Below are positions 1 through 64,000 of a DNA stretch of 64,000 nt, in pieces. The notes under the pieces are model-generated. The model ran no database searches. It saw only the letters and a program-made list of their open reading frames with translations, and was not told the origin of the DNA. The stretch spans positions 2,688,001-2,752,000 of the forward strand of contig CAXXLX010000001.1 in assembly GCA_963665235.2 (NCBI GenBank), read 5' to 3'. The position numbers were made by a program, and so were the translations under genes. The stretch is from Candidatus Poribacteria bacterium (GTDB lineage Bacteria; Poribacteria; WGA-4E; WGA-3G). Numbering within the stretch: position 1 is the first letter of the stretch; each line of letters begins with the position of its first letter.

Positions 1-1
1 G

Positions 2-187
2 CGGATTCCTATCATAAAATTCGGAATGTGTGAGGCGATGAACGTTTCGGCCATTATCGTCCATCACATAGACATGGTAGGCTGTGTCACCCTCGCGTTT
101 TGCCGTAAATACAATCTTGGCTTGTGCAAAAACAGAAAGAAAAGATAAAAGAAGGATGCCGATAAGAATACGTTGTCCGTATTTCAT
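2..187 (-). CDS. TolB-like (PD40 repeat) secreted protein, N-terminal part; runs off the window
   Basis: Manual translation MKYGQRILIGILLLSFLSVFAQAKIVFTAKREGDTAYHVYVMDDNGRNVHRLT: signal peptide plus IVF...(I/V)YVMD.DG.N..RLT motif; AAAGGGG RBS upstream. Confidence 0.7.
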   Translation of the reverse strand, partial: MKYGQRILIGILLLSFLSVFAQAKIVFTAKREGDTAYHVYVMDDNGRNVHRLTHSEFYDRNP

Positions 188-917
188 GAGAAAATCCCCT
201 TTGCGACACACAGGTACCCCCTTACTCCCCCGCAGTCGGAGGACTAGCGGGATACCAACGTGCGGTAAGACTGAAGCTGTCAGGAGGGAGGCGAAGGTAG
301 ACTCCATAGCTCAAGTCTACCTTCCGAAAAGCTTAGTCATTTCGCGGCTTTGTTAGGTCCTGATACCCTTCTGCTTCGAATTTATCTTGTGTCGCCCATC
401 CAACGTCGAACGACACTGCCACCGTGGTCAGGGCTTCCACTCGGAACACATCATCTTCGTGCCATGCCCAATTTTTCAACCCATCATAAGCCTTAGCCTG
501 TTGACACCAAGATAGGTGCCGGTAGTTTCGAAAATAAACAGGGACCCCAAACGTCAAAGAGGGGCACTCAACAACAAACGCAGCGGGTTAACATAGTAGG
601 GACCTATCAGGCTGAGTTTGTTGTTTAATCGTAACATCTTTATTCATTCTAAAATAAAGAGATAAAAAAGTCAAGAAAAAATACCTTTTTATACAAGGTG
701 ATTTGGTTTTCCATATTTTCGATCATTTTTCAAGGCGATCTCTTCATAGTATTCAGGCAAACAGTCCGCTCCTTAAGGACGCTATGTTTTATAGAAGCAC
801 AGGCCAACACACCTTGTGTCGGAAACTTTACACACCCTCTGGCAATTTTGTAGTTGACATAAATGCGTTTTTGATGTACAATTGCCTCTATATTATGAAA
901 AATAGGGAGAAAATACG

Positions 918-1286
918 ATGGCTGAAAAAGTATTTCACGTCGGAGGCGTTGAGCTCCGGGTAGATCACCGCAATTTTAGTGCGGATGGTGGCCCCTCGGT
1001 GCAGGTTTATGGCGAAGCGGATGGCGAGAACGTCCAGCTGCTACGTTTCGACTGCTTTCGCAAAAACCCACACTATCATTATGATCCGGCCGGTAAAAAT
1101 GATCATCGGAATCTTGATAAGGCGAGTGTGCCGGACTCGGTCGCGTGGACAATTGAACAACTATCGCAGAATCTTGTAGAGATGATTCGGACCGCAGGTT
1201 ATGCTGGTATCGCTGAACAGGTCGACCAAGCGGCGGTGGCACAAGTCCTGCCCGAATTAGAATCGCTTATGCGGGGCAATGCTTAA
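918..1286 (+). CDS. Conserved hypothetical protein
   Basis: 122-aa ORF with GGGAG RBS, protein-like composition, LLRFDCF..PHYHY motif. Confidence 0.7.
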   Translation: MAEKVFHVGGVELRVDHRNFSADGGPSVQVYGEADGENVQLLRFDCFRKNPHYHYDPAGKNDHRNLDKASVPDSVAWTIEQLSQNLVEMIRTAGYAGIAEQVDQAAVAQVLPELESLMRGNA

Positions 1287-1328
1287 TCATTAGCGCGCGT
1301 TTTTAAAGCGCGCAAAGGAGGAATTAAC

Positions 1329-2009
1329 GTGAATAGATGTATCGTTGTTATTGCTGTATTCATACTGACCACATTCATGGGATTTAGCACCTTTGCTGGT
1401 ACCGTCCAAGATTTAGGAAAATGGAAGAAGGGTGAGCTGCTCCTTGAAAACTATAGTTTTGAAGAGGATTTAGCTGCCTGGGAATTAGAGGATGGTGCAT
1501 GTTGTGACCGGGGCGGGTTGTATACAATGGAAATTGATAACAAAAACGCGCAGCACGGGAAGAAAAGTCTTAAAGTCATCGGTCATAAAGAGACCGGCAC
1601 GGCTTGGCATGCAAAGGTTAAACAGAAGGATGTCTCCATGAAGAAGGGAGAGGAGTACACCCTGATTTTCTGGGCGCGCTCGGAAGAACCGCGCGAGGTG
1701 GTTGTAAGCGTTCAGATGCAACACGAACCGTGGCAGAACTATCTTCAAGGGTTGCCGCGGCCCGCGATTAATTTCACGGGTGATGAGTGGGCAGAATATC
1801 ACTATACCTTCACGGCATCGACAGATGTTGTGCGAGACATGTGGATCGGTTTATCCATTGCACAATCGGATGTGGATTTCTGGTTGGATAACTTCCGCTT
1901 CTTTGAAGGACAACCGACAGATGATTTGACGCGCGAGGAGCCGTTTCCTGTTGATGCGAAAGAAAAATTGGCGACGCAATGGGCGCATATTAAAACGGCA
2001 CGTTTTTAA
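1329..2009 (+). CDS. Secreted carbohydrate-binding (CBM4/9-like) protein with C-terminal KLATQW motif
   Basis: Signal peptide, N.SFE..L..W start, YTLIFWARS, W.EY.YTF, FWLDNFRF; AAGGAGG RBS. Confidence 0.75.
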   Translation: MNRCIVVIAVFILTTFMGFSTFAGTVQDLGKWKKGELLLENYSFEEDLAAWELEDGACCDRGGLYTMEIDNKNAQHGKKSLKVIGHKETGTAWHAKVKQKDVSMKKGEEYTLIFWARSEEPREVVVSVQMQHEPWQNYLQGLPRPAINFTGDEWAEYHYTFTASTDVVRDMWIGLSIAQSDVDFWLDNFRFFEGQPTDDLTREEPFPVDAKEKLATQWAHIKTARF

Positions 2010-2043
2010 TTGGCGATTGGCGATTGGCGATTGGCGATTAGCA
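2009..2043. repeat. Heptamer tandem repeat (GGCGATT/GCAATTA family)
   Basis: attggcg repeated 4-5 times; same family at 15638-15693, 16873-16903, 17230-17262 and, inverted, at 29080-29106 and 29150-29180. Confidence 0.8.
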
Positions 2044-2135
2044 AGAGGAAGAGGGATGTGACGCGCGTCAGAACGCTGACTATAATTCAGAACGCTTGCC
2101 AAATGCTTCTTTGCCAACTGCTATGAGCCAAATTG

Positions 2136-3386
2136 CTATTCCAAATTCGCTGGGACGGGCTCTGTTTCCAATTTGCTGTGATAGGCAATAAGGATGGCAA
2201 CCGCGATGCACGTGCCGGCAATGCCTATGGGTGCAAAATTTCCAACGCGGTCTACTAACCACCCGAGCAGCGGTGCCAGGATTATCGTGGCTAAAGATTT
2301 GGATTGTCCTTCAATGGATAAAATTGTTGCACTCATTTCAGGGGTGGATTGCGCGTTGAAACGACTTATCAAACCGGGCCGCCAGAAATTCTGGAGGATT
2401 GCCAGACCGACGAAAAGCACAATTATCGCAGCATACCATTTAAACCATAGGACCGGAATCAGCAGGGCAAAAAGCAGCAGATCTATCCACCACATAAATT
2501 GCGCAGCCCCTTCGTCACCATCCCGCCACTCTGAAACACGGTGCGAATTGCGTGAGGCAAAAGAGGATAGAAAATAGAGCACAAAATAGACCCCCGCGAC
2601 AAGCAACGCGGACCGTTTCGATGCATCCAACGTTAGAAGAATAGGTAAGGCGAGGGCTGTCTGCTTAAGTACAGGTTGAAGATAATCTTTGCTCGCTTTA
2701 TACATCCCCTCAAATCCCATGCCTTCGAAAACGAGACGACGGAGAGGCGGAAATTGCACCGCCTGTTTCAAAGCGTTGCCGAGCAGACGTGTAACCGCTT
2801 TAAGTGAAAATTGACTCTGTCTATCCCCATCCAACTCAGCGGGATAACCGAGAAAGTTAACGATGTTCAGAAGATACGGAATGATTGAAAACCAGAAGAT
2901 GTCTGTAAAATTGCCGGTGTAAAATACCAGGGCCCCCGCAATAAGAACGGAAACCGCAGACCCCATCTGTGACCAGGAACGGGTAAAACCGTATATCTTT
3001 GTTTTCTCGTCTGACCTACCTTGCAAACGAAGCCAGTCGAAAATCATCGCTTTGTGTGTGCCGGTGCGAAAGGCATCGCCTAAACCGAAGAGAAACATGG
3101 CACCGAAAAGCAGTACGAGCGATTCGCTTACGGCAAACGTCGCGAAGGAGGCGATATAGGCGCAGAACGAAAAGATCATCGCGCGTCTACGCCCATAAAG
3201 GTCAGCGACTGCACCGGAGGGAATTTCAAAGAGGTTCGTGCAAATCTCCCGAAATCCGATCAGGATGCCAATCTGGAAGAAAGATAAACCTTTCTCAAGG
3301 AACGCGAGTATCAGAAATGGGTCATAGTACCGCTGATTTTTTAAGAATCCGTAGAGCGAAAAACGGAAAAGCATTGGAATTCGCAT
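2136..3386 (-). CDS. MFS transporter
   Basis: 416 aa, multiple TM segments, motif A FEIPSGAVADLYGRRR. Confidence 0.9.
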   Translation of the reverse strand: MRIPMLFRFSLYGFLKNQRYYDPFLILAFLEKGLSFFQIGILIGFREICTNLFEIPSGAVADLYGRRRAMIFSFCAYIASFATFAVSESLVLLFGAMFLFGLGDAFRTGTHKAMIFDWLRLQGRSDEKTKIYGFTRSWSQMGSAVSVLIAGALVFYTGNFTDIFWFSIIPYLLNIVNFLGYPAELDGDRQSQFSLKAVTRLLGNALKQAVQFPPLRRLVFEGMGFEGMYKASKDYLQPVLKQTALALPILLTLDASKRSALLVAGVYFVLYFLSSFASRNSHRVSEWRDGDEGAAQFMWWIDLLLFALLIPVLWFKWYAAIIVLFVGLAILQNFWRPGLISRFNAQSTPEMSATILSIEGQSKSLATIILAPLLGWLVDRVGNFAPIGIAGTCIAVAILIAYHSKLETEPVPANLE

Positions 3387-3435
3387 AGATACGACGGGGG
3401 GTCTACCTAAACGCTAAGTTGACACTTAGAAAGTC

Positions 3436-3915
3436 TCACTGTTTTTCCCAGACGTGCACGTCATAGTTTGGTGAATCAAAAGGATATTGAGCGTAGTTTG
3501 GTGTAGGTGCGCCGCTATCATCTAGTGTGAAAATAAGATGAAGTTGATTCGGAGACACACTTGTGTCCACACGTTCAAGGAACTGCAATTGGACATCATC
3601 GGCGGTTGTTATTTTCACCTTTGTCCAGAGGATGCCCTCCCCATCTGTATAGTTCCCCTCTGAGGTCTGTGCTTTATGCTGCGGTTCCGGAGGTAAGACG
3701 AAAGTTGTCCCAACCGTAAATGGCGAATCTGGGTGCGTCGTTGACATGACTAGCCATGTTGGCACCTCAACGCCGTTCTGGTCAACAACCCAAACGTGGT
3801 CGCGTTGTGGCATCGGGTCAAGCACGTCAGGCATACGTTCACATCCGGGTAACCCAATTATCAACGTGGTAATTGTTAATACAAATATAAATTTAGCTGT
3901 TTTTTCTATGTTCAT
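3436..3915 (-). CDS. Hypothetical lipoprotein
   Basis: Hydrophobic N-terminus ending LPGC (lipobox-like); AAGGA RBS. Confidence 0.6.
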   Translation of the reverse strand: MNIEKTAKFIFVLTITTLIIGLPGCERMPDVLDPMPQRDHVWVVDQNGVEVPTWLVMSTTHPDSPFTVGTTFVLPPEPQHKAQTSEGNYTDGEGILWTKVKITTADDVQLQFLERVDTSVSPNQLHLIFTLDDSGAPTPNYAQYPFDSPNYDVHVWEKQ

Positions 3916-4232
3916 GTTGAATTCCTTTGAAAAAATTAGTATAACAAAATCTAATTATACCAGATTCCTTGTGGTTTGTCAAATTTTAATCGGATGTGTC
4001 TTTTTTGATTTTTCCTTGACTATATGTTTTTAAATGTGTTATAATTTTCACTTGATACGATGCAGTGTGGTTGAGAGGGATTTCCACCATTTTTGCATCA
4101 CTATTAGATAAAACTCTCGATTTTTGACAGGCTGTCTGCCGATGCGGCAGCCAACAACATTCTCTATATTAAGATTAAGGAGGCGGGCTTTCACCCTACG
4201 TGTCAGTGGGGATTTCCAGCCCGAAAATTTTA

Positions 4233-7226
4233 ATGAAACGATTGAGCCAATTGAGTTTTCTCTTATTCGCTTTATTCGTTATTTTAGGTACCGCTACGGT
4301 GTCGGTACAAGCCGCTACTTTGAACGTCACGGTGACGGATGCCGAAACCGGCAATAAATTAGACGGTGTCTCTATTACTGTTACCCCCGCGACAGGTAAT
4401 GTTGCTACAGGCCTTAGCGATGCAGACGGTGCAGCAGGCTTTACCGGTTTAGCAGCAGGTGACTACACAATTACTGCATTTTTACAAGGTTATAGCAGAA
4501 AGGTAACAAACATCACGCTTACTACAGATGTAACCGAGTCGCTAGAGATTTCGCTATCTTCAGGCATTATTGAACTGGACCAGGTTTCCGTTACGGCATC
4601 TCGTCGGCGGGAAAAAGTACTTGAAGCCCCGGCATCGGTTGCGATTGTGAGCGATTCGGAAATGATAGACCGGGTCGCGCCGAGTGTTACGGAACACTTA
4701 AAATCTGTGCGTGCGGTGGATGTGGTAACCTCTGGGTTGGGTTCATCGTATGTTGTTGTGCGTGGTTTCAACAACGTATTTACTGGAACCCTTCTATCGC
4801 TTGTTGACAATCGTATTGCGAGTGTGCCATCGCTGCGTGCCAACGTCTACGCACTTATCCCGACTGTAAACGAAGATATTGAACAGATTGAGGTTGTGTC
4901 AGGGCCGGGGGCGGCACTGTACGGGCCAAATAGTGCTGATGGTGTTGTGCACATTCTCACGCGGTCGCCTTTCAATTCTCAAGGTACAACAGTTAGCCTT
5001 GGCGGCGGTGAGCGGAGTCTCTTTATGGGTTCGGTTCGGCACGCTGGTGTTATCAATGAAACGCTCGGTTATAAATTGTCAGCGAATTATACCCGCGGAA
5101 ACGATTGGGAAGAGGGCCGATTGGAAGATGACATCAAAAACGTAGCTGATACCGAAAAAGATTCGTTATTCGATATCCAATCAGCTCGGGGCGAATTTCG
5201 CGTCGATTATAAGCCGAATGTAGATACGACCTTAATTCTTGCAAGCGGTCTAACCCAAATCACCGGCATTGAACTGACAGCACTCGGTGCTGGTAAGGCA
5301 GATGGTTGGACTTACGGTTACGCTCAAGCACGTTTCATTCACAAAGACTTCTTCGCGCAAGCTTTTTGGAACCGAAGTGATGCCCGCGATACCTATCTAC
5401 TACAAACAGAGGAGAAGATCGTTGACAATTCTGACCTATATGTAGGACAGATTCAGCACAGTTACGGTTTTGGCGATGTGCAACGATTTACTTATGGGCT
5501 GGATGCATTGCTAACGCGTCCCGATACAGGTGGTACAATTAATGGGAAAAATGAAGAGGAAGACAATATAAACGAGATAGGTGTGTATTTACAATCAGAA
5601 ACCAATATCCTGCCGCAGCTGAAGCTGCTTGCTGCGGGCAGAGTTGATAATCACAACCAACTCAACGATATTGTCCTGTCCCCTCGGGTTGCCCTGGCGT
5701 TCCAGCCAACCGATACCCATAACCTGCGGGTAACCTATAACCGTGCTTTCAGCACCCCGGGAACTTCAAATCTATTCTTGGATATCCTGTCGGCTAAAGA
5801 CCCGTTTGGGGTGGGTGCCAATTTTAAAACGGAATCAGGTATCAACATACGGGGACAGGGTGTTTCACCTGAGAGCGGATTCACCTTCAGAAGAAGTGAA
5901 AATGGGCTTCCGCTGTTTCGTTCTTACCTTTCAAAAGACTTTGCGGGACTTGAAGCTGCCGAGTACATTCCACTTCACGACCCAACGTTTACCAATGTTA
6001 TGTGGGGTGTTGGACGCGCAGCGGTGCTAGGCACTTTTAAGGCATCTTTGAGCGAGCAGATTACCGCCGAAACGTTACCTGCGCTCCTTTTACAGCAGTC
6101 CCCGGAGGCAATCCAAGAAATAGTAGCAGGGCTGCCGGCAAGCGTGCTTCAACTTCTCCCTGCTAATTTACAGCAACCTGGGGCAATTGCCACATTGACC
6201 ACGGAAGAACTTCAACAGTTAATTCCACAAGTGCTACAAGGTTTACCAGAGCCTGTCTTAGCTGGACTTGCATCGACTATGGTAACGGACATCTCCAATG
6301 GATTTGCCGGCGTCGTTCCGGAGCAGGTCATTGGGTTGAAAAACGTCTTACGCTCGTTTGATCCGGAAACAAGCGGATTTATTGATGTTGAAGATGTAAT
6401 GGATGTTGAACCGCTTGAGCCAACCATTACGCAGACGTATGAAGCCGGTTATAAAGGCATTCTGATGAAGCGGTTAGCTTTCTCGGTAGATGTTTACCAC
6501 TCCAGAATTAACAATTTTATTAGTCCGTTGTTCGTTGAGACCCCGAATGTGTTTTTAGACGCAGCGTCAATAGGGGAAACCTTTGGTGCGCAGCTTACAG
6601 CAGCATTAGAGGAGCCGCAAAACGCAATGCTTAAGCAATCACTGCTTACCTTGGATAGTCCGGAAGCAGGAGGGAACGGGAACGGTTCACCGGTTGATGA
6701 GCTGATAAAAACGTTCGCTTCTATTCCGTTCGGTACAGTGACCCCGGAACAAGCCGTCGATCCGAACGCGGTCATGCTTACTTATCGGAACTTTGGGGAC
6801 CTTTCGATTAACGGTGCGGACCTGAGTTTGACGCTTTTCATCAGGCCGGATTTGAGTGTAGGTGTGAATTATTCGTTTGTCAGTGAAGATTTCTTTGAAG
6901 ATGTTGATGACGTTGCTGATATTTCCCTGAACGCGCCTAAGAATAAGTTCGGTGCGAATATTCAATATGCAAGTGCTGAGCATGGGTTAGGCTTAGGGCT
7001 CCGCGCGCGTTACGTGCAAGGGTTTCCAGTCAAATCGGGAATTTACATCGGTGATGTCGACTCCTACTTTATACTTGATTTGAACGCGGGTTACGCTATT
7101 CCATTTGCTACCGAACCGCGCATATCGTTGACTGTTCAAAATCTACTGAATCATAAACATCAGCAATTTTTCGGTACACCGGAAATTGGCAGATTGGCAA
7201 TGGTCCGCTTGACGCAAACTTTCTAG
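4233..7226 (+). CDS. TonB-dependent receptor with N-terminal carboxypeptidase-regulatory-like domain (alternative GTG start at 4200)
   Basis: Signal peptide, VSVTASRR, plug motif IEQIEVVSGPGAALYG, NLL near the end, terminal Phe. Confidence 0.93.
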   Translation: MKRLSQLSFLLFALFVILGTATVSVQAATLNVTVTDAETGNKLDGVSITVTPATGNVATGLSDADGAAGFTGLAAGDYTITAFLQGYSRKVTNITLTTDVTESLEISLSSGIIELDQVSVTASRRREKVLEAPASVAIVSDSEMIDRVAPSVTEHLKSVRAVDVVTSGLGSSYVVVRGFNNVFTGTLLSLVDNRIASVPSLRANVYALIPTVNEDIEQIEVVSGPGAALYGPNSADGVVHILTRSPFNSQGTTVSLGGGERSLFMGSVRHAGVINETLGYKLSANYTRGNDWEEGRLEDDIKNVADTEKDSLFDIQSARGEFRVDYKPNVDTTLILASGLTQITGIELTALGAGKADGWTYGYAQARFIHKDFFAQAFWNRSDARDTYLLQTEEKIVDNSDLYVGQIQHSYGFGDVQRFTYGLDALLTRPDTGGTINGKNEEEDNINEIGVYLQSETNILPQLKLLAAGRVDNHNQLNDIVLSPRVALAFQPTDTHNLRVTYNRAFSTPGTSNLFLDILSAKDPFGVGANFKTESGINIRGQGVSPESGFTFRRSENGLPLFRSYLSKDFAGLEAAEYIPLHDPTFTNVMWGVGRAAVLGTFKASLSEQITAETLPALLLQQSPEAIQEIVAGLPASVLQLLPANLQQPGAIATLTTEELQQLIPQVLQGLPEPVLAGLASTMVTDISNGFAGVVPEQVIGLKNVLRSFDPETSGFIDVEDVMDVEPLEPTITQTYEAGYKGILMKRLAFSVDVYHSRINNFISPLFVETPNVFLDAASIGETFGAQLTAALEEPQNAMLKQSLLTLDSPEAGGNGNGSPVDELIKTFASIPFGTVTPEQAVDPNAVMLTYRNFGDLSINGADLSLTLFIRPDLSVGVNYSFVSEDFFEDVDDVADISLNAPKNKFGANIQYASAEHGLGLGLRARYVQGFPVKSGIYIGDVDSYFILDLNAGYAIPFATEPRISLTVQNLLNHKHQQFFGTPEIGRLAMVRLTQTF

Positions 7227-7293
7227 CATTATGTAGTATAGGACTTACGCAGCACGTTGATAAGTGCTTATGATAATGGGATCTAAGGAAACC

Positions 7294-7405
7294 TAGCGGG
7301 CGGGGGGACCCCGCCCCTACGAGGTTATGTGTTAAATTCCACACACTTCTTTCCCACCGGGGATTGTCAGAGACACCCCGCCCCTACGAGGTTATGTGTT
7401 AAATT
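7294..7405. repeat. GTAG-type REP palindrome plus partial direct copy
   Basis: gggcggggggaccccgcccctac, with accccgcccctacgaggttatgtgttaaatt repeated; related REP pair at 19303-19378. Confidence 0.7.
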
Positions 7406-7501
7406 TGCGTAAGTCTTGGTAGTAAATACCCTTCTGTAGGCGGGGTTTTCAAGCCCTGTCTATAGGGGTGTATTGCGTAAAATCTATAACGGTTGTCAGT
7501 T

Positions 7502-7987
7502 ATGCCGCGTAAAAACAAGATTCTTAACATTGGCGACACTGCTCCGCTGTTTACGCTTCCCTCTCATCGGCGGCAGCGGGTCTCCCTCATATCCTATCAA
7601 GAGGAACAACACGTCGTCTTGACATTCTTTCGGGGCACCTGGTGACCGAATAGCCGCCGCCAGTTGGCAGCGGTTCAGGAGCATGTTGACGATTACGCAG
7701 CACACAACGCCACACCCATCGCTATCGCTGGCCAGTGGCCCCGTGAACTGCGCGGATATGCCGAACGAAACGGTATCACCTATCCACTACTCGTTGACAA
7801 AGAACGGAGCGTCATTAAATCCTACGGCGTTTATCATTGGCTGAGTCTGGAGGCTTACAATATTGCCAGACCTGCAACGTTTATCATCGACAAAGTAGGT
7901 ATTATTCGGTATATGTATATCGGCTCACATCAATTTGACTTAGTTCAACAGACGGTATTGTTGGAAGTCTTGAAATCGGTTGACTGA
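7502..7987 (+). CDS. AhpC/TSA (peroxiredoxin-like) protein, probable selenoprotein (in-frame TGA at 7643-7645)
   Basis: MPRKNKILNIGDTAPLFTLPS...VVLTFFRGTW-TGA-PNSRRQL continues in frame into the 7664-7987 ORF (ARPATFIIDK.GIIRY); TGA sits at the catalytic Cys position; hairpin immediately downstream. Confidence 0.85.
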
Positions 7988-8097
7988 CTTGTTGACTGCC
8001 AATTGAATTTGATTTGTTGCTATTTTTGTGATATACTATAAAAAAAATGAATTGAATTTAGGGTTTTCTGTGCTCTGTGCAATAGGGGACGGCAATT

Positions 8098-9216
8098 GTG
8101 ACGAAAGCATCAGAGACATCCGCGCGGCAAATGGCGTTGATGCAGCGTGCATTAGATTTGGCAGCGAAAGCTAAAGGTTGTACCAGTCCGAATCCGCTTG
8201 TTGGTGCAATAATTGTTAAGGACGATGAGATTGTCGGTGAGGGGTATCATCAGAGGGCAGGTGAACCGCATGCAGAGGTGCACGCCTTACAGGCTGCAGG
8301 TGAAGCGGCGAAGGGAGGCACCCTGTATGTTAATTTGGAACCGTGTTGCCATTGGGGACGAACTCCCCCTTGCACTGATGGGCTTATTCAAGCAGGGATT
8401 GGGCAGGTCTATATTGCACATCGTGACCCTAACCCAAAAGTTGCAGGCAAAGGCATCCAGCAATTACAGGACGCAGGCATAGCTGTTACGGTGGGTTTGT
8501 GTGCAACTGCGGCGAAACAACTGAATGAAATTTACATAAAACATACAGAAACGGGGTATCCATTTGTTATTTTGAAACTAGCGATGAGCCTCGATGGGAA
8601 AATTGCTACAACGACTGGCGAATCACAGTGGATTACGGCCCCGATGTCACGACAAAGGGGGCATGAAATTCGCGATGAAGTAGATGCAATACTAGTCGGT
8701 ATCGGCACTGTGATAAGCGACAATCCTTCACTCACAACCCGACTTCCGCATAGGCAGGGGAAAGATGCAACGCGGATTGTCCTAGATTCCCGAGCGAGAA
8801 CGCCTACATCTGCCAAAATTTTCAATCCGGAAAGCGCGGCGACCGTAATCATTGCTGTCACACCGCAAGCCCCTATTGAGAAGGTGAGGCAATTGGAAAA
8901 TGTAGGAGCTGAAGTCCTTGTGATACCTGAAAAAGATGGACGCGTCTGTTTCAAAACGTTGATGCGGGTTTTAGGCGAGCGCGGGGTGACAAGTGTATTA
9001 GTAGAAGGCGGGAGTGAAGTCAACGCGAGTGCCCACGCTTCAGGTATTGTGGATAAGGTGATGTGCTTCATTGCCCCCAAGTTTATCGGCGGAAAAAACG
9101 CCCCTGGCCCCCTCGCCGGTGAAGGTATTGCACGGCTAGCAGAAGCATCAGAATTACAGAGACTTACAGTCACGCAACTTGACCGTGACCTATTGGTTGA
9201 AGGGTATTTCGTCTAA
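8098..9216 (+). CDS. ribD: Bifunctional riboflavin deaminase/reductase
   Basis: SPNPLVGA, HAE, LEPCCH.GRTPPC, KLAMSLDGKIA, LVEGG. Confidence 0.97.
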   Translation: MTKASETSARQMALMQRALDLAAKAKGCTSPNPLVGAIIVKDDEIVGEGYHQRAGEPHAEVHALQAAGEAAKGGTLYVNLEPCCHWGRTPPCTDGLIQAGIGQVYIAHRDPNPKVAGKGIQQLQDAGIAVTVGLCATAAKQLNEIYIKHTETGYPFVILKLAMSLDGKIATTTGESQWITAPMSRQRGHEIRDEVDAILVGIGTVISDNPSLTTRLPHRQGKDATRIVLDSRARTPTSAKIFNPESAATVIIAVTPQAPIEKVRQLENVGAEVLVIPEKDGRVCFKTLMRVLGERGVTSVLVEGGSEVNASAHASGIVDKVMCFIAPKFIGGKNAPGPLAGEGIARLAEASELQRLTVTQLDRDLLVEGYFV

Positions 9217-9217
9217 A

Positions 9218-9865
9218 ATGTTTACAGGAATCATTGAAGAAATTGGCACGATTGCTGAGGTACATCCAAAATCGGGTGGCCTCGCTGTCAAAATCGGGGC
9301 GGAAACGGTACTACAGGATGCAAAAGTGGGCGATAGCATCGCTGTTGATGGCCCATGCCTCACCGTAACTGCACTTGAACCGGGGGGCTTCATCGCCGAT
9401 ATTAGCGAAGAGACCTGCCGCAGAACTACTTTGCGGGCCTGTAAGGTCGGCATGTGCGTCAATCTGGAACGTTCACTCCGTCTCAGTGACCGCCTCGGTG
9501 GACATTTGGTGCTGGGCCATGTGGATGAGGTTGCCACTATTAGCGGTTGGAAAGATGAGGGGCTCTCTTCACGGATGCAGGTAACGGTCAGTGCAGCTGT
9601 CCAACCGTATATCACTTATAAAGGCTCGATTACTGTGGATGGTGTCAGTTTAACTATCGCCAACGTGTTCGGGGATAATTTTGAGGTCGCGCTGATTCCG
9701 CATACGTTGAAAGCAACGACGCTTGGTAAAAAACGAGTCCGGGACATTGTCAATATTGAGGTTGATGTCGTCGCACGGTACATTGAAAACTTAATGCGGC
9801 ACACGAAAACCCCACAAACAGAGACACTTAATCTGAAATTTTTACAGGAGCATGGATATAGCTAA
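9218..9865 (+). CDS. ribE: Riboflavin synthase alpha chain
   Basis: Canonical MFTGIIEE start at 9218; GDSIAVDG.CLT, VNLERSL, GGHLVLGHVD. Confidence 0.97.
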   Translation: MFTGIIEEIGTIAEVHPKSGGLAVKIGAETVLQDAKVGDSIAVDGPCLTVTALEPGGFIADISEETCRRTTLRACKVGMCVNLERSLRLSDRLGGHLVLGHVDEVATISGWKDEGLSSRMQVTVSAAVQPYITYKGSITVDGVSLTIANVFGDNFEVALIPHTLKATTLGKKRVRDIVNIEVDVVARYIENLMRHTKTPQTETLNLKFLQEHGYS

Positions 9866-9888
9866 CAAGCTGAAGGTGAGGCAGCGTT

Positions 9889-11115
9889 ATGAGATTCAAT
9901 ACGATTCCAGAAGCCCTTTCTGCCATTAAAGCGGGTGAAATAATTATTGTCGTCGACGAACCGGACCGCGAAAACGAAGGCGACCTCATCATGGCCGCGG
10001 AAAAGGTGACTGCCGCCTCGATTAACTTTATGGCGAAATACGGACGCGGACTGATATGCCTTCCGACCTGTTCAGAACGGCTTACCGAACTTCAACTTAA
10101 CCCGATGGTGGTTGACAACACCGCACAGATGCAAACCGCGTTTACCGTAACAATTGATGCTAAAGAGGTCACCACAGGAATTTCTGCCCAAGAACGTGCC
10201 TATACGATTCGCAAATTTGTTGATGAGACGGCTGTTCCCTCAGACTTTGTGAGGCCTGGACACATATTTCCGTTGGAGGCAAAACCGGGGGGTGTTCTCC
10301 GACGCGCGGGCCATACCGAAGCAACGGTCGATCTGGCGCGTCTTGCGGGTTTATACCCGGCAGGTGTCTTGTGTGAAGTGCTCAACGACGATGGCACGAT
10401 GGCACGCGTTCCAGAACTGCTTGAATTCGCTCAACACCACAACCTCAAAATTATCACAATTTCTGACCTTATCGCATACCGCAGACGCACCGAAACGCTT
10501 ATTAAACGGGTGTCAACTGCTACAATACCCACAGCACACGGTGAATTCAAGCTGCACGCTTATGAAAGTAATGTCTACGGGAATCCAACCTCTACTGACT
10601 CCGCTGATATACATGATACACACGTTGCCCTCACGAAAGGCAAGATAGCTGATGAAAACCCGATCCTCGTTAGGGTTCACTCGCAATGCTTGACTGGCGA
10701 TGTGTTCGGCTCACTCCGATGTGATTGTGGTGAACAACTTGAAATTGCCCTTCAAAACATTGAAAACGCAGGGAGGGGTGTACTCCTCTATATGCGACAG
10801 GAGGGAAGGGGAATGGGGCTCAAGGACAAAATCCGCGCGTACCACCTCCAAGACAACGAGGGATTGGACACCGTTGAGGCGAATGAAAGGCTCGGATTTC
10901 CGCCCGATTTACGCGACTACGGAATAGGCGCGCAAATTCTCGCTGACCTAGGAGTCAAAAAGATGCGCCTTATGACAAACAACCCGCAAAAAGTTAAAGG
11001 ATTGTCCGGATACGGTTTGGAAATCGTTGAACGACTCCCGCTGCAAACAACACCGACCCCGTTTAACCAAGGCTATCTACAGACGAAACGGACGAAATTA
11101 GGACATCTTCTCTAA
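9889..11115 (+). CDS. ribBA: 3,4-DHBP synthase / GTP cyclohydrolase II
   Basis: [53 protein letters not shown]. Confidence 0.97.
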
Positions 11116-11255
11116 CTTAAACAGTGAAGCCGAAAGGCCAGGGTGCTAACACAATTTCTAATCTAAGTTGCCATCTATAAATTTTTAGACTGGGGAACGC
11201 CGCTTTTAGTCAAAAAATGCTGATAATTATAACGTGAACTTTTAGGTTGCGCCCT

Positions 11256-11472
11256 TATGCTACAAACTAGGAAGTTTGTGCTACTATATGCCACAAACTA
11301 GGAAGTTTGTGCTACTATATGCTACAAACTAGGAAGTTTGTGCTACTATATGCCACAAACTAGGAAGTTTGTGCTACTATATGCCACAAACTAGGAAGTT
11401 TGTGCTACTATATGCCACAAACTAGGAAGTTTGTGCTACTATATGCCACAAACTAGGAAGTTTGTGCTACTA
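11256..11472. repeat. 7 x 31-bp tandem repeat of a GTAG-REP-like hairpin
   Basis: Unit tatgc(c/t)acaaactaggaagtttgtgctacta in seven contiguous copies with no spacers; internal inverted repeat acaaact/agtttgt. Confidence 0.95.
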
Positions 11473-11482
11473 TTAGGAAATA

Positions 11483-11953
11483 ATGACTATGCCAAATGTG
11501 TACGAAGGCCACCTGAATGGTACTGGACTCAAATTTGGAATTATCGTGAGCCGCTTCAATAGTTTTATCACAACAAAGCTCTTAGATGGCGCGCTTGATG
11601 CAATAAAACGGCACGGCGGTGATTTGGAGCAGGTGGATGTTGTCTGGGTTCCCGGGGCTTTTGAGATCCCCGGAATCGCTAAACAGCTTGCTGAAAGCGG
11701 ACGCTATGACGCAATTATCTGTATCGGTGCCGTTATTCGCGGGGCAACCCCACACTTCGATTATGTCGCTGCGGAAAGTGCTAAGGGGATTGCTAACGTC
11801 TCACTCGCTACAGGGGTGCCAATTATATACGGAATTATTACGACTGATACGATAGAACAGGCAATTGAACGTGCTGGCACAAAGTCCGGAAACAAAGGCG
11901 CGGAGGCCGCGGTGACGGCTATAGAGATAGCGAACCTCCGCAAAAAGCTTTGA
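11483..11953 (+). CDS. ribH: Lumazine synthase
   Basis: [41 protein letters not shown]. Confidence 0.97.
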
Positions 11954-11981
11954 ATCACGTCTCTCGGAGTCCAGAATTCAA

Positions 11982-12587
11982 ATGATAGCAATTATAGATT
12001 ACAAAGCAGGAAACTTGACGAGCGTTGCTCGTGCACTAAAACACCTCGGCTACGACAGCCAGATTACGGATACGCCTGAAACTATTCTCGCAGCGGAACG
12101 CGTGATTTTTCCGGGGGTCGGTGCCGCAAAAGCGACGATGGAAAACCTACAGCCCCGGCACCTTGATGAGGTCCTCCGCCAATTTTATGAATCTGGCAAA
12201 CCGATGCTCGGTATATGTATCGGTATCCAAATCCTTTTTCAGCACAGTGAGGAGGAGGATACCGAATGTCTCGGTATCCTCCCGGGTGTTGTTAAAAAAT
12301 TCAGGGAGCACCCCCAGCTCAAGGTCCCACAAATCGGATGGAATGAGGTGTACCAGACACGTTCACACGCCATCTTCGAGGACGTACCAAATCCAGCGCA
12401 CTTTTACTTTGTCAATTCCTATTACCCTGTGCCTGATACGGAGGGAATTGTCATCGGTAACACCACGTATGGACTTGAGTTTTGTAGTGTGATTGCTCAT
12501 AACAACCTGATTGCAACCCAATTTCACTTGGAGAAGAGCGGACGCGTCGGGTTGAAAATGTTAGAGAATTTCTTAAAATTGTGTTAG
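11982..12587 (+). CDS. hisH: Imidazole glycerol phosphate synthase, glutaminase subunit
   Basis: IIDYKAGNL, FPGVG, LGICIG.Q, KVPQIGWN, YFVNSYY, QFHLEKSG. Confidence 0.95.
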   Translation: MIAIIDYKAGNLTSVARALKHLGYDSQITDTPETILAAERVIFPGVGAAKATMENLQPRHLDEVLRQFYESGKPMLGICIGIQILFQHSEEEDTECLGILPGVVKKFREHPQLKVPQIGWNEVYQTRSHAIFEDVPNPAHFYFVNSYYPVPDTEGIVIGNTTYGLEFCSVIAHNNLIATQFHLEKSGRVGLKMLENFLKLC

Positions 12588-14149
12588 GACTTATGATTCA
12601 AAGTGTGTTTTTAGCCCTCGGTGTGTTAATTATCAACGTTGTTGTCTATGCATCGGGCATGCATCATTACTACTTTGTCATTTCACATCTTTACTACGGT
12701 GTGATGCTGTTAGCAGCAATTTATGAAAGTTCGCGCAACCAAAAATTGCTGCTCGGGTTAACAACAGTTGCCAATTGGGTGTCTGTCTTTTTCTTTCAAA
12801 AGGCGTTCCAAATAGAGGGTATTGTTATTGCCTTCCTGTATCCGGGTCTGGCGTTCCTTCTGCTGAGAACGATTCAGCAATTGCAGGTGCAGCGACTAAA
12901 TCGTGCGAAGGAGATGGATAGAATTAATAATACCAGAATCTCTTTAGAGAAACAGGTTCGCGACCTATCCACCGTTTTTGAGGTAAGTCAAGCAGCGAAC
13001 GATGCGCTTGAATTAGAGGAGCTCTTTCAGCGAATTATTGAAATTCTCTCCGAACGGCTCGGTATTTACCGGGGGACGTTGCACATCTATGAGAATGGGG
13101 AAATTGTGACATCCGCTGAGGTGGTTCTGGGGTTAACAGCGGCAGAACAGAAACGGGGCACGGACCACCAGATAGCGGAAATTGAGAAAGAAGTTCTGGC
13201 GAAAGGCGAAGCACGGGGTGTACCGCAGCACCGCCTTCCGCGGCAATTCGTTGAGCTGTTTTCCCCGGAACAGGTTGAATCTAAAGATAACATCGCCTTC
13301 TGGTGCCTGCCGGTAATCGTAGAGGAGCAGGTTATTGGAACATTGACAATTGACAAGGCAAAGGATGAACTTTCGGCAGCGGAAGATGAACAGGTTTTAA
13401 AAATCATCGCCTCAATCATCGCCCAACGTGTCAAAATTAAGCAAACGATTGACGCTTTAGTCCAATCCGAACGTTTGGCTGTTCTCGGTAAATTGGTGAC
13501 AACAATTGCACATGAAGTTCGAAATCCGCTCGGCAGTATTCGGTTGGCAACACAGCTTCTTAGCGAACCCACCAGCCGATTCGCACCGCTCTCTGAAGAG
13601 GAGCGCGTCGAAATTGATGAATACACCGCTATCATTATCAAAGAGGTTGACCGACTGAACCGTTCAATTGAACAGTTGCTCGCTTTCAGTAAACCCGCAA
13701 TTGCAAATGCGGAACCTTGCGATATTCACCAGTTGCTTGATAATTGTCTCGCTACCTATCAGGTAGAATTAGACCGATACAACATCAGTGTGGTACGCGA
13801 TTACACTGAATGCCCATCTGTGAATGTTAATCAGGATGGGATTACGCAGGTGGTTCTGAATCTATTTTCTAATGCCATGGAGGCCATGGAAAACAGGGGA
13901 ACTTTGACAATTCAGACACGGCTAGCGACTAAATCTGTCTACATTCGCGTGCAAGACACGGGGCCCGGTATTCCGCCCAATGAGGTGCCGCACCTCTTTG
14001 ATGCGTTTTATACCACAAAACAGAAGGGAACGGGGCTCGGGCTTTACATTAGTCAAAAAATTTTAGCAGAACATGAGGGAAGCATTGAAGTGGATGCTGA
14101 CCTCACAACCGGCACTGCTTTTATAATAACGCTTCCTATCGCACGTTAA
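12581..14149 (+). CDS. Membrane GAF-domain sensor histidine kinase (NtrB-like)
   Basis: N-terminal TM helices, GAF-like region, H-box AHEVRNPL, NAMEAM, DTGPGI, GTGLGL. Confidence 0.9.
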   Translation: MLGLMIQSVFLALGVLIINVVVYASGMHHYYFVISHLYYGVMLLAAIYESSRNQKLLLGLTTVANWVSVFFFQKAFQIEGIVIAFLYPGLAFLLLRTIQQLQVQRLNRAKEMDRINNTRISLEKQVRDLSTVFEVSQAANDALELEELFQRIIEILSERLGIYRGTLHIYENGEIVTSAEVVLGLTAAEQKRGTDHQIAEIEKEVLAKGEARGVPQHRLPRQFVELFSPEQVESKDNIAFWCLPVIVEEQVIGTLTIDKAKDELSAAEDEQVLKIIASIIAQRVKIKQTIDALVQSERLAVLGKLVTTIAHEVRNPLGSIRLATQLLSEPTSRFAPLSEEERVEIDEYTAIIIKEVDRLNRSIEQLLAFSKPAIANAEPCDIHQLLDNCLATYQVELDRYNISVVRDYTECPSVNVNQDGITQVVLNLFSNAMEAMENRGTLTIQTRLATKSVYIRVQDTGPGIPPNEVPHLFDAFYTTKQKGTGLGLYISQKILAEHEGSIEVDADLTTGTAFIITLPIAR

Positions 14150-14207
14150 TTTTCAGTGCTAGATGCTTGCAAACTGACAGTTTGTGATAAAACTCGGGGT
14201 GATAGTT

Positions 14208-15635
14208 ATGCCCTATTCAATTCTCATCGCTGACGACAATGATAGTTACCGCAGGCTGCTTGCTGATGTCCTTGAGAAGGCAGGGTATCGGACCATCAGA
14301 GCCCGAAATGGCGCGGAGACGCTTGTTTGTGTACAGAACGAGGATATAGATGTTATCCTCCTCGATATTTTTTTAGGGGACGCTGATGGGCTGGAATTGA
14401 TGGAATCCATTCAGCAGCTGAACGCTGCTGCATCCGTTATTATCATCACGGGGCATGGGACCACGCAAACCGCTATCGAAGCAGCGAAACGCCGCGCTTA
14501 CGGTTACCTAACGAAAGTTGTCGACAATAAAAATCTCCTTGAACTTGTCGAACGCGCAGCAGCGGCGGCAAATCAAACAAAACGCGCCAAACCCGCAATT
14601 CCGGATATTCGCCTCGACAGAGATGGCAAGATGGTCGGGCAAAGTCCTATTATGCAAGAGGTTTATCAGATGATTGGACGCGCAGCCGTCAGCGATGAAA
14701 CTATACTCATTATGGGGGAAAGCGGGACCGGCAAGGAATTGGTTGCACAGCTCATCCACGAAAACAGCGCGCGCAGCGATAACCCGTTCATTGTCGTCGA
14801 CTGTAGCGCGATGCCTGTTAACCTCATTGAGAGCGCACTCTTCGGACATGTCAAGGGGGCGTACACGGATGCATATACCGCACGCAAGGGTAAATTTGAG
14901 CAGGCTGATAGTGGTACTATTTTTCTCGATGAAATTGGCGAATTGCCTATTGAGGTACAGATGAAATTGCTTCGCGTCCTTCAGGAACGGGAGGTCGAAC
15001 CTGTCGGTGGTAATGAGACTTGCCCCGTCGATGTCCGAATCATTGCTGCAACCAATAGACAACTTGATATAGCTGTTTCTGAGAAAACGTTTCGCGAAGA
15101 CCTTTACTACCGACTCAATGTTATCCCGATTTCGCTGCCCCCCCTCAAGGAACGAAAAGAGGATATTCCGGAACTGATTGACCTATTTACAAGTCGATTC
15201 TCCGAAGAATACGAACTCCCTAAACTCGGTATTTCCACTTCGGCACTTAAAAAGCTGACCGCCTATGAGTGGCCCGGCAACGTCCGAGAACTTGAAAACG
15301 CTATCAAACGGGCACTTGTTATGTGCTCCGGACAGATGCTCCTCACCGAACATTTTTCACAGATTTTAAACGAGCCGACACCGAGCAGCAATATTGAGGA
15401 TACACAAAATCTTAATCAGCACGTCTATGCCCTGCTCCAAGAACAGGTTACACAATACCTCCAATCTGAAGCGGAGGAGGGGCAACTTCATGACGCAATC
15501 CGAAAAATTTTTGAGAGACCGCTTTTGAAAATTGTCCTTGAACACACAAACGGTAATCAAACGAAAGCCGCGGATATCCTCGGCATCAACCGAAATACGC
15601 TGCATACAAAACTGACAGAGTATGGTATCAAGTAA
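14208..15635 (+). CDS. Sigma54-dependent response regulator (NtrC family)
   Basis: REC domain, GESGTGKE, GAYTDA (GAFTGA variant), FLDEIGE, WPGNVRELEN, Fis-type HTH GNQTKAADILGINRNTL. Confidence 0.93.
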   Translation: MPYSILIADDNDSYRRLLADVLEKAGYRTIRARNGAETLVCVQNEDIDVILLDIFLGDADGLELMESIQQLNAAASVIIITGHGTTQTAIEAAKRRAYGYLTKVVDNKNLLELVERAAAAANQTKRAKPAIPDIRLDRDGKMVGQSPIMQEVYQMIGRAAVSDETILIMGESGTGKELVAQLIHENSARSDNPFIVVDCSAMPVNLIESALFGHVKGAYTDAYTARKGKFEQADSGTIFLDEIGELPIEVQMKLLRVLQEREVEPVGGNETCPVDVRIIAATNRQLDIAVSEKTFREDLYYRLNVIPISLPPLKERKEDIPELIDLFTSRFSEEYELPKLGISTSALKKLTAYEWPGNVRELENAIKRALVMCSGQMLLTEHFSQILNEPTPSSNIEDTQNLNQHVYALLQEQVTQYLQSEAEEGQLHDAIRKIFERPLLKIVLEHTNGNQTKAADILGINRNTLHTKLTEYGIK

Positions 15636-15699
15636 TATTTAGCAATTAGCAATTGGCAATTGGCAATTGGCGATTAGCAATTAGCAATTAGCAAGAGAA

Positions 15700-15820
15700 A
15701 GAGGTTTTTGACGCGCGGCACAGATATGCTTAGAATCTGAAACTCTTGCTATAGGTTTCCAACGGTTTCCAATAGCCAACGGTTTCCAATATTCTATAAA
15801 CATATCGCCCCGATGGGGAT
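15700..15820. repeat. Dispersed ~120-bp intergenic repeat (MITE/REP-like)
   Basis: ggtttttgacgcgcggca.agatatgcttag...ggtttccaacggtttccaa...ataaacat..cgccccg.tgggg also occurs at ~17278-17390 and, inverted, at ~45522-45635. Confidence 0.8.
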
Positions 15821-16190
15821 AGGTTGTGGGGGATTGCATTTTCTATAGAGCGGGGAGGGCGCTTGCACAGCACGCTCCTACAGAAGAGAAGCGGAGGGCG
15901 CGTGCACAGCACGCTCTTGAGGAGCGGTGCTTCGCACCGAATACTAGAAGAGGGGTGTTGAACAAACGGAGAAAAATAGGGAGAAATAAATACCCTCGCC
16001 TCAGATTATATTTTTCTGGAATATCGATGAAAAAGCTGGTATAATATTCTGTAAGTAGTTTATTAAGGTTTATTTCAAAACCGAGGTAAGATTCTCAAAC
16101 GATATAATCCCCCCCGGCAGGGCTCGGTATTTTTAAAAACTTACCGACCCGCCGAGGAATATCAATAAGCGAAGGAAAGGGAATTTATCT

Positions 16191-16631
16191 ATGACAAATA
16201 CAAATAAGGAGACACGCTCTGCGTTGTTCACTGTTCGAGATGGTGAGGACGCTCTAATTCGTCTCATATTCATTTTCTATTCAATATTAGGAGGGATTAT
16301 CCTCCATGAGAGAATACTTGAGGGTCGGACGTGGTCTGCGGCCTTTTCCGTGATGGTAGAGCATGGCGGTGAAGCGTTGACCTGGGCTACAAGTCTCACC
16401 CTAACTATAGAAGGAGTTATGATTATGTTTTCACGTCTTCAAGACCATCGGGACAGACGGAAAAGACGCTTCGAGGAAGCACGAGCCGAAGGGAAAGCCG
16501 AAGGCAGAGCCGAAGGCAAAACCGAGATTTACAAAGAAATCGCTGAATGGAATAACAGGCGGCTCAACGCACAAGCACAAAATCAACCATTCACCGAACC
16601 GTTCCCCGAACCCCCTGATACTACTCATTAG
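16191..16631 (+). CDS. Small membrane protein with (AEGK/AEGR)n C-terminal tail and internal RBS/start at 16419
   Basis: Hydrophobic N-terminal half; tail EARAEGKAEGRAEGK; GGAAAGGGA RBS. Confidence 0.7.
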   Translation: MTNTNKETRSALFTVRDGEDALIRLIFIFYSILGGIILHERILEGRTWSAAFSVMVEHGGEALTWATSLTLTIEGVMIMFSRLQDHRDRRKRRFEEARAEGKAEGRAEGKTEIYKEIAEWNNRRLNAQAQNQPFTEPFPEPPDTTH

Positions 16632-16648
16632 CGATTAGCTAAGGAGTT

Positions 16649-16873
16649 ATGATTATGTTTTCACGTCTTCAAGACCATCGGGACAGACGGAAAAGACGCT
16701 TCGAGGAAGCACGAGCCGAAGGGAAAGCCGAAGGCAGAGCCGAAGGGAAAGCCGAAGGCAAAACCGAGATTTACAAAGAAATCGCTGAATGGAATAACAG
16801 GCGGCTCAACGCACAAGCACAAAATCAACCATTCACCGAACCGTTCCCCGAACCCCCTGACACTACTCATTAG
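16649..16873 (+). CDS. Stand-alone duplicate of the C-terminal module of the upstream gene
   Basis: 16641-16882 duplicates 16411-16640 with one extra 12-bp unit; has its own AAGGAG RBS. Confidence 0.7.
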   Translation: MIMFSRLQDHRDRRKRRFEEARAEGKAEGRAEGKAEGKTEIYKEIAEWNNRRLNAQAQNQPFTEPFPEPPDTTH

Positions 16874-16967
16874 CGATTAGCTATTGGCGATTGGCGATTG
16901 GCAAGAAATATAAGAGGGTTCTTTCTCTTTGTTTTCTTTCTCTTGCTAATTGCTAACTGCCAATTGT

Positions 16968-17110
16968 TATACTAAAGGTTGGACAATTTTAGGGGTGTTT
17001 AACGTTCTGGTCAAAGGGATAGGTGGCAGGGTGGCAGGTTGGATTTCGCGTGTGTTGTCAGAATCGAGGATTATCGCGGAGGACACGGATTATGCGGATT
17101 TTAAGGTGTG
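16968..17110. repeat. Second dispersed intergenic repeat family
   Basis: tactaaa..ttggacaattttagg...gtcaaagggataggtgg...gtgtgttgtcagaat also at ~33525-33690; inverted/partial copies at 45660-45725 and 45875-45905. Confidence 0.7.
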
Positions 17111-17390
17111 TATGCGTCAAGGTTTTGTGATTAAGTGATGTTGGTTTTTTTGTCTGAATCGCGGATTACACAGAGGACAGAGAGAACGCTGAAAGAAGAG
17201 GGGTTTGGGTAAAATCTATAAACATATCGCTATTGGCGATTAGCAATTAGCGATTGGCAATTGGAAACCAGAGGAATAGGTTTTTGACGCGCGGCAGAGA
17301 TATGCTTAGCATCACAACCTTCTTGCTAACGGTTTCCAACGGTTTCCAACAGCCAATATTTTATAAACATACCGCCCCGCTGGGGCTGCA

Positions 17391-17888
17391 GTGATAGCAC
17401 CCAACGCCTAAAGGCGTGGGAAACCTCGGTTTCGTAGCAACTGCGGTTTACTCAGAGAGTTTACCGTCTAACTGTCGCTCCACCAGTAGGCGATTCCCCT
17501 TGGGTGAAACTCCCTTGGGCACATCAGGCGTAACACAACCCTGGCTATCCCTACCTACCTCGTTCTCTGTTGAGAACGATAATTTGAGAAAGGGGCAGCA
17601 ATACAACGTGCAGACTTTCACCTCTGCTCCGATACAAGCTTTCGCCTTTGGCGCGTTAACTGCCCAGTATACTTTTTGAGTGGTCTAACACTAACACTAC
17701 ACACCTTCTCACAGGTGAGGGATAGCACCTGCACTGAGTTGTGTGCAGGGTGAGAATGCTATCCAAAAGTGTCAGTTTAATTATACCACAGTTTTTGGTG
17801 AAAGTCAAATTAATTTTCAGGGATTACACCCTTAGCGGGCTTATATCCTATACCGTGCAAAAGGATTGGGCTTTACGCCCGAAGTCCC
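17391..17888 (-). mobile_element. Non-autonomous IS200/IS605-family element retaining both ends and a TnpB reRNA-like right end; no tnpA/tnpB ORF
   Basis: Minus strand: TTAC|left end with AAAG guide and hairpin; TTGACT-N17-TATAAT promoter; right end GAGG...CCCACGCCTTTAGGCGTTGGG..TCAC. Guide/cleavage tetranucleotides follow the IS608 pairing rule. Confidence 0.75.
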
Positions 17889-17912
17889 GTAAATAACGTA
17901 GAGGAAACACTC

Positions 17913-18197
17913 ATGGATATAGGAAAAGTTATCGGGACTGTTGTTGCAACCCGAAAAGAGCCGAGTTTAGAAGGCACACGTCTTCTCATCGTGCAACCTC
18001 TTGATGAAAAGCACAACCCAATCGCCTCACCCCTCGTTGCTGTGGATACGCTACAGGACGCGGGCGTGGGTGAAACTGTCTACATGGTCACCGGTGGAGA
18101 TGCAGCAGGGGTCTTACCTGACAGACGCATGCCTGTCGATGTCGCAATTGTTGGCATTGTTGACACTGTCTCTTTGCCGGAGGCACCGGAACTATAA
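17913..18197 (+). CDS. eutN: BMC vertex protein (EutN/CcmL)
   Basis: GKVIGTVVATRKEPSLEG.RLLIVQP...VAVD...AGVGE...PVDVAIVGIVD. Confidence 0.92.
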   Translation: MDIGKVIGTVVATRKEPSLEGTRLLIVQPLDEKHNPIASPLVAVDTLQDAGVGETVYMVTGGDAAGVLPDRRMPVDVAIVGIVDTVSLPEAPEL

Positions 18198-18214
18198 ACA
18201 TATAGGAACTTACG

Positions 18215-18496
18215 ATGTATCTTGCAAAAGTCATTGGCAAAGTTGTTTCTGTCATTAAACATCCAGCGTATCAAAATCGGACGCTGCTGCTTATTCAACC
18301 GTTGAGTCTAAAATCCGAGCTTGTTCGCACGCCGACAATTGCTGTGGATTATGTCGGAGCAGGCGAAGGCGATACCGTAATTGTCGGCGCGGGGCCCGGG
18401 GTTGCACAGGAGGTCTTCGGTATCGAAAACGCACCCATCCGTGAACTTGTCATGGGCATCGTCGACCATTTCGATATGTCCCACCAAGAGGAGTAA
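18215..18496 (+). CDS. Second BMC vertex protein (EutN/CcmL)
   Basis: MYLAKVIGKVVSVIKH...IAVDYVGAGEGD...PIRELVMGIVD. Confidence 0.9.
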   Translation: MYLAKVIGKVVSVIKHPAYQNRTLLLIQPLSLKSELVRTPTIAVDYVGAGEGDTVIVGAGPGVAQEVFGIENAPIRELVMGIVDHFDMSHQEE

Positions 18497-18498
18497 AA

Positions 18499-19158
18499 AT
18501 GATGGACATAACTGATAATTACGGAAATCTTCGGAGAATACTTACTACTTTTATGACCACAATCCTGATCGAAAAGGTCCCCGGGTACCTCTGCATACTG
18601 TTTCTCTGTTTACCCCTGAGTGCTTGTCGTATCGCTCAAGTTTTGTCGACCCAATACAGCGAAAATATTGCACTATCAGACCACGGAACCGAAGCAAACC
18701 ACCCCGGCTTAAACGATGGAAATCTCGAAACTGTGGCAACGCTTCCCGCAGCGAATGAACGAAACTTCATTATTCAATTTGCTGATGTCCGCCCTATCCG
18801 AAAAATTGTTATTCACAACGGAAATATCTTCCGATTTGATATGGCCTATCTAAATCCGGAAACTGACACCTGGGAAATTTTCGATACAGTTATTCAGCGA
18901 CGTGACCTTAAAGGAAAACGCGCCCAGGAGAAATACGTCTTTGACAGATTAAATCTTCAAACGCGGATGATACGGGTCACTGTGAACCGAACCGTTGATG
19001 ATGTCGTGATTAACAAGATTACTCCCGACCCTGGGGATAAGGTGTTAGCATATAGAAGGAGCCTCGGCGGACAATACTTCCCGCACTATCGCGTGATCCG
19101 TCCCTCAGTGGCCCAGGTTCGAGAAATTGAGGTCTATCACCTTGCAGAAAGCAAGTGA
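18499..19158 (+). CDS. Hypothetical lipoprotein, discoidin/F5/8-like beta sandwich (true start probably later)
   Basis: LSAC lipobox, NIAL...LNDGN, QVREIEVY. Confidence 0.55.
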   Translation: MMDITDNYGNLRRILTTFMTTILIEKVPGYLCILFLCLPLSACRIAQVLSTQYSENIALSDHGTEANHPGLNDGNLETVATLPAANERNFIIQFADVRPIRKIVIHNGNIFRFDMAYLNPETDTWEIFDTVIQRRDLKGKRAQEKYVFDRLNLQTRMIRVTVNRTVDDVVINKITPDPGDKVLAYRRSLGGQYFPHYRVIRPSVAQVREIEVYHLAESK

Positions 19159-19473
19159 CACCGCATCGGGCTAACAGGAGCGATGATTTGATGTAATGCG
19201 CGATTCAAATAATTCAATTTTTTTTGAAGAAAACCGGCACAACGAGCAACTAAATAGGTAGAAGTCGGACATTTTTACTAGAGCGTATCTCCTAAATTAC
19301 TTGTAGGGGCGGGGTCCCCCCGCCCGACTATAAGCCCCCTTCATTCTGTGATGCGGGCGAGGTGACCTCGCCCCTACGAACAAAATGATATGATTTTCTG
19401 AAAGAGAATAGGTAAACGATTTATGAGATAGACTGTAAACCTAAGCAGCACAATTTACATTGAGACCCCAAAA

Positions 19474-22400
19474 ATGAAATATTTGACACTATTGATTACA
19501 ATTTTTTCTCTCTTAACGATATCTACCTTTTTTGATGCCACTCCTATCGCGGCAGATTCAGCTGCGTTATTGAATCGAGATGCGCGTTCATCTGCAAGGC
19601 GAGGCGCGCCGCCTCGTGGAGAAATTGCGTTGGTTAATGCCACCCAGCAAAGTGTAACGATTCAACTTGTCCTCACCGAATCAGATTTTGAAATCGGCAT
19701 GCAGGCACACGGTGGTAAACAGTTCCAGACGGTCTCGTTCCCGGGCTGTCGTTTCATAAGTGAACCGGGGGCACCCCGTCTTCCGATGAAAACGGCGTTA
19801 ATCGGGATTCCCGCTGAGGCAACGTTTGCGTTGCATGTTGTGAAAAGTGAGTTTAGCCGCCGCAACGTGCAGCCCATCGCATCTACATCACCCCGGATGG
19901 GCACATCAAGTGCTATCTGGACAAAAAACCGATTTTTTCCGGGCGAGGTTGCTACGCTCCGAACAGCCGGTTGGATTCGAGAAAATCGCGTGCTCCCTAT
20001 TCAGTTGAACCCTGTTCAGTATAATCCTGTGAGCGGGGAGGTCAAACTCTACCATCGTCTTGTCGTTGAGGTACAGTTTAACAACAGCACAGCGAATGCC
20101 CCATCAAGTGTACAGGGGTTTTCTCGTCCGGAATCTCCCTTTTATGAGGCAATGCTCGGCGGTTTGTTAATTAATCCGAAAACTGCTAAAGAGTGGCGTG
20201 CCCCGTTTATGGGTGCCGGCCCTGAGAGGGTAGCACACACCGGGCACGATTCACTTTTTTCTGTTCCGAGTGCCCCAGCGAGCATATCCCGCGCAGTACC
20301 ACGTTATAAAGTCCTTGTCACTGCTGATGGTATGTACCACATTACCGCTAGTGATTTAGCCGCAGCAGGTATTGATATAACCTCTATTGTGCCGACTACC
20401 CTCGCGTTATCTAACAAAGGGCGGCAAATACCTATCTTTGTCCGAGGGGATGGGGATGGGAGTTTTGATGTAATTGACCACGATGGTGATGGTAATATAG
20501 ACGTGGATGATGAAATTATCTTCTACGGTCAACGTGCTAGGGGTGAAAAAACCTATATCAATCCGTTTACCGATAAAAATATCTATTGGCTCTCATGGAA
20601 TGCGGGCCCGGGGCTCCGAATGGCAACGAAAACAGCGGATGTAGATACCGCGGATGCCTACGAACTCAGGCAATTTCTCACACGTCTCCACTTTGAGAAA
20701 GATTTTCCACAACATTTTCAACGGTTTCCTAATGCGAACCTCCCGGAAGAACATCAGTATGACCAGACGATTCAAGGGCTTCCGACGCGGACCTTCTCCC
20801 TCACAAGCTTACCCGCGCTCCCTGACGACAGCTGGTTTTGGACCAAACTGAGTGCCCCGGAAATAAAAACGTTCAACTTCACGCTCACCGGCGTAGCGGG
20901 TACCAGTCAACGCGCAACCATCCGCGTTGCATTTCATGGGAGGTCCACTACGGAGCATTATGTTGAGTTGTGGCTCAATGACAACAATGAACTCGGGGCA
21001 GCCTCATGGTATGGCGAGGAGGAATATCTCTTTGAAGCACCGCAAATTTCACAATCCTTTCTCAAAAATGATAAAAATATAATGCGCGTGAGTACCCCAG
21101 GCGGCGGTGTGTTGGATACCATGATGTTGAATTGGTTCGAGGTCGACTATTGGCGTACCTTTGAGGCTGAAGCTGATATTCTCCCCTTTTCAATCACGAT
21201 TTTGCCTGATGAACTTTGGACAGACGAGGCGGGAAACCTAGCTCCCAATTTTGAGGTGCAACTTAAAAACTTCTCTAATCCCAACATCGAAGTCTATGGC
21301 GTTGATGGCACCCGTTATGTTGGATTATCTCCAACTATAGATGAGGAGGTATTGGGCACTTATAAGGTTACCTTCCCCTATTCACAAATTGACGAAACTT
21401 CACAAGTTTATACGGGGCAACGAGAGGACGCAGCTGTTCAATATATTGCCCTCACCCCCGACAAATTCAGGAAACCGGCGCTCTTAGCAGATACACCCTC
21501 CGACTTACGCAACACTAACAACGGGGCCGATTACATCATTATTACCGATACCAACTTTATCTCAGACGTACAACCGCTCGCTGACCTACGGCATCAACAA
21601 GGTTTACGGGCTAAAGTGGTGGATGTCCAGAATATTTATGATGAATTTAATCACGGCATGCCTAATCCCTACGCCCTCCGCGATTTCCTTAAATACACTT
21701 ATCAAAATTGGCAACCGCCCGCGCCAACCTACGTCCTCCTCGTTGGCGATACGAACGTGAAGGACAAAACAAGTGTGGTCCCCACAATACAGGTCCAAAT
21801 TCCAGCACACGGTTCAACAGCAAGCGACCACCAATTTGTCACTTTCCGCGGTGAAGATAGCTTCCCAGACATGTTAGTCGGCAGAGTGCCTGTCACAAAT
21901 CGGGTGGATGTCCGCATATTTGTTGAACGCACTATTAACTATGAAACGGCAGCGGCTAGCCCCTGGCATAAACGTATCCTTATGCTTGCTGGTTCTGAAG
22001 CTATATTTCATTTCCAAACCGATAGACTTATTGAGGAAAGACAGCTCGACATCAAATATCATACAGAACGTATCTATGCCCCCACTACAGGCGAAGAGAC
22101 GTTCAGTGACCTGATTACGCCTGTCGGCAGAAAGGTTATGAATGGATTCAACAGCGGCGCAAGTCTCGTTAACTATATCGGGCACGGGGGTGGCGGCAGA
22201 TGGGCATCCAGCCGAATGATGGATTTGGAAGACCCTGAAAAGAACTTAACTAACATCTCCCAACTCCCCTTTGTTATTAGTATGACCTGCTTCACAGGCT
22301 TCTTTGATGGACAAAAGGGCTGCCTCGCTGAAGAGATGATTCGCTCCCCAAACGGCGGGGCCATCGCTGTTATCGGTGCCACCAGCATCGGAATGCTCGA

Positions 22401-24627
22401 TGCGGACTTCGACCTCAATCGCGAAATTTTTGAGGTAATTTTTGAAAAAAATACACGAAATATCGGGACCATCCTTGCCGAAGCCAAAACACAATTTCTG
22501 ATTAACTACCCCGGATACGTCGACCTCGCTGAAGTCTTCACCCTCTTCGGTGATCCCGCAACATATCTCAAATTACCGCACAAGCAGCTAGAGGTCACTG
22601 TGGATGTCGAGCCAGCAGCCGACGGGGACGTACCGCATAGCGAAACCCTGCTTACTGTTTCAGGAACGCTAGCCAATCCCAATTTTAACGGGGATGCGGA
22701 AATTACTGTTGTACCTATAGGAACACAGGCTACTGAAACGTCACCCCCTGATGGTTTAGACATAGCACCGCAAGCAGAGACCGCAAATATCACAGTCGCT
22801 GATGGGAAGTTTACAACACAAATGCGAATTCCGGTAGACAGTGCTTACGCGGCTTGGAATTTGATAGCCTACGCATGGAATGCTAATGAAGATGCTATCG
22901 GCTCTACAACCTATAACGTTACCAAGCAGTACGTTGACAACGTCCGACTTGAAACTACCCCCGTTATGCCAAATCAATCGGTTCATCTTTACGCTGAAGG
23001 AGTCAATGAAAGCAAGGTTGACACAATGACGCTCTATTGGAGCTGGGATGGCATAGATTTCTATACAATTCCGATGGAACAACACACAGGGACAACCTAT
23101 AGAAGTGAGCAACCTATCCCCGGATACCCGCAAGGGGACCTTGTCGATTATTATCTCCTTATCAAAACTAAAGATGGCGAGACGTTTGAAACAGAGTTGG
23201 TTACCTATGTAGTGGGCACCTTAGATGTCGGTGTTTCAGAAGATGCTATCAGTTGGAACCCCAGTGCCCCCTATCTCCTAACAGCACACATTACAAATAG
23301 GGGCTCCCTGCCTGCCGAGAATGTCCCGGTCAACTTTTTTTATATCATAGCACCAGACGGGGATGAAACACAAACGGTAACGCTTGAAGAACTTATTAAG
23401 AACGCAACCCCTATCGGCGAAGTTCAGACAGTGTCGGAAGTACCAGCCGATGGCAATGCCACAATAAGTGTACCCTGGAAACCGCCCCCTGGCACCTATA
23501 GAGTGATAGTCTTTGTGGACATGCCATCTACAGAGAATCCCAAAGGCACGCTAACCGAACTCACTAAACAGAATAACAGCGCATCCCGACAATTTGTGAA
23601 CAACCAACTTATCCTCACACCCGAAGATTTTAACCAGCCTATACAGAGCACGGATGGACTTTTACGTATTACTATTCCTGCGGAAAGTCTCCAAACCCTT
23701 GACATGGTGACGTTTGAAGAACTGGAACTTACCATTAAAAACCAACCCGACCTTGTTCCTGCTACTCAGACAACTGTGGAAACTACACCTGTCGCCTATC
23801 ATATCGATTTCGGTCAACAAACAGTATTGACAGGCACAGCTACGTTCATGAAAATCGAGAACGAAGATGTGCATATCTATAGGCGTGACGATGGAACTGG
23901 CAACTGGATTCGGAGTGGTGAGGAGATAGATGAGGACGAGACTCTCTCAACACAGGTTAAACTGCCCGGAACGTTTGCATTGCTATCCCATACCGATGCG
24001 CGTCCCCCCTTGTTGGAATTAACGGTTGAAAATCAGGGATTCGTTGATGGGGATTACATTCCAGATATGCCCATTATCTCCGCACGGATTGAGGACGCTA
24101 ACGGTATTGACCCACGCCCGGAGAATATTCTGCTCACTAAAAACGGGGAACGTGTTCCGCAAGAGGAGTATATCATTGCCGTTTCACCGATAACCAGCAA
24201 CGTTCTTCTGCTAACCTATACACCGTCAGCTCCGTTGCAAGCGGGAGAACACCGAATTCGGTTGCAGGCACAGGACGCGAACGGCAATGCAGCGGATACG
24301 AGCCGAACCGCAAACGTCGCTGGCGGATTTGGCATTGAAAACATCGCCAACTTTCCGAACCCGTTCCGGCCTGGGAGGGGCACTAACTTCGCCTACTATC
24401 TCACGGAAGGGGCGGACAGGGTGAGCCTCAAGATTTACACGCTCACAGGAAAACGGATTGTCAATATTGACACGCTTGATGCCGCTGTTTCTTACAACGA
24501 ATACCATTATGACGGTTTAGATGCGGATGGCGAACCTCTTGCAAACGGTGTTTATATCTACAAATTCACGGCGCATAAGGGGGATGTCCGTAAGGAGAAG
24601 GTGGGGAAGATAGTCGTGCTCAAATAA
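19474..24627 (+). CDS. Peptidase C25 (gingipain/PorU-like) with propeptide, CARDB-like and C-terminal FlgD/T9SS-CTD-like domains
   Basis: Signal peptide, ADYIIIT, IYDEFNHG, YVLLVGD, VGRVP, NYIGHG (His), SMTC (Cys), LFGDP, NFPNPF...LANGVYIYK. Confidence 0.88.
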   Translation: MKYLTLLITIFSLLTISTFFDATPIAADSAALLNRDARSSARRGAPPRGEIALVNATQQSVTIQLVLTESDFEIGMQAHGGKQFQTVSFPGCRFISEPGAPRLPMKTALIGIPAEATFALHVVKSEFSRRNVQPIASTSPRMGTSSAIWTKNRFFPGEVATLRTAGWIRENRVLPIQLNPVQYNPVSGEVKLYHRLVVEVQFNNSTANAPSSVQGFSRPESPFYEAMLGGLLINPKTAKEWRAPFMGAGPERVAHTGHDSLFSVPSAPASISRAVPRYKVLVTADGMYHITASDLAAAGIDITSIVPTTLALSNKGRQIPIFVRGDGDGSFDVIDHDGDGNIDVDDEIIFYGQRARGEKTYINPFTDKNIYWLSWNAGPGLRMATKTADVDTADAYELRQFLTRLHFEKDFPQHFQRFPNANLPEEHQYDQTIQGLPTRTFSLTSLPALPDDSWFWTKLSAPEIKTFNFTLTGVAGTSQRATIRVAFHGRSTTEHYVELWLNDNNELGAASWYGEEEYLFEAPQISQSFLKNDKNIMRVSTPGGGVLDTMMLNWFEVDYWRTFEAEADILPFSITILPDELWTDEAGNLAPNFEVQLKNFSNPNIEVYGVDGTRYVGLSPTIDEEVLGTYKVTFPYSQIDETSQVYTGQREDAAVQYIALTPDKFRKPALLADTPSDLRNTNNGADYIIITDTNFISDVQPLADLRHQQGLRAKVVDVQNIYDEFNHGMPNPYALRDFLKYTYQNWQPPAPTYVLLVGDTNVKDKTSVVPTIQVQIPAHGSTASDHQFVTFRGEDSFPDMLVGRVPVTNRVDVRIFVERTINYETAAASPWHKRILMLAGSEAIFHFQTDRLIEERQLDIKYHTERIYAPTTGEETFSDLITPVGRKVMNGFNSGASLVNYIGHGGGGRWASSRMMDLEDPEKNLTNISQLPFVISMTCFTGFFDGQKGCLAEEMIRSPNGGAIAVIGATSIGMLDADFDLNREIFEVIFEKNTRNIGTILAEAKTQFLINYPGYVDLAEVFTLFGDPATYLKLPHKQLEVTVDVEPAADGDVPHSETLLTVSGTLANPNFNGDAEITVVPIGTQATETSPPDGLDIAPQAETANITVADGKFTTQMRIPVDSAYAAWNLIAYAWNANEDAIGSTTYNVTKQYVDNVRLETTPVMPNQSVHLYAEGVNESKVDTMTLYWSWDGIDFYTIPMEQHTGTTYRSEQPIPGYPQGDLVDYYLLIKTKDGETFETELVTYVVGTLDVGVSEDAISWNPSAPYLLTAHITNRGSLPAENVPVNFFYIIAPDGDETQTVTLEELIKNATPIGEVQTVSEVPADGNATISVPWKPPPGTYRVIVFVDMPSTENPKGTLTELTKQNNSASRQFVNNQLILTPEDFNQPIQSTDGLLRITIPAESLQTLDMVTFEELELTIKNQPDLVPATQTTVETTPVAYHIDFGQQTVLTGTATFMKIENEDVHIYRRDDGTGNWIRSGEEIDEDETLSTQVKLPGTFALLSHTDARPPLLELTVENQGFVDGDYIPDMPIISARIEDANGIDPRPENILLTKNGERVPQEEYIIAVSPITSNVLLLTYTPSAPLQAGEHRIRLQAQDANGNAADTSRTANVAGGFGIENIANFPNPFRPGRGTNFAYYLTEGADRVSLKIYTLTGKRIVNIDTLDAAVSYNEYHYDGLDADGEPLANGVYIYKFTAHKGDVRKEKVGKIVVLK

Positions 24628-24644
24628 GCCCGCTCCTACAGAAG

Positions 24645-25626
24645 TCAGGTGCGTCCAAACACTAACACATCGTAAGGCTGCCCCCTATACGAAAACTGTG
24701 CTTTGAACTGGCCTTCACACGTAAACCCCGCAGCCTCTAAAACCGCCGCCTTCTCCTCAGCACCACTGTCAACATAACACTGTACCTTCATCGATTCAGG
24801 AAACTTCAACGCTGAAAGTAGAACGGGCACGTCCCCAGCAAAATTCGGATGAAAAAACAGATCGAGGAGTGCAACAGCGTTTTGCCACCGAGCCTCCCGA
24901 CACACCGTCGCCCAACCGACGACCGCACCACTGGAGGTGACTAACAATTTGGCATCATCATAAGTGTCGTCTGTTTCCAAAGTGTGCTTGAAATGCAGAA
25001 AACCCCCCCTCAAGATTCGTTGGACCGTAAACGTTCCACGCCAGACTGCGGAGTGTGTCCCACCCGACGATTGCTGAGAGCGCGGTTACCTTCGGCCAGT
25101 CGTGCCATTCAACAGATTTCGGATGTGCTGCTGTTTGCTCGAAATAGCTGGCAGCAAAGTCCTCACTCACATGATATTTCATGAAACCTGATTCCGGAAG
25201 GACACTCTCAAATCCGAAACTTCCGTAGATATGATACGGATGACCATTATAGCCTGTGCCGAGGTATAAAGCGCGTCCTGTCCGTTGCCGAAAATCCTCC
25301 ATCTGATACGTCATTGTGCCTTTACACGCCCCTTTCCTACGCTGCTCTGGCACCGTAAAGACATGCCCTAAAATCCCAATACCCTCATGTTCAACTGTCA
25401 TGATGTTGGTAATCACTTTTCCATCAAGCTTCCCAACATAAAAACGGGTTTCTAGTGCGTCAAGGGTTTCGGTAACACACCGTTCAATGTGCCATTTATA
25501 GTTTCCTGGTTTGTGCCCGAGGAATTGCTTTAGTTCTTCTGCATGCAGTTCATCGGGGACGTGAATTACGCCGACTTCCATCTGTTCGCCTGTTTTCAGC
25601 ACTGTGTTTCCCAATTTATCATACAT
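24645..25626 (-). pseudogene. GNAT-family acetyltransferase interrupted by a +1 frameshift in a G7 run
   Basis: ORF 24958-25626 has VFTVPEQRRKG; ORF 24645-25013 has a second GNAT-like end (LEAAGFTCEG); removing one G at 25003-25009 joins them as NLEGGFLHFK. Confidence 0.75.
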
Positions 25627-25864
25627 ATTTTCAGCCTACTCCAAAATTCTAAAATTAAAAAGTTTGACAAAATTTCTTAAAATATGATATACTTAAAAAA
25701 ATTGAATGTCAAGCACCAACGCTTATTGGGTTAAGACTATTTAGTCTTCGGTTTTTTGTTCGACGGAGAAGACCCGAAACTGCGAAGAAAATAGAGGCCC
25801 CTGCTTATTCGCTTGTTATAGCAAGGCTGAAATCAATTCAAAATAATACTAAGGGACAGGTTAC

Positions 25865-26284
25865 ATGGAGAAAGAAAAAACACTGGTTCTGATTAAACCG
25901 GATGGCGTTCAACGGGGACTCATCGGGGAAATCATTTCACGTTACGAAAATAAAGGGCTCGAACTTATCGGCTTGAAATTGTTGAAGCTCCCGCTTGCTA
26001 AAGCAGAGGAACTTTATCTTGAACATAAAGGAAGACCTTTTTACAACAAACTTATTGAATTTATGACATCGGCACCTATTGTCGCAATTGCTATTGAAGG
26101 ACAGAATGCTATAGAAGCGGTACGGCTCATTAACGGCGCAACCGATCCGGCTGAATCCCGACCGGGTAGCATTCGCGGCGATTATTCAAATAATGTGACA
26201 TATAACGTCGTGCATGCGTCGGACTCCGTAGAAACTGCTCTGCGCGAATTGGAGCTCCTATTTACATCTGATGAGCTCCAGTAA
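25865..26284 (+). CDS. ndk: Nucleoside diphosphate kinase
   Basis: TLVLIKPDGVQRGLIGEII, GATDP, PGSIRGD, NVVHASDS. Confidence 0.97.
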   Translation: MEKEKTLVLIKPDGVQRGLIGEIISRYENKGLELIGLKLLKLPLAKAEELYLEHKGRPFYNKLIEFMTSAPIVAIAIEGQNAIEAVRLINGATDPAESRPGSIRGDYSNNVTYNVVHASDSVETALRELELLFTSDELQ

Positions 26285-27074
26285 AGCAAGAGAATTTGCT
26301 TGCCCTTAAAGCACGGCGGAGATGCCGGGGTCGGTATAAATAGAAATTTTGTGGACTCTCTCGTGGATGGACGCTACGCATATTGAGGAACGACTATGAA
26401 TGACCGAGTTGTTAACTTCACACAAAAAAAATTAGTCGGTCTTAGCGATATATACCCGTTCGCGTCCTTAAACCCCGCAGACGCTATTAACTATCGGTTT
26501 ACCCCCCCCCTTAATATATTTAACTTAAAAGCAAGTTATTCCAATAGCGGTTTCACTGCTGTTCAGGCAATAACAGCAAATGCCTTCATTCCATTTTTTA
26601 TTCATCTTGTCCGACGCAGCACCTTGGATTCCCAGACAGGGAACCCTTCCAAGGTGCTGAATACGTTTAAGGACAGGAATTCCACTCCCAACGTGCCGAG
26701 CCTCATATCCGCAAAATCTGGACATCTTAATTCTAAGCGGACCGGGGGCAAACAACTCCGTGGACTACGGCAGGTGCGTAACAACTCCCTCACAGAGAAT
26801 CTCGCGCTTGCTGTTACAAGGCGGCAAGGCACAACGGAGATATGTCCTGCCTTGATTACAAATCGAGGCGTTAATTTTGCGCGGCACCCCAAGTTCCGCG
26901 CCCTGTTGCACAACGTTCCTACTCCGCGCTTAGTGAAGTGGGCACATCTGTGCAATATATTGTTTCAAGGTGTCCGCCAAGTCTATCCGTTCAGGACAGT
27001 TAACAGCGCGTACGCCTCGTAGATGCAGCGATGCTGTATCCGATAAAAATCTAACCTAATATAGGAGGTTAATC

Positions 27075-27878
27075 ATGAAAATTGCTAATATGTATAACAG
27101 ATTAAGACATCTTGAACGTGTTGCCTTTATCATAATGCTCATCGTTGGGCTTACTTTCAGCGTATATGCTGGAAAAGATGACTGCACAAACCTTGATGGC
27201 GACGGTGCGAAACCTATTAAAGAGGTTAACGAAGAAGCTGTCGGTACCCAAAACGATTATGACGATGTCGTTAAAGAGGATGACCGCAAAGGCGTTATCT
27301 ATCTCGCTGTCATTGGTGGTGATCAGCCGAAACCGAACGGGTGTGGTCTTATTCCGAAAAATCCAGCAAACGAATGGACAGGCTGGGGCGGTCCCCTAAA
27401 CTTTGACAATGCGACTATCGGTGAAGGAGGGGGCAGCCGAAATCATATCGTTATCGGCGGAATCTACTTTGAGCGCGGCATCGGCGCACATTCTGTTGGC
27501 ACTTTGGTTTACGATCTCACCGGCGGCAATTACCTCAAGTTTGAGGCGTACGTCGGCATGTCCGATGAAAAAGACCCGGGCGATTGTGGACACGGCGGAA
27601 GTGGCGACTTCATATTTTCTCTTGATGGAAAAGAGGTTTTCAAATCCGAAACACTTAAAGGGGCCGATGGCGGCAAAAATGTTGAGGCTCTCAAGGTAGA
27701 ATTTGACATTCCCGCAAACGCCAAAGAGCTCACAATCGTTATGGGCAACGGTGGAGACGGAAACGGCTGCGACCACTCCGCAATGGGCGACGCTAAACTC
27801 CTCACCTCACAGGCACTCGCCGTTGAACCGGGCAACAAACTCCCCACAATCTGGGGACACCTGAAGGCACAGTATTAA
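27075..27878 (+). CDS. Secreted NPCBM/NEW2-domain protein, paralog 1
   Basis: Signal peptide, IGGIYFERGIGAHS, FEAYVGMSD, DGNGCDHSAMGDAKL, C-terminal VEPGNKLPTIWGHLK. Confidence 0.85.
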   Translation: MKIANMYNRLRHLERVAFIIMLIVGLTFSVYAGKDDCTNLDGDGAKPIKEVNEEAVGTQNDYDDVVKEDDRKGVIYLAVIGGDQPKPNGCGLIPKNPANEWTGWGGPLNFDNATIGEGGGSRNHIVIGGIYFERGIGAHSVGTLVYDLTGGNYLKFEAYVGMSDEKDPGDCGHGGSGDFIFSLDGKEVFKSETLKGADGGKNVEALKVEFDIPANAKELTIVMGNGGDGNGCDHSAMGDAKLLTSQALAVEPGNKLPTIWGHLKAQY

Positions 27879-28158
27879 ACACTGAACCCGTAACACCGGA
27901 TAGCGTTCATACCGAGCTGCTATTTAGCAGGGTGAATGCTTCCGCAACTTGAATGGATTACAACTGGGGAGCTGCTAGGACATTAACACATAACCGTGTC
28001 TATAGCACATCCCCATAAAGCATTTCCGGATTACCCCGGAGAAACGTTAGAATATCACCTTGTCGATAGCGTCCTTTCGCATCCTACGGTGAGCTAACTT
28101 AGACGTATTAAACTGCGTTTTTATCAATATCTAAAAAAATAGATGGAGGTTCAAAACA

Positions 28159-28935
28159 TTGAAACTGACTAACCTATTTGCTTTAAGCGTTCTACTTATC
28201 ATTGGACTTACCTTCAGCGTGTATGCTGGCAAAAGCGACTGCACAAACCTTGATGGCGACGGTGCAAAACCTATTACAGAGGTCGCTAGCGAAGATGTCG
28301 GCACCCAAAACGATTATGACGAGGTCGTTGAAGAAGATGACCGGGAGGGTGTTGTCTACCTTGCTGTCGTTGGGGGAAGTCAACCGCAACCGAACGCGTG
28401 TGGTCTTATTCCGAAAAATCCAGAAAACGAATGGACAGGCTGGGGTGGCCCGCTAAACTACGACAACGCTACTATTGGTGAAGGGGCAACTACCCGAAAC
28501 CATATCGTTATCGGCGGAATCTATTTTGAGCGCGGCATCGGCGCACATTCTGTTGGCACTTTTGTTTACGACCTCACCGGGGCAGATTACGTCAAATTTG
28601 AGGCGTACGCCGGCATGTCTGATGAAAAAGACCCGGGCGATTGTGGACACGGGGGCAGCAGCCATTTCGTCTTTTCTATTGATGGAACAGATGTCGTCAC
28701 AACCGAAACGTTGAAAGGCACAGATAGCGGCGAAAATGTTGAGGCTTTCAAGGTCGAATTTGAAATTCCCGCAAACGCCAAAGAGCTCACAATTGTTATG
28801 GGCGACGGTGGCGATGGATTAGGCTGCGACCACTCCGCATTGGGCGATGCCAAACTCATCACCTCCCAAGCAACCGCCGTTGAACCTGCCAACAAACTCC
28901 CCACAATCTGGGGACACCTGAAGGCACAGTACTAA
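28159..28935 (+). CDS. Secreted NPCBM/NEW2-domain protein, paralog 2 (tandem duplicate)
   Basis: Closely similar to 27075-27878; TTG start with GGAGG RBS. Confidence 0.85.
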   Translation: MKLTNLFALSVLLIIGLTFSVYAGKSDCTNLDGDGAKPITEVASEDVGTQNDYDEVVEEDDREGVVYLAVVGGSQPQPNACGLIPKNPENEWTGWGGPLNYDNATIGEGATTRNHIVIGGIYFERGIGAHSVGTFVYDLTGADYVKFEAYAGMSDEKDPGDCGHGGSSHFVFSIDGTDVVTTETLKGTDSGENVEAFKVEFEIPANAKELTIVMGDGGDGLGCDHSALGDAKLITSQATAVEPANKLPTIWGHLKAQY

Positions 28936-29257
28936 TATTTCAATTGTGTAGGTCGGGTTAAACCCGACCCCACAGATCGTGTGAAAAGTCTGCTCTATCC
29001 AAAAAGCGTAGCTTTTGGCTGGAGCAGGCTTTTCCTTGCAATTTCACTTCCTCCATCCTTCCATACAAACTCTTGCTAAATGCCAATAGCCAATAGCCAA
29101 TAGCCAAAGAAATATAAGAGGGCTCTTCCTCTTTGTTTTCTTTTTCTTGCTAAATGCCAACTGTCAATAGCCAATAGCCAATGAAAACATATTGAAATAT
29201 AGCTGCAGTTGTGCTAAAATAATTAAAAAGACATCTACGATACAAAGGAGTTTTCAG

Positions 29258-31954
29258 ATGCTGCATGCCTCTCATAATCTTTTTAATACGCGCCGAGACC
29301 TTGAAAGCGAAGGGCTCAGGTGCACCTATTATTCGCTGCCTGCTTTAGCGGAAGCTGGTATCGGTTCAATAAGTACTTTACCCGTTAGTCTGCGTATCCT
29401 ATTGGAATCGTTGCTGCGGAATTACGATGGACATCAAATCACCGAGCAGGATGTTGTCAATTTGGCAAATTGGGAAGCCGGTTCACCGATGACTTCAGAA
29501 ATTCCGTTCAAACCGGCGCGCGTTGTCGCGCAGGATTTCACAGGCGTACCGCTCGTCGTTGATATTGCCGCAATGCGTTCCGCGGTCGCAGAACTCGGCG
29601 GCGATTCACGCCTAATTGAACCGCTTGTTCCTGTCGATTTGGTCATTGACCACTCTATCCAAGTTGACGAATATGGGACAGAGAATGCGTTTCAGTTTAA
29701 CACCCGCAGAGAATTTGAACGGAACAAGGAACGTTATGAATTCCTGAAATGGGGACAGCAAGCGTTTGAAAAGTTCAATATCATTCCCCCCTCTATCGGC
29801 ATTGTGCATCAGGTGAATTTGGAATACCTCGCGCAGGTGGTCATGACAGAGGACTCGCTTGCCTATCCGGACACCGTCGTCGGCACCGATTCGCACACTA
29901 CAATGATTAACGGATTAGGTATTGTTGGTTGGGGAGTCGGCGGTATTGAAGCTGAAGCGGCGATGCTGGGACAGCCGGTCTACATTTTAACCCCCGAAGT
30001 ACTTGGCGTTCACATGACAGGGGAGCTACAGGAAGGCGTAACCGCAACCGATTTGGTGTTAACTGTGACGCAACGCCTTAGAGCTGCTGAGGTTGTCGGT
30101 AAATTCGTCGAATTCTTTGGAGAAGGCGTGGAAGCACTCGCACTCCCCGATAGGGCGACGCTCTCTAACATGTGCCCGGAATACGGCGCAACTATCGGAT
30201 TTTTCCCACCCGATGCCGAGACAATGCAATACTTACGGCTTACCGGACGTGAAGAAGCACACGTCGCATTGGTAGAGGCATATCTCAAAGCACAAGAGAT
30301 GTTCGGTATTCCGCGGCTCGGGGAGGTCAATTACTCCGACATTCTGAAAATTGACTTATCAGAAATTGAACCGAGTATCGCCGGACCGAAACGGCCACAA
30401 GATAGGATTGCCCTCTCGGATGTAAAACAGACGTTTACCGAGCTCCTGACGCAACCCGTCACAGATGATGGATTTGGGATGACAGCCGAACAGCTAGCAC
30501 GCGCGGAAAAGAATAGGGACGATTACGCGGGGGTTACGAACGGCTCTGTCGTTATATCAGCCATTACAAGTTGCACAAACACCAGCAACCCCTCTGTGAT
30601 GATTGGGGCAGGACTGCTCGCCAAAAAAGCTGTTGAAAATGGATTGCGCGTCCCCGATTACGTCAAAACCAGTTTGGCACCCGGGTCACGGGTGGTAACG
30701 GCATATCTACAGAACACAGGTTTGTTACCCTATTTGGAAAAGTTGGGATATAACGTCGTCGGATACGGCTGCACAACCTGCATCGGTAACAGCGGCCCGT
30801 TGAATGATGTTGTCCAAGAGGCGATTGATGCAGAAAATCTCGTGACTGCGAGTGTTTTAAGTGGCAACCGGAATTTTGAAGCACGGGTGCATCCAGAGAT
30901 AAAAGCGAATTTCCTCATGTCCCCACCGCTTGTTGTTGCCTACGGAATTGCAGGCCGCATTGACATTGACCTCGCCACTGAACCGCTCGGGCACAACGAT
31001 GCTGGGGAGGCTGTCTATTTGCAAGACATTTGGCCGACACGTCAAGAGATCGCAGAGATGATTGCTACTGCTGTTGACCGTCGAACGTTCAGAGAGATGT
31101 ACGAATCCATCGGTAACCAGGCACCGGAATGGGAAGACCTTGCAGGGACAACGGGTGTTCTTTATCCGTGGCATGCAGAAAGCACTTATATCCAGCATCC
31201 CCCGTTCTTTGAAGGTTTTTCACGTGAACCCGCTCCTATTTCGGATGTCGTGAACGCCCGAATCCTCGGCATTTTCGGAGACTCGGTCACTACAGACCAC
31301 ATTTCGCCAGCAGGTGCAATCGCTGCAGCGAGCCCAGCAGGACGCTATCTACAGGAACGCGGTGTTGAGACACGGGATTTTAATACTTATGGCGCGAGAC
31401 GCGGGAACGACCAGGTGATGAGCCGCGGAACGTTTGCGAATCTCCGCGTACGAAACCTTATGACACCGGACGTAGAAGGCGGATTCACCCGCAAATATCC
31501 AGAAGCCGAGCTGACAACTATCTATGAAGCTGCACTTCACTACCGAGAGAACGACATCCCGACGGTTATCTTCGCAGGAAAAGACTACGGTATGGGAAGC
31601 TCACGCGATTGGGCAGCGAAGGGACCAAAACTCCTCGGCGTTAAAGCTGTCGTCGTGGAGAGTTATGAACGAATTCACCGCAGCAACCTCATCGGTATGG
31701 GTATTTTGCCGTTACAGTTTAAACAGGGAGAAAATGCACAGACGCTCAATCTCGAGGGAAGCGAGATAATCAGTATTACCGGGTTCGCCGATGACCTCCA
31801 ACCCGGGCAGATAGCTACCATGAACATCGTGCGAGCCAACGGGGATACGGAGACCACTGAACTGTTAATCAGAATCGATTCGCCTGTAGAGGTGCAATAC
31901 TACAAAAACGGCGGGATTCTGGATTATGTAATTCGGAATTTCTTGTCTGCCTAA
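29258..31954 (+). CDS. acnA: Aconitate hydratase A
   Basis: [56 protein letters not shown]; AAGGAG RBS before ATG 29258. Confidence 0.97.
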
Positions 31955-31979
31955 TGTGTAGAAAAAGAGGTCTTTCATA

Positions 31980-32585
31980 ATGGCATATAGCGATTTTACC
32001 TTGGAAATGGTGCAGAAAACGTTCCAATTAGAGACGGTTCGGTCTATAGGAATTTTCTCTGAAATAGAACCGGTGGCTCCGAGCGCGTATCTCAAGACGG
32101 GGTTAGAGAAAAAGGCATCGTTAGCCACCGCCATTGGCACCGAGAAAGCGCGTTCCGAGCTGATTGTCGCTGATATACTCGTTGAACTTCTTGAGCACTT
32201 CGAACGCCGCATCAGTCTCTTCTCTGGGATTGACTTCAACGTTGATGCTGAAGCGGGTTTAACCGGGGTGTGCGATTTTTTAGTCAGCTTGTCGCCAGAA
32301 CAATTTTATTTGGAGGCACCTGTTATCGTGCTTGTCGAAGCAAAAAATCTCGATCTAAAACTTGGAATCGGGCAGTGTGTCGCGGAGATGCTCGCTGCCC
32401 AACGTTTTAATGCCGAAAAAGGGAATGACGTTTCCTGTGTTTATGGTGCCTCCACGACTGGCGTAGACTGGCTCTTCCTCAAATTGGAGGGGCGGTGTTT
32501 GCACATTGATATGACAATCTACACGATTGAGCGGTGTGACAGAATCCTCGGTATCCTCGCCAGCATGGTGGAGCAGGAGGCGTGA
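31980..32585 (+). CDS. Conserved PD-(D/E)xK-like hypothetical protein (HsdR-N-like)
   Basis: EKARSE.I, G.CDF, LVEAK, GQCVAEM, YG..TTG..W.FLKL. Confidence 0.7.
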   Translation: MAYSDFTLEMVQKTFQLETVRSIGIFSEIEPVAPSAYLKTGLEKKASLATAIGTEKARSELIVADILVELLEHFERRISLFSGIDFNVDAEAGLTGVCDFLVSLSPEQFYLEAPVIVLVEAKNLDLKLGIGQCVAEMLAAQRFNAEKGNDVSCVYGASTTGVDWLFLKLEGRCLHIDMTIYTIERCDRILGILASMVEQEA

Positions 32586-32759
32586 TATAACGTTTGAGGC
32601 TACGAATTATAAAGACATCAATGGCGCGTGTGGCATCTTTCTACGCGCTTTGGGAGATAACCTTGTGCTACTGTCTATCAGTAGTATTGCAAACCATGCG
32701 GACCCTACAAAAAATATAGTTTTGTTTGGGAATGTATAGGCTAAATTTATCGGTACAGT

Positions 32760-33440
32760 ATGTTATCAACACAGAAACGGCTCTATGTTTTACTTATGTT
32801 TATTTTGTTCCCGGTTACCCCGTATGCTCAAATTCCATTATATGAATTGCCGGTTGAGAAGGCCGGTTTCGGACTTGAATTCAGCGCGCTACAGGATGTT
32901 AACGTAATTGGCACTAGAGTTGATTACGCAATTGATAAATATTCTAAGCTCGCTTTTAATGCAGGTATCGGGTTTAATAACGATAAAAACGATTTGGAAT
33001 CTTTTGATGAACACACCCCGCCATCACCCAGTGGGGGAATTGGTATAGTGTATATTAAACCTTTAGGGAAGTCGGGTCTCAAATATTTATTACACAGCGG
33101 TTTCGGTGCAGAATTCGCCTGGGCTGTTGATGATGAAACAAACGAAACCCTTTCGCACTCAAGGGCTTTCAGGCTCTCAGGCACCAGCGGAATCTTAAAA
33201 CGTTTAGAGACGGAGTCAGACTGGGTTATAAGTCCGTTTTTCGCAATGTCTTATACAAACGTTTGGACAACTATAGAAAGTACGCTGCAGGATTTTGATG
33301 AAACGGAGAGCGATGGAAATTTCGGGGGAACAATTGGATTGGAAATTGAGATGTCCCGAACGGTAAGTGCGATGGCATCTTTTGCGTTTTCTTTCCAGAG
33401 TACTGAGACAGTTTTTAATATCGGCTTAAATTTCCATTGA
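32760..33440 (+). CDS. Putative outer-membrane beta-barrel protein
   Basis: Signal peptide, alternating amphipathic strands, ends FNIGLNFH. Confidence 0.55.
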   Translation: MLSTQKRLYVLLMFILFPVTPYAQIPLYELPVEKAGFGLEFSALQDVNVIGTRVDYAIDKYSKLAFNAGIGFNNDKNDLESFDEHTPPSPSGGIGIVYIKPLGKSGLKYLLHSGFGAEFAWAVDDETNETLSHSRAFRLSGTSGILKRLETESDWVISPFFAMSYTNVWTTIESTLQDFDETESDGNFGGTIGLEIEMSRTVSAMASFAFSFQSTETVFNIGLNFH

Positions 33441-33820
33441 AAATTGAGCCTAACGGCTCAAAAGCGGAAGAGTTCTACTCTATTGTAGGAATGTGCCTAA
33501 TTTCCCGCCGCCTTTCTAACGTTTACTAAACTTTGGACAATTTTAGGAGGTGTCCAGTTTTTGTCAAAGGGATAGGTGGAAGAGCGGATTTGGCGTGTGT
33601 TGTCAGAATGCGCGTCGCATTTGGGCGAGTACGCCGCAAATCGCGGAGTATCGTGGATTTAACTTAAGGGATTACGCGGATTTTGAGGTACGTATCGTGT
33701 CACAAACATTCCTCACAAAAATCCATCGAAAGAAAAATTTGATGCTGTCAAAGAAAATTTGACCTTTGCCTGAAATTATGGTACAATACTTAGACTACCT
33801 GCGGCAGGCAATGCAACCTT

Positions 33821-33928
33821 ACTGAAAGTGAGGCTGAGTTGAGTAAAAGCTTCTGGCGTATTAGAGTTCAGTATACAGGGAGCATCGCATCAAACTGAAA
33901 GCGGTTTTGAGGAAGTAAAAATTGATGT
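33821..33928 (+). repeat. Left copy of an imperfect ~107-bp direct repeat (right copy 41608-41714)
   Basis: actgaaagtga.gctgag...ttagagttc.gtat.caggga.cat.gcatcaaactgaaagcgg.tttgagga.gta.aaattgatgt is shared by both copies. Confidence 0.85.
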
Positions 33929-33983
33929 TGCGTAATCAGCCCTTTAATTTAACTATCAAACTCAATGTTGGATTCCAGAAGAA

Positions 33984-34778
33984 ATGGCAAAGAAAAAGAC
34001 GAACACACCACGCAAAAGAAAACGCTTAAAGGCAAATGCCAAGCGTCAAGCACATGCTCAGCTAAGAGGATACCTCTACCAAATCTGGCATAGTGTGAAC
34101 GCTTGGTTGGACCTTGCCGAAGATGAAGTCCTCTATTTGGAAGGTGCGGAAGACTTTGACAGAGTATCAGATGACGATGCTACGGCGACACAGGTCAAAC
34201 ACACACAACACAACATTACGCTTAGATGTCAAGATGTGAATGATGCAATCAACCACTATTGGGAGCTGCGGACTAACAATCCTGATCGACGTGTGAAATT
34301 CCGCTTTCTCACAACATCTAAGATAGTTAAGGAACAAGGTAATTCACTTGGAACGGATAAACCGGGTCTTGAAGTATGGAGTCGTTGTTCAGGTGATGAG
34401 ACAGCTATCGTAAAAATTTCTGAGTTTTTACAAACTGAGGGGAAAATATCAGAAGAAGTAAACGATTTTCTCAAAACCGCGGAACCGCAAGAAATTTATG
34501 CACAACTCATTGAACCAATTGCTTGGGAAACGGACAGCAAGCCTGCCGGTTTCGTTGAGCAATCTATAAGGGAAAAATTGATTCATCATGGCGATCGGCA
34601 CGGTATTTCACCTTCCAATGCTGAAAAAGTTGTTGATTACCTTCTCAAGGAAGCATTGACGGTCGCAACACATAAGGAAAACCGTCGACTTACCCGAATA
34701 CGTTTTCTGGAAATTTTCGAGGAATCAAACAAGCGAGTAGTTTCAATCCAGGATGTTGCGGGCACAGCAATCCATTGA
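33984..34778 (+). CDS. Cap4/DUF4297-like PD-(D/E)xK nuclease domain; probably the 5' part of a split gene
   Basis: LRGYLYQ...W...LYLEGAEDFD...TQVK restriction-like motif. Confidence 0.7.
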   Translation: MAKKKTNTPRKRKRLKANAKRQAHAQLRGYLYQIWHSVNAWLDLAEDEVLYLEGAEDFDRVSDDDATATQVKHTQHNITLRCQDVNDAINHYWELRTNNPDRRVKFRFLTTSKIVKEQGNSLGTDKPGLEVWSRCSGDETAIVKISEFLQTEGKISEEVNDFLKTAEPQEIYAQLIEPIAWETDSKPAGFVEQSIREKLIHHGDRHGISPSNAEKVVDYLLKEALTVATHKENRRLTRIRFLEIFEESNKRVVSIQDVAGTAIH

Positions 34779-34792
34779 CTCAATAAAAGCTG

Positions 34793-37700
34793 TTGTTGGA
34801 TCACGGGAAAATTGCCGGGGATTCATCTGATATTAACATTCAATCTCATCCTCACATACAAACCGATATACCTCCAATCTATCTTGATGTTGTTATTCCG
34901 AGGACAGAACTACTCACAGATATCCAAACTAAGCTCCAATCTGATAGTATAGTCGTAATTCAAGGAGGCGTGGACACAGGCAAAACAACCCTTGCAAAAT
35001 TGACCGCAAATGCTATAGATGCTGATTGGTTTTGGTTAAATTTGACGAAAAAGGATCCGTCTCAGGTTGCCCAGCTTTTACAGCAACTTGCTAGTGCAGT
35101 AAGCAATGAATCTTCACAAATCAATGTTGTCCTTGATGATCTGAATTTACAACCGCAACAGTTGAGGACGTATAAAGAAGAATTGGGTGTTGTGGTTTAT
35201 AGGGTGCTGGAACGTGGTGCGAAATTGTTAATCACAAGTCAGTATAATCCACCTAATAACCTTATTCGCAGTCTCGGTTTATCGTCGTCGGTGGTCGTCA
35301 ATGCTCCTAACTTTATTAGATCTGAAATCGCGCAGTTTGCACAGCAACTAAGGTGCCCCGCTGATGATTTAGAGACTTGGGTAACATTTATTCAAGCACA
35401 TACGAGCGGACATCCAAGGCTTGTACATGCCCGACTCACTCAATTACGAGACGAGGGATGGAAGCAATCAGATTTAATCGAAAGTATGATACAAACACCC
35501 CAGGTAGTAAAGAAAGAACGTGAAGCGGCACGACAACTACTCATCGACTTGCCAGAAGATAGAAGGGAATTTCTTTATAGGCTTAGCCTGCTTACTGAAT
35601 TCAGGCAAGATTACGCGCTTAACATTGGTGAAATACCAAACCCTATATCTTACCCAGGGGATGTTTTTAGTCAGCTGGTCGGACCATGGATAGACCAAGT
35701 TAGTGAAAACTACTACACAATTTCACCTTTATTGACAAACGCAGCCAAAGAGGTTTGGTCCGATGATAAGATAAAAGGTCTTCATGCTTATATTGCAAAT
35801 GCTATCCTTGAAACGAAGAAACTGACCACAACGGAAGCTCGGGCTGTGCTTACACATAGTATAGTTGGAGAAAATAAAGAAGGACTTGTTTCTGTCATTC
35901 AGATGCTAATGACGGCTCCAGAGGATAGCTGGGGTATGCTCAGTCAAGAGTTCGCTTGGTTGAGATACATTAAAATTGATCCTCATGAGGAACTATTTCC
36001 TGGGAATGTCTTTGTAAATCAACTGTTTCGGTCATTGCAGTATCGAATTGCGGTTGAGGTGGAACCGGAGTTTGCACCAAAGATACTTGAAATCTGGGAT
36101 AAGGAAACTAAACCTTATGAACCACGTCACTTGTATTTGTTATCTCGTCTAATACTGGCCACAGAGGTATTGAGATTCAACCAAGTTTCACTCCCAGCCA
36201 AGAAGGTGGTGGGTTATCTTAAAGAAATGATTGACATCAAAGATAGGGAAAAAGAGGCCTGGGAGATTTTCTACAATTCTATGGTGCAATTAGAAGCAGG
36301 TAAAACCGATAAGTCCAACTTTTTCAGTATCCTATTTAGTTTTATCTATGCGCGTCAATCCATTTACGCTCCGTTTCTTAGTGACCTTATTGATGAACTG
36401 GATGAACTTAATCCAAGAATTCTGACACTATTATTGGCTGATTTTGAGGGTGACAATATTATTGAGGCGAGGTTGTTAATTGACGGTGTCTGGTGGGCGG
36501 AAGCAAATCTTGAAAGCCCAAATTGGACAAGGTGCCTTCAGGTATTTGACAGAGTAATTGAGAAAACTATCGAATGGGGTTATCCCAACATCGCTGCAGC
36601 ATCCGCAAGAGGCAAAGCCATCATTCATGACGAATACCTGAATGCCCCTGACACTGCTCATGAAGTCCTTCAAGATATTACATCAAAATTGGGTCCACTA
36701 CCAGCAATAGAAGAAGCGCGGGCATTCGTGTATTTACACCAAAAAAATTACAAAGAAGCCCTCAATATTTACGAGTGTATTCTTCCTAAGTGGAACCCAC
36801 CTTTAGAACAATTGGGCATTGGTCCTTTGGAGGAGTATCGCAGAGCCGCTATATGCGCAGCCTGTTTGGACGATTGGAAGAAAGCAGCTGCCTTTTTCGA
36901 AGATGGCGCAAAAAGAACTCATGAAACTGTGAACGTAGAAGGGTACGTTGGTTTTTATGCAGATGCCGGATTTGCCCACTTTAAAGCAGGCAATATGTTG
37001 AACTGCATAAAATTTCTGCATCTGGCGTTGCAAAATTTTGAAATGCTTCCTCAAGACAATACAGATGTCAAGTATTTCACTTTAAAGAAACGTTTAGAGC
37101 ACATCATAAAATGGATAAAGACGATATGGTATGAGTGGGAAGATAACGCTTCAGAACTTTTTGAACCCTTTGTAGGTTTTTGTAGCGATGCGGAGACAAA
37201 AGAGGAATTTTTGACGCTTCCTGATTGCCCAATAGGATACCCTTGGTTCTATCTATCGCAAATTGAATACAGATTTGGGCATGAAACGACAGTTTTCCAA
37301 CATGCTTTGCAGATCACAGACCGGGATGCATATCCAGAACTAAACTTCCTCCTTTCTGTACTTGAAACACAATATGACTTTAAAAATAAAACCTTTGACA
37401 ATCTACCACGGCGTATACATCAATTGATGAATGTGTGTGATTTGATGCAGGAGCATTATCAAAGTATGGAAAAAAATGAGAGAAAAGAAATTGGTTCTTT
37501 ATCTATTGCCAATCTATCCAATCTCGCTTCTGTTGAGAACATTACTACTTTTTTTGTATCTGCCCTTCTTACACAACTGTCAACAAATCGAGATGTTCAT
37601 GAAACTCTAACTATATGGCGGACAAATTCATTAGGATTACCTATAAAAGATAATATGGCCATTGCTCTTAACCTAATTGAATCGATATTGTTCGGAGACC

Positions 37701-38284
37701 AAAATGATGCCTTAACACTGATGAAAACGCAAGAAAGCAAATATGAAGAGCGACTTGTAGCAGCATTAAAGGTTGTTCAGGATAAAAAAACGAATCCAGC
37801 AAACCTTTTTGGGGCACATACGCTCATTACGACTTTTCTGATTGACTATCTAACATGGCTAGACCCCCTCGGGCAAGGTTTAGCAGGGCTGCTTTCTGCA
37901 CAGTGGCTTGAAAAAATAAAATTTCGCGCAGCACTGAAAGCACCTATGCTGACAGTGCCTGAAATAGAACAGGCCTGCAGCAGCAGTGAAACCGGCAAGA
38001 AGAAAATCGGGCGGATTCTACTTGCTGCGCATCAAGCTGTCTCACTTAGGGTGCCCTCTGAGACTTTACAGAAATTCCGGACTTGGGCAGAATTGGAATC
38101 AGAGCAGAAACAGGAACCCACAACAGGAAAAAATTCCGCTGCACAAAACCTCATCAAAGTGATGGAAAAGCCGCCACATCTTACTGATGAAGATATTACT
38201 GCACTACATCAATCAATCGAAGAGGGGAAAATACCTATAAATTTCAATTCGCCCTTTGAACCGGATGAGCACGAAAAAGAATGA
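34793..38284 (+). CDS. STAND-like P-loop NTPase with long helical/TPR sensor region (Avs-like) and antitoxin-like tail
   Basis: Walker A GGVDTGKTT, Walker B VVLDD, LLITS, SGHP.L, long helical-repeat region. Confidence 0.75.
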   Translation: MLDHGKIAGDSSDINIQSHPHIQTDIPPIYLDVVIPRTELLTDIQTKLQSDSIVVIQGGVDTGKTTLAKLTANAIDADWFWLNLTKKDPSQVAQLLQQLASAVSNESSQINVVLDDLNLQPQQLRTYKEELGVVVYRVLERGAKLLITSQYNPPNNLIRSLGLSSSVVVNAPNFIRSEIAQFAQQLRCPADDLETWVTFIQAHTSGHPRLVHARLTQLRDEGWKQSDLIESMIQTPQVVKKEREAARQLLIDLPEDRREFLYRLSLLTEFRQDYALNIGEIPNPISYPGDVFSQLVGPWIDQVSENYYTISPLLTNAAKEVWSDDKIKGLHAYIANAILETKKLTTTEARAVLTHSIVGENKEGLVSVIQMLMTAPEDSWGMLSQEFAWLRYIKIDPHEELFPGNVFVNQLFRSLQYRIAVEVEPEFAPKILEIWDKETKPYEPRHLYLLSRLILATEVLRFNQVSLPAKKVVGYLKEMIDIKDREKEAWEIFYNSMVQLEAGKTDKSNFFSILFSFIYARQSIYAPFLSDLIDELDELNPRILTLLLADFEGDNIIEARLLIDGVWWAEANLESPNWTRCLQVFDRVIEKTIEWGYPNIAAASARGKAIIHDEYLNAPDTAHEVLQDITSKLGPLPAIEEARAFVYLHQKNYKEALNIYECILPKWNPPLEQLGIGPLEEYRRAAICAACLDDWKKAAAFFEDGAKRTHETVNVEGYVGFYADAGFAHFKAGNMLNCIKFLHLALQNFEMLPQDNTDVKYFTLKKRLEHIIKWIKTIWYEWEDNASELFEPFVGFCSDAETKEEFLTLPDCPIGYPWFYLSQIEYRFGHETTVFQHALQITDRDAYPELNFLLSVLETQYDFKNKTFDNLPRRIHQLMNVCDLMQEHYQSMEKNERKEIGSLSIANLSNLASVENITTFFVSALLTQLSTNRDVHETLTIWRTNSLGLPIKDNMAIALNLIESILFGDQNDALTLMKTQESKYEERLVAALKVVQDKKTNPANLFGAHTLITTFLIDYLTWLDPLGQGLAGLLSAQWLEKIKFRAALKAPMLTVPEIEQACSSSETGKKKIGRILLAAHQAVSLRVPSETLQKFRTWAELESEQKQEPTTGKNSAAQNLIKVMEKPPHLTDEDITALHQSIEEGKIPINFNSPFEPDEHEKE

Positions 38285-38697
38285 ATAAATATCTCCTGGA
38301 AACAACAACGTGGAGTCTGTTAATGAAAGATAACCCCAAGGTTAAAGGGCGTTTGAATTCGCTAACCCAGTCGGACTACTATTTTACTTGTCCCATTGTT
38401 AAGGGCGAAATTCTGTTCGGAATAGCTCGGCTCCCTGCTGGAAAAAGAAAACAAGATCTCCAACAAAAGGCAAACGAGTTATTCGCTATAATTCCGTGCG
38501 ACCCGATCCTAGAAAATGTTGGTGATGTCTATGCCCAGATAAAAGTTACGGCGCAACAACAAGGCACCCCTTTAGATGAATCCGATCTTTGGATTGCCGC
38601 GACGGCTCTTGCGCTTGATGCGATTCTGGTTACGTCTGATTCCGATTATCAGAGAATTGCTAGAGTAGGATTGCGTTTGGAAGATTGGAAAAATTAA
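38281..38697 (+). CDS. vapC: PIN-domain ribonuclease toxin (VapC-like)
   Basis: YLLETT..., GEILFG, DESDLWIAATA, LVTSDSDY; ATGA overlap with the upstream stop. Confidence 0.85.
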   Translation: MNKYLLETTTWSLLMKDNPKVKGRLNSLTQSDYYFTCPIVKGEILFGIARLPAGKRKQDLQQKANELFAIIPCDPILENVGDVYAQIKVTAQQQGTPLDESDLWIAATALALDAILVTSDSDYQRIARVGLRLEDWKN

Positions 38698-38890
38698 CAA
38701 AAGAGATATTTCACGTCAATAAATCTGAAAAATTGCTTGCCAGTCGATGCGGATTTATGCTAAACTTTATGAAGGAATTCTTCAGAAGTCTCTCCCCCCT
38801 TGAGTGAGATTGTGCAGACAGTTTCACAGCAAACTTTGAGCGAACCTGATTCAAAAAAATCGCGGCAAAGTTGAAGGAGAATTGGTAACC

Positions 38891-41056
38891 ATGAACACCA
38901 GTATGACATATAAGATTAGACCCGCGGGGCGACACCTCCTCACCATCGGCCGTGATCTCATTCAGGATAATTACGCCGCTGTTTTTGAGTTAGTAAAAAA
39001 CGCTTACGATGCCGATTCCCCTGACGTGCATATAGAATTCAGAGCGGCTCCTGACCATAGTGGATACACTATCGTCATTTCCGACCACGGGCACGGTATG
39101 TCCAGCGATGATGTTATTAACAAGTGGCTTGTGCCATCAACACAGGATAAGGTTAAAAGGCATCGCAGTCCATCTGGACGCGTGTTACAAGGCAGTAAAG
39201 GCGTGGGACGTTATGCTGCATCCATTCTCGGCACAGATCTGCTCCTTGAAACAATCACCAATAAAGGTGAGAAAACAACCGCCTATCTTAAATGGGGCGA
39301 CTTTGAATCTGCGCTGTACCTGGAGGATGTGGAGATACCGTTGAAAACAGAAGTAGTCTCTGAAGCCTCAGGTACACGGTTGACTATTAACGGCGGAAGC
39401 GAAATGCTCGCTGAATGGGACCAAAAGCAGTTTGACAAACTCCGGTTTGAATTGAAGAAACTCACATCACCTATAATGGATGTGTTCAGCCATGAAGGGA
39501 CAAGTGATGTGTTCCGTATCAGTTTGGCAGTTAGCGAATTTCCCGCAGTGAACGACATCAGCGAAACTATTGAACCCTATCCACTTTTCAATCTTTTTGA
39601 CTACAAGATAGCGGGTAAAATCAACAGCGACGGTACAGGGACGCTAGTCTATTCGTCGCAGAAAGCTCGCAACACAATAGAAGAGAAGATTCCATTCGAT
39701 TTTGGACATCCTACTGGCTGCGGGGAACTTGATATTGATATCCGTGTTTACGATCGGGAGGCAGCGGCGATTGATGCTCTTATCAAGCGGGGGTTTACAG
39801 ATGAATTCGGAAAATATGTTCAGAAACTTGAGGCGAGACAAATTCTGAATGCAAGCAACGGTATTGGCGTTTATCGAAACGGATTCCGGATCCGACCGCT
39901 CGGAGACCCCGATTTTGATTGGCTGAAACTCAATGCCCGAAGAGTGCAGAACCCAACACGTTGTATCGGCAGCAACCAAACAATCGGGTATGTACAGATT
40001 CAATCCGAGGTGCAGTCCCGCTTGATTGAAAAAAGTGCCAGAGATGGACTTAAGGAAAATGCGGCTTTTAATCAACTCAAAGAGATCACAACGCGGGTTA
40101 TAACAGAACTTGAATGGCGACGTTTCAACTACAGAAAGAGCGCGGGGTTGAGCCGGCCCGCTTTCAAAGTGGAAAGCAATCTGCAAAATCTTTTCTCCTT
40201 TGATGAGCTCAAGCAAGACATAGAAATGGAACTGACAAAGGCTGCTGTTGACAGAAAAACAGCTGATAAAATTATTGAACGCATTGATGAGGATGCTGAG
40301 GATAAAAACAAGATAGCGGGGGAAATACGCCAAACGGTTGCAATTTATCAGGGACAAGCTACCTTAGGGAAAATCATCAACGTCATTCTTCATGAAGCTA
40401 GACGGCCCCTCAGCTACTTCCGGAATCGAGTCCCTTATCTTAAGCGGAGATACAACTCATTTCAGAAAAACGGAGATCCGGCTGAGCTCGAAAAAGCCAT
40501 GGAAATTATTGATGGAATCGCTGAGAATTCCCAATTCTTTGTGAACCTCTTTAAAAGACTTGATCCGCTAGCAGCACGGAAGCGGACTGCAAAGAAGCCG
40601 TTGGAGTTAAAAAAAATAGTAGAAGGTATAATTGCTATCTTCGAAAACGAACTGAAATCTCATAATATCTCTCTTAGAATCAGCGGGCCTGATGACTTCA
40701 GATTCTTGGCTTGGCAGCAGGACATTTATGCAATTTTTACAAATCTTATTGACAATAGTCTCTACTGGATTAGTGAAAAGAAGCCCGAAACACGAGAAAT
40801 CACGATTGAAATCCTGACGAATGCGAATTCCCTGATTCATATTGACTATCACGATACCGGACCCGGAATTGAACCCTCTCTCATTGAGAGTGAAGTGATT
40901 TTTGAGCCTCACTTTTCCACTAAACCGGATGGAACAGGGTTGGGGCTCACAATAGCTGGGGAAGCTGCAGAACGAAACCAACTTGAACTAAAAGTTTATG
41001 AATCTGAAGAAGGTGCCCATTTTATACTTCAGCCCAAAACGGAGAATGAAAAATGA
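38891..41056 (+). CDS. MORC/HSP90-type GHKL ATPase fused to a histidine kinase
   Basis: ELVKNAYDADS, DHGHGM, GSKGVGR, YRNGFRI.P.G...DWL.L; H-box ILHEARRPL, NLIDNSLYW, DTGPGI, GTGLGL. Confidence 0.88.
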   Translation: MNTSMTYKIRPAGRHLLTIGRDLIQDNYAAVFELVKNAYDADSPDVHIEFRAAPDHSGYTIVISDHGHGMSSDDVINKWLVPSTQDKVKRHRSPSGRVLQGSKGVGRYAASILGTDLLLETITNKGEKTTAYLKWGDFESALYLEDVEIPLKTEVVSEASGTRLTINGGSEMLAEWDQKQFDKLRFELKKLTSPIMDVFSHEGTSDVFRISLAVSEFPAVNDISETIEPYPLFNLFDYKIAGKINSDGTGTLVYSSQKARNTIEEKIPFDFGHPTGCGELDIDIRVYDREAAAIDALIKRGFTDEFGKYVQKLEARQILNASNGIGVYRNGFRIRPLGDPDFDWLKLNARRVQNPTRCIGSNQTIGYVQIQSEVQSRLIEKSARDGLKENAAFNQLKEITTRVITELEWRRFNYRKSAGLSRPAFKVESNLQNLFSFDELKQDIEMELTKAAVDRKTADKIIERIDEDAEDKNKIAGEIRQTVAIYQGQATLGKIINVILHEARRPLSYFRNRVPYLKRRYNSFQKNGDPAELEKAMEIIDGIAENSQFFVNLFKRLDPLAARKRTAKKPLELKKIVEGIIAIFENELKSHNISLRISGPDDFRFLAWQQDIYAIFTNLIDNSLYWISEKKPETREITIEILTNANSLIHIDYHDTGPGIEPSLIESEVIFEPHFSTKPDGTGLGLTIAGEAAERNQLELKVYESEEGAHFILQPKTENEK

Positions 41057-41718
41057 GTGTAATGAGAGTTCTGCTTGTTGAAGACGCAAAAGATCAGCAG
41101 CTCATCTTTGAAGATGTCGTAGGTGTTTTCAATGAAGAGTATGATTTAACCGTTGAATCTGACATCGCAGAAGACACTTCAAGCGCATTGGAAAAAATAA
41201 ATAGTTCTTACTATGGTGCAATCATTGACATGAAGTTAGGTAACGATTATGAAGGTGGAAATGAGGTGGTCCGCCGGCTTCACGATTTATCTATTCGTGT
41301 GCCGGTCATCTTTGTCACAGGCTACCTTGATTTGGTGGAGGACCACCCATTGATTATCAAGAAACGGAGCCGCGACGCGGATACTTACGAATCTGATCTT
41401 TTATCGTTTCAGAAGTGGCACAGCGCGAAAGAGACCCCACAAACCTACACCGCGCTTATCCGACAGAGCGAGGAATGGTGGCTCGGGTGGATAGTAGAAG
41501 TCCGGGGGGTTATCTGTCAAGAACGAACGAGAAGTGAATTGTTAGATACGCTGCAAATCACACTTCGTGAAATATTAGAATATGAAACGCCGGAAGTCGC
41601 GCTCCGGACTGAAAGTGAAGCTGAGGCTTTAAAAGCATCTGACATCTTAGAGTTCGGTATGCAGGGAACATTGCATCAAACTGAAAGCGGATTTGAGGAG
41701 GTAGAAATTGATGTATGA
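41053..41718 (+). CDS. Receiver (REC) domain fused to a HicB-like antitoxin domain
   Basis: VLLVED...IIDMKL...PVIFVTG, then YTALIRQSEEWWLGWIVEVRGVICQERTRSELLDTL. Confidence 0.8.
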   Translation: MSVMRVLLVEDAKDQQLIFEDVVGVFNEEYDLTVESDIAEDTSSALEKINSSYYGAIIDMKLGNDYEGGNEVVRRLHDLSIRVPVIFVTGYLDLVEDHPLIIKKRSRDADTYESDLLSFQKWHSAKETPQTYTALIRQSEEWWLGWIVEVRGVICQERTRSELLDTLQITLREILEYETPEVALRTESEAEALKASDILEFGMQGTLHQTESGFEEVEIDV

Positions 41719-41900
41719 AACGTAGGAAGTTGATTAAACATCTTAGAGACCACGGATGCGTGCTTCTTCGGGAAGGTGGAAGACACTCGATATGGCGGAA
41801 TTCAGAACAGCGCACCCAAGCCTCGGTCCCGCGACACACCGAGATTAATAATATTACCGCCCAGAAAATCTGTAAGGAATTAAAAATCCTACGTCCGTAA
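41715..41900 (+). CDS. hicA: HicA-family toxin
   Basis: MKRRKLIKHLRDHGCVLLREGGRHSIW...VPRHTEI...KICKEL. Confidence 0.92.
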   Translation: MKRRKLIKHLRDHGCVLLREGGRHSIWRNSEQRTQASVPRHTEINNITAQKICKELKILRP

Positions 41901-42089
41901 TTTCGGCCGCGGCACATCCATTCAGATAATGAAAAATGCAGGCTTCCCCATTGATATGAACAAGATTTATTAACTAAACATTCTCCCCATAACATACTAG
42001 AGGATTCACTATGCCTACACTAATTGATTGACAATTACCGGCAAAAACGGTAAAATAGGTCTCAAGTCTATGCAATCAGGAGCAGCACA

Positions 42090-42938
42090 ATGGAAAAATT
42101 CCCTATTATCGACACACACGTCCATCTATGGCACCCGGAGCAACTCAGGTATCCATGGCTGGCACAGGTCCCAGAACTAAACAAACCCTATCTCCTAAAA
42201 CATTATACCGATGCACATGGCGACCTTGACATTGAGGCGATGGTTTTCGTTCAATGTGATACACACCCCGATGACGGTTTGAAGGAAACCGCATGGGTTA
42301 CCTCACTCTCAATGACAGAGCCCCGTATCCGAGGTATCGTGGCGTGGGCACCGCTTGAGAGGGGCAAACTTGTGGAGCCTTTTGTTGAAAAATTGGCAGA
42401 AAATCCGCTAGTTAAAGGTATCCGCCGCCTCATCCAATCTGAGAACGTTGACTTCTGTATCCAACCCGCATTCGTTGAGGGGGTCAAAACGTTGGCTCAG
42501 CACAATTTAAGTTTTGATATCTGTATTTTTCACCCGCAACTATCAAATGCAACTCGACTTGTGGAACAGTGCCCGAACGTCCAATTCATTTTAGACCATA
42601 TCGGTAAACCGGACATCAAAAATCAGCTGTTTAACCCTTGGAAACAGGAGCTCCGAGTGCTATCGGAATTCCCAAATGTCCATTGCAAAATTTCGGGACT
42701 GACAACCGAGGCTGAGCACGCACAGTGGACACCAGCCGACCTACAGCCTTATATCGCACACGTAATTGACTGCTTCGGTTTCGACCGCGTAATTTACGGA
42801 AGCGACTGGCCCGTCTCTACCCAAGCCACCGATTATCGACGTTGGGTTGATACGTTACAGGAAGCTGTATCCGGCTGTTCTTCGGTAGAGATGACGAATC
42901 TTTTCCGTGATAATGCTGTCAAATTTTATAGGTTGTGA
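42090..42938 (+). CDS. Amidohydrolase_2 family (L-fuconolactonase-like)
   Basis: IIDTHVHLW, KGIRR, ILDHIGKP, CKISGL, YGSDWPV. Confidence 0.9.
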   Translation: MEKFPIIDTHVHLWHPEQLRYPWLAQVPELNKPYLLKHYTDAHGDLDIEAMVFVQCDTHPDDGLKETAWVTSLSMTEPRIRGIVAWAPLERGKLVEPFVEKLAENPLVKGIRRLIQSENVDFCIQPAFVEGVKTLAQHNLSFDICIFHPQLSNATRLVEQCPNVQFILDHIGKPDIKNQLFNPWKQELRVLSEFPNVHCKISGLTTEAEHAQWTPADLQPYIAHVIDCFGFDRVIYGSDWPVSTQATDYRRWVDTLQEAVSGCSSVEMTNLFRDNAVKFYRL

Positions 42939-42959
42939 TGGTTTCCCTTCTTCTCTTGT

Positions 42960-43048
42960 GTAGGAGCGTGCTGTGCACGCGATGTCTCTTATGTAGGAGC
43001 GTGCTGTGCACGCGACCTCTTTTGTAGGAGCGTGCTGTGCACGCGCCC
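42960..43048. repeat. Tandem GTAG-type REPs (3 copies)
   Basis: gtaggagcgtgctgtgcacgcg x3; related inverted copies at 15860-15920. Confidence 0.8.
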
Positions 43049-43139
43049 TCTTCTAGTATTCGGGCAATCAGTCCGCTCCTCAAACGAAACAACCCTTTCC
43101 CCCTTCCATTCTTCCATCCTTCCCCTTTCTCTTATTTTG

Positions 43140-45326
43140 CTAACCCCCCGCTTTTACCTCGCGGCGGCGGGGATGCAACACAAATTCCGTGTAACCGTTC
43201 GGCAGTTCACACCCTTTAAAAACTAAATCCAACGCTGCCTGAAAGGCGATGCTCTCGTCGTAATCTGGCGACATATTGCGATAGTTCGGGTCGCCAGCGT
43301 TTTGACTATCAACGACCCTCGCCATCCGTTGGAACGTCTCTGTAACCTGCGCATCCGTAACAATACCGTGGTGCAGCCAATTGGCGATATGTTGACTGGA
43401 AATCCGTAACGTCGCGCGGTCCTCCATCAAACCGACGTTATTAATATCCGGTATCTTTGAGCATCCGATGCCCTGGTCAACCCATCGCACGACGTATCCC
43501 AAGATGCCTTGTGCGTTATTATCTAATTCCCGTTGAATTTCATCGGGAGCTAGCTCACGCTCCTTCAATAGCGGCGGTGTCAACAGTGCTGTCAAACTGG
43601 CCCGTTCCCGAGAAATCAGTTCATCTAAACACTCCGCAACATTGACCTTGTGATAGTGTATCGCATGCAGGGTTGCGGCTGTCGGTGAAGGCACCCAGGC
43701 AGTTGTTGCACCGGCTAACGGATGATTTATCTTTGTCTCAAGCATATCCGTCATCTCATCAGGTTTTGTCCACATACCTTTTCCTATCTGCACAAGCCCC
43801 GGCAATCCCGTTTCAATGCCGACATCCACGTTCCAATTTTCATAAGCAATCATCCACGGTTCATTGCGAATCTCCATTTTGGGAATCATCGGGCCTGCTT
43901 CCATACTGGTATGAATTTCATCGCCGGTTCTGTCCAGAAAACCGGTATTGATAAAGACAAGTCGTTGGGACGCGATACGCAGCACCTCTTTGAGATTGAC
44001 AGTAGTCCGCCGCTCCTCATCCATAATCCCGATTTTGATAGTATTCGGTGCAATCCGCAGTGCCGCCTCTATCCTTTCAAACAACCGAACCGTCATCGCC
44101 ACCTCTTCCGGCCCGTGAAACTTCGGTTTGACTATATAGATGCTGCCAGTTCTGCTATTGGTATACCTGCTTTTTCCTTGCAGGTCGTGCACCGCCGCAA
44201 ACGTTGTCACCATTGCATCCAGGAAACCTTCCGGAATTTCCTCATCATCAGCCGTCGTCACAGCGTCTGTATACATGTGCAACCCGACGTTCCGAATTAG
44301 GAGCAAGCTCCGTCCGGGCAGGGTCAACTCATTTCCGTCTGGTGCGGTGAATGTCTTGTCAGGGACGAGGCATCGCGTCAGGGGTTTCCCATTTTTTTCA
44401 AAGGTTGTCTCTAAAGTGCCTTTCATAATGCCGTTCCAGTTGCTATAGACGCGGCACTTATCCGCAGCATCAACAGCAGCCACAGAGTCTTCGCAATCCT
44501 GAATCGTTGTTATTGCGGCTTCAAGGATAACATCTGCTACGCCTGCCGGATGTGCCTGCCCCACCGGATGCAACCGATTGAGCTGGACCTCAATATGCAA
44601 CCCATTGTTTTGAAACAGCATCGCCGTGAGTTCACCCGTGTCGTTCTGCGTAAAACCGACAAATTTATCCGTATCTGCTAACCCCACCTCACTGCCATTC
44701 TTAAGCGTTGCCTGCACCTGTTGTTTTCCATCAACTGTTTTGAGCGCATACCTTGTAACGTCAGCAAAGTTTCCCGCTTCGAGCGGTATCACCTCATCTA
44801 AAAACTGCTCGGTGTAGGCAATAACTTTCGCCCCGCGGATGGGGTTATAGGTATCGCCCCGGGTAGCCCCATCTGCCTCGCTAATGGCATTCGTCCCGTA
44901 GAGTGCATCGTAAAGACTGCCCCATCGTGCGTTCGTAGCATTTAGGGCATACCGCGCGTTATCTGCTGGCACAACCAATTGCGGGCCCGCAATTAGAGCA
45001 ATCTCCAGATCTACATCCTCTGTCGTCACGACGAAATCTTCACCTTCAGGCACTAAATAACCGATGTCAGTAAGAAATGCCGTATATTCTTCGCTATCTA
45101 TCGGTTCACCTTTCCGTGCTAGATGCCATGCATCCAGTTGTTGCTGAAGTGTATCCCGTTTCTCTAAAAGTGCCCCATTTTCAGGAGCGAATGTATCAAC
45201 AATGTCGCTGAACGCTCTCCAGAACGTTTCCGCTTCGATACCTGTGCCGGGTGCAATCTCATCCCTCACCAGGGCGTATAAACCCGCATCTATCTTAAGA
45301 TTACCGATTTCTATTCGGTTTCCCAT
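43140..45326 (-). CDS. glcB: Malate synthase G
   Basis: [78 protein letters not shown]; AGGAG RBS before ATG 45326. Confidence 0.97.
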
Positions 45327-45932
45327 ACCGTTCGTTTCTCCTAATTCTATCCGTTTAATTTCTACTATAGTTTGGACAATATCCGTGAGCCTGATACGGG
45401 GAATATCTTGAACGGTGTTCAATCCCCTCCCCGCTTTCAAAGCATCTCTGATTTTTCTCACTGTTTCTCACACAAGGACAAATAGGAGAAAAATAACCTC
45501 CGATGGGTTTTCCAAAACGTAGTCCCATCGGGGCGGAATGTTTATAGAATGTTGGAAACCGTTGGAAACCGTTGGAAACCTTTAGCAAACGGGTTGTGAT
45601 GCTAAGCATATCTCTGCTGCGCGTCAAAACCCTCTTCCCCGCTTCCACCCTTCCATTCTTCCACCCTTCCATCTATCCGTTTGACAAAAACTTTGTGCCC
45701 CCCTAAAATTGTCCAAAGTTTAGTAATTTCTAACTATCATAACAACAAATTCAATGTGTGTCAATTATTTTTTTCGGGGATTGGAAGGGGGGAAGGGGAG
45801 TGCTTAGGGGCCCAAATGCACCGATTATTTTTTCAGAGTGGAAGGGTGGAAGGATGGGAGAGGGGAAGGGGAACGTGTGTTGTCAGAATTGCGGATTATC
45901 GCGGAATACATGGAAGGCTCGGAGGACGGGCC

Positions 45933-47333
45933 GTTTCAATCTTGTAATCGAGCATCTTTTCGTTTCAACTTTTTCTCCAGAACAGCTGCCAATATCGTAC
46001 TATTAAGTTGTTTCAATCTTGTAATCGAGCATCTTTTCGTTTCAACACGGAAAATGTGCGTATTGCGACAAAATCGTCAAAAAGTTTCAATCTCGTAATC
46101 GAGCATCTTTTCGTTTCAACAATGTGCTCGTCGGTGATGATATTGGGACGACCTGGGCGTTTCAATCTCGTAATCGAGCATCTTTTCGTTTCAACGCAAC
46201 GGGCGTGTCAGCGATTACCACTGCATAGTTTCAATCTCGTAATCGAGCATCTTTTCGTTTCAACCAGGAATGGCGATTTTGTGGCTGCTCTCAAGTTATG
46301 TTTCAATCTCGTAATCGAGCATCTTTTCGTTTCAACTCTAATGACTTTGCCACCCCTTCAAACCTATTCAAGTTTCAATCTCGTAATCGAGCATCTTTTC
46401 GTTTCAACAAATAAAAGTCCATATAGAGGCAAGGGGTTATAGCGGGTTTCAATCTCGTAATCGAGCATCTTTTCGTTTCAACACAAATCCAAGCTTCCGA
46501 GGCTGGATAAAGAATTATTTACGTTTCAATCTCGTAATCGAGCATCTTTTCGTTTCAACTTTCCGCCTTTCCAGTTCTCCATGTAGTGGTGGAGGCGGGC
46601 TATCCTCTGTTTCAATCTCGTAATCGAGCATCTTTTCGTTTCAACACATTTTTAAACGTGCACTCGGATACCACATCGGAAGTTTCAATCTCGTAATCGA
46701 GCATCTTTTCGTTTCAACGGAAAATGGTATTCTTTCTGAAAATCAAACAATCGCTTTGGTGTTTCAATCTCGTAATCGAGCATCTTTTCGTTTCAACAGA
46801 GAATCCTAAATAGCAACATAACCAAAATTGTGCGTTTCAATCTCGTAATCGAGCATCTTTTCGTTTCAACCCTTACGCGCTGAAGGAATTATCATGACTA
46901 AGAAACTCCAGTTTCAATCTCGTAATCGAGCATCTTTTCGTTTCAACTCTTTGCGTCTTATTTCTTAGGGGAGTATATCCATGGTTTCAATCTCGTAATC
47001 GAGCATCTTTTCGTTTCAACGTGTTATGTAGGTCACCATAATTCCCCGTCAACAAGTTATTCGCGTTTCAATCTCGTAATCGAGCATCTTTTCGTTTCAA
47101 CCATCCATGAAGACTTATGGAAGGAGTGTCCACAGCTTGTCAAGTTTCAATCTCGTAATCGAGCATCTTTTCGTTTCAACAGAAACGAGGCAGCGTCTGA
47201 TAGATGCTCACTTCTTAAGTTTCAATCTCGTAATCGAGCATCTTTTCGTTTCAACTTAAATGAAGCGGGGGGCCAAAGCCCCCCGTCTCGGATGTAGTTT
47301 CAATCTCGTAATCGAGCATCTTTTCGTTTCAAC
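45933..47333 (-). CRISPR. CRISPR array: 19 x 37-bp repeats, 18 spacers of 32-49 bp
   Basis: Repeat (minus strand) GTTGAAACGAAAAGATGCTCGATTACGAGATTGAAAC ends in ATTGAAAC; the two variant repeats are at the left (trailer) end, so the leader is on the right. Confidence 0.98.
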
Positions 47334-47552
47334 AGCCCGCGTTTTCAACCCTTACCGTACATAGCATGAAAGACCGCATTTCTGTGAGCGGCACTTTTTC
47401 CCGCAACAGAAATTGCCAAAAATAGGTAAATGAACATTTCAAGCCATAGTCCATAAGGGTTCAACCCCTTCTGTGAGGGTCTAGGGTTTTTCGGTCCGCT
47501 TTCGCTCACAGAATTCATTTTAAAGTTTACACTATGCAGAATTATTTGTCAA
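47334..47552 (-). promoter_or_regulatory. CRISPR leader with sigma70 promoter
   Basis: TTGACA-N17-TAAACT (47552-47524); ttctgtgag motif present twice direct and once inverted. Confidence 0.75.
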
Positions 47553-47681
47553 CCTCTTTTTTCGGAATTGGTATTCGGTTTGTGCACAAGGTTTACCAAT
47601 GTTTACTTAATTATACACCATATAGTTCTGTTTGTCAAATTTTTTTCGGAATTGGGTGCGTAAAGTTTTTGTACAAACCCG

Positions 47682-48350
47682 GTGTAAATGTTACACTTTT
47701 GACACAAAGTGTAACATTTGGTTTTGGGTATTGAATGTGCGTGAACGCCCGCCCCGTCTATGTTTGTAAGCCATTTACACATCTCTTTTTCGCAATAGGA
47801 AAAAAATGAGTTGTGTCATATTGAGTGCCGGTTTTCGGGTATCAGTTCTGCGGACTTTTCGGACTGTTCTGCCTCATATTTTTTTGTGCTATTTGTGTGT
47901 AAATGTTACACTTTTGACACAAAGTGTAACATTTGGTTTTGGGTATTGAATGTGCGTGAACGCCCGCCCCGTCTATGTTTGTAAGCGGTTTTACCCTCTC
48001 TTTTTCGCGACACAAAAAAAACGGTTTGTGTCATTTCGACCGCCGATTTCGGGTATCAGTTCTGCGGACTTTTCTTGTCGTTCTGACTCCTACTTTTTTG
48101 TGCTATTTGTGTGCATAAGTTACACTTTTGACACAAAGTGTAACTTATGGTTCTCGGTGTTGCCTGTGCACAAACGCCCGCCCCGTCTATGTTTGTAAGC
48201 GGTTTTACCCTCTCTTTTTCGCGACACAAAAAAACGCGTTGTGTCATTTCGACTGCGGTTTTCGGGTATCTGTGCTGCGGACTTTTTTTAGGGTTCTGCC
48301 TCCTATTTTTTGATGCGGTTTGTGTGCATAAGTTACACTTTCGACACAAA
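47682..48350. repeat. Three plus one partial tandem 213-215-bp repeats, each with a 14-15-bp-stem palindrome
   Basis: Units start at ~47682, 47897, 48111 and 48324; core aaatgttacacttt-tgacac-aaagtgtaacattt. Confidence 0.9.
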
Positions 48351-48551
48351 CGCTATCGGTGTCCAATCCGGTGAGTTGCAAAACGCACCGCTTGCCTCCC
48401 AAAAATGTTTTGGGGTGCTGTTATATTAGTTGCGAACTGTTTGATTTTTCTTCATAAAAAATATCGCAGACGTACAAAAACTTTACACACCCTCGGAATT
48501 CGGAATTGGTATTCGGTTTGTGCACAAGATTCTGCCAGTATCCCCTTAATT

Positions 48552-48830
48552 TTACACTATATAGTTCCGTTTGTCAAGCTCTTTTTTTACGCCTATGCGT
48601 TTAATCTGTTTTTCACAGGTTGCACAGAGATGATAAAAGATTATCGTATCTTCGCTGAGCTCAATGGCTTTCTCCAATCGGTTTTGCAATCGCAGAAATG
48701 CGCGCCGATCGGTGTTACATTCAAAGACGCTGTATTGGACACGCGTTCCAAAGTCCTTCAGAATTTTAGAGACTCTGTTTCGGCGTTTGTCATCGGTAAT
48801 ATCGTAAGCAACCGTATAATGCATTGGCAA
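48552..48830 (-). CDS. cas2: CRISPR-associated Cas2
   Basis: VAYDITDDKRRNRVSKILKDFGTRVQYSVFEC; AAGGAGG RBS. Confidence 0.95.
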   Translation of the reverse strand: MPMHYTVAYDITDDKRRNRVSKILKDFGTRVQYSVFECNTDRRAFLRLQNRLEKAIELSEDTIIFYHLCATCEKQIKRIGVKKELDKRNYIV

Positions 48831-48889
48831 TGCCTCCTTTTTTCAATCTTCGTAGGATTATTTTATTCGGGGTTTACCTATATAGGGTA

Positions 48890-49170
48890 TCGCGTGCCCA
48901 GCCCGCTCCTACATAAGAATATCGCGTGCCCAGCACACTCCTACATAAGAGGATGTCGCGTGCCCAGCACACTCCTACATAAGAGGATGTCGCGTGCCCA
49001 GCCCGCTCCTACATAAGAGGAGATTGTAATCTTTCCCCCTTCCAGCCTTTCCCCCTTCCAGCCTTCCCCCCTTCCAGCCTTCCAATCTTCCACTGTGTGG
49101 AGAACAAGGCCGTAACCGAAGTGTTGACCTTCCCCCCTTCCACTCTTCCACCCTTCCAATCTTACACTTC
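48890..49170. repeat. Four 31-bp GTAG-REP units followed by CCTTCCA(N) octamer repeats
   Basis: cgcgtgcccagc(c/a)c(g/a)ctcctacataaga x4, then ccttccag/ccttccac runs. Confidence 0.8.
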
Positions 49171-49173
49171 CCT

Positions 49174-50007
49174 TCACTCGATTCGCCTTGTCTGGCCCAT
49201 CCCCATCGTTGTTTTGTAGCCCGTACCGCAGTAGAACGCGAAATCTGCCAAACAGTTGACTGCCCGGAGTATCTCCAGATTGAGCGAATCTTCGGGATAG
49301 AACACACATGCACAGGTGCCGACCTGTCCGGTTACAGCATGTTTTCCGTAGTCGAGTCTCTTTGATTCTGCTCTGACGTTCGTTACCTGTCCATGTTCAT
49401 CAACGAAGTCGAGGATTTCAGATTTGTCGAGCTGTATAGGTGAAAAGGCGTTCCATTTGTTAACCCAGCTCCGATAACATCGGACAAGGTCGATGTAAGC
49501 ATCGTTCGATGTTTTCTCTCCTTTCGGTGTGAGTCGGCGAAATGCCGTGGGAGAATAGAATCGGAACGACATCCGTGTATCGGTTTTTGCGGATTCAATG
49601 AGTTCGGCGTATGTCGTACTTCCGCTCCAACTTTGGTCCTCTGTTGCGTGTGACGTGAGCTGTTTTACCTGAAATACTGCATCGTCACCTAACCGAATGG
49701 GTGGCATTGTGGGTGTCAAAAAGGCTTTCCCGAAGTGTTGAAATAACTCGTCATCAAGGAAGGTGTATCGGAGTTTGCACTCGGTGCCTGCCGTGATGTG
49801 CAGTCGATTGCCGCGTTTTTTTACTTTGCCGAGCAGCGGTGAGACGGTAAACGGTTTTTGTGATGCATGTGCATGTACCGCTGTGGCGACTTCGGGATTG
49901 CTCTGTTTGAGTATGGCGAGAAATGCGGCGTGTGCATGGTGTCCCATTGTGGGTCGCAGCGTGACATCGGTTGGCGGGATGAGTGATATGAGTGTGCTAA
50001 TGGGCAT
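49174..50007 (-). CDS. cas6: CRISPR-associated endoribonuclease Cas6
   Basis: KPFTVSPL, F.SPTAF, C-terminal G-loop AFYCGTGYKTTMGMGQ. Confidence 0.95.
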   Translation of the reverse strand: MPISTLISLIPPTDVTLRPTMGHHAHAAFLAILKQSNPEVATAVHAHASQKPFTVSPLLGKVKKRGNRLHITAGTECKLRYTFLDDELFQHFGKAFLTPTMPPIRLGDDAVFQVKQLTSHATEDQSWSGSTTYAELIESAKTDTRMSFRFYSPTAFRRLTPKGEKTSNDAYIDLVRCYRSWVNKWNAFSPIQLDKSEILDFVDEHGQVTNVRAESKRLDYGKHAVTGQVGTCACVFYPEDSLNLEILRAVNCLADFAFYCGTGYKTTMGMGQTRRIE

Positions 50008-50024
50008 GTGCGGGTCTCCTTTCC

Positions 50025-51917
50025 TTAATCAATGTTCAAAAGGCTCAACTGTTCTCCTTTTTCTGGAACGGGCTCGATAGGTTTCTCTGGTTTTGGGCGT
50101 TCTGTCCCAATTGGTTCTGTAGGGGGACGTTGTATTTCATCTTCCGACTGCGGTTTTTCGAAGTCCTTCAAATAATGCAACCGAATTTCCTTAGGCTTGT
50201 CGTCTTTATCGGTTGTGTGATAAACAAATTTTTGCCGGTACCCGCTTGTGCCACGGTTTTCAAACACTTTGGGCGGGACGATATAGCCTAACTCTTCACA
50301 AAAGTAAGATTCTGGAACTTCAACAAAGAGTTCTTTAGAATAGATGCTTCCACCCCAGTTAAGCTGAACAAATTTGAATTTCTTATCACGTTCGTCATAA
50401 GACCGATGGTATACCTTGAAGTCTGGGTTTACAGACTCATCCCTATCTTCGTCTTTCCAAGCGATACAACTGCGGATAGAGACACTCACAGCGTTTTCTG
50501 GTGGGTGGTTATCAGACTCCTGTGGCACTTTGGTTGTGAGGGTTAGCGAGGGTTCAAAACTCCGTGTAATGACAATCCCTCTATCGTGCAAAGGTTTGTT
50601 TTCAAGACGTGCCTCATAGACGTATTCATACAACATATCAAAGAGCACTTCTGCCCTATAGTCGGAATGTGGTGCGTATTCCATGAGTGAAAGGATGTCG
50701 CCCGGGTTGAAGTTGCCACCACTCTGCTGCTGCAATTTCTCAAGATATTCCTCTGTTTTCTCTTCTGAAAGAATAGAGAGAAATGCGGGAATTTTGTCAC
50801 CTACAACGACGATTTCTGCGTTAGGAATTTTCCCCTTGCGATTGCACCGTCCTGCGCGTTGGATGAGCGAATCAGGATTACACAATTCTGTGATAAGCAG
50901 ATCCGCGTCAAGGTCACATCCCACCTCAATTGCACTCGTCGTGAAAAGCAGGTAACCTTCTTTGTTGCGTTCACGTTCCTTTAGTTTACGATAGATTTTC
51001 TTACGTTGTGAATTGGTAAGTCGACCGTGGTAGAGAAAAATGTTTTCCCCGCCGTTGTGCTTTTTCATATACTGGTAAACCGGAATGAGATTCTCAATCG
51101 TTTCGATAGTGACAATAGTCCGCTTATCTGGCTCGTAGTGCTTAGAGGCATAGGCACAGATTTCGTTTCTAACCTCTTTCCGCTTGGCAGCAATATGCTG
51201 AATCGCCTTATTTGGAAAGGGTCTATTCTGGTATTCCGCGAGGTTTTCCTGATTATTCCCTGTGGTATAGTCAATTGTATCTAGGAAATCCAGTCCATTT
51301 TGATATGTATCGGGCATCGTTGCTGTCATAACGACCATATCGAGATTGGCTTTGTAAAGTGCCTTGATAAGACGTTCAAAATTGACAAACGCAACGCCAT
51401 CATAAGAGTGGGCCTCATCAAAACAGAAAAGATTCCTGCGTTGACCGCTATGGTGAATCCGAAACGGGTAGATATAAGACTTCTTAGGTTCACCAAATCC
51501 GAAAAATCGGTACAGGAATTTGTCAAACGTTGTAAGGATCACATCGCCATCGTAGAGGTGCCGTTTCCCCTCTGGTAGTGCTTTGCCCTCCTTAAAAACA
51601 GTGCGAACAGACTCTACGCCGGTGTCGATAACAAGGGTATGAGACTTGTCTGTCTTTTCGGAGGCCCGCTGGAGGTATTCTTCGCACCGCTCAATCTGAT
51701 CGTCAACGAGGCTGCGTGAAGGAAAGATAAGGAAAAGTCGACGACAGGACTCAAGGCTTGGGATAAGAACAGCCTCCGTTTTTCCGCTACCAGTGGGTGC
51801 TTTGAGCAGAAGTGCAGGATTCTTGCCTTCTGTCTCGATGTGAGTAAAAAGTTCTTCTTGCATCGGATTTGGATTGAACTTTGTGAACTGTTGATATGCC
51901 GCTATTTTGCTGGACAT
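50025..51917 (-). CDS. cas3: Cas3' helicase without HD domain
   Basis: APTGSGKTE, FDEAH, MTAT, YHGR, EVGCD, QRAGRCNR; AAGGAG RBS before ATG 51917. Confidence 0.93.
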   Translation of the reverse strand: MSSKIAAYQQFTKFNPNPMQEELFTHIETEGKNPALLLKAPTGSGKTEAVLIPSLESCRRLFLIFPSRSLVDDQIERCEEYLQRASEKTDKSHTLVIDTGVESVRTVFKEGKALPEGKRHLYDGDVILTTFDKFLYRFFGFGEPKKSYIYPFRIHHSGQRRNLFCFDEAHSYDGVAFVNFERLIKALYKANLDMVVMTATMPDTYQNGLDFLDTIDYTTGNNQENLAEYQNRPFPNKAIQHIAAKRKEVRNEICAYASKHYEPDKRTIVTIETIENLIPVYQYMKKHNGGENIFLYHGRLTNSQRKKIYRKLKERERNKEGYLLFTTSAIEVGCDLDADLLITELCNPDSLIQRAGRCNRKGKIPNAEIVVVGDKIPAFLSILSEEKTEEYLEKLQQQSGGNFNPGDILSLMEYAPHSDYRAEVLFDMLYEYVYEARLENKPLHDRGIVITRSFEPSLTLTTKVPQESDNHPPENAVSVSIRSCIAWKDEDRDESVNPDFKVYHRSYDERDKKFKFVQLNWGGSIYSKELFVEVPESYFCEELGYIVPPKVFENRGTSGYRQKFVYHTTDKDDKPKEIRLHYLKDFEKPQSEDEIQRPPTEPIGTERPKPEKPIEPVPEKGEQLSLLNID

Positions 51918-52687
51918 AAAATCATCTCCTTTTGTCGACAATCTGTATATTGGGGAGCGTATTCAAGCATCTCCTTTAACTTCCTTAACCGCTGTGCCGG
52001 ATTTTCCGATTCCAAATCAACTGCGATTTCCTTCTGTTCTTTAGTGCCGATTTCCCATTCGTAGTATTTCATCGGCAAAACGATATCCGAGTCTGTACCG
52101 AAAGGATCAAACGGTTCGACTTCAATTTTGCCATCTTTTCTCATTCGGGAATGGAAATCCATGAACACACGCGGTTGCGGCTCACCGGTGAACGCGTAGG
52201 TTTCAATCTCTGCTTCAATTTGGTCGCACATTTCCAACGTGTACAGATCTATCGGAAAATTATCAGCAAACTCGGCATACTCCCCATCATTTTTTAACTC
52301 TGCTACTGCTTTTGCAATACCTTCTACCGAAAATTCGTGATGAAGTCGAATAAGTAATTCAACATATCGATTGTCATCGGAAACTCTAAAACGGTGCCCA
52401 GCGAAGGAGTACGCTAAACATTTTTCTGCCCCTTGTTTAGTGTCACGATATAGGACGCGAAACGTGATTGGTTTGGCATTGTCATGCTTTTGAGCAGCAC
52501 GGATTAGCCATTCACGGGTTTTGCTGCAATCAACTTTGAAATGTTTGGGATTAAATCGCTTTACTAATTGGACAACATTTCCGACGTGGCTTTCTAAGCT
52601 CAGAGCAGTGACCCTCTTTAGGTTAGGGCCAACCTTCGGGTGAAAGAAAACACGACCGATGTTAATTGCATCATTCTTTTCAGCCAT
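51902..52687 (-). CDS. Stand-alone Cas3'' HD nuclease
   Basis: SLESH...KHDNAK...GHR...LHH...CDQIEA matches the Cas3 HD metal-ligand pattern. Confidence 0.85.
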   Translation of the reverse strand: MAEKNDAINIGRVFFHPKVGPNLKRVTALSLESHVGNVVQLVKRFNPKHFKVDCSKTREWLIRAAQKHDNAKPITFRVLYRDTKQGAEKCLAYSFAGHRFRVSDDNRYVELLIRLHHEFSVEGIAKAVAELKNDGEYAEFADNFPIDLYTLEMCDQIEAEIETYAFTGEPQPRVFMDFHSRMRKDGKIEVEPFDPFGTDSDIVLPMKYYEWEIGTKEQKEIAVDLESENPAQRLRKLKEMLEYAPQYTDCRQKEMILCPAK

Positions 52688-53462
52688 TTTTTACACCTCC
52701 CATTAACTCATCGACAAATAGTTTCGGTAGGTAGTGTTTGCCATCAGTATAATAATCGAGTTCAATCTCACCGTGGATTTCTCCGGCGACAAATGGAATA
52801 AACCCCTTAATGGAACTCGGCTCTGGATGTGCAAGGTTTATGCGTTCAGACGCTCCCACGCCCCAAGCATAACGATATAATGGAAACGCCTCACACGGCT
52901 CGCCGATGAGTGCGGTCCCAGGTAGTAACGTATCAGGTTTCACTTTCGTGTGTTCAAGAGTGAGTTCAGTGGGGCCGAGAACCCTTTCTACAAAGGCATA
53001 TCCCTCTTTGCCAATTTTGCAACCGAAGTTTTCAACAGTTGCCAATTGGCTTAGGAGTTTTTCGTCTTCCGAAACGACATAACCGATGAGCTTTTCAGCG
53101 AATAGGTATTCCCACGTATGGAGCTGATAGACCTCCTTTGTGGAATGGTAACGAACAATTCGCGAGAAAGCGTTATGGTTGAAGGACCTAATTCCTTGCC
53201 GCTTTGTTGTATGAACACTGTACATCCCTGCTTTTGGATACGCCCCAAGCGGACAAAGCTGGGGGGGCAGAGCATAGTAATCCGGATTTTTAACCGCGGT
53301 GCCGGGGAGATGCCCGGCCTCCAGCAGCTTAAGGCGGCGTAGAAAACCGGACATCGTTGTAGGCGGTAAAAACGAGTACGTACTAATATGTAGGATAGAC
53401 GATGGCAGCCGCCGAAATGTCAATCCTGATGTCGGTTTAATTATCAGTTCCAGCATCCACAT
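52680..53462 (-). CDS. cas5: Cas5-family RAMP
   Basis: STYSFLPPTTMSGFL and G-loop GCKIGKEG; lies after cas7; GAGGGGG RBS before ATG 53462. Confidence 0.8.
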   Translation of the reverse strand: MWMLELIIKPTSGLTFRRLPSSILHISTYSFLPPTTMSGFLRRLKLLEAGHLPGTAVKNPDYYALPPQLCPLGAYPKAGMYSVHTTKRQGIRSFNHNAFSRIVRYHSTKEVYQLHTWEYLFAEKLIGYVVSEDEKLLSQLATVENFGCKIGKEGYAFVERVLGPTELTLEHTKVKPDTLLPGTALIGEPCEAFPLYRYAWGVGASERINLAHPEPSSIKGFIPFVAGEIHGEIELDYYTDGKHYLPKLFVDELMGGVKNG

Positions 53463-54420
53463 TATTGAGTACCCCCTCTTCAAACTTAATTAGATACTCC
53501 GATAGTTTAGCGATGGCAGCGTTCCCAATGTACCGGTGGAAATTTCCTTGGGTCAATTCGCTGGCCGGTTCCTGTTCGCTCCCCGCGACAGAAAAGACAG
53601 CTTTTTTAAACTGCTTTTTCGCAGTTTCAACGTCTGTAATAACAGGTGAAACCACTGGCCGTTTGCCGAGTGGGGCAAGGTACCGATCAACAACAATCCA
53701 CGGTTCATCAACATCTTCAATAAGCGGAGCGTCATGAATCTTAACTCCCTTCGGATTACCCGCGCCTAACCTTGCCAATGCCCCCATAAATGCATAAGAG
53801 ACAGTTGAAAATTCACTTTCTGTCATGCTTAAGCAGTGATTGTAGACAGGATAGAGAAGTCCGGGTTGATTGTACTCCCGTTTGAAGGGGGTCGGTGTAG
53901 GGTCCGATTCAGGGGCTTTGTGCAACATTGAAGGATGCATTGCACGCTGCTTTTCTTCAGGGGCCAGCGGTTGAATGGCGACACCACCGCTATGCGTCAA
54001 CCGGCCGATGAGAGTTGTTGCAGGACGTTCTTCGCCGCCCTCTACCTTGGTTTTACTTGTAATGAGACCTCCGAACACGCGACATATCGGACACTCAGCT
54101 TTACTACACGTATGCGGAATGCCGCAATCCAAGGTATCGCCTAGCAGGCCATTACCTTTCGGTGCCCAAATTAATGAGCGCCGCTCTACCCCACGGCGTT
54201 TTGTTGGTGAGAGATAACATTTCTCAAATTCGTTCTTATCACCGTTATTATTGGGTGATGGAATAGTGACCGTTTCAACAATGTTAACGTTCACTTGCGT
54301 TTCGTGCCCAAAAAAGAGCTCTTGTCCACCTTCGAGAATCGCGTAAATGTCGAAGTGAAATCGGGGTTCGTCGGTATAGTCCTCAAGTCCTGTTTTCACA
54401 CGAATTGCTTTAGTTGCCAT
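53437..54420 (-). CDS. cas7: Cas7-family backbone protein, divergent Csc2/Cas7d-like
   Basis: KRRGVERR, C..C..CPICRVFG Zn motif, E...PGLLYP, RLGAG parallel the Csc2 motifs. Confidence 0.8.
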   Translation of the reverse strand: MATKAIRVKTGLEDYTDEPRFHFDIYAILEGGQELFFGHETQVNVNIVETVTIPSPNNNGDKNEFEKCYLSPTKRRGVERRSLIWAPKGNGLLGDTLDCGIPHTCSKAECPICRVFGGLITSKTKVEGGEERPATTLIGRLTHSGGVAIQPLAPEEKQRAMHPSMLHKAPESDPTPTPFKREYNQPGLLYPVYNHCLSMTESEFSTVSYAFMGALARLGAGNPKGVKIHDAPLIEDVDEPWIVVDRYLAPLGKRPVVSPVITDVETAKKQFKKAVFSVAGSEQEPASELTQGNFHRYIGNAAIAKLSEYLIKFEEGVLNNVDAGTDN

Positions 54421-54424
54421 TTGA

Positions 54425-56650
54425 TTAGTCTCCTTTTTGATTGAATAGGGATGCGAACTTCGCGTAGAGGTTCAGTTTGAGCTGATAAGACAATTTCCGT
54501 TGCTGTGCCTTATCGTCGTATTTCTCATACAACTTGGCATAGGCGTTTAAAATGTCGTCAAAAAAGATAGTGAGCGACTCTTGCCCTTTGTCGGTGTGCC
54601 CCTCACGGTCGGATAGATCCAACTTAAGAGTATCTGCTAGCAGCCGCTTCGCCTGATCGTAACAAAAGTAGTTATCATTGCTGCGGTACATCGTAGCGCG
54701 TGTGCCGGGAAGACCATCAGAGGCTTCGTAGTTAAAAAAACTTGGGTTTACAACTTTTTCAATGAGTTTTTTGACTTCCCGCTGGACAGTGTCAGGGCTC
54801 TCTTTTTTTCTTAACTCACCGCGAAGGTAGTCACAATAAGCATAAGTTAACCCTGTGAGAGCAGCTACATTACGGGAAAATTCTGCTTGTTTCGACATCA
54901 ATTTATCTCCTTTTGAGGATTGTTCAAGTAGGGTACAGTGCTTTTCACGGAGTTCCTCAAGACTCCGTTTTTCACTGTATGATTGGACACGAATTGGCGT
55001 GACTTGAGGAGATTCTGCTGTTACGAGTTTATAGATTGCAGGAATCACCTCATCTTTCTGGATAAGCCGAATCGCTTGGCATAGCGGCATATTGTCTTTG
55101 CCGTTCACGACAAGGCGTGGCTTAAAACTCTCGTGGACATGACTAAGCCAGACTAGATGTCGGGTTGGCAGCCGAATCTCCGATTCCCCCGTGAAGAGTT
55201 TAAAATGCATCTTGTCAAGTGCATTGGTTGGCAGCGTTTGCGCGACGCGCCAAAGAGCATACTGCACTTGCCCAATCTTTTCTGATACGGGTGTTGAACC
55301 TACAAAATCATTGCACTTAATTAGTAAATACTGCCCTGCGATCAGGTTCAATTCCCCAAGGGTTAGCATTTGGAGGTATTTCTCAGGTGAAATCAATTCG
55401 TCTTTTTCGGACAGGTAAGACAAACGAACAATAATCGTGCCACCTGTTAGTTTAATCGGACAACCGAAAGCAACTGAAAGGCAATCGAGACAAATAGAAG
55501 GCTGTGCTTGTCCACTTCCCGATTGTAACCTTTGAGAAGGATCAGAGAAAACAAATCGATTTGCTTCTGGTTTGCCTTTAAATCTACGGATTTCACTTCT
55601 GGGAGGCAAAAATCCACCACAAGCGTAGCACCGGTTTTTGGCAGCATCACCTGCACTGTGCATAGAGGCTTGTGCTATCTCGTCAACCGAAGTCAGAGGA
55701 CAATCCAAGGGCTTGATCTCTTCCCTGAGGATCTCAATGATCTTGTCTTCGATTTTCCCTTTCTTTGCGCGAGGTTTCACTGTTCCGTAAGAGAACTGGG
55801 TTGCACCTTTACGGTTGAATCGGCGGGAAAGCTTTAGGGCTTTATCAAAGAGCCTCATGGTTTCATCAGGACTGCCACCGTTCCGCAACTCATTGTGCAA
55901 TTCGATTAAGAGTTGCTTAAATTCTGCCCGATTTTCTGTTCGTGCAGTCTTTCGCTCCTCGTCAGTTTTGGCTTTCCTATAGTTATCGGGGTAGCGGACA
56001 ACTCTTTCCTCAAGCGTTGCGATGTAAAACGCTGCCTGCCAAAGTTTCATAGATTCCGTTACCGATGGAAAATGGACATAACCAAAACCTCTGTCTGTCA
56101 ACTTCATACTATTCACAAACAGTGTAAAGGATTTATATAACTCGTTTTCCGAATAAGCAAATTCGACGAACTGTTGCCATTCATCCGCAAGTTGAAAATC
56201 TGTCTCTGGAATAAACAGCGTAACCGTCAGATCATTTTCAGAAAGGCGAATGGCACACTTCTCTCGCTGTAGGAATTCGATAAACCGTTTAATCAGAGTA
56301 TCGTAAGCGAGACGCATTTGTATCTCTTGTGGAAGCACAGCTCGATAATAGTTGTATACTTTACCAATCTGCTCATCCCCGAGGAGAATAACCCCGCCCT
56401 CACCGACAGAAAGGTTATCAATCGGCTTCGGAGGCAGGTTCATTTCTAAGGGTTGATTTCTCAACTGTTCGGCATTTCGGATAACGCGTAAGGCATTCAT
56501 ATCGTCCCACCAATTTTTAAGTTGATCGTACTCCCCCTCACGGTGCATCCGATGAACGAATGTCTCAAGGGCTGCTGTAGCCTCACTCAAGTTTATCGAC
56601 GCAAAGTAAGCGGCTAAGATTTTGTCTTTTTGTTGGTTGTCTATGACCAT
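54425..56650 (-). CDS. Type I large subunit (Cas10d/Cas8-like, no N-terminal HD) with embedded Cas11 start
   Basis: First gene of the effector operon; CYACG...ICLDC Zn finger; helical C-terminus; internal AAGGAG-N8-ATG at 54898. Confidence 0.75.
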   Translation of the reverse strand: MVIDNQQKDKILAAYFASINLSEATAALETFVHRMHREGEYDQLKNWWDDMNALRVIRNAEQLRNQPLEMNLPPKPIDNLSVGEGGVILLGDEQIGKVYNYYRAVLPQEIQMRLAYDTLIKRFIEFLQREKCAIRLSENDLTVTLFIPETDFQLADEWQQFVEFAYSENELYKSFTLFVNSMKLTDRGFGYVHFPSVTESMKLWQAAFYIATLEERVVRYPDNYRKAKTDEERKTARTENRAEFKQLLIELHNELRNGGSPDETMRLFDKALKLSRRFNRKGATQFSYGTVKPRAKKGKIEDKIIEILREEIKPLDCPLTSVDEIAQASMHSAGDAAKNRCYACGGFLPPRSEIRRFKGKPEANRFVFSDPSQRLQSGSGQAQPSICLDCLSVAFGCPIKLTGGTIIVRLSYLSEKDELISPEKYLQMLTLGELNLIAGQYLLIKCNDFVGSTPVSEKIGQVQYALWRVAQTLPTNALDKMHFKLFTGESEIRLPTRHLVWLSHVHESFKPRLVVNGKDNMPLCQAIRLIQKDEVIPAIYKLVTAESPQVTPIRVQSYSEKRSLEELREKHCTLLEQSSKGDKLMSKQAEFSRNVAALTGLTYAYCDYLRGELRKKESPDTVQREVKKLIEKVVNPSFFNYEASDGLPGTRATMYRSNDNYFCYDQAKRLLADTLKLDLSDREGHTDKGQESLTIFFDDILNAYAKLYEKYDDKAQQRKLSYQLKLNLYAKFASLFNQKGD

Positions 56651-56684
56651 CTTGAATCCCCCTTTTTATTAAGTATAACACACG

Positions 56685-56710
56685 ATCAGTCGCACAAACC
56701 TGCGCCTGAT
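56685..56710. promoter_or_regulatory. Palindromic operator upstream of the cas operon, candidate WYL-regulator site
   Basis: ATCAGTCGCA-N6-TGCGCCTGAT just upstream of an extended -10 (TGtTATACT) on the minus strand. Confidence 0.6.
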
Positions 56711-56855
56711 GAAAAAAATCTTGAAAAAATTTCGCTTATTCCCATTTTTACGAAAATATTTTGAGAAAAGCGGATAACGGATTAACTCTATCAAACCGGT
56801 GCTGTCCTTGGATTTACGGGTGTGACGGGCGATGAATCGCCCTACTACGAACAGA

Positions 56856-57827
56856 TTAACTGCCTGTATACAACTTCACCATCCCGCGTGCTGTCTTTGC
56901 AACCCACTCCCGCAATTCCTTCGGTTGTAGGACTTTTGCCTCATTGCCCCAACTTAAGACCCACCAACCGATTTCGTGCCAACCCGCGACCGTTACCTCA
57001 AAACGCAATGCACCTTTGTCTGTTTCTTCCATCTGCTGCGTTGCATGCCAATTCACCTCTCGAATCAGCGGGGCGAGACGGTTTGCGAACAGAATAACAA
57101 CATGCGTATCCGGTCCAAGCCTGATATCCCAACTTTTCTCAAGATATTTCTGCACAGAGAAATCCGCAGGAATCGTATACTCCGACTGTCCAATCGTAAG
57201 AGAGTCAATGCGGTTGATACGAAATGTTAGCACCTGATTAAACTTTTCTGAAAGACCGATGACATACCACGCGCGTTTACGAAATAGCACCGCGTAAGGT
57301 GAAAGTCGATGGCGCGTTCTCTTTCCGCTACTGAAGGAATTATATTCCATAATAACCCGCCGCCGTTCACGAATTGCTTGATATAACAACTCCTTATGCG
57401 CTTCCGTTTCATCAGTAGAACTCACCTGTTGATTCGGAATCTCAATCTGTGGCGCAAGTTGATTTAAGGTATCGCTTGTTTGCTTCGGTAAAGTGGAAGT
57501 GATTTTATGAATTGCACTTTCCAACGCTTCAACCGCTTGTTTACCTTCCGCTGCCCGGTAAAAGTTTGCTGCTGTAAATAGGGCAAGTGCTTCCTCAAAG
57601 GTAAGGTTGAGGGGAGGCAGAAAAAAGTCAGAGATCATTTCATAACCCTGCTTGCCACGTGGCACAATCTGGATTCCCATTTCACACAATAGGTTAATAT
57701 CCCGTTGGATAGTTGCCTTGTTAACTCCAAGGTGTTCTGCCAACCGAGGCCGTGTCCACTGACATGGTTCACGGTGAATAAGGTTTGCAACTTCAATGAT
57801 GCGTGCCATCTGATATGTTCTATGCAT
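56856..57827 (-). CDS. HTH-WYL-WCX transcriptional regulator (YafY/PafBC family)
   Basis: LAEHLGVNKATIQRDI HTH, PPLNLTFEEALAL, WYVIG, TFRINRI, VLQPKELR. Confidence 0.95.
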   Translation of the reverse strand: MHRTYQMARIIEVANLIHREPCQWTRPRLAEHLGVNKATIQRDINLLCEMGIQIVPRGKQGYEMISDFFLPPLNLTFEEALALFTAANFYRAAEGKQAVEALESAIHKITSTLPKQTSDTLNQLAPQIEIPNQQVSSTDETEAHKELLYQAIRERRRVIMEYNSFSSGKRTRHRLSPYAVLFRKRAWYVIGLSEKFNQVLTFRINRIDSLTIGQSEYTIPADFSVQKYLEKSWDIRLGPDTHVVILFANRLAPLIREVNWHATQQMEETDKGALRFEVTVAGWHEIGWWVLSWGNEAKVLQPKELREWVAKTARGMVKLYTGS

Positions 57828-57928
57828 AATATCCTCTCAGCAATTTAGACAATTTCCAAAGTCTTCAAACGAAAATGCTATATGAAATCCAAGTTTCGGG
57901 CAAAAGTTAAAAAAACAGTAAAATTTTC

Positions 57929-57957
57929 TTGACATTTTACGGAAAATAGGATATAAT
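57929..57957 (+). promoter_or_regulatory. Perfect-consensus sigma70 promoter driving the tandem ncRNAs
   Basis: TTGACA-N17-TATAAT with no plausible downstream CDS on the + strand. Confidence 0.85.
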
Positions 57958-57977
57958 ATTATCAAACATTTTACTTG

Positions 57978-58214
57978 CAGAAGTAAAATCACAGCCGAAA
58001 ACTATTGCGTATGCTGAGGTGCCTGCTGACCGGTCGGCAGGATAGGTTGTCCATCTCTAACCAAGGTGGTTTTCTGTCGGTAACGATCCACAGTTTAAAA
58101 CCCTAGATGAGAATCAGAAGTAAAATAGCAGCCGAAAACTGTTGCGTATGCTGAGGTGCCTACCGACCGGTCGGTAGGATAGGTTGCCCATCTTTCACCG
58201 AGATGGTTTTCTGT
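57978..58214 (+). ncRNA. Two tandem ~100-nt structured RNAs (DUF3800-associated motif type) separated by 37 nt
   Basis: Copies at 57978-58077 and 58115-58214 with compensatory or pairing-preserving changes in three stems. Confidence 0.8.
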
Positions 58215-58259
58215 AGCATATAGCGTAACTGATAAGTGGGAACACTTCCCAGCTTGTCC

Positions 58260-58283
58260 GGGCGAGGTTATCATGCCTCGCCC
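58260..58283. terminator. REP-like hairpin between the convergent ncRNA and DUF3800 transcripts
   Basis: gggcgagg-N8-cctcgccc, no clear U-tract. Confidence 0.45.
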
Positions 58284-58286
58284 CAC

Positions 58287-58943
58287 TTACATATACACCG
58301 CAGGATGGGGCCCTGAACTAGAATTTGTCCACCCAACAAGAATACCTTGTTTCACAGCAAGCGAGAAAATTTCTTTAAGTTCACTGTTCTTGGACTCGGG
58401 TTTTAACAAATGTCTTGTAGCACCAGCTACCGCATCTGCTAACCGTATGAGCGGTTCGTTTTCATCCTTTCTACCTCGCACTTTTTCGACACGACATTCA
58501 AGCCTCCGTAACCGAGCTTTGTACTCCCTATATTGCGTTTTGGGCAGACCGTCGACATAAACGTGGATAGAAGTATCAGAAGTGGGCAAACTAGCAATTG
58601 CTAGATCAATGCTTCGAACAGTTGCATCAACGTAATTTTTAGTTTCTCGAAAAACGTAGGAAAATAGAATGATATCCCGAAAACGGACATCTGAAATCAC
58701 GGTACGTAGATAAACTAACCGTCCATTTTTATTGGCTTTCCTCCACTTAGCCTTGTGCTTACCCGAAGTTCTCTCTAGGGATTCACAGAGCTGGTTAAAC
58801 TTATCACTGTCTTCTACTGCTACTCCAGCGACGATAAACGGTTCACCACCAATGTGTTGTCCAGACTCATCAAAGTATAGGTCAAATCGCCTCTGGTTTA
58901 CAGCAGTTGATGCACGATCGCTCTGTCCTTCTCTTTTTTTCAT
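58287..58943 (-). CDS. DUF3800-family protein (RNase H-like acidic motifs)
   Basis: LYFDESG...FIVAGV at the N-terminus, VYVDG, IRLADAVAG near the C-terminus; TTGAAA-N17-TAAAAT promoter at 59015-58987. Confidence 0.8.
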   Translation of the reverse strand: MKKREGQSDRASTAVNQRRFDLYFDESGQHIGGEPFIVAGVAVEDSDKFNQLCESLERTSGKHKAKWRKANKNGRLVYLRTVISDVRFRDIILFSYVFRETKNYVDATVRSIDLAIASLPTSDTSIHVYVDGLPKTQYREYKARLRRLECRVEKVRGRKDENEPLIRLADAVAGATRHLLKPESKNSELKEIFSLAVKQGILVGWTNSSSGPHPAVYM

Positions 58944-59017
58944 TTTTCATCCTGTGTGTCATACTAATAATATTAATAACACTATAATTTTAACATGTTT
59001 CCGGGGCTATTTCAAAT

Positions 59018-59127
59018 TTTTTTATCTCGGACTCGAGAAACTTCTTGTCAACTTATTGAAATGTTAGAATGTGTCATACAAAAATCCTAATTTTTCAATC
59101 TCGTAATCGAGATCCTTCTTTGCTGAC
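59018..59127 (-). CRISPR. Degenerate CRISPR mini-array (2 repeats, one 39-nt spacer) with its own promoter
   Basis: 59092-59127 shares tttcaatctcgtaatcgag (19 nt) with the main repeat; 59018-59052 keeps atctcg-N3-tcgag and the tcaac end; TTGACA-N17-TATCAT at 59174-59146. Confidence 0.75.
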
Positions 59128-59495
59128 TTTTCGCTAAACATTAACATGATACCATATATAATTGTCAATGTCAAGAAAAAATCTGAAAAAACGCAAATTA
59201 CACAGAAAAAAGCGGCCGAGTCATTCTATAGACCTGCTATTATTCGCGTTAATCCGCGCCTCGGCCAAAATACGCATAGTCCTCTTCCATTCTTCCCTCC
59301 ATCCCCCCTCCATCCTTCCAATCTTGCCAAAAAATTTAAATATCCTTGACAAATTTTCGGTTTTATGTAAAAATATACGTAAGTTAAAGCGGACATCTCA
59401 CATGAGCTCCGAACGCCTAGACCTGTTCAAATTCTATAGGTTCGGAAGAAAATTACACACACATTTCACAATAAAAACAAATTGAGGAGGCTCAC

Positions 59496-60149
59496 ATGCA
59501 AACCGATTCAGACCACATTGAAAAAGAAATTCCACTTTTTCCGCTGAACGTTGTCCTATTCCCCGGAGGATTATTACCGCTGCACGTTTTTGAAGAACGG
59601 TATCGCGCCCTGATGAAGTTTTGTATCAGACATGAGTCCCCCTTCGGTATTGTGATGATTAAAGAGGGAGAAGACGACGAAGAGGCCGCTATACCGAGTA
59701 AGATTGGAACAGCAGCCGAGCTGCTTGAGGTTGACCGATTCCCCGATGGACGGATGAATATCATGACCTCCGGGCAGTACCGATTCGAAATTCTCGAAGA
59801 AATTAGCGAAGAGGAACCGTATCTCGTGGCGCGTGTGCGTGTCCTCGATGGAATAGACGCAGAACCCAATCCGGCACTTGAACCTATTGCGAAAGAAACG
59901 CATGCACTCTACAAAGAGTACGAAACGTTATCAAGTGACCTAATGTTCAGATGGCAAGCCCCCGAAGAAAGACCGCTACATCCACAACAATTAGCCTATC
60001 AAATCGGAACACGGCTACGTATACCGCTCGCAGCGAAACAGACACTTTTGGAGACGGTGTCCTTTGAGGAGCTGCTCATCCGAGAAAAGGAAATTCTGAA
60101 ACTTCAGAATAAACGCATTGGCATTCAGTTGGCAGCGCGAAATAATTGA
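59496..60149 (+). CDS. LON peptidase substrate-binding (Lon N-terminal) domain protein
   Basis: IPLFPLNVVLFPGGLLPLHVFEERYR, PDGR, KQTLLE. Confidence 0.9.
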   Translation: MQTDSDHIEKEIPLFPLNVVLFPGGLLPLHVFEERYRALMKFCIRHESPFGIVMIKEGEDDEEAAIPSKIGTAAELLEVDRFPDGRMNIMTSGQYRFEILEEISEEEPYLVARVRVLDGIDAEPNPALEPIAKETHALYKEYETLSSDLMFRWQAPEERPLHPQQLAYQIGTRLRIPLAAKQTLLETVSFEELLIREKEILKLQNKRIGIQLAARNN

Positions 60150-60170
60150 CACCGGCAAATCGAACGGTAA

Positions 60171-60800
60171 ATGGCATTCAAAATTCCTATTCCCCAATTT
60201 ACAGAAACTCGCGCAATCCGGATTTCACGCCGCGATTTTCTCTATATCAGCAATTTGCTTTCCGCGTTTAGACTGCTGACCGTGCCTTTTCTCTTCTGGT
60301 GGATTTATCAGGAGGATTACAGGCTCGCTGTTATTGTCGGGGCATTCGCTATCGTTTCCGATCTGCTAGATGGGTTTTTCGCACGAACGTTGGATCAGCA
60401 TTCCGAACTCGGTTATATTCTTGACCCAGTTGCAGATAAACTTGCTATCGGCGCAGGCATTTTTGCCCTCGTTTTATCAAAATCTACATTCCCCATGTGG
60501 GCGTTCATCATTGTGGTAGCACGAGATACCGCAATCGTACTTGGAAACGTTGTGTTAGCATATAAGGCGAAAATGATCACCCGTTCTAATTGGTGGGGAA
60601 AGTGTACCAGTTTCGCTTTATCAATCGCCGTCATACTCTACCTCATGCGTCCGATGCGACCCGAACTATTTCCGGAGCAAATTGAGTTGTATATGCTCCA
60701 TATCGCACTCGTGTTTGTCGGCATCTCAACGGTGAGTTATACACGAAACATGTTCCGCGTGTTACAAACCCATTCAAACGGTAAAACGAAAGCCGACTGA
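60171..60800 (+). CDS. CDP-alcohol phosphatidyltransferase (PgsA-like)
   Basis: NLLSAFR, SDLLDGFFAR...LGYILDPVADK signature. Confidence 0.9.
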   Translation: MAFKIPIPQFTETRAIRISRRDFLYISNLLSAFRLLTVPFLFWWIYQEDYRLAVIVGAFAIVSDLLDGFFARTLDQHSELGYILDPVADKLAIGAGIFALVLSKSTFPMWAFIIVVARDTAIVLGNVVLAYKAKMITRSNWWGKCTSFALSIAVILYLMRPMRPELFPEQIELYMLHIALVFVGISTVSYTRNMFRVLQTHSNGKTKAD

Positions 60801-60858
60801 TTCGTCACTAAGATTTAAACCGGGCTCAGATAAAAAAGCATTAGGAAATTTATTCATT

Positions 60859-61317
60859 ATGGACCTCTATATGAATCCTTCAGATATCGCCGAGGTGATA
60901 GGTGTTGAGGCGGAAATTATCGAACGAACATTAGCGAAAAAAGCCCCGGCGATTGAACCTTTCCTACAGGTAGTCTCCGCGCCACCCGAAAAAGCAGGAG
61001 GTGCCCCGAAGGCGGTCTTGCAATTGCGAATTGATGGCCTGGCACCGCTCATTACGCAGCTTGCTTACAATATCCCAACGGCGGATATTATTGATAACCT
61101 CTGTTGCCAAATTGTTCACATCGCGCACCTAAACGAAACTTGTGAGAATTTGGAAAACGATATCAAGAAGCACACCGAAAAAAATACACAACTTCGCGAA
61201 ACAATTGACTCCCTTCACGCCGAAAAAGCGGAGCTGCTCACACAAATTGCCAATTTAACGGAAGAATTAAAGCAGGAGAAAGCGAAAACCTGGGTGTCTC
61301 ATCTGTTTAAACGGTGA
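60859..61317 (+). CDS. Hypothetical coiled-coil protein
   Basis: 152-aa ORF with heptad-rich C-terminus. Confidence 0.65.
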   Translation: MDLYMNPSDIAEVIGVEAEIIERTLAKKAPAIEPFLQVVSAPPEKAGGAPKAVLQLRIDGLAPLITQLAYNIPTADIIDNLCCQIVHIAHLNETCENLENDIKKHTEKNTQLRETIDSLHAEKAELLTQIANLTEELKQEKAKTWVSHLFKR

Positions 61318-61333
61318 GGTTGAAGCTATCATT

Positions 61334-61918
61334 ATGACGAAACGAAAATGGAACCAGCTCATTACACTTGTCCTGTTCGGGCTTGGCATCGTCCTTGTCT
61401 ATCAAAAGTCCGTCCTGCTCAAAGGAATTGCCCTTGTACTGCTGAGCATTTCCGCCATTTTAAGTGGTGCTGCTTTTCAGAACAGACGCAGGATTGAAAT
61501 TCTATCAGGAGTCGGATTAATAATCGGGCTAGGGTTTCTCTATTTGCCTGTCCCATCAATTTTGCGCGGTTCAGCCTTTCATCTGCTATTCAGTAGTGCC
61601 ATCGCATTTGGAATTATGACAACTGCAAAAAGGAGCGCGTCAGTTATTTCCGCTATTTGCATATCTATCGGACTCATTTTTCTCTATCAACCACTTTTTC
61701 CAGAATTAGGAAGCACTTCACTGTACCTACTTCTACCGGGGATTACCGTGTTTTCCATTGTCTATTCACAGCAGACTTTATGTGAACGCATCTCCATAGG
61801 ATTAATTGTTATAGGTTTAATTTCCCTTTGCCAACCCTTCTTAATCTTCTTTTATCAAACAGGATTTCAGGTGCTACTTGGCGGATTGACCGGATTTATT
61901 GTCGTAGCACATCGGTAA
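61334..61918 (+). CDS. Hypothetical integral membrane protein
   Basis: Multiple hydrophobic segments; internal repeat (L.QP). Confidence 0.7.
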   Translation: MTKRKWNQLITLVLFGLGIVLVYQKSVLLKGIALVLLSISAILSGAAFQNRRRIEILSGVGLIIGLGFLYLPVPSILRGSAFHLLFSSAIAFGIMTTAKRSASVISAICISIGLIFLYQPLFPELGSTSLYLLLPGITVFSIVYSQQTLCERISIGLIVIGLISLCQPFLIFFYQTGFQVLLGGLTGFIVVAHR

Positions 61919-61961
61919 TTTACGCCGCATCCTTCCAATAGCATCGTCTTAAATATTGCTT

Positions 61962-63086
61962 ATGGCATCAGCCACATCAACCCAAATTGTCATTGTCGGC
62001 GCAGGCATAATAGGGGCCACAATAGCCTTTCACTTATCCCGTAGACCCGGCTATTCCGTAACGCTCCTTGAGCGTGATGTCCCCGGCTCAGGGGCATCTG
62101 GACACTCCTTCGCTTGGGTCAATTCTTTCGGAAAAGACCCGCGGGCATATCATGCCCTCAATCGACATGCATTAGATATCTGGTACCGTTTAGCGCATCA
62201 ACTTGATGCCGATATCGGTATCCGTTATGGGGGTGAAATGCGATGGGAGAACAGCAGAGACCGCGCGATGCAGCTCCAGAAACGAATTCGGCAGCTACAG
62301 ACGTGGGGATATCCCTGCCGACTTATCAGTTTGGACGAGATGCTCACACTAGAACCCAATCTCTATCCAGGACATGTGGAGACAGCGTCCCATTCCGAAG
62401 CAGATATACACGTAGACACCGCCAAATTTATCCCCATAGCTCTGAAACGCGCACAAGACGCTGGTACCGTGATTTATCCAAAAACCGAGGTCGTAGGTTT
62501 TGACATCCACAATGGCAAAATTGCAGCCGTCCAAGCAGCTGATGCAGTGTATCCGTGCGATGCCGTTGTGTTGGCGAGCGGTGTTCAAACGACCGAACTT
62601 GCATCCCTTGTCCGAGTGCATATTCCGCAGCAGCGGAGCCCTGGAGTCATTATTAAAACAACCCCTTGTGCCCCTATCTTACAACGTGTAGCCGTTATTC
62701 ATGCACCGCCGGCAGATGAAAACTGTCAACATCTTCACCTAAGACAGCTCACCGATGGAAGTCTCCGAATAGGGCAGGGAACGCAAGAAGGGATAAACCG
62801 TGACGACTCCCAAGCCCACGCTGATGCACTCCTCGCCCGTGCCAAAACCTATCTACCGACAATAGCCGATGCCAAAGCAATACCTACCCCCATTGGCTAT
62901 CGTCCGATGCCGTTGGATGGGTTTCCGGTAATCGGTTTTACCAAAGCAGTTCCGAATCTGTATATTGCTCTAATGCACAGCGGTGTGACGCTAGCCCCCC
63001 TCGTCGGTGAAATGGCGACCCTGGAAATTGCAGACAGGGTGCAAGTAGATTATTTCAAACCCTTTAGACTTGAACGGTTCCAGTAG
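61962..63086 (+). CDS. FAD-dependent oxidoreductase (DAO family)
   Basis: IVGAGIIG, GASGHSFAW, GYRPMPLDGFPVIG, HSGVTLAP. Confidence 0.9.
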   Translation: MASATSTQIVIVGAGIIGATIAFHLSRRPGYSVTLLERDVPGSGASGHSFAWVNSFGKDPRAYHALNRHALDIWYRLAHQLDADIGIRYGGEMRWENSRDRAMQLQKRIRQLQTWGYPCRLISLDEMLTLEPNLYPGHVETASHSEADIHVDTAKFIPIALKRAQDAGTVIYPKTEVVGFDIHNGKIAAVQAADAVYPCDAVVLASGVQTTELASLVRVHIPQQRSPGVIIKTTPCAPILQRVAVIHAPPADENCQHLHLRQLTDGSLRIGQGTQEGINRDDSQAHADALLARAKTYLPTIADAKAIPTPIGYRPMPLDGFPVIGFTKAVPNLYIALMHSGVTLAPLVGEMATLEIADRVQVDYFKPFRLERFQ

Positions 63087-63248
63087 CTGTGTCCATATTT
63101 TGTCCATAAGTGCCAATTTGTATAGACACCGACTTTACACCCCTTCCCCTCTTCCCCTCTTCCCCTCTTCCATCTCCCCCCCCTTGATCAATTTTGTGTT
63201 TTGCGGTATAGTACAGACAAGCTAACGACCAAAATTGAAGGGAATTTT

Positions 63249-64000
63249 ATGACGACAGAAACAAAACAACCCGTTCAGTGGGGAATTCTCAGCACAGCCG
63301 GTATTGCAACAAAGGTCGCGCGTGCGATACATCTTGCCCGAAACGCTGAATTAATTGCGATAGCAAGCCGCACCGAACAACGTGCAACTGCATGGGCACG
63401 AAACCACAACGTCACAACCGCCTACGGCAATTATGACGCGCTGCTCGCCGATGAATCGCTTGATGCAATTTACATTCCTTTACCCCCGTCGATGCATGCG
63501 GAATGGACAATTAAGGCAGCGGAACACGGCAAACATGTCCTCTGCGAAAAACCGCTCGCTGCAAATGCTGCCGAGGCGGATGCCATGGCCGCTGCATGTC
63601 GCCAAAACGGAGTACAACTTATGGATGGGGTGATGTGGGTGCATCACGAACGCACCGCAGCCATGAAAGCGCAGCTAACAAACTTAGGCGTGCTCCGCCG
63701 CGTCACAGCAGCCTTCACGTTCAATTGGGATACAATTCCCACGGGGAATATCCGCACCATCCCCGAATTAGCGGGTGGCAGCCTCGGGGACCTCGGCTAT
63801 TATTGCGTCCGCGCCATTCTCTGGGCATTTGAGCAGATGCCGACACAGGTTTTCGCAACAGCACGTTACAAAGTAGGGGTCGATTTCAACCTTACTGGCA
63901 TCCTTTGGTTTGCGGACGAACGCATCGCCACAATGGATTGCGGATTCGATACAGGACTCCGTAAGTGGTTTGAGGTTGCAGGAACACGAGCATCCCTCGT
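63249..64000 (+). CDS. Gfo/Idh/MocA oxidoreductase, truncated by the window end
   Basis: Manual translation WGILSTAGIA...IASR...YIPLPPSMHAEW...GKHVLCEKP...GGSLGDLGYY. Confidence 0.9.
   Translation, partial: MTTETKQPVQWGILSTAGIATKVARAIHLARNAELIAIASRTEQRATAWARNHNVTTAYGNYDALLADESLDAIYIPLPPSMHAEWTIKAAEHGKHVLCEKPLAANAAEADAMAAACRQNGVQLMDGVMWVHHERTAAMKAQLTNLGVLRRVTAAFTFNWDTIPTGNIRTIPELAGGSLGDLGYYCVRAILWAFEQMPTQVFATARYKVGVDFNLTGILWFADERIATMDCGFDTGLRKWFEVAGTRASL

Follow-up and report, generated by a model that had tools for sequence, protein, structure and literature searches.

Pairs of GHKL-type kinases and receivers sit in restriction-associated loci, according to the available portion of a survey of paraMORC HATPase_c_3 + HEF_HK + HATPase_c kinases that go with Response_reg_2 regulators and C5 methylases (Bellieny-Rabelo et al., 2021, PMC8011034). 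A relay running from a kinase to a receiver-effector protein can be anti-phage, needing both the His and the Asp, as the available text on the Detocs system describes, and there the stand-alone receiver DtcB has been proposed as a phosphate buffer (Rousset et al., bioRxiv 10.1101/2023.01.24.525353). The locus described here lies in a defence island of a sponge-symbiont Poribacteria genome, within the 64,000-nucleotide stretch of DNA that was analysed (the window), and joins two systems of known kind in one hybrid, a restriction-derived two-component kinase and a HicAB toxin-antitoxin pair. It consists of three + strand genes coding for the kinase, a fusion of a receiver (REC) domain with a HicB-like module, and HicA. 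Known routes by which toxin-antitoxin modules are triggered are degradation of the antitoxin, shut-off of transcription and direct sensing of phage proteins; their triggering in phage attack is an open question, on which this locus may bear. The main reading, to which we give a probability of roughly 0.45, is that the unphosphorylated fusion protein neutralises HicA and that phosphotransfer from the kinase loosens this hold. The features of the locus are as follows.

33821..33928, + strand: frameshifted relic of the 3′-terminal ~108 nt of a further gene with the HicB module (68% amino acid identity to residues 191-221 of the fusion, one stop)
38854..38890, + strand: leader of the kinase gene, 37 nt, sole remnant of the 3′ end of a C5 methylase gene (blastn homology)
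38882/38891-41056, + strand: kinase open reading frame, 724/721 aa
38891..41056, + strand: soluble histidine kinase of 721 aa (Pfam, NCBIfam, invariant motifs)
38975-39376, + strand: paraMORC-type GHKL ATPase at the kinase N-terminus, residues 29-162 (Pfam HATPase_c_3, 6.3e-18)
between the GHKL and DHp parts, + strand: kinase middle region of ~330 aa (no family match)
40391-40393, + strand: His501 of the kinase DHp helix
40718-41041, + strand: catalytic HATPase_c at the kinase C-terminus, residues 610-717 (Pfam, 1.1e-19)
41053-41718, + strand: REC-HicB fusion open reading frame, 221 aa
41053..41433, + strand: receiver domain of the fusion, residues 1-127 (Pfam PF00072, AF2 model, Foldseek, conservation)
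41227-41229, + strand: phospho-acceptor Asp59
41443..41715, + strand: predicted HicB-fold antitoxin module, residues 131-221 (models, fold matches, homology to 70-aa HicB-like proteins)
residues 131-177: beta-beta-beta-alpha core of the module
residues 178-213: acidic, poorly ordered insertion of the module with a conserved DILEF motif
residues 214-221: closing strand of the module
41715-41900, + strand: hicA open reading frame, 61 aa, RNase-type toxin
41784-41786, + strand: codon of HicA His24 (invariant in homologues)

The kinase gene overlaps the fusion gene at 41053-41056 and the fusion gene overlaps hicA at 41715-41718, both junctions reading ATGA as had been noted in the initial annotation, and the three genes are translationally coupled. 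All three proteins are intact, including the catalytic residues His501, Asp59 and His24. The domain calls made earlier (GHKL kinase, receiver, HicB-like part and HicA) were correct, as was the placing of the start of the HicB-like part at ~41443, since the first strand of the module begins with residue 131 at that nucleotide. Scans of the DNA gave no clear excess of promoter-like sites (21 against 16.1 +/- 4.1 expected) or of terminator-like sites (6 against 8.0 +/- 3.2 expected); there is a weak 9/12 site at 38737-38766.

The kinase combines HATPase_c_3 at its N-terminus and HATPase_c at its C-terminus within one soluble protein, for which more than 3000 relatives were found, including near-identical copies in other assemblies (P0123 at 100%, P0124 at 99%). 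Its N-terminus resembles the BbrUII/HgiDII restriction enzymes (NCBIfam, 6.9e-14) and its C-terminus the AtoS/ZraS-type kinases (NCBIfam), while HEF_HK (PF19191) was not matched in Pfam either by the whole kinase (E<=0.01) or by residues 170-600 (E<=10). At the level of defence models, PADLOC matched REase_II with the kinase N-terminus and PDC-M60B with the receiver, and no further model at the locus. The His501-Glu502 pair of the H-box and the other kinase motifs are invariant in all 18 homologues. Thr or Asn at position H+4 of the H-box is linked to phosphatase activity; the H-box of this kinase, HEARRPL, has neither, so by this motif rule the kinase may act in one direction only.

In canonical relatives, the kinase lies directly upstream of a gene for a REC-effector protein (13 of 13 loci) and a full C5 methylase is present in 7 of the 13, in agreement with the initial annotation, which had held that such pairs occur in restriction-associated defence loci, and with what is available of PMC8011034. 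The output of these relatives is a REC joined to a ~225-aa effector domain, and the constancy of this arrangement points to a modular output position. For this effector, Pfam, PADLOC and the ESM Atlas gave unnamed clusters only; the nearest match with a name was PF19192, whose score was low (0.76). The usual system is a C5 methylase, a kinase and a REC-effector, and in the window HicB and HicA stand in the effector's place.

The C5 methylase lies directly upstream of the kinase in the relatives L012, L013, L035, L018 and 6 others, and it is present in three of the four loci in which a kinase adjoins a REC-HicB fusion. No match to it was found in the window, nor in the whole genome, where no PF00145 gene was detected (controls positive in 9 of 14). 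Homology by blastn with L012, L013, L036 and others begins at position 38854 of the window, with the 37-nt leader. As the methylase normally accompanies the kinase, its absence is a point against release of HicA through phosphorylation. It also brings in the explanation that the kinase arm at this locus is a decaying remnant, the methylase having been deleted, the cassette pasted behind a STAND-PIN operon and the kinase silenced, with only the toxin-antitoxin pair functional. Decay is seen at sister loci, in the integrase and truncated regulator of L029, the truncated methylases of L036 and L046 and the loss of hicA from L033. However, the kinase of the window is complete in length and has kept all its motifs, its near-identical counterparts exist in other assemblies, and 4 of the 13 canonical kinase-regulator pairs have no methylase and still have both genes intact, all of which makes a dead kinase arm improbable.

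In the receiver of the fusion, the Pfam Response_reg family (PF00072) matches residues 6-93 with an E-value of 1.5e-5 and 25.6 bits, under the cut-off of 30.2, and this is its only match, with none to Response_reg_2 (PF19192); a canonical 358-aa regulator relative behaves likewise, with a sub-cut-off match to PF00072 only and none to PF19192. With the full-length AF2 model, Foldseek gave 67 matches in the PDB at E<=1e-3, those listed being receiver domains and response regulators. In an alignment of 52 proteins, the acidic pocket is conserved at E10 (51/52), D11 (52/52), D59 (50/52 clusters) and T89 (51/52). The usual lysine after beta5 is not evident in these sequences, position 103 being occupied by R (26), K (20) or H (6) and followed by R105 (52/52) and R107 (50/52), and a genuine lack of it would count against gating by phosphorylation.

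The HicB fold of the C-terminal module came to light only with a model of the module alone, because the sequence routes and the full-length Foldseek search, which returned receivers only, failed. Pfam gave no HicB-type HMM match on residues 121-221 at E<=10, with CutA1 alone at 0.033, NCBIfam found no HicB match in the C-terminal part of the fusion, and phmmer and profile searches of the PDB sequences with the module yielded nothing significant, TTHA1013 appearing at E=2. When the module-only model was compared with 48,161 chains by VIA-align, the best nine rows were all HicB-type (Z scores 9.6, 9.1, 9.1, 8.3, 7.3, 7.1, 6.7, 6.0 and 5.8), and the first 14 rows listed by Foldseek were HicB-type also, as weak matches (E 0.02-0.5). 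The modelled module thus has the partial RNase H-like fold of the HicB N-terminal domain. The closing strand of this fold is the last element of the fusion protein, and no RHH or HTH domain or other DNA-binding family was matched in Pfam.

Among the homologues of the module are HicB-like proteins of 70 aa encoded upstream of hicA, seven of eight of which match UPF0150-like below the cut-off (E 0.002-0.03). In 12 of 20 loci examined, such a stand-alone protein precedes hicA, while elsewhere the same module is fused to AF2212-like, RelB-like or other N-terminal domains. The module thus belongs to a family that is as a rule encoded ahead of hicA.

With 42.1 bits and an E-value of 9.3e-11, the product of the third gene exceeds the cut-off of 27 for the Pfam family HicA_toxin (PF07927), and every one of the 20 aligned homologues has its His24. 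The conserved histidine of HicA is catalytic. The predicted complex of the module with HicA scores 0.87, the best of three controls reaching 0.01, and so passes a mark attained by 116 among 157 complexes of solved structure and by 2 among 215 mismatched pairs; because HicAB complexes have already been solved, the score may owe something to resemblance with known structures. The runs agree in at least 96% of contacts, with a partner pLDDT of at least 91. The predicted interface takes in HicA residues 21-24, so that the module would cover the catalytic histidine, in keeping with the role as HicA partner that had been assigned to the HicB-like part.

The trees indicate how the fusion may have arisen. 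The 11 fusion RECs group in one supported clade (97/99), which lies within the regulators whose genes directly follow kinase genes of the same family. The fused REC thus descends from the cognate regulators of the kinase, the effector domain of such a regulator having probably been replaced through recombination by that domain of a HicB antitoxin which binds HicA. The parts of the fusion loci tell different histories. The REC of the window is sister to that of L012 (87% identity); its kinase is 70% identical to the L012 kinase and lies outside a 100/100 clade formed by the kinases of L012, L013 and L035, and its HicB-HicA half groups with AF2212-type pairs, apart from most fusions. This discordance points to recombination, by which parts have been shuffled that need not be co-adapted. 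A further trace is the relic at the island's left edge, just upstream of a DUF4297-STAND-PIN operon, which shares 90% identity (blastn) with the 3′-terminal part of the fusion gene in L013 and marks the 3′ end of the module as a recurrent junction. The STAND and PIN genes of this operon had been taken in the initial annotation for a second signalling-antitoxin fusion of shared design, a claim that stands only in part: the STAND protein closes with a portable tail of ~55 aa that DUF4926 proteins have in common with it, and this tail is followed by PIN in a minority of loci only.

The REC-HicB fusion was identified in 11 of the 176 genomes of the phylum and in ~66 protein clusters, and it is under purifying selection, with dN/dS values of 0.25 (REC) and 0.09 (core of the HicB module); for the REC, the values are 0.21 in copies linked to a kinase and 0.27 in unlinked copies. 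Separate REC and hicB genes, proposed earlier as the sign of a chance deletion fusion, do occur in relatives, the REC with another effector and HicB as AF2212-HicB or as the 70-aa protein; the deletion itself is not borne out, because the fusion is old and selected, and its spread and selection rule out a recent event confined to this genome. The metagenome loci L093, L095, L115, L108 and L139, considered as candidates for the fusion in other phyla, were rejected as read-through upstream of ordinary pairs of 70-aa HicB and HicA. The literature that was searched, which lay outside subscription journals and domain-architecture databases, yielded no account of a fusion of REC with HicB.

The fusion loci differ in their linkage to the kinase. 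A kinase adjoins the fusion in 4 of 12 loci (the window, L012, L013 and L035), while none is adjacent in L028, L030, L031, L032, L033, L034 and L068, and in L029 the kinase operon is divergent and in decay, having a truncated regulator of its own and an integrase inside the methylase. Four of five tested genomes with a kinase-less fusion locus have no such kinase anywhere (G172, G099, G100 and G125, 94-96% complete, without a homologue at E<=1e-20); the fifth, G151, has a homologue 1.45 Mb away. hicA follows the module in 11 of the 12 loci, L033 being the exception, and the two fusions with D59N are those of L033 and of L034, the latter retaining hicA. The earlier proposal that receiver phosphorylation controls the release of HicA is weakened by these loci without an adjacent kinase, by the D59N copies and by the discordant trees, and the pair can exist without control by phosphorylation.

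The same observations favour an ordinary type II HicAB system, in which the REC is an inherited, phosphorylation-independent N-terminal appendage serving dimerisation or stability in place of AF2212-like or RelB-like domains, and the adjacent kinase is a leftover of the recombination that made the fusion or a mere neighbour in a crowded island. This explanation also draws on the variety of partners to which the module is joined, on its standing alone before hicA, on recombination within the fusion gene and on the recurrent junction marked by the relic. It fits less easily with an acidic pocket that has been kept beyond the needs of a scaffold, D11, D59 and T89 being so well conserved at a dS of ~0.8-1.0, and with the four linked loci, which keep intact kinases translationally coupled to the fusion. 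L012, L013 and L035 have the order methylase, kinase, REC-HicB and HicA with intact genes, and as their kinases form one clade, the linkage has been inherited rather than being incidental, and the linked form has outlived speciation. Ordinary HicAB is the main rival, if a doubtful one.

The reading in which phosphotransfer frees HicA is supported by operon coupling, intact motifs, the ancestry of the REC and the selection on it, the modular output position, the survival of the linked form, the predicted binding and the Detocs precedent. In this mechanism, unphosphorylated REC-HicB would sit over the HicA active site and keep HicA silent; it is this form that must neutralise, because hicA is still intact in genomes that lack the kinase and beside a D59N variant. 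The triggered kinase would phosphorylate Asp59, the trigger presumably being foreign or unmodified DNA sensed via the GHKL and middle regions. Once activated, the receiver would loosen or occlude the HicB-HicA interface, for instance through dimerisation, and the freed HicA would cut RNA, bringing about the growth arrest of abortive infection. Where the kinase is missing, the REC-HicB/HicA pair can still persist as an ordinary toxin-antitoxin module.

A reversed polarity, with phosphorylation strengthening neutralisation and loss of the kinase freeing HicA, or a REC-HicB protein acting as a phosphate sink like DtcB, is quite unlikely. Such schemes would suit a one-way kinase, and the available text of PMC8011034 has restriction-type modules often acting as addiction systems, while that on Detocs includes a buffering receiver. 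Against them, kinase-less genomes and the D59N copy of L034 retain an intact hicA with His24, and the window operon has no second effector-bearing regulator for a sink to protect.

A wider interpretation is offered tentatively, with the odds somewhat against it: a type II antitoxin may be gated directly by phosphotransfer from a paraMORC-kinase DNA sensor, as an abortive-infection device born of an effector-to-antitoxin swap, the conserved HicB module being a recombination handle for the exchange of defence cassettes and toxins. Should the gating be real, a receiver-antitoxin behind a dedicated kinase would allow a clean test of toxin release gated by a signal, and the poorly understood paraMORC-kinase systems would gain a readable output. 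Were the REC inert, the finding would shrink to an unusual domain architecture within one phylum. The locus shows the rebuilding of a defence island through recombination at a conserved antitoxin module.

Compared with the type II HicAB systems of solved structure (4p78, 6hpb, 6g26, 5yrz), the locus shares the HicA histidine, the HicB N-domain fold, the overlapping genes and a predicted interface covering the HicA active site. It differs in that the antitoxin gene comes first, the antitoxin has no RHH or HTH domain, and the HicB domain, which HicB HMMs miss, is C-terminal to a receiver and carries the acidic insertion with its DILEF motif. With the paraMORC systems, as far as the available text of PMC8011034 describes them, the locus has in common the layout of the soluble kinase, the His-Glu H-box, a regulator gene directly downstream, a restriction or defence island setting and, in relatives of the window, a C5 methylase upstream. 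Unlike those systems, it matches neither HEF_HK nor Response_reg_2 and the window lacks the methylase, and its output is a HicB-fold antitoxin with a separate HicA, neither HicA nor HicB being mentioned in that text. To Detocs, as the available text presents it, the locus bears the likeness of a kinase acting on a REC protein whose exchangeable output kills or arrests the cell. The three-gene make-up of Detocs (the TPR-kinase DtcA, the stand-alone buffering receiver DtcB and the REC-toxic effector DtcC) is not found here, as the window kinase has a GHKL ATPase and no TPRs, and the operon has no stand-alone receiver. Furthermore, whereas the Detocs REC is described as joined to the toxic domain itself (PNP, nuclease, TM), the REC of this locus is joined to an antitoxin fold.

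Within 38891-41900 there are three + strand genes, coupled, as the initial annotation had described, where stop and start codons overlap in an ATGA (41053-41056 and 41715-41718):

ATG at 38891, + strand: gene 1, a soluble histidine kinase of 721 aa, with GGAG 10 nt upstream of its ATG
from the overlap at 41053-41056, + strand: gene 2, a protein of 221 aa with an N-terminal receiver domain (REC) followed by a HicB-fold module
from the overlap at 41715-41718, + strand: gene 3, HicA

The kinase possesses the Pfam domains HATPase_c_3 (residues 29-162, 6.3e-18) and HATPase_c (residues 610-717, 1.1e-19). Its C-terminal 230 residues align with sensor kinases such as AtoS (NCBIfam, 1e-19) and its N-terminal 150 residues with the BbrUII/HgiDII restriction enzyme family (NCBIfam, 6.9e-14), the N-terminus also being scored as a type II REase by PADLOC. 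The N-terminal resemblance is to the ATPase module found in restriction enzymes of the HgiDII type and suggests that the kinase senses DNA. The family is large (>3000 matches), and an alignment of 18 homologues shows no variation in the GHKL motifs, in His501-Glu502 of the H-box or in the N, G1 and G2 boxes. The H-box (40391-40411) reads HEARRPL, with HEGRQPL or HESGQPL in relatives. In HisKA kinases, phosphatase activity is associated with Thr or Asn at H+4; none of these proteins has either there, and so the window enzyme may be kinase-only.

The receiver match of gene 2 lies under the Pfam cut-off (25.6 vs 30.2 bits). An AlphaFold model of the product (pLDDT 78) gave 67 Foldseek matches in the PDB at E<=1e-3, and all those listed are receiver domains or response regulators. 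The acidic pocket is kept in a 52-protein alignment (E10 51/52, D11 52/52, D59 50/52, T89 51/52). The product of gene 3 matches HicA above the Pfam cut-off (9.3e-11) and its His24 is invariant in 20/20 homologues; hicA is indeed intact.

A HicB-like fold had been proposed from ~41443. This start corresponds to residue 131, at which a beta-beta-beta-alpha unit of the model opens with its first strand, and structure comparison agrees with HicB; sequence methods did not recover the assignment. With the C-terminal half of gene 2, Pfam gave no HicB family match at E<=10, only CutA1 (0.033), and PDB sequence searches returned nothing significant. Residues 124-221 modelled alone have a core pLDDT >90, with module residues 58-87 disordered. 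When this model was compared with 48,161 chains by a method independent of Foldseek, the nine best were all HicB or HicB-like, namely 6g1c (Z 9.6, 72 aligned, rmsd 3.1), 3kwr (9.1), 6g1n (9.1), 4p78 (8.3), 6u0i (7.3), 5yrz (7.1), 2dsy (6.7), 2yzt (6.0) and 3k6q (5.8), unrelated folds appearing from Z 5.8 down. The best Foldseek rows are the same HicB proteins, matched weakly (E 0.02-0.5, none <=0.001).

The module is homologous to 70-aa proteins common across the phylum and in many metagenomes, with 1989 representative clusters found by profile search at E<=1e-3. In 12 of 20 loci examined hicA directly follows the 70-aa protein, and seven of eight short forms match Pfam UPF0150-like, below threshold only. 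Its normal setting is that of small antitoxins, mostly with hicA next: it makes up a whole 70-aa protein, follows an AF2212-like domain in a 141-aa protein (~80% identical to the window module) or follows a RelB-like domain. The 141-aa proteins of Poribacteria (L018:5872-6312, P0077, P0106 and many others) join AF2212-like (PF01954) to the module 5′ of hicA, so that each of these small proteins has two domains of antitoxin type; further partners are a RelB-like N-terminus (P0358), DUF433 (P0383) and HicA itself (P0373).

Compared with the short forms, the window module has an extra acidic insertion, including an invariant DILEF, that resembles a second copy of the C-terminal strand motif. In long-tailed modules this region (41584-41715, fusion residues 178-221) carries TESE.E..K and later TESGFEEV.I.V, seemingly duplicated around DILEF. 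The predicted complex of module and HicA scored 0.87, the best of three controls reaching 0.01, although this pass may mirror likeness to known structures rather than give independent evidence, since HicAB complexes have already been solved. The mark applied lets through 116 of 157 solved complexes, against 2 of 215 mismatched pairs. Runs share at least 96% of contacts (partner pLDDT at least 91), and DILEF is placed against HicA, the predicted interface comprising HicA residues 21-24, including His24, and D197, E200 and F201 of the module insertion.

In a search for the REC+HicB architecture, 11 genomes out of 176 in the phylum proved to encode full-length proteins, with one extra fusion locus from metagenomes (L068); 66 of the 120 protein matches listed have a query coverage of 98% or more and are 56-81% identical. 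Pairwise Nei-Gojobori dN/dS (55 pairs, dS ~0.85) is 0.25 in REC, 0.09 in the HicB core and 0.17 in the tail. A single supported clade (97/99), nested among kinase-associated regulators, holds all 11 fused RECs, which points to a single origin of the fusion from a cognate regulator.

These sequence comparisons show a genuine fusion that is both old and mosaic, the pieces of its loci having been reshuffled since it arose. The window REC is sister to that of fusion locus L012 (100/99, 87% identity), the two kinases being merely 70% identical and the L012 kinase clustering with those of L013 and L035 (100/100). The window module and HicA cluster with L013 and with pairs of the AF2212 type (83/90), most other fusions being placed elsewhere (91/90); support for these splits is moderate because the sequences are short. 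Upstream, the island (~32-42 kb; G+C 0.40-0.45 vs 0.47-0.51 in the flanks) contains:

31980-32585: PD-(D/E)xK (Cas4-like) protein (PADLOC PD_DExK, 1.9e-46)
33821-33928: frameshifted relic of the last 108 nt of another such module, 90% identical to the L013 gene
33984-38697: second operon with ATGA-type coupling, encoding a DUF4297/LmuA-like protein (264 aa; PADLOC LmuA, 6e-14), a STAND-type NTPase with TPRs (1163 aa) and a PIN/VapC toxin (Pfam PIN, 1.9e-12)

The relic lies directly before the DUF4297-STAND-PIN operon, and complete modules occupy the same junction in L021 and L014, suggesting that recombination recurs at the conserved 3′ end of the module. L014 is a 3.6-kb contig binned as Gammaproteobacteria (module-hicA-DUF4297-STAND, 70-79% identical to Poribacteria loci), which probably reflects misbinning and not transfer. 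A 69%-identical PD-(D/E)xK gene near a HicB module in L023 and L024 indicates synteny of the island position between genomes. Over its final ~55 aa the STAND protein shares 70-80% identity with the tail that ends stand-alone DUF4926 proteins; such tails also occur on a REC-module protein (P0020, 293 aa) and a short HicB (L066, 150 aa), and this portable tail may be the PIN antitoxin. PIN follows it in few loci only (window, L021, L036). In L036 (1878-8776), a kinase-regulator cassette with a truncated C5 methylase sits between two type III-like N6 methylase genes whose products start with nearly identical ~70 residues. The same N-terminal peptide occurs at the downstream border in L013, L018 and L033 and may offer the island a second handle for recombination.

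Within the phylum the kinase usually has a C5 DNA methylase on its upstream side, and the gene that directly follows it usually encodes a ~350-aa protein with REC and an uncharacterised ~225-aa domain. It lies immediately 5′ of this regulator in all 13 canonical loci (L018, L036-L047), the methylase being full length in seven, truncated in two and absent from four. The neighbourhood of the fusion is conserved in part: the kinase gene end overlaps the fusion gene in four of 12 loci (window, L012, L013, L035), where all genes are intact, and the other eight have no adjacent kinase. The methylase is kept in three of the linked loci, all but the window, where homology to methylase-kinase loci begins 37 nt 5′ of the kinase ATG. 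The window genome (92.6% complete) gave no match to the relatives' methylase or to PF00145, a family search positive in 9 of 14 control genomes, and a scheme in which DNA lacking methylation is simply read as foreign therefore cannot hold as it stands. That the kinase arm has decayed in this genome, where the methylase is missing and the kinase intact, is improbable.

The eight unlinked loci are L028, L030, L031, L032, L033, L034 and L068, which encode the fusion, with hicA except in L033, and L029, which has in addition to such a pair a divergently placed, decaying kinase operon. There a tyrosine recombinase (integrase) gene lies inside the C5 methylase (6581-7534) and the regulator belonging to the kinase is truncated to 176 aa, which shows a canonical system actively decaying or rearranging next to a REC-HicB/HicA pair. 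Of five kinase-unlinked genomes searched whole, G172, G099, G100 and G125 (94-96% complete) gave no kinase homologue at E<=1e-20 and G151 has one 1.45 Mb away. Two unlinked fusions carry D59N, L033 (hicA lost too) and L034 (hicA kept). A plain toxin-antitoxin pair with an inherited receiver, to which these loci would conform and beside which the four overlapping kinase genes have to be set, is a serious if doubtful alternative.

Receiver phosphorylation had been proposed to control HicA release in abortive infection. Such gating is the most economical reading for the linked loci (probability about 0.45), modelled on phosphorylation of the canonical REC-effector and on the defensive two-component system Detocs, in which defence depends on the kinase His and the receiver Asp (bioRxiv 10.1101/2023.01.24.525353). 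Phosphotransfer to Asp59 would activate the receiver and weaken neutralisation, after which RNA cleavage by HicA would bring the cell to arrest. Since kinase-less genomes and a D59N copy keep intact hicA, the unphosphorylated fusion must, on this gene content, be the neutralising form; reversed polarity, or a receiver acting as phosphate sink, is unlikely.

No description of a receiver fused to a HicB-type antitoxin, or of a paraMORC-kinase operon with toxin-antitoxin output, was found in open-access papers and preprints, and a term search of the text of PMC8011034 gave neither HicA nor HicB. The REC-HicB/kinase arrangement is so far confined to one phylum, of sponge symbionts, with a putative functional role. 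Every component of the window locus belongs to a known kind. In PMC8011034, paraMORC-related HEF_HK/Response_reg_2 pairs adjoin C5 methylases, and the canonical Poribacteria loci have the same arrangement, a kinase-regulator pair beside a C5 methylase; the two Pfam models of that name match neither the kinase and regulator of the window locus nor a canonical relative.
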